In this document: one piece after another, positions 1-24,000 of the stretch
Position numbering within the stretch: position 1 is the first letter of the stretch
Layout of the letters: each line of letters starts with the position of its first letter
NCBI RefSeq assembly: GCF_900635955.1
Contig: NZ_LR134201.1
Location: forward strand, 62,124 to 86,123
From: Cedecea lapagei
GTDB lineage: Bacteria > Pseudomonadota > Gammaproteobacteria > Enterobacterales > Enterobacteriaceae
Length of the DNA stretch: 24,000 nt
Reading direction: 5' to 3'
The notes under the pieces: generated by a model
Seen by the model: only the letters and a program-made list of their open reading frames with translations
Database searches by the model: none
Told to the model about the DNA's origin: nothing
Position numbers and translations under genes: made by a program

Positions 1-62
1 TAGTGGTAAAGCATGACCAGGCCATAAAACGGTTTGCGGTGGTGGTTCTCTTCAAAGCCCAT
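1..62 (-). CDS. 5' end of an unidentified CDS running off the left edge, divergent from the MocR-type regulator
   Basis: On the minus strand, ATG (complement of 60-62) is preceded by GAGGAG (complement of 70-75) 7 nt upstream. The frame stays open to the window edge (MGFEENHHRKPFYGLVMLYH...). Only 20 codons are visible, so the product is not identifiable. Confidence 0.35.
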   Translation of the reverse strand, partial: MGFEENHHRKPFYGLVMLYH

Positions 63-146
63 GGCGTCACTCCTCGCGGTTTTTCTGGTGCTATCATCCG
101 GCGAATGAGCAAAAGCAGACAGATTCAAAAATAACTTTTCTTTAAC

Positions 147-237
147 ATACAGAAGGGCTAAAACATGAGCTGAATGGCATTTATTGCGCCATTCTGTATC
201 GATTTTTCTTTCTGTATGGTTTCCGGTGAGGATACAG
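147..237. promoter_or_regulatory. Repeated TTCTGTAT/ATACAGAA motif, candidate MocR-type operator in the divergent promoter region
   Basis: ATACAGAA occurs at 147-154 (the reverse complement of TTCTGTAT). TTCTGTAT occurs at 192-199 and 210-217, an 18-bp start-to-start spacing. ATACAG occurs at 232-237. That is four copies of the CTGTAT core inside the 176-bp intergenic region. MocR/GabR/PdxR regulators are known to bind short direct or inverted repeats of this kind. Confidence 0.35.
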
Positions 238-238
238 C

Positions 239-1648
239 ATGACGCGTTACCAACATCTCGCCACGCTGCTGGCCGAGCGTATTGAGCAGGGGCTTTATCA
301 AAGCGGTGAGCGTCTGCCCTCGGTGCGCAGCCTGAGCAGTGAGCACGGCGTCAGCATCAGCACCGTGCAGCAGGCCTATCACGTACTTGAAGATCGGCAG
401 CTGATCTCTCCCCAGCCGCGCTCTGGTTACTTTGTGGCACCGCGTAAAGCGGTTCCTCCCGTTCCGCGCTTAACTCGCCCGGTACAGCGTCCGGTGGAAG
501 TGACGCAGTGGGATGCGGTACTGGAACTGGTGAACTCCCGGGATGACTGCGAGTTAATCGCCTTTGGCAGCGGGTCGCCGGATCTCACCCAGTCGACCAT
601 AAAACCGCTGTGGCGTGAGATGGCGCGGCTTGCGCAGTATCAGGAACCTGAGCTGCTGGGCTACGACGGCATGTTCGGCGTAAAAGCGCTGCGCGAGCAA
701 ATTGCGCGCCTGATGCTGGACAGCAACTGCGTGGTGAATGCCGACGACATCGTGGTGACCAACGGCTGCCATGAAGCTCTGTCGATTGCGATTCGCGCGG
801 TGTGTGAGCCGGACGACATTGTGGCGGTCGAGTCGCCGTCATTCCACGGCACCATGCAAATGCTGCGCGGGTACGGCATTAAAGTGATTGAAATTCCAAC
901 GGATTCCGTCACCGGCATTAGCCTTGAGGCGCTGGAGCTGGCGTTAGAGCAGTGGCCGATAAAAGCGGTGATTCTGGTATCGAACTGCAACAACCCGCTA
1001 GGGTTCATCATGCCGGATGCGCGCAAGAAAGCGATGATGTGCCTTGCTCAGCGCTTTGATATCGCGATTATCGAAGATGATGTCTACGGCGAACTGGCCT
1101 ATGAGTATCCGCGCCCGATGACGATTAAATCTCTGGACGTGGATGGCCGCGTTCTGCTGTGCAGCTCGTTTTCAAAAACGCTTGCGCCGGGGCTGCGGGT
1201 GGGCTGGATAGTGCCGGGGCGCTACCTCGACCGGGCGCTGCACAGCAAATATATTGGCACCGGCAGCAGCGCCACCTTCACCCAGCAGGCGGTGGCGGCG
1301 TTCATTCGTAACGGACACTATCACCGCCATCTCCGGCGTATGCGGCAGCACTATCAGCGCAACCTGGACGTTTTCACTTGTCGCGTGCGGCAATATTTCC
1401 CCTGCGGTATTTGCGTAAGCCGGCCGCAGGGCGGCTTTCTGATGTGGATTGAACTCCCGGAAGAGGTTGACGCAGTGCGGCTTGGCTATGCCCTGAAAGA
1501 GGCAAAAATACATATTGCGATCGGCTCGCTGTTTTCAGCCTCTGGAAAATACCGCAACTGCCTGCGGCTGAACTATTCTTTGCCGTTCAACGCCGTCACC
1601 GAGGCGGCCCTGAAAAGGCTGGGGGAAATCGTCGAGCGTGAGGTTTGA
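239..1648 (+). CDS. MocR/GabR-subfamily transcriptional regulator (GntR-type wHTH fused to a PLP-dependent aminotransferase-like domain)
   Basis: 469-aa ORF with SD GGTGAGGA upstream. The N-terminus has a GntR-type HTH (LPSVRSLSSEHGVSISTVQQAYHVLE). The C-terminal fold-type-I aminotransferase-like domain carries the SxSK PLP-lysine motif (CSSFSKTLAPGLRVGW, Lys codon 1175-1177). Overall layout resembles E. coli YdcR. Confidence 0.9.
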   Translation: MTRYQHLATLLAERIEQGLYQSGERLPSVRSLSSEHGVSISTVQQAYHVLEDRQLISPQPRSGYFVAPRKAVPPVPRLTRPVQRPVEVTQWDAVLELVNSRDDCELIAFGSGSPDLTQSTIKPLWREMARLAQYQEPELLGYDGMFGVKALREQIARLMLDSNCVVNADDIVVTNGCHEALSIAIRAVCEPDDIVAVESPSFHGTMQMLRGYGIKVIEIPTDSVTGISLEALELALEQWPIKAVILVSNCNNPLGFIMPDARKKAMMCLAQRFDIAIIEDDVYGELAYEYPRPMTIKSLDVDGRVLLCSSFSKTLAPGLRVGWIVPGRYLDRALHSKYIGTGSSATFTQQAVAAFIRNGHYHRHLRRMRQHYQRNLDVFTCRVRQYFPCGICVSRPQGGFLMWIELPEEVDAVRLGYALKEAKIHIAIGSLFSASGKYRNCLRLNYSLPFNAVTEAALKRLGEIVEREV

Positions 1649-1831
1649 AAATACCCGACTAAATCGCTCTTTTTGTCGCCATTGATTGTGGATTTGCCGT
1701 TTTACACTCTGCTGTAATGCCGAAATATGGCCCTGGCAACTCTGACCATAAAAAAATAGCCGCCTGGGGCGGAAAAATGCAGTTTTTTCTGCGTTCGGCA
1801 GCGCGATGCCGGACATCGACAAAGGACGATC

Positions 1832-3472
1832 ATGAGCAGCGCAACATTGCAGATGCGGGAGCACTTTGAGACGTGTCTGGGGATTATTCGGCAGGCTTCT
1901 CTACAGATTCTGCCGCTCCTGAACATTCGTGCCGCCGAAGGCAAAGATCCGCAGTGGTTTTTCCAGCAGCTGGAGCAGGCCCGTATGGCGCTCGGCAGCT
2001 GGGGTGCCGTAGCAAAACGGCTGAATCTTAACGACTCAGAGATTTCACAGTTCACCCTTCTGCTGCGCCATCTACAGCAGCTGGTACCTCAGTATGAGAG
2101 CGGACAGGAAGTCGGCCAAAACCAGCTGCTCGCTGCCCTGCGATTTACCAGCTACCTTGAACACGTGCGTTTCAAGCAGCCGCTGCTGGGCTATTCCACC
2201 GAATTATCCTCTGATGTTGACGGGGTGCAGAAAGGCGCGCAGCAGCAGATGCGCGCGATTGAACTGATGCTGAAAGAGTTGGTGAGTCAGGCCTGGGAAA
2301 GCCAGGCAGATTTGGTCAATCAACTTAAAAACCAGTTTGGCGCGGATAAGGTTCGCCGCTGGCTGAAGCAGGGTGAAAGGGGCGATGTGCTAAGCGGGAT
2401 GAAGTTTAGCGAGCTGGCTCTGATGCTGGTGGATAAAAAAGAGTTTGCCCATCACTACGCAAAAATTTACCAAAATTCCCCGCAGCTGGGTTTTCTTATC
2501 GACCAGCGTAAAACCCTGCAAATCTTCCTCGACGGCGTCAGGCAGATTCGCAATGATCTGATGCACAAACAGCCGCTGACGACCGTTCAGGTGGCTCTGC
2601 TCGATAACTATTTTGGCGAAATCAGCGGCCCGGTGCAAAAAGCCTTTAGTGAGGGGCGTACCAAAGTTAATCCTTCAGCGCTGTTAGACGCCAATGACGC
2701 CGCGCTGCAAAGCTACCTTGAACAGGCTCGTAAAAACCACGCGGCCAAGGGCGGTGACCCTGAAGAGATCAGAGAGTCCATCGAACGTTATGACTCACGC
2801 GCTGATAAGAAGCAGCATGATGCCACTGGCGCTATCTCCACCGCGCTTTGGGCTTCGGTGGGTATTTTCGTCGTGGCGGTTGCGGTTGTGGGCCTCTATT
2901 TGCTTAGTGATATCTCCTCAAAACCTGGCATGGTGGCCACGCCACCGGTGGTGGTGAGCACGCCGGCACAGCAGAAAGAGCGCCCGGAATACAACAGCCC
3001 GCGCGATATGCTGGCCAACATGGGGATAACCTGGGACGAAAATAACCTTCGTACGGCGATTAACCGCAACGACGCTCGTATCGTCCGGCTGTTTATGCAG
3101 GGCGGTATGAACTGGAAGGTGTATTTCACCGAGCAGGCGCTGGCGGCAGATAACCGGGATGTATTGACCATTTTGCTACAGTATCGGCCGCAGATGGATG
3201 AGGCGCGCCCCTGTCGCCGGCTGATTAGCGCCACCGAACTGGAGATGAGGAAAGGGCAAAAGCTGACCTCGTTGAGAAAGCAATATTTAGCCAGCTTCTG
3301 CAGCTCTGCTACCGCAGTACAGCGGCAGAAAGAGGCGCTGCAGCGCGCGGAAATGCGCCTGGCGGCACAAAAGCAGCGCTATGAAGATGCCACGGCGCAG
3401 GGGCTGGTGGCCGAGCCGGTTGACGAGCTGAACGTGAAAATTCAGCAGGCGATATACAACGCGATACGTTAA
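1832..3472 (+). CDS. Hypothetical single-pass membrane protein: cytoplasmic HEPN-like (Swt1-like, Rx4H) domain, TM helix, C-terminal ankyrin-like repeats and coiled-coil tail
   Basis: 546-aa ORF with SD AAGGA 6 nt upstream of the ATG. It contains ...LQIFLDGVRQIRNDLMHKQPLTTVQVALLDNYF... (RNxxxH). There is one strongly hydrophobic segment, AISTALWASVGIFVVAVAVVGLYLL, then a Pro/Val-rich linker. Ankyrin-like stretches follow (NLRTAINRNDARIVRLFMQGGMNW and EQALAADNRDVLTILLQY), then a Q/R/A-rich tail. Only short antisense shadow ORFs overlap it. Confidence 0.8.
   Translation: MSSATLQMREHFETCLGIIRQASLQILPLLNIRAAEGKDPQWFFQQLEQARMALGSWGAVAKRLNLNDSEISQFTLLLRHLQQLVPQYESGQEVGQNQLLAALRFTSYLEHVRFKQPLLGYSTELSSDVDGVQKGAQQQMRAIELMLKELVSQAWESQADLVNQLKNQFGADKVRRWLKQGERGDVLSGMKFSELALMLVDKKEFAHHYAKIYQNSPQLGFLIDQRKTLQIFLDGVRQIRNDLMHKQPLTTVQVALLDNYFGEISGPVQKAFSEGRTKVNPSALLDANDAALQSYLEQARKNHAAKGGDPEEIRESIERYDSRADKKQHDATGAISTALWASVGIFVVAVAVVGLYLLSDISSKPGMVATPPVVVSTPAQQKERPEYNSPRDMLANMGITWDENNLRTAINRNDARIVRLFMQGGMNWKVYFTEQALAADNRDVLTILLQYRPQMDEARPCRRLISATELEMRKGQKLTSLRKQYLASFCSSATAVQRQKEALQRAEMRLAAQKQRYEDATAQGLVAEPVDELNVKIQQAIYNAIR
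2549..2566 (+). other. Codons for the candidate HEPN catalytic motif R240-N-D-L-M-H245 (Rx4H)
   Basis: cgc aat gat ctg atg cac is in frame with the 1832 start. The RNxxxH form is the common variant of the HEPN RNase motif. Confidence 0.55.
2834..2905 (+). other. Predicted transmembrane helix of the 546-aa protein (about residues 335-358)
   Basis: A 24-residue uncharged hydrophobic run is preceded by a K/R-rich stretch (RYDSRADKKQHD). By the positive-inside rule this predicts an N-in, C-out topology. Confidence 0.7.
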
Positions 3473-3478
3473 TCATGC

Positions 3479-3504
3479 GGGGCTGCCTGCGGGCCGGCAG
3501 CCCC
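3479..3504. terminator. GC-rich hairpin between convergent genes (the HEPN-like ORF and the omptin gene)
   Basis: GGGGCTGCC (3479-3487) pairs with GGCAGCCCC (3496-3504) around an 8-nt loop. There is no clear U-tract on either strand, so intrinsic-terminator function is uncertain. Confidence 0.45.
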
Positions 3505-3540
3505 TGATGAACAATAAGAAAACTATTGGGCCATAAACCT

Positions 3541-4473
3541 TTAGAAACGATACTGAACGCCGACGCCGTAGGTATAGCTGTCGTTGCTCAGGCCTGCCGC
3601 GTCGCCGCCTTCAGACCAGGTTTCTCCGGTTTTATTATCACGCGTTTTCGTCGAGGCTTTCGCTTCGGCAAAACGCGTCCACGTTAATTCGGTATAGAGA
3701 CGGGTATTCGGCGTGACGTAATACCCGGCAGAAACGGTAGCAGCGTAATAATTAGAATTATTGCCTTTTTCGCTAAAGCTCAGCTGACGCATATAATGCT
3801 CGTCATTATCTCGCGCATTTACCCACGGGCTGAATTTAAATTGTCCTGCTAAATCAAAATCCTGGTAACGATAGCTCGCGGTTAACCCCAAATACGGGAC
3901 GCTGAATTTCTGGCTGTACCCAATACCCGGTTTTCCGGCAGGAAATTCACCGACCAGCGCACCATTAAAATAGTTATACGAGCCGCCGCGGGCTGTCCAG
4001 CTATAACGAGTTTCCTGGTAACCGGTGACGATGCCAAGGTTATAAGTTGGCTCCTTCAACAGCCAGCCGGTGAAATTAAGATCAAACTGATTGGCGTAAT
4101 TCAGGCTGGTGTCAGGGTGGGTGGACTTGTCGCTCCAGTGGCTCTGCCCTGGCGTTTGCCAGTCATAATCTGTCATGTGCGAGCCGCGTGAGGCAAAGGT
4201 TGTCCAGCCATTAGCGTTGAGGGTGATATACCGCTGGGCATCCCAGCTAATGCCGCCTTTAATAATGGGCGTGTTTTTAATTTTCCATTTCAGTTCACTT
4301 AATTTACTGCCATCGTGTTGATTATAAACGAGCTCTTTAGATTCTCCGTTCAAAACGCCGGTGGAAATATTTGCAGTTACTGCATCGGGTGAAAAATTAA
4401 AACTGGTCGAAGCGAGCAGCGCCGGACTAAATAGCAATGCGGCGGCCGCAGGCAGGTATTTTTGCTTGTGCAT
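3541..4473 (-). CDS. Omptin-family outer-membrane aspartyl protease (OmpT/PgtE/Pla-like)
   Basis: 310-aa ORF alignable by eye with E. coli OmpT along its length. It has a signal peptide (MHKQKYLPAAAALLFSPALLAS). Both catalytic pairs are conserved: TDYDW (D102/D104) and DNDEHY (D224/H226). It ends in a C-terminal beta-barrel signature, ...GVQYRF. G+C is lower than in the backbone. Confidence 0.9.
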   Translation of the reverse strand: MHKQKYLPAAAALLFSPALLASTSFNFSPDAVTANISTGVLNGESKELVYNQHDGSKLSELKWKIKNTPIIKGGISWDAQRYITLNANGWTTFASRGSHMTDYDWQTPGQSHWSDKSTHPDTSLNYANQFDLNFTGWLLKEPTYNLGIVTGYQETRYSWTARGGSYNYFNGALVGEFPAGKPGIGYSQKFSVPYLGLTASYRYQDFDLAGQFKFSPWVNARDNDEHYMRQLSFSEKGNNSNYYAATVSAGYYVTPNTRLYTELTWTRFAEAKASTKTRDNKTGETWSEGGDAAGLSNDSYTYGVGVQYRF

Positions 4474-4950
4474 GATGTATCGTTCTGTTTTCTATAACAT
4501 TGGTTTTGTGTTGCAAAAAATAACCCTGTACGGACAGGTTAAAGGCCGCAAAGGATCATGGTTGCGCGATAAATTATGTTGTTGAAAATTATTATTAGTT
4601 TGTCTTGCCAGGCAAAACGAAGCGTAGTGTATGGACTGTTTTTAGGCAGGGGAAAGATTATTTTCTGCTGATGAATATTTGAACGATGAATTATTTGATT
4701 TTAAAGAGAATTAAATTTGTAGCTTTTTGTTACAGGGATATATCATAACTATTCATATGTATTTATTGAAGAAATTTAACTTAAGGACGATTTGCCGGTA
4801 AAGCCCAGGGGTCTCTGGCATATTCATTCCACTCTCTTTTTAGCTCTTGCGGCTTCACCCTGGCAGGGCACGCGGCGTAATGCCGGAAAAAATTAAAGCT
4901 GCTAATCTTCGGGCCGACACTGTTAGCTGACCCTTTACCTGGAGTGACCT

Positions 4951-5487
4951 ATGGAGCCGCTGCTGACTACGCCGCGCCTGACGCTGCGCAAGTTTACCCG
5001 TGCGGATTTACCCGTTTTTATTGAATACCGTAATCAGCCGGAAGTGGCCCGCTACCAGAGCTGGGACGGCTACAGCCAGGCCGATGCCGAGGCGTTTTAT
5101 GCTCAGCAGGCGCCGCTGGCGTTTAATACCGACGAAAGCTGGTTCCAGATTGCGGTCGTGCGCAGCGAAGACCAGCGTTTGCTGGGGGACGTGGCCGTTC
5201 ACTTTTTTCATGATGGCCAGCAGGCAGAATTAGGCATGACCTTTGACGAACGCCATCAGCGCCAGGGATTCGCTTTCGAATCTTTGCGCGGGGTGATTGA
5301 GCTGCTGTTCACTGCTTACAACAAACACCGCCTGGTGGCGACGGTGGATGCCAGGAATGCGGCGGCGGCGGCCCTGCTGGAAAAACTGGGTTTTCGTCGC
5401 GAAGCACATTTTCGCAAGAATATTTTATTTAAAGGCGAATGGGGTGATGAATATGCCTACGGGCTGTTACGCAGCGAATGGAAATAA
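4951..5487 (+). CDS. GNAT-family N-acetyltransferase (RimJ/RimL-like, Acetyltransf_3 type)
   Basis: 178-aa ORF with SD GGAG 8 nt upstream. The N-terminus is typical of the family (TPRLTLRKFTRADLPVFIEYRNQPEVARY). The acetyl-CoA motif region reads RHQRQGFAFESL. The C-terminus reads LEKLGFRREAHFRKNILFKGEWGDEYAYGLL. Confidence 0.85.
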   Translation: MEPLLTTPRLTLRKFTRADLPVFIEYRNQPEVARYQSWDGYSQADAEAFYAQQAPLAFNTDESWFQIAVVRSEDQRLLGDVAVHFFHDGQQAELGMTFDERHQRQGFAFESLRGVIELLFTAYNKHRLVATVDARNAAAAALLEKLGFRREAHFRKNILFKGEWGDEYAYGLLRSEWK

Positions 5488-5494
5488 AAATAAC

Positions 5495-5524
5495 GGCCTG
5501 CTTCTCAGGCCTTTATTCTTTTTG
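5495..5524 (+). terminator. Rho-independent terminator of the GNAT gene
   Basis: GGCCTG (5495-5500) pairs with CAGGCC (5506-5511) around a 5-nt loop. It is followed by the T-rich run TTTATTCTTTTTG. Confidence 0.75.
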
Positions 5525-5627
5525 TTATTTAACAGCGAGCTATAACAACAGGAACTGAAAAATCTATTTAATATTGTCTGAGCGTTACTTTATGATTTTG
5601 TGCGTTTTAATTTAGTCCTCAGGATGG

Positions 5628-5671
5628 TGTTTAGGTTTTGTTTAACTTTCGATTTTCATTCTTACTATACT
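5628..5671 (+). promoter_or_regulatory. PhoP-box-like direct repeat plus candidate -10 element upstream of the Kdo-hydroxylase-like gene
   Basis: TGTTTA (5628-5633), ggttt, TGTTTA (5639-5644) is an exact match to the (T/G)GTTTA-N5-(T/G)GTTTA PhoP box. Candidate -10 hexamers are CATTCT (5657-5662, 12 nt downstream) and TATACT (5666-5671, 21 nt downstream). The element lies in a 313-bp AT-rich spacer, 157 bp before the ATG. Confidence 0.5.
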
Positions 5672-5800
5672 GGATAAAACCCTTTTTGGTATGCATTCGC
5701 CACCCTATGGCGGGATCATTCTTACGTCTTTCTAAAAATAAAATACTCCGGAAATTAATCTGTTAAATACACCGTCCGGATATTTGGCAAGGACATTGAT

Positions 5801-6694
5801 ATGGCAGATTTAAACCTCTCTCTTGATACTGTGACCCTGACGCATCCTCTTTCTGTATGGGGGGGAGCCGTAGCTGAATCGGTGGTGGGCGACCTGGAGC
5901 AGGGCAAAGTCATTTTCCTGCCGCAGCTGGCTTTTGCGCTCACCGGGCAGGAAAAGGCCCTGCTTAACCCGGCGGTGGTTGACCCGAAACGCAAGAACAT
6001 CAGCTATCAGCCGCTAAAGGATAAGCTGACCGGCGTTGCGATCCCTGAGCAGGAGCCGGAAGTTCGCGCTCTGCTGAAACGCCACTACGAAGCCTGCCAG
6101 AAGCTTATCGCTACTCTGCTGCCGGAATACCAGCAGGTGCTGCATACGCCGACCAACAGCCTGCGCCTGCATCCTGTTAAGCAGTGGACGCAAAACACCT
6201 CCTGGCGTAAAGACGACAGCCGCCTGCACGTGGATGCTTTCCCGTCCCGCCCTAACTACGGCGAGCGCATCCTGCGTATTTTCACCAACATCAATCCGGC
6301 CGGTGAAAGCCGCAGCTGGCGCGTTGGCGAAGCTTTCCCTACGCTGGCCGAGCGCTTCCTTCCGCGCCTGAAAAGCTATTCCCCGGCGAGCAGCTGGCTG
6401 CAGAACGCCGTCGGCATCACCAAAACTCGCCGTAGCCATTACGACCACCTGATGCTGCAGATGCACGATGCGATGAAGGCCGATGCGGACTACCAGAAAC
6501 AGGGGCCGCAGGTGGCCATCGACTTCCCGCCGGGCAGCAGCTGGATCTGTTTCTCCGACCAGACGCCGCATGCCGCCATGGGCGGGCAGTTTATGCTGGA
6601 GCAAACCTTCCTGCTGCCGGTCGAGGAGATGCAAAACCCGCAGACCTCGCCGCTGAAGGTGCTGGAAGGTATATTGCATAAGCCGCTGATCTAA
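5801..6694 (+). CDS. kdoO: Kdo hydroxylase-like Fe(II)/2-oxoglutarate dioxygenase (KdoO family, DUF2843-type)
   Basis: 297-aa ORF with SD AAGGA. The N-terminal signature LEQGKVIFLPQLAFALTGQEKALLNPAVVDPKRKNISY matches what I recall of KdoO-family proteins. An HxD...H facial-triad candidate is present: H143-V-D145 (RLHVDAFPSRP) and H257 (DQTPHAAMGG). The family assignment is from memory, not from a search. Confidence 0.6.
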   Translation: MADLNLSLDTVTLTHPLSVWGGAVAESVVGDLEQGKVIFLPQLAFALTGQEKALLNPAVVDPKRKNISYQPLKDKLTGVAIPEQEPEVRALLKRHYEACQKLIATLLPEYQQVLHTPTNSLRLHPVKQWTQNTSWRKDDSRLHVDAFPSRPNYGERILRIFTNINPAGESRSWRVGEAFPTLAERFLPRLKSYSPASSWLQNAVGITKTRRSHYDHLMLQMHDAMKADADYQKQGPQVAIDFPPGSSWICFSDQTPHAAMGGQFMLEQTFLLPVEEMQNPQTSPLKVLEGILHKPLI

Positions 6695-6710
6695 ATGCAA
6701 TTTGACAGGT

Positions 6711-6749
6711 AATAAAAAAGGCCAGAGTCACCTCTGGCCTTTTGTCTTT
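6711..6749. terminator. Bidirectional rho-independent terminator shared by kdoO-like (+) and gor (-)
   Basis: GGCCAGAG (6720-6727) pairs with CTCTGGCC (6732-6739) around a 4-nt loop. An A-run (AATAAAAAA) lies upstream and a T-run (TTTTGTCTTT) downstream. Confidence 0.85.
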
Positions 6750-6762
6750 ATCCCGAAAGGGA

Positions 6763-8115
6763 TTAACGCATGGTAACAAACTCTTCCGCTGCGGTGGGGT
6801 GGATCGCCACGGTGTTGTCGAAGTCTTTCTTAGTCGCGCCCATTTTCAGCGCTACGGCGAAGCCCTGCAGGATTTCGTCCATACCAAAACCGATGCCGTG
6901 AATACCGACGATTTTCTCGTCCGGGCCCGCACAGACCAGCTTCATACGGCACGGCTGGCGGTGAGAGGTCACGGCGGTGTACATGGCGGTGAAGGAGGAT
7001 TTGTAGACCTTCACGTTGTCGTCGCCGTACTGCTCGCGCGCCTGCGGTTCGGTCAGGCCAACGGTGCCGATTGGCGGGTGGCTGAAGACCACGGTCGGCA
7101 CGTTGCTGTAGTCCAGATGCTCGTCCGGCTTGTTGTTAAACAGGCGCTCGGACAGGCGACGACCAGCGGCAACGGCGACAGGCGTCAGCTCAACTGCGCC
7201 GGTGTTATCGCCCACGGCATAAATGCCCGGCACGTTGGTGTTCTGGAACTTATCGACCTTGATATAGCCTTTTGCATCCAGCTCAACGCCGGTCACCTGC
7301 AGGTTGAAGTTGTCGTTAGCCGGTTCACGACCGATCGCCCAAATCAGGGTATCGACGGTTTCTGCGCGGCCATCTTCCAGCTCCAGCGTCAGGCTGCCGT
7401 CTGCGTTTTTCACCACTGCTTTTGGAACCGCGTTGGTGTGCAGGGTCGGGCCTTCTGCCGCAATCACTTCCAGCAGCGTCTCAACAATCAACGGGTCGAA
7501 GGTGCGCAGCGGCGCGTGCTTACGCACGAACAGGTGGGTTTCTGAGCCCAGCGCGTTAATTACGCCGGCGATTTCTACCGCGATGTAGCCCGCGCCAACC
7601 ACCGCCACGCGTTTTGGCAGGCCCGGTAGCTCAAAGAAGCCGTCGGAGTCGATGCCGTACTCAGCACCAGGGATGTTCGGGTGGCTTGGACGGCCGCCGG
7701 TGGCGATCAGAATATGGTCTGCGGTGATGGTTTCGCCGTTTACTTCCACGGTATGGGCATCAACGAACTTCGCAAAGCCGCGGATCACGTCAACTTTATT
7801 CTTGCCCAATACGTTGTCGTATGAGGTATGAATGCGGTCAATATAGGCGGTACGGCTGGCAATCAGTTTGTCCCAGTCGAAATGGTTCAGCGTGGTGTCA
7901 AAGCCGTAGTCCGGGCCATAGTTGTGAATCGCCTCGGCGATTTGCGCCGCATGCCACATCACTTTTTTAGGCACACAGCCGACGTTGACGCAGGTGCCGC
8001 CCAGATCTTTCGCCTCAATCAGTGCGCACTTCTGCCCATACATTGCCGCACGGTTAATCGAGGCGATACCGCCGCTGCCGCCGCCGATGGCGAGGTAGTC
8101 ATAATGTTTGGTCAT
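6763..8115 (-). CDS. gor: Glutathione-disulfide reductase
   Basis: 450-aa ORF near-identical by eye to E. coli Gor ([51 protein letters not shown]...). It has the redox-active CVNVGC disulfide, two Rossmann GxGxxG motifs and the C-terminal [12 protein letters not shown]. Confidence 0.97.
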
Positions 8116-8142
8116 GATGTTTCCCTTTTGAGTCGAAAATTA

Positions 8143-8161
8143 GGCGCGATTGTAGCGCGCC
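8143..8161 (-). terminator. Possible rlmJ terminator hairpin, immediately upstream of gor
   Basis: GGCGCG and CGCGCC form a 6-bp stem with a 7-nt loop. On the minus strand it is followed by TAATTTTCG. Both the stem and the U-tract are weak. Confidence 0.3.
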
Positions 8162-8201
8162 GGGATAAAGGTTCTACCGATTGTTGTAAAAGGGATGGCC
8201 G

Positions 8202-9044
8202 TTATTCCGGCACAATCCAGCTGAGCGTGGTGGAGCCGGTGCCCGCGGGCACCAGCTTTTTATGCAGCCACGGCAGCACGTTTGCCATCTGCTGTTCCAG
8301 CTTCCACGGTGGATTGATCACAATCATGCCGGAAGCCGTCATGCCGCGCTGGTCGCTGTCCGGGCGAACCGCCAGCTCGATTTGCAGGATGCGGCGGATG
8401 CCGGTCTCTTCCAGGTCGCGGATCATGCGTTTGATTTGCTGGCGCAGCACTACCGGGTACCACAGCGCGTAGGTGCCGGTGGCAAAGCGTTTGTAGCCTT
8501 CAGCGATGCCTTTTACTACGTCCTGATAGTCGGTTTTGATCTCATACGGTGGGTCGATGAGGATCAGGCCGCGTCGGGAAACCGGCGGCAGCTTCGCTTT
8601 CAACTGCTGGTAGCCGTCGGCACGTTCAACGCGGGCGCGCTCATCTTTCTGGAACTCGGAGCGCAGCAGCGGGAAGTCGGAAGGGTGCAGTTCGGTGAGC
8701 TGCAGGCTGTCCTGCTCGCGCAGAAGATGACGGGCAATCAGCGGCGAGCCCGGGTAATAGCGCAGGTTGCCGCTACGGTTCAGGTGTTGCACCGCGCCAA
8801 TATAGGCTTCCAGCTCGGCAGGCAAATCGTCCTGCTGCCAGATGCGCGCGATACCTTCCAGATACTCGCCGGTGCGCTCCGCATGTTCGCTGCTCAGCTG
8901 GTAACGACCGGCGCCTGCGTGAGTGTCGAGATAGAGAAACGGCTTCTCCTTCTCTTTTAGCGATTCAATAATCAGGCTTTGAACGGTGTGTTTCAGTACG
9001 TCGGCATGGTTACCGGCGTGAAAGCTGTGGCGATAGCTGAGCAT
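8202..9044 (-). CDS. rlmJ: 23S rRNA (adenine2030-N6)-methyltransferase
   Basis: 280-aa ORF matching E. coli RlmJ/YhiR from the first residue (MLSYRHSFHAGNHADVLKHTVQSLIIESLKEKEKPFLYLDTHAGAGRY...). It carries the DPPY motif (LILIDPPYE). Confidence 0.95.
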   Translation of the reverse strand: MLSYRHSFHAGNHADVLKHTVQSLIIESLKEKEKPFLYLDTHAGAGRYQLSSEHAERTGEYLEGIARIWQQDDLPAELEAYIGAVQHLNRSGNLRYYPGSPLIARHLLREQDSLQLTELHPSDFPLLRSEFQKDERARVERADGYQQLKAKLPPVSRRGLILIDPPYEIKTDYQDVVKGIAEGYKRFATGTYALWYPVVLRQQIKRMIRDLEETGIRRILQIELAVRPDSDQRGMTASGMIVINPPWKLEQQMANVLPWLHKKLVPAGTGSTTLSWIVPE

Positions 9045-9164
9045 GGGGGATGGTATTCCGCAAATAAGAAAACAAATTTCCCACAGTTTACCGCAGATTG
9101 CGGAGGATTACCGCCCGGGCGCGGCGCTGTTTCAATCGGGCCTAAAACGTTTCAAAACATAAAT

Positions 9165-9196
9165 GTGTCATAAAAACGTCAAATTTCCAGGATAGC
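9165..9196 (+). promoter_or_regulatory. Pho-box-like repeat (candidate PhoB site) upstream of the PAP2 phosphatase
   Basis: GTGTCAT (9165-9171), AAAA, ACGTCAA (9176-9182), compared with the consensus CTGTCAT-AAAA-CTGTCAT. The first half-site matches 6/7 and the second 4/7, with 11-bp periodicity. A weak -10 candidate GATAGC lies at 9191-9196. The ATG is at 9240. Confidence 0.35.
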
Positions 9197-9239
9197 GTCG
9201 CAGCCAGGCAAGGTAATCGTTTGAATAAAAGGAAAAATA

Positions 9240-10511
9240 ATGAAACTCCGTATTTCTGTGCTGGCCGCAGCGCTGGCCGTGGCTATGCCTGCGCTGGCAA
9301 AGGACGTCTCTCTCCCTCAGGCCGCGGCGATAGCCAATACCGTCACTCCGGCAAACAGCAGCCAGAGCTTTGATGAGCTGGAAAGCCAGTCCCTGGTGGC
9401 CCTGCGTGCGGCTTTGAAAGGGGATGCGGACAAACTGACTCGCGACCAGCTGGATAAAGCGAAGCAAAGCAAAAAGCTGGCGGATACCGCGTGGCTGAAG
9501 GCCAGCGGCTATGACTTCCAGACCAAAGCAAACCAGAAGGCGGGCATCGAGCTGCTTTCCGCGTTCAGTAAGCTGCCGGATCCCGTGATCAAGCAGAACC
9601 TTGAAACGGTGACCAACATTAACCTTAACGCCGTGCAGACCTCCCGCCATCAGGCGCTGGCGGATGCAGAGGGCATCAACCATCTTTACTTCCTGAGCGA
9701 CGCCATGGGGCCGCGCCTGGGTAAAGCCTTCCTGGCCGCCTACGATAAAGGCGAACTGAGCAAGGCCGCTGCGCTGATTAAAGCCTCTGAGGTCAGCACC
9801 AGCGCGGCGAAGAAGCACTTCAATAACCCGCGTCCGTTCCTGATTCAGGGCAACACGATCCACCTTGTCCCGGATGATGTGGTGATTAAAGATAACAAAC
9901 CGTACACCGCAGACGGCGGTTCGTTCCCGAGCGGCCACACCAACACTGGCTACACCGACGCGCTGCTAATGGCCGAGATGGTACCGGAGCGTTTTGAAGC
10001 GCTTGTTGAGCGCGGCGCTCGCTACGGCTACTCGCGCATTGTGCTGGGCGTACATTATCCGCTGGACGTGATGGGTTCCCGCATGGTGGCGCAGCGCAAC
10101 GTGGCTAACTACCTGAACGACCCTAAATACCGTGCGTTGTTTAACGAAGCTCGCGATCAGCTGCGTACTGCGCTGGAGAAAGAGTGCGGGACCTCTTTGG
10201 CTGAATGTGCGAAATCTTCCGCGAAAGACGATCCATACCGCGCCCCGGCTATGAAAGAACTCTACCGCTTCACCATGACCTACGATCTGCCGCAGCAGAA
10301 GGGCGAGAAGCAGGCTCTGAAGGTGCCGCAAGGGGCGGAAGTTCTGCTCGAGGCCGCGCTGCCTAAGCTTTCCGCCGCGCAGCGTCGCGATCTGATGGTG
10401 AAAACCGCATTACCTGCGGGCTACCCGCTTTCCGGCACGACGGCTGACCAGCAGTTCTGGCAGCGTCTGAACCTGCCTGCGGCCTACGCCATGGCCGAGA
10501 AATCCCACTGA
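9240..10511 (+). CDS. Secreted long-form PAP2-family (class A-like) acid phosphatase
   Basis: 423-aa ORF with SD AAGGA. It has a Sec signal peptide with an AxA site (MKLRISVLAAALAVAMPALA|KD). All three PAP2 motifs are present: KKHFNNPRP (K191-P199), PSGH (230-233) and SRIVLGVHYPLD (S265...H272...D276). About 190 residues of helical sequence precede the catalytic core. Confidence 0.85.
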   Translation: MKLRISVLAAALAVAMPALAKDVSLPQAAAIANTVTPANSSQSFDELESQSLVALRAALKGDADKLTRDQLDKAKQSKKLADTAWLKASGYDFQTKANQKAGIELLSAFSKLPDPVIKQNLETVTNINLNAVQTSRHQALADAEGINHLYFLSDAMGPRLGKAFLAAYDKGELSKAAALIKASEVSTSAAKKHFNNPRPFLIQGNTIHLVPDDVVIKDNKPYTADGGSFPSGHTNTGYTDALLMAEMVPERFEALVERGARYGYSRIVLGVHYPLDVMGSRMVAQRNVANYLNDPKYRALFNEARDQLRTALEKECGTSLAECAKSSAKDDPYRAPAMKELYRFTMTYDLPQQKGEKQALKVPQGAEVLLEAALPKLSAAQRRDLMVKTALPAGYPLSGTTADQQFWQRLNLPAAYAMAEKSH

Positions 10512-10521
10512 TTGACCTTCC

Positions 10522-10548
10522 GGGGCAGCACCTGCTGCCCCTGTTTCC
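10522..10548 (+). terminator. Candidate terminator of the phosphatase gene
   Basis: GGGGCAGC (10522-10529) pairs with GCTGCCCC (10534-10541) around a 4-nt loop. It is followed by TGTTTCC, a short U-tract. Confidence 0.5.
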
Positions 10549-10572
10549 GGCGAGCTGGGCGCAACGTCCGGG

Positions 10573-10602
10573 ATTGAAATTCGCTACACTTAACCCCATG
10601 CT
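10573..10602 (+). promoter_or_regulatory. Sigma32 (heat-shock) type promoter of prlC-rsmJ
   Basis: aTTGAAA (10573-10579), a 14-nt spacer, then CCCCATgcT (10594-10602), compared with the consensus CTTGAAA-N13-15-CCCCATNT. It lies about 60 nt upstream of the prlC ATG. Heat-shock control of opdA(prlC)-yhiQ has been reported in Salmonella. Confidence 0.65.
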
Positions 10603-10664
10603 AGACTCCATGCACAAAGCGCCGTTTGAGCGCTTCTCTCTCCCTTTTAATCAGGAACGCGCTT

Positions 10665-12707
10665 ATGACCAATCCTTTATTGACCCCTTTTGAGCTGCCG
10701 CCGTTTTCCGCCATCAAACCAGAGCATGTTGTTCCGGCTGTGACTAAAGCGCTGGATGACTGCCGTGCGGCGGTGGAAAGCGTGGTTGCGCAGGGCGCGC
10801 CTTATAGCTGGCAGAACCTGGTTCAGCCGCTGGCAGAAGTGGACGATCGCCTGGGCCGCCTGTTCTCCCCGGTCAGCCATCTGAATTCGGTGCAGAACAG
10901 CCCGGAGCTGCGCGAAGCCTATGAGCAAACGCTGCCGCTGCTGTCGGAATACAGCACCTGGGTTGGTCAGCACGAAGGGCTATACAACGCGTACCGCGAC
11001 CTGCGTGACGGCGCGAATTACGCCAGCCTGAGCATTGCTGAGAAGAAAGCGGTGGATAACGCGCTGCGTGACTTCGAGCTCTCCGGTATTGGCCTGCCCA
11101 AAGACAAACAGCAGCGCTACGGTGAAATTTCTGCTCGCCTGTCCGAGCTGGGCTCTACCTACAGCAATAACGTGCTCGATGCCACCATGGGCTGGAGCAA
11201 GCTGATTACCGATGAAGCAGAGCTGGCCGGTATGCCGGAAAGCGCCTTAGCCGCTGCACGCGCTCAGGCAGAAGCCAAAGAGCAGGACGGCTGGCTGCTG
11301 ACGCTGGACATTCCAAGCTACCTGCCGGTGCTGACTTACTGCGATAACCGCGCCCTGCGCGAAGAGATGTACCGCGCATACTCCACCCGTGCGTCCGATC
11401 AGGGCCCGAATGCCGGGAAGTGGGATAACACCCCGGTGATGGAAGAGATCCTTGCGCTGCGCCACGAGCTGGCTCAGCTGCTGGGCTTTGGTAACTATGC
11501 GGAAAAATCCCTCGCCACCAAAATGGCGGAGAACCCGCAGCAGGTGCTGGAATTCCTGTCTGACCTGGCAAAACGCGCTCGCCCTCAGGGTGAAGCCGAG
11601 CTGGCTCAGCTGCGCGCCTATGCAAAAGAGCATTACGGCGTGGAAGAGCTGGAGCCGTGGGACATCACCTGGTACAGCGAAAAACAGAAACAGCATCTCT
11701 ACAGCATCAGCGACGAACAGCTGCGCCCTTACTTCCCTGAAGAGCGTGCGGTGAACGGCCTGTTCGAAGTCGTTAAGCGCATCTACGGCATCACCGCTAA
11801 AGAGCGTAAAGATATCGACGTCTGGCATCCGGACGTGCGCTTCTTCGAGCTGTATGACGACCAGGGCGAGCTGCGCGGCAGCTTCTACCTTGACCTGTAC
11901 GCTCGCGAGCACAAACGCGGCGGAGCCTGGATGGATGACTGCGTGGGCAAAATGCGTCGCGCAGACGGCTCGCTGCAGAAGCCGGTTGCTTACCTGACCT
12001 GCAACTTCAACCGCCCGGTGAACGGCAAACCTGCGCTGTTTACCCACGATGAAGTGATCACCCTGTTCCATGAGTTCGGCCACGGCCTGCATCATATGCT
12101 GACCAAAATCGAAACCGCAGGCGTGTCCGGCATCAACGGCGTGCCGTGGGATGCGGTCGAGCTGCCGAGCCAGTTTATGGAAAACTGGTGCTGGGAGCCT
12201 GAAGCGCTGGCGTTTATCTCCGGCCACTATGAAACCGGTGAATCTCTGCCTGTTGAGCTGCTGGAAAAAATGCTGGCGGCGAAGAACTACCAGGCCGCGC
12301 TGTTTATTCTGCGCCAGCTGGAGTTTGGCCTGTTCGACTTCCGCCTGCACGCCGAGTTCAGCCCGGAACAGGGGGCAAAAGTCCTGCAGACGCTGGCCGA
12401 AATTAAGAAACAGGTTGCCGTGGTGCCTGGGCCGAGCTGGGGTCGCTTCCCGCATGCCTTTAGCCACATCTTCGCTGGCGGCTATGCGGCGGGCTACTAC
12501 AGCTACCTGTGGGCCGACGTGCTGGCGGCGGATGCCTACTCTCGCTTCGAAGAAGAGGGCATTTTCAACCGTCAGACCGGCCAGTCGTTCCTCGATAACA
12601 TCCTGACCCGGGGCGGTTCGGAAGAGCCGATGGAGCTGTTCAAACGCTTCCGCGGGCGCGAGCCACAGCTGGATGCGATGCTGGAACACTACGGTATTCA
12701 GGGCTAA
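10665..12707 (+). CDS. prlC: Oligopeptidase A (M3 zinc metallopeptidase)
   Basis: From ATG 10665 the product is 680 aa and begins [15 protein letters not shown], as E. coli PrlC does. The HEFGH zinc motif is at 12069-12083. The ORF-track start at 10626 is a TTG extension without support. Confidence 0.97.
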
Positions 12708-12715
12708 GCCATCAC

Positions 12716-13468
12716 GTGAAAATCTGTTTACTGACTGAAGCAGGCGCCGATCCCGGCGCCTTATCTGTTTTGAGCGAACGCTGGCAGCTTGAGCACGATG
12801 AAGATGCGCCGATGGCGCTGGTGCTGACGCCTGAGCATCTTGAACTGCGCAAGCGTGATGAGCCAAAGCTTGGCGGCATCTTCGTTGATTTTGCCTCCGG
12901 GGCGATGGCGCACCGCCGTAAGTTTGGCGGCGGGCGTGGTGAAGCGGTGGCAAAGGCCGTGGGCGTTAAGGGCAGCTATCTGCCGGATGTGGTCGATGCG
13001 ACGGCAGGGTTAGGGCGCGATGCCTTCGTGCTCGCTTCCGTGGGCTGCCGCGTGCGGATGCTGGAACGCAATCCTGTGGTTGCCGCGCTGCTCGACGATG
13101 GCCTGCGCCGTGGCTATGCGGACCCGGAAATCGGCAGCTGGCTGCAGGAGCGATTACAGCTGATTCATGCTTCCAGCCTGACGGCGCTTAGCGACATCAC
13201 GCCGCGCCCGGATGTGGTCTACCTCGACCCGATGTTCCCCCATAAGCAAAAGAGCGCGCTGGTGAAGAAAGAGATGCGCGTCTTCCAGTCCCTGGTAGGG
13301 CCGGATGAAGATGCGGATGGGCTGCTGACGCCTGCCCGAGCGCTGGCGAAGAAAAGGGTGGTGGTGAAGCGCCCTGACTATGCGCCGCCGCTGGCCGATG
13401 TGGCCACGCAAAACGCGGTGGTGACCAAAGGGCACCGGTTTGATATTTACGCCGGGACGCCGGAGTAA
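12716..13468 (+). CDS. rsmJ: 16S rRNA (guanine1516-N2)-methyltransferase
   Basis: 250-aa ORF with a GTG start 8 nt after the prlC stop. It matches E. coli RsmJ/YhiQ (MKICL...[35 protein letters not shown]...). Confidence 0.95.
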
Positions 13469-13537
13469 TCGCCAAAACGCCGGAAAGCCTCTCGCAGAAA
13501 AGAAGATTTCTACTCGCCTCTCAACGGCTGTATTGGC

Positions 13538-13936
13538 ATGTTGCCTGCTATGCAGCCGATCCGACATTTCGCCCGCCAGCTAAGGCGACAGATGACCCCC
13601 GAAGAGAGCCTGCTGTGGTATCAACTCCGCTGCAGGCGCTTTGCCGCGTTTAAGTTTCGTCGCCAGCATCCGATTGGGCCCTATATTGTTGATTTTGCCT
13701 GCTGCGCTGCTCGTCTGGCGATTGAGCTGGACGGTGGGCAGCATGAGGCACAAAGAGGCTACGATGCGCGAAGAACGAAGTACCTCAATGAGCAGGGATG
13801 GCGGGTGAGGCGGTTCTGGAATAACGAGCTGTGGGGAGAGCTGGAGGGGGTGTTGACGGTGATCCTTCAGGATTTGAATGAGCTTAGACCCTCACCCCGG
13901 CCCTCTCCCTGGAAGGGAGAGGGGGAAAACCGATAA
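13538..13936 (+). CDS. DUF559 (Vsr/restriction-endonuclease-like fold) domain protein with a repeat-encoded C-terminal tail
   Basis: 132-aa ORF with the typical DUF559 pattern: LRRQMTPEESLLWYQLR...FKFRRQHPIGPYIVDF...LAIELDGGQHE...DARRTKYLNEQGWRVRRFWNNEL. The last ~17 residues (RPSPRPSPWKGEGENR) are translated from the REP-like repeat beginning at 13888. An alternative start is ATG 13550. Confidence 0.7.
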   Translation: MLPAMQPIRHFARQLRRQMTPEESLLWYQLRCRRFAAFKFRRQHPIGPYIVDFACCAARLAIELDGGQHEAQRGYDARRTKYLNEQGWRVRRFWNNELWGELEGVLTVILQDLNELRPSPRPSPWKGEGENR

Positions 13937-14006
13937 TTTATGCTCGATCCGGTCCGCTCTCGGTCCAGTCCCCTCTCCCCTTTGGGGAGAGGGTTAGGGT
14001 GAGGGG
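13888..14006. repeat. Inverted pair of G/C-rich REP/BIME-like palindromic units flanking a ~47-bp spacer
   Basis: Unit A reads CCCTCACCCC-gg-CCCTCTCCC-tggaa-GGGAGAGGG (13889-13923). Unit B is the opposite orientation: CCCTCTCCCC-ttt-GGGGAGAGGG-tta-GGGTGAGGGG (13971-14006). Each unit has a 9-10 bp perfect hairpin. The outer CCCTCACCC and GGGTGAGGG arms are mutually complementary. The pair sits between the convergent DUF559 ORF and uspA. Confidence 0.8.
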
Positions 14007-14012
14007 AAAGTG

Positions 14013-14450
14013 TTACTCGTCTTCGTCATCACGCAGCGGAACAATCAGCATATCCACATGCACGGTATTGATCAGCTGGCGAGCCGAGGACATCAGCTTG
14101 CTCCAGAAGTCCTGGTGGTGCCCGCAAACCACCAAATCCATATCGTATTTTTTAATTGCGTCTACCAGCACCTGGCCCAGATCGCCGCTGCCGCTCAGGG
14201 TTTCGGTTATAGGGTAACCTGCGCCGGTGGAAAGCTCGGTCAGCGCATGGTGAGTCTCTTCGGAAATGCGTTTCTGCATATCGCCCAGATTGACATCAAT
14301 CAGCCCGGTATACAGATCGGAGTAATTTACATCGACATGAATCAGGGAAACCTTAGCGTTATAAGGGCGAGCCATGGAGACCGCTTTTTCCACCAGTACT
14401 TTGCTCTCCGGAGAGAGGTCTACCGCGATAAGAATGTGTTTGTAAGCCAT
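14013..14450 (-). CDS. uspA: Universal stress protein A
   Basis: 145-aa ORF essentially identical by eye to E. coli UspA ([74 protein letters not shown]...). Confidence 0.97.
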
Positions 14451-14563
14451 AATGTTACTCCTTCCATAAGTTATCGATGACTCTCGCCGTCATCTTCTGA
14501 ACCGCAGCGGCATGAGCTACGGTCACCCTACCTAAAGACTTAAATTGTAGATGGTATTTCTAC

Positions 14564-14590
14564 CTTATAGGGAGCTATTCAACCCGTCAA
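14564..14590 (-). promoter_or_regulatory. Candidate sigma70 promoter of uspA
   Basis: On the minus strand, TTGACG (complement of 14585-14590) is followed by a 15-nt spacer and TATAAG (complement of 14564-14569). This is about 110 nt upstream of the uspA ATG. The spacer is short, so the exact hexamer assignment is uncertain. Confidence 0.35.
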
Positions 14591-14679
14591 TGCGCCACCC
14601 CGCAATTACATTCAAGCGAAAAATTATTGTGGCGGCCTTGATAAAGATTAACGCGGTGGTAAAAAAATTTAGGGATCTC

Positions 14680-14686
14680 CTACACT
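14680..14686 (+). promoter_or_regulatory. Candidate sigmaS-type extended -10 (CTACACT) for uspB
   Basis: cCTACACTat has a C immediately 5' of the TACACT hexamer, as in sigmaS promoters. It lies ~130 nt upstream of the uspB ATG. uspB is sigmaS-dependent in E. coli. The call rests on motif resemblance only. Confidence 0.3.
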
Positions 14687-14816
14687 ATTAAGTGAGCCGG
14701 ACGGGAAGAGATCTGTGACCTGTATCGGTGAGCCGTTGCAGGATTGTCTGACAGGGTTTTCGGGGAGAGCGGTTGTCCCGAAGCAGTCGCTTCGAGGGCT
14801 TCGCCGGGAGGGGTAC

Positions 14817-15152
14817 ATGATCAGCACCGTTGCGCTGTTCTGGGCGCTTTGTGTAGTTTGTGTCGTGAATATGGCGCGCTATTACTCTTCACTGCGTGCG
14901 TTACTGGTTGTGCTGCGCGGATGTGATCCTCTGCTGTATCAATATGTTGACGGAGGTGGTTTTTTTACCTCACATGGTCAACCGAGCAAACAGGTACGGC
15001 TGGTCCGCTATATCTACGCCCAGCGTTATTTAGATCATCATGATGAGGAGTTTATTCGCCGCTGTGAGCGCCTGCGCCGTCAGTTTATTTTGACGAGTTC
15101 GCTGTGTGGATTAGTGGTGATAAGCCTGGTGGGATTGATTATCTGGCACTAG
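14817..15152 (+). CDS. uspB: Universal stress protein B (small inner-membrane protein)
   Basis: From ATG 14817 (SD GGGAGGGG upstream) the product is 111 aa, [56 protein letters not shown]..., matching E. coli UspB. The ORF-track start at 14715 is an unsupported 34-codon extension. Confidence 0.95.
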
Positions 15153-15181
15153 ATTATCAGGGCAAAGTTATGGACAAGTAT

Positions 15182-15220
15182 AAAAAAAGCGGGCCAGTTA
15201 CCTGACCCGCTTTTTCTTTT
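15182..15220. terminator. Bidirectional rho-independent terminator shared by uspB (+) and pitA (-)
   Basis: GCGGGcCAG (15189-15197) pairs with CTGaCCCGC (15202-15210) around the loop TTAC. AAAAAAA lies upstream and TTTTTCTTTT downstream. Confidence 0.85.
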
Positions 15221-15229
15221 GGCTGCCGC

Positions 15230-16726
15230 TTACACGAAGCGCAGCGCAATCCAGTACAGCCCGCCGGAGAGCAGAATCGAAGCCGGTAAGGTGAATATCC
15301 AGGCCATCAGGATATTGGTTACCGTCTTACGCTGCAGGCCGCCGCCGTCCACGATCATCGTCCCCGCCACGGAGGAAGAGAGTACGTGGGTGGTGGAAAC
15401 CGGCATCCCGGTGTAGCTTGCCAGACCGATAGAAACGGCCGCCGTCATCTGCGCGGACATCCCTTGCGCATAGGTCATGCCTTTTTTACCGATCTTCTCG
15501 CCGATGGTGGTCGCGACGCGACGCCAGCCGATCATGGTGCCGATCCCCAGCGCCAGCGCGACGGCCAGAATAATCCAGACCGGCGCGTATTCGATGGTGC
15601 TGAGCATATCGCCTTTCAGCTTCTTCAGCAGGCGCTGATCGTCCGCATTCACTTCCGGCAGCTTCGCCACTTTATCCGTGGTGTCGGAGATGCACAGCAT
15701 GATGCGACGCAGCTGGCTACGCTGCTCGATGCTGAGCTTGTCGTAGCTTTCGATGTCGGTCAGCATCAGCTTCGCGCGGTCCAGCGCGGTGATAGCGTTT
15801 GCCGGGTGGCAGTGGAACTGAGCCGGTTCCGTTGCGCCCGCTTCCGGGGAAGGGATCAGCTGTTCCGCACCGGTCGCCTTCTGCAGCAGCTCAGGGTGCT
15901 GCTGGAAGTACGTTTCGATGTTGTTCACTGCGTCACGGGTACGGGTGATTTCGTAGCCGGAAGCGTTCATGTTGACCACGAAACCAGCAGGCGCGACGCC
16001 AATCAGTACCAGCATAATCAGGCCGATGCCTTTCTGACCGTCGTTAGCGCCGTGAGAGAAACTCACGCCGATAGCGGACAAGATCAGGGCGATACGCGTC
16101 CAGAAAGGCGGCTTTTTCTTGCCGTCTTGCTTTTCACGTTCCGCCGGCGTCAGGTGAATACGCTGCTTTTTCTTGGTGTTGCTCCAGTAACGGCGCAGCA
16201 GGAAAATCAGCCCGCCGGCAATCACCAGCCCGACAATCGGGGAAAGGATTAATGAAGCGAAGATCCCCATGACTTTCGGGATATTCAGCGCGTCGACAAC
16301 CGAGGTGCCGGTCAGCAGCGCGTTGGTCAAACCGATACCGATGATGGCACCGATAAGCGTATGTGAGCTGGAGGCCGGCAGACCGAAGTACCAGGTGCCG
16401 AGGTTCCAGATAATAGCGGCCAGCAACATAGAGAACACCATGGCGAGACCATGGGATGAACCTACGTTTAACAGCAGATCAGTAGGCAGCATATGCACAA
16501 TGGCATAGGCCACGCTCAGTCCACCGAGCAGAACGCCGAAGAAGTTAAATAACGCAGCCATTGCCACCGCAAGTTGCGATCGCATAGCGCGGGTATAAAT
16601 AACCGTTGCTACTGCGTTGGCCGTATCGTGGAAACCATTAATAGCTTCGTAGAACAGCACAAATGCCAGAGCAAGCAAAAGTAAAAGCCCGGTATGAAGA
16701 TCCAGGCCGGCAAACAAATGTAGCAT
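15230..16726 (-). CDS. pitA: Low-affinity inorganic phosphate (metal-phosphate:H+) transporter
   Basis: From the ATG at complement of 16724-16726 the product is 498 aa, beginning [51 protein letters not shown]... It matches E. coli PitA throughout. The 19-codon upstream extension in the ORF track is not supported by homology. Confidence 0.95.
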
Positions 16727-16955
16727 AGACGTTACGCCATTTTGAGGACATGAACGCGGCGCATTATGTAAGACAACCTCCACCGCGGCAAAGTGAAATC
16801 TGGACTTTTTTTGATTTTAGTCGCCCTCCGGCGACCAGCGGCAATGATTTACATTTTGTTTATCAATCACCTGCATTTGTTCTTCACCTTAAAGCTGGTG
16901 CGACCAGCCGCAGGTCTTTACAATCCGTTGCCTTAAGCATAGTCGGGAGTCGGTC

Positions 16956-18152
16956 GTGGAAAAGTTTGATGCCATTATTATAGGTGCGGGTGCAGCGGGA
17001 ATGTTTTGTGCGGCGATGGCCGGGCAGGCGGGCAGTCGCGTATTGCTGATTGATAATGGAAAAAAACCGGGCCGTAAAATCCTCATGTCCGGCGGCGGCC
17101 GCTGCAACTTTACCAATCTTTATGTCGAGCCCGCGGCCTATCTGAGCCAAAACCCGCATTTCTGCAAATCTGCGCTGGCGCGCTACACCCAGTGGGACTT
17201 TATCGACATGGTGGGCAAACACGGCATCGCCTGGCATGAGAAAACCCTCGGTCAGCTGTTCTGCGATGACTCTGCCCAACAGGTTGTCGATATGCTGGTG
17301 GCCGAGTGTGAAAAAGGCCGTGTGACGATGCGCCTGCGCAGCGAAGTGCTGAGCATTGAGCGTGACGAGCAAGGTTATACCCTGCAGCTCAACGGCAGCA
17401 GCGTACAGGCGGCTAAGCTGGTGATCGCTTCCGGCGGTTTGTCGATGCCGGGTCTGGGGGCAACGCCCTTCGGCTATAAAGTGGCCGAGCAGTTTGGCCT
17501 GAAGGTGCTGCCGACCCGTGCGGGCCTGGTGCCGTTTACCCTGCATAAACCGTTGCTTGAACAGCTCCAGGTGCTGTCCGGCGTCTCGGTGCCCTCCGTC
17601 ATTACCGCTGAAAATGGCGTCAGTTTCCGTGAAAGCCTGCTGTTTACCCATCGCGGCCTTTCCGGCCCTGCCGTCCTGCAGCTCTCCAGCTACTGGCAGC
17701 CGGGCGAATTCGTCAGCGTCAACCTGCTGCCGGACACCGATCTGGACGGCTTTATCAACGAGCAGCGTAACGTGCACCCGAATCAGAGCCTGAAAAACAC
17801 GCTGGCAATGGTGTTACCTAAGCGCCTTGTGGAATGCCTGCAACAGCTCCAACAAATCCCGGACGTGACGCTGAAGCAGCTTAACAGCCGCCAGCAAAGC
17901 GAACTGGTCGAAACCCTGCAAGCCTGGCGCGTACAGCCTAACGGTACCGAAGGCTATCGCACGGCGGAAGTGACCCTCGGCGGTGTGGATACCAACGAGC
18001 TTTCCTCCCGCACCATGGAAGCGAAAAAAGCCCCGGGCCTCTATTTTATTGGCGAAGTGATGGACGTCAGCGGCTGGCTGGGTGGCTATAACTTCCAGTG
18101 GGCCTGGAGCTCCGCCTGGGCGTGTGCGCAGGCGCTGGTTGAGGGCGGCTGA
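16956..18152 (+). CDS. yhiN: NAD(P)/FAD-dependent oxidoreductase, HI0933/BaiN-like family
   Basis: 398-aa ORF with a GTG start. It begins MEKFDAIIIGAGAAGMFCAAMAGQAGSRVLLIDNGKKPGRKILMSGGGRCNFTN..., matching E. coli YhiN. A GxGxxG FAD motif is at the N-terminus. Confidence 0.9.
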   Translation: MEKFDAIIIGAGAAGMFCAAMAGQAGSRVLLIDNGKKPGRKILMSGGGRCNFTNLYVEPAAYLSQNPHFCKSALARYTQWDFIDMVGKHGIAWHEKTLGQLFCDDSAQQVVDMLVAECEKGRVTMRLRSEVLSIERDEQGYTLQLNGSSVQAAKLVIASGGLSMPGLGATPFGYKVAEQFGLKVLPTRAGLVPFTLHKPLLEQLQVLSGVSVPSVITAENGVSFRESLLFTHRGLSGPAVLQLSSYWQPGEFVSVNLLPDTDLDGFINEQRNVHPNQSLKNTLAMVLPKRLVECLQQLQQIPDVTLKQLNSRQQSELVETLQAWRVQPNGTEGYRTAEVTLGGVDTNELSSRTMEAKKAPGLYFIGEVMDVSGWLGGYNFQWAWSSAWACAQALVEGG

Positions 18153-18166
18153 GCTTCAGCCATCGA

Positions 18167-19036
18167 TTAAGTATCAAATGAGCAGAGCCAGTCAGTAAAT
18201 TTTTTTACTGCCTCATCATGCCTGCCATGCCACAGCAGTGAATAAGAGCCTGTATTGATCACACGATCGTCAAACGGTGATACCAGTCTCCCTGAGTTGA
18301 GATGTTTTGCGCAAAACAGCAAAGGGATCACCGCCAGCCCTAACCCATCTTCGGCCGCCTGAATCGCGGCAAAGGTGTGGTCAAGCGTAATGACGTTGGA
18401 CACGGTATCCTGGCTACCAGAAAACGTATCGTGCCAGCTTTTCCATAAATCTTCCCGTGCCCTAATGGCGAGTTTTACATGGCCCTCTAACCTTTCAGGG
18501 GAGGGTAATGGCCGGGTTCGCAAATACCCGGCGCTACAGACGAGCAGGCTGGTTTCGTTGAGAAATGGCTGAGCTTTGAGACCTGCAAAATGCGCCGGGT
18601 TTCTGCGTATGGCGATATCAAAAGGAACGGAGAGATTCACGGGCCCGATACTTGTCGTGACATCTACGGTGAGCTCTGGATGCAGTTCGTTGAAATCAGT
18701 CAGCCTGGGCATTAGCCAGTGCATGGCAAATGTCGGAAGACACTGGACGGTTAGCCGCGCTGAAGGTGCTATGGCGCTTAGTTTTTTTTCTGCCTCAGAA
18801 AGTTCAGTTAATAACCGGGTTGCAACCCTGGAAAATGCTTCTCCCGCCTCCGTAAGCCTTACCGATTTATGAGCCCGGTAAAATAGCTGCGTACCAAGCT
18901 GTTCCTCAAGGCTTCTAATGTGACGACTCACGGCGCCGGTGGTGATGAAAAGCTCATCTGCCGCTGCGCTAAAGCTGTTTCTGCGCGCTGCGGCCTCAAA
19001 GGCGGGCAAATGAGGCAGAGAGAGTGGTTTTTTCAT
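18167..19036 (-). CDS. LysR-family transcriptional regulator (GcvA-like subgroup)
   Basis: 289-aa ORF. The N-terminal LTTR wHTH reads LPHLPAFEAAARRNSFSAAADELFITTGAVSRHIRSLEEQLGTQLFYRAHKSVRLTEAG. A C-terminal substrate-binding domain follows. It is divergent from the GNAT-MFS pair. Confidence 0.9.
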   Translation of the reverse strand: MKKPLSLPHLPAFEAAARRNSFSAAADELFITTGAVSRHIRSLEEQLGTQLFYRAHKSVRLTEAGEAFSRVATRLLTELSEAEKKLSAIAPSARLTVQCLPTFAMHWLMPRLTDFNELHPELTVDVTTSIGPVNLSVPFDIAIRRNPAHFAGLKAQPFLNETSLLVCSAGYLRTRPLPSPERLEGHVKLAIRAREDLWKSWHDTFSGSQDTVSNVITLDHTFAAIQAAEDGLGLAVIPLLFCAKHLNSGRLVSPFDDRVINTGSYSLLWHGRHDEAVKKFTDWLCSFDT

Positions 19037-19039
19037 TGA

Positions 19040-19054
19040 TTGAGTTTAGCTCAA
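19040..19054. promoter_or_regulatory. LTTR-box-like palindrome (T-N11-A) in the LysR / GNAT-MFS divergent region
   Basis: TTGAG-tttag-CTCAA at 19040-19054 (core TGAG-N5-CTCA = T-N11-A). It lies 4 bp from the LysR start codon and ~85-100 bp upstream of the GNAT start. Confidence 0.35.
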
Positions 19055-19137
19055 CCAGGCGAGAGAGAAAAGATCGTTTGTCAGAAGCATTCTCCACTCT
19101 TTAACATCAATCAAAAGTGATTTTGGGGGGATGCGAA

Positions 19138-19638
19138 ATGTTTAAAATGAACATTAGGGCGGCTGAATATAATGATATTAACGGGATAATAGATATCTAT
19201 TCTTATTATGTTTTGAAATCCACCGTGACATTTGAAATACAATTGCCGAGCTATCAAGAAATGTCAGGCCGATTAGCTAAGGCCCATGAAACACATTGTC
19301 CATTTCTGGTTTGTGAAGTGGATGAGAAAATTGCAGGTTTCACCTACGCATCGCGTTACAGGTCTCGTGAAGGGTATCGTTACACTGTTGAAGGATCTAT
19401 TTATATAGCCTCCTCTTTTCAAGGAATAGGCCTGGGGTCAGCATTACTGCAAGAACTCTTTTATCATTGCAAAAGGCAGGGCTTCAGGCAAATGATCTGT
19501 GTTGTCACAGGGCAGGTTAACAGTCCATCATATAAATTTCATATTAATAACGGATTTACTTATTGTGGCGGCCTGAAAAATGTAGGAAATAAATTCGACG
19601 CGTTTATAGATACCCATTTTTTTCAAAGGGAAATATAA
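19138..19638 (+). CDS. Phosphinothricin/methionine-sulfoximine N-acetyltransferase-like GNAT (PAT/MddA/YwnH type)
   Basis: The ORF has the PAT-family layout: MNIRAAEYNDINGIIDIYSYYVLKSTVTFEIQLPSYQEM...PFLVCEVDEKIAGFTYASRYRSREGYRYTVEGSIYIASSFQGIGLGSALL...GNKFDAFIDTHFFQ. ATG 19138 has a GGGGGG SD 7 nt upstream. ATG 19147 (MNIR...) is an alternative, and the track start at GTG 19117 is less likely. The ORF is very AT-rich; for example 19141-19200 is 17/60 G+C. Confidence 0.85.
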   Translation: MFKMNIRAAEYNDINGIIDIYSYYVLKSTVTFEIQLPSYQEMSGRLAKAHETHCPFLVCEVDEKIAGFTYASRYRSREGYRYTVEGSIYIASSFQGIGLGSALLQELFYHCKRQGFRQMICVVTGQVNSPSYKFHINNGFTYCGGLKNVGNKFDAFIDTHFFQREI

Positions 19639-20817
19639 ATGAAGCCGTTCTATACACTCTGCATCGGTCGTGTCGGCGCATCTTTTGGTACGATGGCGTA
19701 CGCGGGTGCATTGCCGGTTATCAGGGCCGAATGGCATCTTGATGCGTCATCGGCAGGTGCGATTCAAACGGCCTTTAATATCGCAAATGCGCTTGGCTTA
19801 TTTTCGACATCGTGGCTATGTGATTATTTTGGCGCCAAAAGAGTGTATTTAATGTTCTCCTGGCTGGCAGTGGCGGCGCTGTTTCTTTTTGCTTATGCCG
19901 CACATTCATATACTTCCGCCATGGTGATAATAATACTGGTGGGACTGACACAGGGAGGGGCTTATACACCATCAATGCTGCTGGCGTTAAAAATGAGCAG
20001 TATACATAAGAGAGGATATTCGGTGGGTATGATTCTGACGGCCGGCTCGCTGGGCTACCTTCTTTCTCTTTTCATTGCCTCCTGGGGCTCGGCCTTCAAA
20101 AATGTTTCATTTGCCTTTTATTTGTGCTCGCTGGGTGTGCTAGCCGGGGCATTACTCAGTAGTTTGGCGCTGTATCATTACAAAGAAGAGTTGTGTGAGA
20201 CCACCTGCACATTAAAGAAAACGGATAACTCCCGTTTTAAACTGACCGCGTTGCTGTTGTTAGTTGGCTATATTGCTCATTGCTGGGAGTTGTTAGGCAG
20301 TTGGGCGTGGACACCCAGTATGATTGCACATGCGCTCGTAAATGAAAATTTCAGTCCTCTGACAACCGGATTAATCATTACTTTTACTATCCACTTATCC
20401 GGCATGCTTTCAACACTGCTGGTAGGTTCAATATCCGATTATTTTAACCGTACTGCCGTTCTGATTTTTATGGGTGCAGGAGGAGCAATAAGTTCAGTTC
20501 TGATGGGGATGTCCGTTTCATGGGGCGCAGCCTGGTCTATCGCTTTGGCTTTTCTTGGCAGTTTTTTTATTTTAGGCGACTCGGGTGTGTTATCTGCGGC
20601 GATTGCTGATAATGTCCCAGCTGAAAAAATAGGTAAAGTCATGGGGGTCCGTTCTTTACTTGGTTTTGGATGTGGATCGTTTTCACCTTTTTTATTTGGT
20701 ATGGCCCTGGATGCGAGTAATAGTTGGTGGCTCGCGTATAGTGTCTTAGGCTTGGGGGGAATTATTGCCTGTTTCTCAGCAATATTACTCAAGCGAAGTG
20801 AAAGGGCTGTGGCATAG
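19639..20817 (+). CDS. MFS-superfamily transporter
   Basis: 392-aa ORF made up almost entirely of hydrophobic helices (about 12). A central cytoplasmic loop reads YHYKEELCETTCTLKKTDNSRFK. Its ATG directly abuts the GNAT stop codon (TAAATG at 19636-19641), implying co-translation as an operon. Confidence 0.85.
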   Translation: MKPFYTLCIGRVGASFGTMAYAGALPVIRAEWHLDASSAGAIQTAFNIANALGLFSTSWLCDYFGAKRVYLMFSWLAVAALFLFAYAAHSYTSAMVIIILVGLTQGGAYTPSMLLALKMSSIHKRGYSVGMILTAGSLGYLLSLFIASWGSAFKNVSFAFYLCSLGVLAGALLSSLALYHYKEELCETTCTLKKTDNSRFKLTALLLLVGYIAHCWELLGSWAWTPSMIAHALVNENFSPLTTGLIITFTIHLSGMLSTLLVGSISDYFNRTAVLIFMGAGGAISSVLMGMSVSWGAAWSIALAFLGSFFILGDSGVLSAAIADNVPAEKIGKVMGVRSLLGFGCGSFSPFLFGMALDASNSWWLAYSVLGLGGIIACFSAILLKRSERAVA

Positions 20818-20926
20818 CATTTTTATTTAAAGCGATATGGCAGGAACGGTAAATTAAGAGGCCAAATTGTTTTCTTCTTTCGAACGTTGAAAATACATTT
20901 TTAAGTAAACTTGAATGAGGTGTTAA

Positions 20927-21691
20927 ATGGAAAGTTTAAAAGACTGGAATCCAGCGCTGTATTTAAAGTTTGAAAATGAACGCACAAGGCCGGCGATGGA
21001 ATTATTAGCTAAAATTAATCATCCGATGGCCAAAACGTACACTGACATTGGCTGCGGTCCGGGGAACTCGACGGCATTACTCTATGCATTGGCACCTGAA
21101 GCAAAAATAACAGGCCTGGACAATTCGCCAGAAATGTTAGCCAGAGCGCGGGAAAACCTCCCCGCTTGCCAGTTTGAAAATGCGGATATCGCAACATGGA
21201 AACCTGATAGTAAACAAGATGTTATTTTCGCCAATGCGTCTATGCAGTGGATACCCAATCATCAGCATGTTTTTCCACATCTTGTGCAGCAGCTTAGTGC
21301 AGAAGGGGTATTAGCCGTACAAATGCCAGATAACTGGGGAGAATATACGCATACCCTTATGCGGCAAGTTGCGGCTGAATTTGATTGCGCAGATTCAGAG
21401 CGTGAAGCATTACTGACAATCAATGAATATTATGATCTTTTAACCGCTGCAGGTTGTGACGTTGATATCTGGCGAACCACATACTTTCATGTCATGCCAT
21501 CCATTCAGGCGATAGTTGACTGGCGCTCAGGCAGCGGCATGCGGCTTTATCTGCAGGCGTTAACCAGTCAGCAAAGAGAACGTTTCCTTGAAAGGTATAG
21601 CAGCCTTCTTAATGAGCACTATCCAGCGCAAGCGGATGGAAATAGAGTAATGGCATTTCCTCGCCTCTTTATTGTGGCGAGAAAAAAATAA
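20927..21691 (+). CDS. tam: Trans-aconitate 2-methyltransferase
   Basis: 254-aa ORF with SD GAGGTG. It aligns with E. coli Tam along its length: DWNPALYLKFENERTRPAMELLA..., DIGCGPGNSTALL, FANASMQWIPNH...FPHLV...GVLAVQMPDNW, DIWRTTYFHVMPS and AFPRLFIVARKK. Confidence 0.85.
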   Translation: MESLKDWNPALYLKFENERTRPAMELLAKINHPMAKTYTDIGCGPGNSTALLYALAPEAKITGLDNSPEMLARARENLPACQFENADIATWKPDSKQDVIFANASMQWIPNHQHVFPHLVQQLSAEGVLAVQMPDNWGEYTHTLMRQVAAEFDCADSEREALLTINEYYDLLTAAGCDVDIWRTTYFHVMPSIQAIVDWRSGSGMRLYLQALTSQQRERFLERYSSLLNEHYPAQADGNRVMAFPRLFIVARKK

Positions 21692-21820
21692 GACAATATT
21701 TTAATTAATATTGCAGAGGCATTCGTTCCTCTCTTTTCTCCTCTGGGCAATTCAGTCTTACGTGCCTGAATGATAGATTGTGCTATGTTATGCACTATTG
21801 CAGCTATTTGAGGGCTAAAC

Positions 21821-22585
21821 GTGACTGATTATGATGCATTGCCTGAACAGCGCCAGGCGATGATCCACCAGATCCTGACCGAAACGGGCAGGGTGATCGG
21901 CGCCGATGTCGCGCGGAAGCTGGGCGTGTCCGAACACACGATCCGCCGGGATTTGCAGGAGCTGGCGCGTCGTGGCCTGTGCAAAAAGGTTTATGGCGGC
22001 GCCATCAGCCAGTTCCAGCAGTCTGCCAGTTTTGAAACCCGCGTGTCGCAGGATGTCGCCGAGAAATCTCAGGTGGCGCGGAAGTGCGCCGGAATGCTCA
22101 AAGCCAACACCTGTGTGTTTCTCGATGCCGGTTCAACCTATCTGGCGATGGTGGAGTTTATCCCCGAAGAGCTTGATCTCACTATCGTCACCAACTCCCC
22201 GCAAATTGCCGCCGCGCTTAGCGGACGAACCCGAGGCGAGCTGATTTTGCTGGGCGGGAAAGTTAACCCGCTCACCGGCAGCACCCTTGGCTCCGATACC
22301 GTAAATCAGCTGCGCGGTATGGTTTTCGACCAGGCCTTTATCGGCGTGTGCGGGCTGGATCCGCAGGCTGGGCTGAGCGCGGTTTACTACGAAGATGCCT
22401 GCTTTAAACGCGAAGTGCTGAGCCAGAGCAACGAGACGATTGCCGCCGTCACGGCCAACAAGATGTCCCAGGTGGCGCGCTACAAAGTGGCGCCCTGCGA
22501 AGATATTGACGTGGTGGTGGTCAGCGCTGAAACCAAAATTACCGATTTCAGCGAAGTTAACCTGCATATTGAAGTGGCTGGTTAG
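21821..22585 (+). CDS. DeoR-family transcriptional regulator (HTH plus DeoR-C sugar-phosphate-binding domain)
   Basis: 254-aa ORF with a GTG start and SD GAGGG 6 nt upstream. No in-frame ATG occurs before residue 14. The HTH reads RQAMIHQILTETGRVIGADVARKLGVSEHTIRRDLQELARRGLCKKVYGGA. A DeoR-C-like region reads VFLDAGSTYLAM...IVTNSPQIA. Confidence 0.85.
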   Translation: MTDYDALPEQRQAMIHQILTETGRVIGADVARKLGVSEHTIRRDLQELARRGLCKKVYGGAISQFQQSASFETRVSQDVAEKSQVARKCAGMLKANTCVFLDAGSTYLAMVEFIPEELDLTIVTNSPQIAAALSGRTRGELILLGGKVNPLTGSTLGSDTVNQLRGMVFDQAFIGVCGLDPQAGLSAVYYEDACFKREVLSQSNETIAAVTANKMSQVARYKVAPCEDIDVVVVSAETKITDFSEVNLHIEVAG

Positions 22586-22589
22586 CGAA

Positions 22590-22612
22590 ACGGGCGGTGA
22601 GTTGCCGCCCGT
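22590..22612. terminator. Hairpin between the convergent DeoR regulator and HAD phosphatase genes
   Basis: ACGGGCGG (22590-22597) pairs with CCGCCCGT (22605-22612) around a 7-nt loop. Flanking A/T runs are only modest (gcgaaa upstream, attcagattt downstream). Confidence 0.55.
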
Positions 22613-22620
22613 ATTCAGAT

Positions 22621-23421
22621 TTAGTTTTGCAGCGCCAGCAGGCTTTTTATCGTGTGCTGCACGGCGCTTTCATTATTGCTGCCGGTAATAAATCGGGCGG
22701 CGGCCTTCGTTTCCTCAAAAGCATTCCGCATCGCAAAGCTATACTCCGCCTGAGCCAGCAGCTCCAGGTCATTATAGCCGTCGCCAAACGCCAGGGTTTC
22801 CGCCGGGCTGACGTTCAGTAACTGCTGGAGCTTTTGCACCGTGGTCCCTTTGTGAACGCCAGAGTCGGCAATATCTATCCACGCCGCCTCGGACACCACG
22901 ATATAAACATCTTGCTCAAAAGGCGTCAGGGCCGGGCGAGTCTGCGGGCAGTTTCCTGCTTCGTCATAAACGCTGATTTTCACGAAATCACCCTCGAGTT
23001 CGGCAAAAGAGTCCACCTGCGCCAGGCTGGCGTAGGACTGACGCATTTTGTCTTTCAGCCGCTGCGGCACATCTTTGCGGATAAACGCGCTTTCGCTGCC
23101 GCAGGCAATAATCACGTGGCTGTCGCTGGCGGCCTCCAGAGTCTCAATAATCCGCAGCCCCAGCGCATTGTTAATTAGCGATTCGTAGACATATTCGCCG
23201 TTCCTTTTGATACGCGTGGCGCTGTCGCCGATTATCCATAAATCCTGACGATAATCGGCGAACAGCTCTTCTACCCGCTGGCATTGTTTGCCGGTACAGG
23301 CGGCGAAATGGACGCCTTGCTCTGCCATTAAGCGGTGTATTTCCGCAAATAGTGCGCGGTCATAGTCGCCGTGGCCATTGAGAAAAGTGCCGTCCAGGTC
23401 AGTAATAACTAGCTTTATCAT
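22621..23421 (-). CDS. Cof-type HAD-IIB phosphatase (YbiV/YidA-like sugar-phosphate or nucleotide phosphatase)
   Basis: 266-aa ORF. HAD motif I is VITDLDGTFLN. Motif IV region is LAFGDGYNDLELLAQAEYSFAMRNA. Overall colinearity with E. coli YbiV/YidA-type Cof hydrolases is visible by eye. Confidence 0.85.
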   Translation of the reverse strand: MIKLVITDLDGTFLNGHGDYDRALFAEIHRLMAEQGVHFAACTGKQCQRVEELFADYRQDLWIIGDSATRIKRNGEYVYESLINNALGLRIIETLEAASDSHVIIACGSESAFIRKDVPQRLKDKMRQSYASLAQVDSFAELEGDFVKISVYDEAGNCPQTRPALTPFEQDVYIVVSEAAWIDIADSGVHKGTTVQKLQQLLNVSPAETLAFGDGYNDLELLAQAEYSFAMRNAFEETKAAARFITGSNNESAVQHTIKSLLALQN

Positions 23422-23455
23422 GTTGTTATTCCATCGGTAAGCGTTCTGTGGGCGT

Positions 23456-23974
23456 TTATATTTTTAGTTTTGAAACGAAGGGCAGGTTGCGGTACTTGTT
23501 TTGCCACGGCATGCCGTAGCCAATGAGCAGGTCATCGTTGTCCATGATGTAGGCATAACATTGCTCGACGGGGATCTCTACGCGGCCAGGTTTCACAAAT
23601 AAAGTGGCAATAGAGAGAGATTTCGGCGCGTAGTTTTCGGTTAAATGGTCGACCAGGCGTTTCATGGTGCCGCCGGACTCGATGGCGTCATCCACCAGAA
23701 TCACCTCTTTACCCCTGATGCCAATATTGTCGTGGTAAACGAGAGGGGAGCCATTATTTCTGTCGCCCGGCGTATGCGGGCATGAAATGTAGTCCATTGA
23801 AATATCAAAAGTTAGCTGTCTGACCAGGTCGGCGGTAAACAGGATCCCACCGGGCACGACCGTGATCACCACCGCTTCGTGATAGCGACTATTAAGCTGC
23901 CTGGCCACTTTGGTGACGCCATCGGCAATCGTCGATTCTTTCATCACGATGTGTCCTACATGATTGTTTCTCAC
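23456..23974 (-). CDS. Type I phosphoribosyltransferase, diverged hypoxanthine/guanine PRT (Hpt)-like paralog
   Basis: 172-aa ORF colinear with E. coli Hpt. The PRPP-binding loop is KEVILVDDAIESGGTM. The C-terminal motif is LLIGYGMPWQNKYRNLPFV. The central flexible-loop region (SCPHTPGDRNNGSPLVYHDN) is diverged. GTG start 23974 has SD GAGGA 8 nt upstream; ATG 23944 (MKEST...) is an alternative. The gene lies 34 bp upstream of the HAD gene on the same strand. Confidence 0.8.
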   Translation of the reverse strand: MRNNHVGHIVMKESTIADGVTKVARQLNSRYHEAVVITVVPGGILFTADLVRQLTFDISMDYISCPHTPGDRNNGSPLVYHDNIGIRGKEVILVDDAIESGGTMKRLVDHLTENYAPKSLSIATLFVKPGRVEIPVEQCYAYIMDNDDLLIGYGMPWQNKYRNLPFVSKLKI

Positions 23975-24000
23975 TGCTGCATCCTCGCTAAAGTTTCATT

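Follow-up and report, generated by a model that had tools for sequence, protein, structure and literature searches.

The 24,000-nucleotide stretch of Cedecea lapagei DNA analysed here (the window) carries a gene for a membrane-anchored HEPN protein. Judged by sequence, the gene is orthologous to Salmonella STM3604/STY4199 and of the Cedecea type. The same comparisons mark it as a 'solo' form: the module is linked to a partner gene in those His-bearing relatives that were examined and have the external domain in common with it, and here the partner is lacking. Unlike most solo orthologs, the window copy, as aligned, keeps the ancestral residue set R240/N241/H245.

The gene is complete, occupies positions 1832..3472 of the + strand of the window, and encodes 546 amino acids from an ATG start. 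The ORF listing of the window together with full-length orthologs of 47–99% identity, that of Salmonella included, marks it as a real gene. A Shine-Dalgarno-like AAGGA was read 6 nt 5' of the ATG (1821..1825, +), and in the ortholog alignment the N-terminus is collinear with the other N-termini, which agrees with the start position. The G+C content of the gene (0.53–0.58) is typical of the window. The flanking genes encode a GntR+aminotransferase (MocR-type) regulator and an omptin, and the window ORFs include no credible small ORF on either side that could be an MNT-type or other antitoxin gene. The original prediction had described the neighbours, the backbone-like G+C and the lack of an adjacent small partner ORF correctly.

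The HEPN and omptin genes are convergent. Between them a GC-rich 9-bp inverted repeat was read, GGGGCTGCC N8 GGCAGCCCC (3479..3504, no strand assigned), which is a possible bidirectional terminator hairpin with no clear T-run; a scan for consensus terminators left it uncalled. Operon coupling of the HEPN gene to the upstream MocR gene was considered, but promoter and terminator scans gave results at chance level and speak neither for nor against it. The gene lies at a fixed chromosomal site near gor in 80 species, within the conserved gor-rlmJ-prlC-uspA-pitA backbone, and MocR adjoins it only in the Cedecea/Buttiauxella/Dryocola clade.

Full-length orthologs are present in at least 80 Enterobacteriaceae species genomes under the NCBI name "STY4199 family HEPN domain-containing protein". 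The window protein is 47% identical to Salmonella STM3604 over 100% of the length; the window locus and related loci are near gor, and in Salmonella the gene is in the adjoining treF region. The layout of HEPN, conserved TM and all-alpha domain was described in Salmonella by Anantharaman et al. 2013 (PMC3710099), who classed the STY4199 family as Swt1-like and proposed for it an Ire1-like route from surface sensing to RNA degradation. It had been stated earlier that no characterised protein with this layout was known, a statement that is overtaken by the Pfam family, the NCBI name and that paper. The HEPN-TM-helical layout is thus a correct rediscovery with nothing new in it, and no new kind of system is at hand. 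Literature searches returned no experiment on any STY4199-family member, and STM3604 appeared only in one transcriptomics table. Among 209 representatives, the cytoplasmic module and TM are constant and the external domain attached to them varies (ANK, TPR, CsgG or an unnamed one), as would suit a sensor. In the homology search one family member, P0121, formed an isolated lineage.

Residues 2-281 (1835..2674, +) form an all-helical cytoplasmic module that matches the whole Pfam PF18729 ("STY4199-like HEPN", HEPN_STY4199) profile, at E=5e-137 and 456.3 bits over profile positions 3-282 of 282, against a curated gathering cut-off of 25 bits. The HEPN core probably spans approximately aa 130-280, and the helical region on its N-terminal side is conserved. 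Alignments of orthologs and of distant members display a conserved RAxEL helix at aa 130-154 in addition to the motif helix. The latter bears the predicted catalytic motif R240-N241-D-L-M-H245 (RNxxxH; 2549..2566, +), located where the original prediction had placed it and with the peptide quoted correctly. Its R is followed by a polar residue, as in HEPN domains of the catalytically active type. Matches below threshold to Swt1 HEPN (HEPN_Swt1, 6e-4), Abi_2 (0.012), AbiD (6e-4), RiboL-PSP HEPN and Cas13a are all centred on the motif helix. Assignment of the N-terminal half to the HEPN superfamily, in the Swt1/Abi2-like group, is supported by these profile matches, as had been predicted. Foldseek with the full-length model found no significant match in the PDB or in BFVD, which says nothing for or against HEPN. 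No solved structure related to the family by sequence came out of profile searches against PDB sequences. The TPR matches in the PDB-sequence search came only from TPR-bearing members of the mixed alignment; a match to a 'sensory box', weak at E=0.08, was disregarded.

In all, the helical part on the cytoplasmic side comes to about 330 aa. A single TM helix follows at aa 332-361 (2825..2914, +), with a hydrophobic core, ISTALW...GLYLL, at residues 335-358 and a Kyte-Doolittle peak of 2.4 at 341-359. A K/R-rich cytoplasmic stretch lies N-terminal to it, and the K+R counts on its two flanks are 4 and 1, in the positive-inside sense. The same bias is seen over 211 family members, in which the mean counts are 4.3 and 1.8, with N>C in 178 and N<C in 14. 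Nearly all of the approximately 95 longer family representatives have the order HEPN module, one TM and extracytoplasmic region. The AlphaFold model, hydropathy and charge counts support a single-pass inner-membrane protein with N-in/C-out topology. Beyond the helix is a Pro/Val/Thr-rich periplasmic linker, aa 362-386 (2915..2989, +), which is predicted to be disordered (pLDDT <50) and falls in variable alignment columns. The one TM, the K/R-rich stretch, the Pro/Val-rich linker and the positive-inside topology of the original prediction are all reproduced by AlphaFold, hydropathy and the 211-member counts.

The remainder of the protein, aa 387-546 (2990..3469, +), is an all-helical periplasmic domain without a Pfam model. 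It is modelled confidently (pLDDT 95.1, pTM 0.83), and Rahnella, Paraburkholderia and metagenomic relatives have this domain too; Pfam gave no match to it, and the PDB none of significance by fold or by sequence. The predicted structure agrees with the earlier claim of a folded extracytoplasmic helical module. The Q/R/A-rich 'coiled-coil tail' that was also proposed is modelled inside the compact domain with pLDDT >90, not as a free coiled coil.

Within this domain, two helix-turn-helix units of approximately 27 residues occupy aa 397-451 (3020..3184, +; modelled helices H403-411/H415-423 and H430-438/H442-450). No other external segment of the family is conserved as widely as the first unit, which is kept in about 40 distant representatives. 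The two units are possibly degenerate ankyrin repeats. By hhalign they aligned in register, as two repeats, with both a natural ANK array and consensus ANK (P about 0.03-0.04, z about 2.5-2.9), a score that was equalled by 3 of 100 shuffles and by one unrelated control. No Pfam Ank match was present in the whole protein at E<=10 or in the C-terminal fragment at E<=1. In distant relatives, the homologous region yields sub-threshold Ank matches: Ank_4 in P0143 (5.9e-4; 20.5 bits vs 22.7), and 0.023 and 0.13 in P0133 and P0130, respectively. When the C-terminal model was run against the PDB with Foldseek, no ANK was among the top matches (best E 0.29). Of the ankyrin-like repeats that had been predicted, the helix-turn-helix pairs exist, but support for ankyrin homology is marginal, coming from hhalign and from neither Pfam Ank nor a significant fold match.

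The periplasmic domain contains two cysteines. Cys461, in an RPCRR motif (3212..3214, +), is invariant in 40 orthologs and in 11 distant members with the domain, and Cys490, in an FC motif (3299..3301, +), is invariant in the ortholog and distant-member alignments. Cys461 and Cys490 are a probable disulfide pair.

The motif residues differ widely in their conservation. Among the 81 orthologs, R is kept in all, N in 75 and H in nine; in the other 72, H245 is replaced by V, A, Q, S, E, L, G or M. Salmonella STM3604, whose motif region reads RNEVIARQ, has no His, and the residue is missing also from the Enterobacter and Buttiauxella proteins and from the majority of the other orthologs. All seven Cedecea-clade sequences, the window protein included, keep R, N and H together; around the His the window protein reads M-H-K-Q, in place of the ancestral A-H-[HN]-[KR]. 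Other invariant positions in the orthologs are R237 and Q253, besides R240, together with N-terminal and periplasmic motifs. In 56 distant family members RNxxxH is invariant, and R, N and H are the sole invariant polar residues. Because of this invariance the His is taken as ancestral, and the tree and the ortholog counts indicate that it is a residue lost repeatedly and independently at the same locus. Conservation of R240 and H245 had been put forward as a check on the HEPN assignment; R240 passed it without exception, while H245, although invariant in the distant members, did not hold among the orthologs.

In six loci the HEPN gene adjoins, in varying gene order, a gene for a conserved, membrane-anchored and uncharacterised protein of about 700 aa. 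These partner-linked relatives, from Rahnella, Atlantibacter, Paraburkholderia and metagenomes, are His-bearing, with RNxxAHHK in six of six HEPN proteins, and are the nearest outgroups in the tree. A tblastn search with two partner sequences (E<=1e-3) gave no match, either in the 24-kb window or in any of 80 enterobacterial loci, and the partner protein itself matched nothing in Pfam, NCBIfam, PADLOC or the PDB. A CorA-like PADLOC match (5e-7) was obtained solely for a distant relative of 506 aa encoded at the P0133 locus. A distant partner homolog is situated beside a TIR/AAA protein and an integrase.

HEPN RNases require two Rx4-6H motifs joined in a dimer, and because of this requirement a dimer-switch model is considered the likeliest mechanism. 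Acting across the membrane, the periplasmic domain would set how the protein oligomerises or is oriented, and would thereby switch, at the inner membrane face, a metal-independent endoribonuclease or, at the least, a site that binds RNA. A membrane sensor that switches a cytoplasmic HEPN in this way is the best explanation of the data, one that we regard as about evenly poised between right and wrong, with dimerisation, ligand sensing and RNA cleavage all drawn by analogy. The repeated loss of the His at the same locus suggests that the conserved role of the solo clade is probably independent of RNA cleavage, and that catalytic activity in the Cedecea copy may be residual. A larger reading, rather unlikely in our estimation, would make the STY4199 family a bacterial counterpart of Ire1/RNase L, in which an external domain gates a HEPN RNase, originally with the partner of about 700 aa. 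The solo clade would then have arisen through partner loss and repeated His decay, and Cedecea would be one of the few solo lineages to have kept catalytic competence.

It is somewhat improbable, and to be taken seriously, that the whole solo clade, Cedecea included, has become a non-catalytic RNA-binding, protein-binding or scaffold module, in which H245 is an ancestral residue not yet replaced. The several independent losses that removed H245 from 72 of the 81 orthologs, including the Salmonella ortholog of the type member, argue for such a pseudo-enzyme, as do the absence of the partner of the His-bearing relatives and the divergence of the window's motif flanks from ancestral AH[HN][KR]. 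The full-length ORF with many invariant positions points to purifying selection for something besides catalysis, and the HEPN domain of eukaryotic Swt1, which is probably inactive, is a precedent (PMC3710099). Such a module does not readily account for the joint retention of R, N and H in seven of seven Cedecea-clade sequences. Moreover, R240 and N241 are kept where H is lost, which might mean altered rather than abolished chemistry. The motif itself could be coincidental and the protein an unrelated helical membrane protein. Bare Rx4-6H carries little information, being found three times in the window protein and at least once in 82% of shuffles, and no HEPN structure is matched significantly. 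RNxxxH, however, occurs in only 2% of shuffles, and the same helix weakly and independently matches four other HEPN families. Since the full PF18729 profile is matched at E=5e-137 and R/N/H are invariant in the 56 distant members of the wider family, the motif is beyond chance, and coincidence is scarcely credible and effectively refuted.

The original prediction preferred a stand-alone anti-phage, abortive-infection toxin, in which envelope perturbation by phage would activate the HEPN RNase and arrest the cell. HEPN domains of the Abi2/AbiD/AbiF type do act in abortive infection (PMC3710099), and the weak AbiD and Cas13a similarities are in line with this precedent. Some distant His-bearing members have defence-like contexts: P0133 is surrounded by Abi_C, patatin and ParDE, as in a defence island. 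The TIR/AAA-linked distant partner homolog points the same way. A NACHT/STAND NTPase adjoins P0140, and an integrase adjoins one Rahnella copy. Against a one-gene role of this kind stand the fixed near-gor backbone site in 80 species and the backbone G+C. PADLOC-DB v2 gave no significant defence match to the window protein, the only similarity being a weak local one to Cas13a at the HEPN motif (E=0.0019, 14.6 bits), and none of the NCBIfam defence models matched significantly. Carriage by phages or plasmids was rejected, the matches being a 606-kb replicon labelled plasmid, chromosomal contigs and tiny unverified fragments. Loss of the His in most orthologs would also be unexpected in a toxin maintained by phage. 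The abortive-infection role therefore fits poorly and is quite improbable. The preferred reading remains the membrane sensor that switches a cytoplasmic HEPN. If a membrane receptor does directly control an RNase, a bacterial route from surface stimulus to RNA cleavage, so far only proposed, would be established.

Two points are new here, and each offers an experimental entry point: the repeated loss of the His in most enterobacterial orthologs, including that of Salmonella, with its retention in Cedecea, and the tight linkage of ancestral-type members to a partner of about 700 aa that has no annotation. The loss of the His cautions against automatic annotation of STY4199-family proteins as active RNases or toxins. 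If Cedecea is indeed a catalytically competent solo lineage, it would provide a handle to compare active and inactive orthologs at one locus.

Compared with known systems, the window protein is closest to Salmonella STY4199 (= STM3604) and the PF18729 family, with which it shares the layout, the length class (527-553 aa) and the location near gor/treF. It differs in that it and its Cedecea relatives keep the His that Salmonella, Enterobacter, Buttiauxella and most others have lost, in a 13-residue insertion in the C-terminal helix relative to Enterobacter-type orthologs, and in the MocR and omptin neighbours, which are clade-specific. The partnered relatives (Rahnella, Atlantibacter, Paraburkholderia and metagenomes; about 619-645 aa) have the cytoplasmic module, the TM, the whole periplasmic domain and both cysteines in common with the window protein. 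In contrast to it, they have a C-terminus longer by 70-100 aa, canonical RNxxAHHK and the neighbour of about 700 aa.

Other membrane-tethered HEPN proteins, DUF4145 (with an N-terminal WP-motif TM) and the Planctomycetes HEPN-2TM-Zn-ribbon proteins, are predicted to couple a surface stimulus to RNA degradation (PMC3710099). They differ from the window protein in HEPN subfamily, domain order and TM number, and no sequence relationship between them and the window protein was detected. By sequence, the closest HEPN subgroup is that of Abi2/AbiD/AbiF and Swt1-like HEPN, the same grouping as in PMC3710099. The proteins of that subgroup, however, are soluble, without TM or external domain, and genes for the Abi proteins reside in mobile or defence loci. 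The window protein, whose matches are below the family thresholds, is outside both the Abi2/AbiD/AbiF and the Swt1 families.

Ire1 and RNase L are eukaryotic KEN-domain HEPN RNases that are activated by ligand- or stress-driven dimerisation, and RNase L unites ankyrin repeats with HEPN. Unlike them, the window protein has no kinase or pseudokinase, has a Swt1/Abi2-like rather than a KEN domain, and is a bacterial inner-membrane protein. The likeness, a HEPN-superfamily nuclease that is coupled to a sensor domain or lies on its cytoplasmic side, is one of logic and not of family membership.

The gene at 1832-3472 (forward strand) is an intact ORF of 546 aa with an AAGGA ribosome-binding sequence 6 nt upstream of its start, and in the alignment the N-terminus of its product is collinear with those of its orthologs. 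The ORF, the peptide and the motif R240-N241-D-L-M-H245 (nt 2549-2566; the RNxxxH of the HEPN module) described in the original prediction are all present, as are the hydrophobic segment 335-358, the Pro/Val-rich linker and two helix-turn-helix stretches, and that observation as a whole is confirmed. Taken alone, a bare Rx4-6H is uninformative, because three occur in this protein and at least one in 82% of shuffled sequences, while RNxxxH appears in 2% of them. The significance of the motif rests on the family evidence.

The protein is a member of the family PF18729 ('STY4199-like HEPN'), the complete Pfam model of which matches aa 2-281 with 456 bits (E=5e-137); no significant match was found among the NCBIfam and PADLOC profiles. 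Searching 5.8 billion proteins gave 258 relatives. The 120 best of these are without exception full-length (527-553 aa, at 47-99% identity) and from Enterobacteriaceae (Cedecea, Buttiauxella, Dryocola, Cronobacter, Enterobacter, Kosakonia, Leclercia, etc.), and already named 'STY4199 family HEPN domain-containing protein' by NCBI. Among species-representative genomes, a relative is encoded in 201 genome-contig stretches, the nearest being of the Cedecea neteri type (90%) and C. davisae (84%). The Salmonella Typhimurium ortholog, STM3604, adjoins treF (6995-8584 of the Salmonella locus L087). E. coli gave no match at the DNA level. When 1.84 billion representatives were scanned exhaustively with HMMER, 209 proved to belong to the family, 146 of them at E<=1e-10; most are of 500-1300 aa, with the match confined to query residues ~45-360.

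The layout, for which the original prediction knew of no characterised example, is already in the literature and in the Pfam and NCBI databases. Anantharaman, Makarova, Burroughs, Koonin and Aravind (2013; PMC3710099) included 'Fusions to TM (STY4199), active' in their Swt1-like HEPN group, and proposed, by analogy with Ire1, that external domains sense surface stimuli and thereby alter HEPN conformation and RNA stability. The interpretation as a signal-coupled RNase therefore repeats a published prediction. Our literature search found no experimental work on the STY4199 family, and STM3604 appears in one transcriptomics table only.

A HEPN fold is predicted from sequence, by the PF18729 match together with sub-threshold matches of the motif helix to HEPN_Swt1 (6e-4), AbiD (6e-4), Cas13a (0.002-0.015), Abi_2 (0.012) and HEPN_RiboL-PSP (0.06). 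The AlphaFold2 model, built with a 40-sequence alignment, is confident (mean pLDDT 84) and consists of an all-helical region (aa 1-306), a long TM helix (332-361), a disordered linker (362-386) and a compact helical domain (390-545). K+R residues number four on the N-terminal side of the TM helix versus one on the other, a bias that recurs in 211 family members (means 4.3 and 1.8; N-terminal excess in 178, the reverse in 14). Since there is also no N-terminal signal peptide, the HEPN module is cytoplasmic and the C-terminal domain periplasmic; the HEPN and topology inferences of the original prediction were thus correct.

The periplasmic domain, modelled alone, reaches a pLDDT of 95 and a pTM of 0.83. 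It has no Pfam model and no significant match to a PDB fold, the top non-significant matches being PPR and designed helical repeats. Its first ~40 residues past the linker (…MGITWDENNLRTAINRNDARIVRLFMQGG…) are conserved in ~40 distant representatives, and the whole domain recurs in Rahnella, Paraburkholderia and metagenome proteins. Two cysteines, C461 of the RPCRR motif and C490 of the FC motif, occur without exception in 40 orthologs and 11 distant domain-sharing members, which is consistent with a periplasmic disulfide. A third conserved Cys near the C-terminus (aligned with about residue 533 of the Cedecea protein) is seen in distant domain-sharing members (P0122, P0123, P0125, P0126, P0128, P0130, etc.) and is missing from the Cedecea protein and the enterobacterial orthologs without a partner gene (see below). 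The ankyrin label is unproven. In hhalign, aa 392-457 pair in register with two repeats from the genuine ankyrin array of the family member P0192 (aa ~830-1300) and with a consensus ANK sequence, but at P 0.03-0.04 and z 2.5-2.9 the statistical support is weak, the score being reached by 3 of 100 shuffles and one unrelated control; Ank matches in the homologous region of three distant homologs are sub-threshold. Across the wider family, the region past the TM helix varies among bona fide ANK arrays, TPR arrays, a CsgG domain and many unnamed regions of up to 1000 aa, as would be expected if this were a receptor whose sensor domains are interchangeable. One representative, P0135, carries an N-terminal zinc ribbon.

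The catalytic motif is unevenly kept. R237, R240, L249 and Q253 are invariant in all 81 species orthologs and N241 is present in 75. The invariance looked for at R240 and H245 thus holds for the former but not for the latter, which is found in nine: seven Cedecea-clade sequences (that of the window included), Dryocola sp. BD626 and Cedecea colo. In the other 72, position 245 is V (31), A (18), Q (15) or else S, E, L, M or G, and no histidine is conserved at any position of the ortholog alignment; the Salmonella motif reads RNEVIARQ. Distant representatives have R-N-x-[LIV]-[AS]-H-[HN]-[KR], and in an alignment of 56 of them only five columns are invariant, three being those of R, N and H. When the tree is rooted with these relatives, the His comes out as ancestral and its several losses fall on the Enterobacter-type stem, in Buttiauxella, inside Dryocola and in the representative P0121. 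Therefore, the Cedecea protein retains the ancestral R/N/H set; for the orthologous group taken together, the His is evidently not required. STY4199 was listed as 'active' in the 2013 survey, yet the Salmonella lineage that gave the family its name lacks the catalytic His, and automatic annotation of such proteins as active HEPN RNases may mislead. The repeated loss is a modest new lead.

A second modest lead of this kind comes from six loci in which the immediate neighbour of the PF18729 gene encodes a conserved protein of ~700 aa. Pfam, NCBIfam, PADLOC and PDB searches gave no match to this protein, which has a membrane anchor at its C-terminus and contains the motifs EDFSLD[TS]C, GTGNDxVISVDP, PNQPW[YW]D and ASHVWEPV; full-length identity is 38-47% between phyla-level relatives, and all 25 clusters of its family are labelled 'hypothetical protein'. 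It follows the HEPN gene in Paraburkholderia (14-bp gap) and in metagenome loci L089 (14-nt overlap) and L094 (38 bp), precedes it in Atlantibacter hermannii (21 bp), and is convergent with it in Rahnella (59 bp) and in metagenome locus L091, where it is cut by the contig end. The partner genes lie at L081:9934-12114(+), L082:7919-10006(-), L089:2363-4486(+), L093:5001-7067(+), L094:5001-7112(+) and L091:2525-2854(-, cut). As adjacency is conserved in three different gene orders, the two proteins are likely functional partners. In each of the six cases the linked HEPN protein carries the canonical RNxxAHHK. No partner gene turned up in the window or in the 80 enterobacterial ortholog loci, the search covering the loci themselves. 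In Rahnella, a 33-codon ORF is called ~165 bp upstream of the HEPN gene (L082:5735-5836, L083:2289-2390); the two contigs differ further upstream, one carrying an integrase and a GNAT gene.

The window is conserved chromosomal backbone, in the order MocR-type regulator, HEPN gene, omptin, GNAT, Kdo hydroxylase, gor, rlmJ, PAP2, prlC, rsmJ, DUF559, uspA, uspB, pitA and yhiN. Among 80 species, the HEPN gene is a few kb away from gor in every case where the fetched flank extends that far; MocR adjoins the HEPN gene only in the Cedecea/Buttiauxella/Dryocola clade, and the omptin, GNAT and KdoO genes intervene only in Cedecea-type genomes. Enterobacter-type genomes have a divergent GNAT gene upstream. 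G+C is lower around omptin-GNAT-KdoO (3541-6694), at 0.42-0.49 in parts of 3500-6000, which suggests that these envelope-modifying genes are an insertion specific to the clade. The HEPN and omptin genes are convergent, and the GC-rich inverted repeat between them (3479-3504; 9 bp, perfect) is a possible bidirectional terminator, although it lacks a clear T-run and was not called by a consensus terminator scan. An AT-rich block at 19000-21500 (G+C 0.41-0.45 versus ~0.55-0.60 nearby), with GNAT, MFS-transporter and methyltransferase genes, may be horizontally acquired, and a small DUF559 / MTES_1575-type gene (Vsr-like restriction-endonuclease fold) lies between rsmJ and uspA at 13538-13936. Phage and plasmid collections searched with the HEPN gene DNA gave no genuine mobile-element carriage, the matches being Salmonella chromosomal contigs, a 606-kb replicon and short UNVERIFIED_ORG fragments.

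Some other distant PF18729 members sit in defence-island-like neighbourhoods; for the Cedecea protein, a stand-alone abortive-infection toxin is the less likely explanation, because its gene holds a core-like chromosomal position and the catalytic residue decays among its orthologs. The chief alternative is that the enterobacterial orthologs without a partner gene, possibly that of Cedecea too, have become non-catalytic membrane proteins; the His lost from most of the group speaks for this reading, the R/N/H set kept in Cedecea against it.

As a rule, HEPN nucleases work as dimers whose active site is composite. The most economical, though hypothetical, mechanism is for this reason one in which the periplasmic domain would control dimerisation or orientation. 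Such a change could switch RNA cleavage or binding at the membrane, and the proposed switching of cleavage may be likened to that of Ire1 and RNase L.
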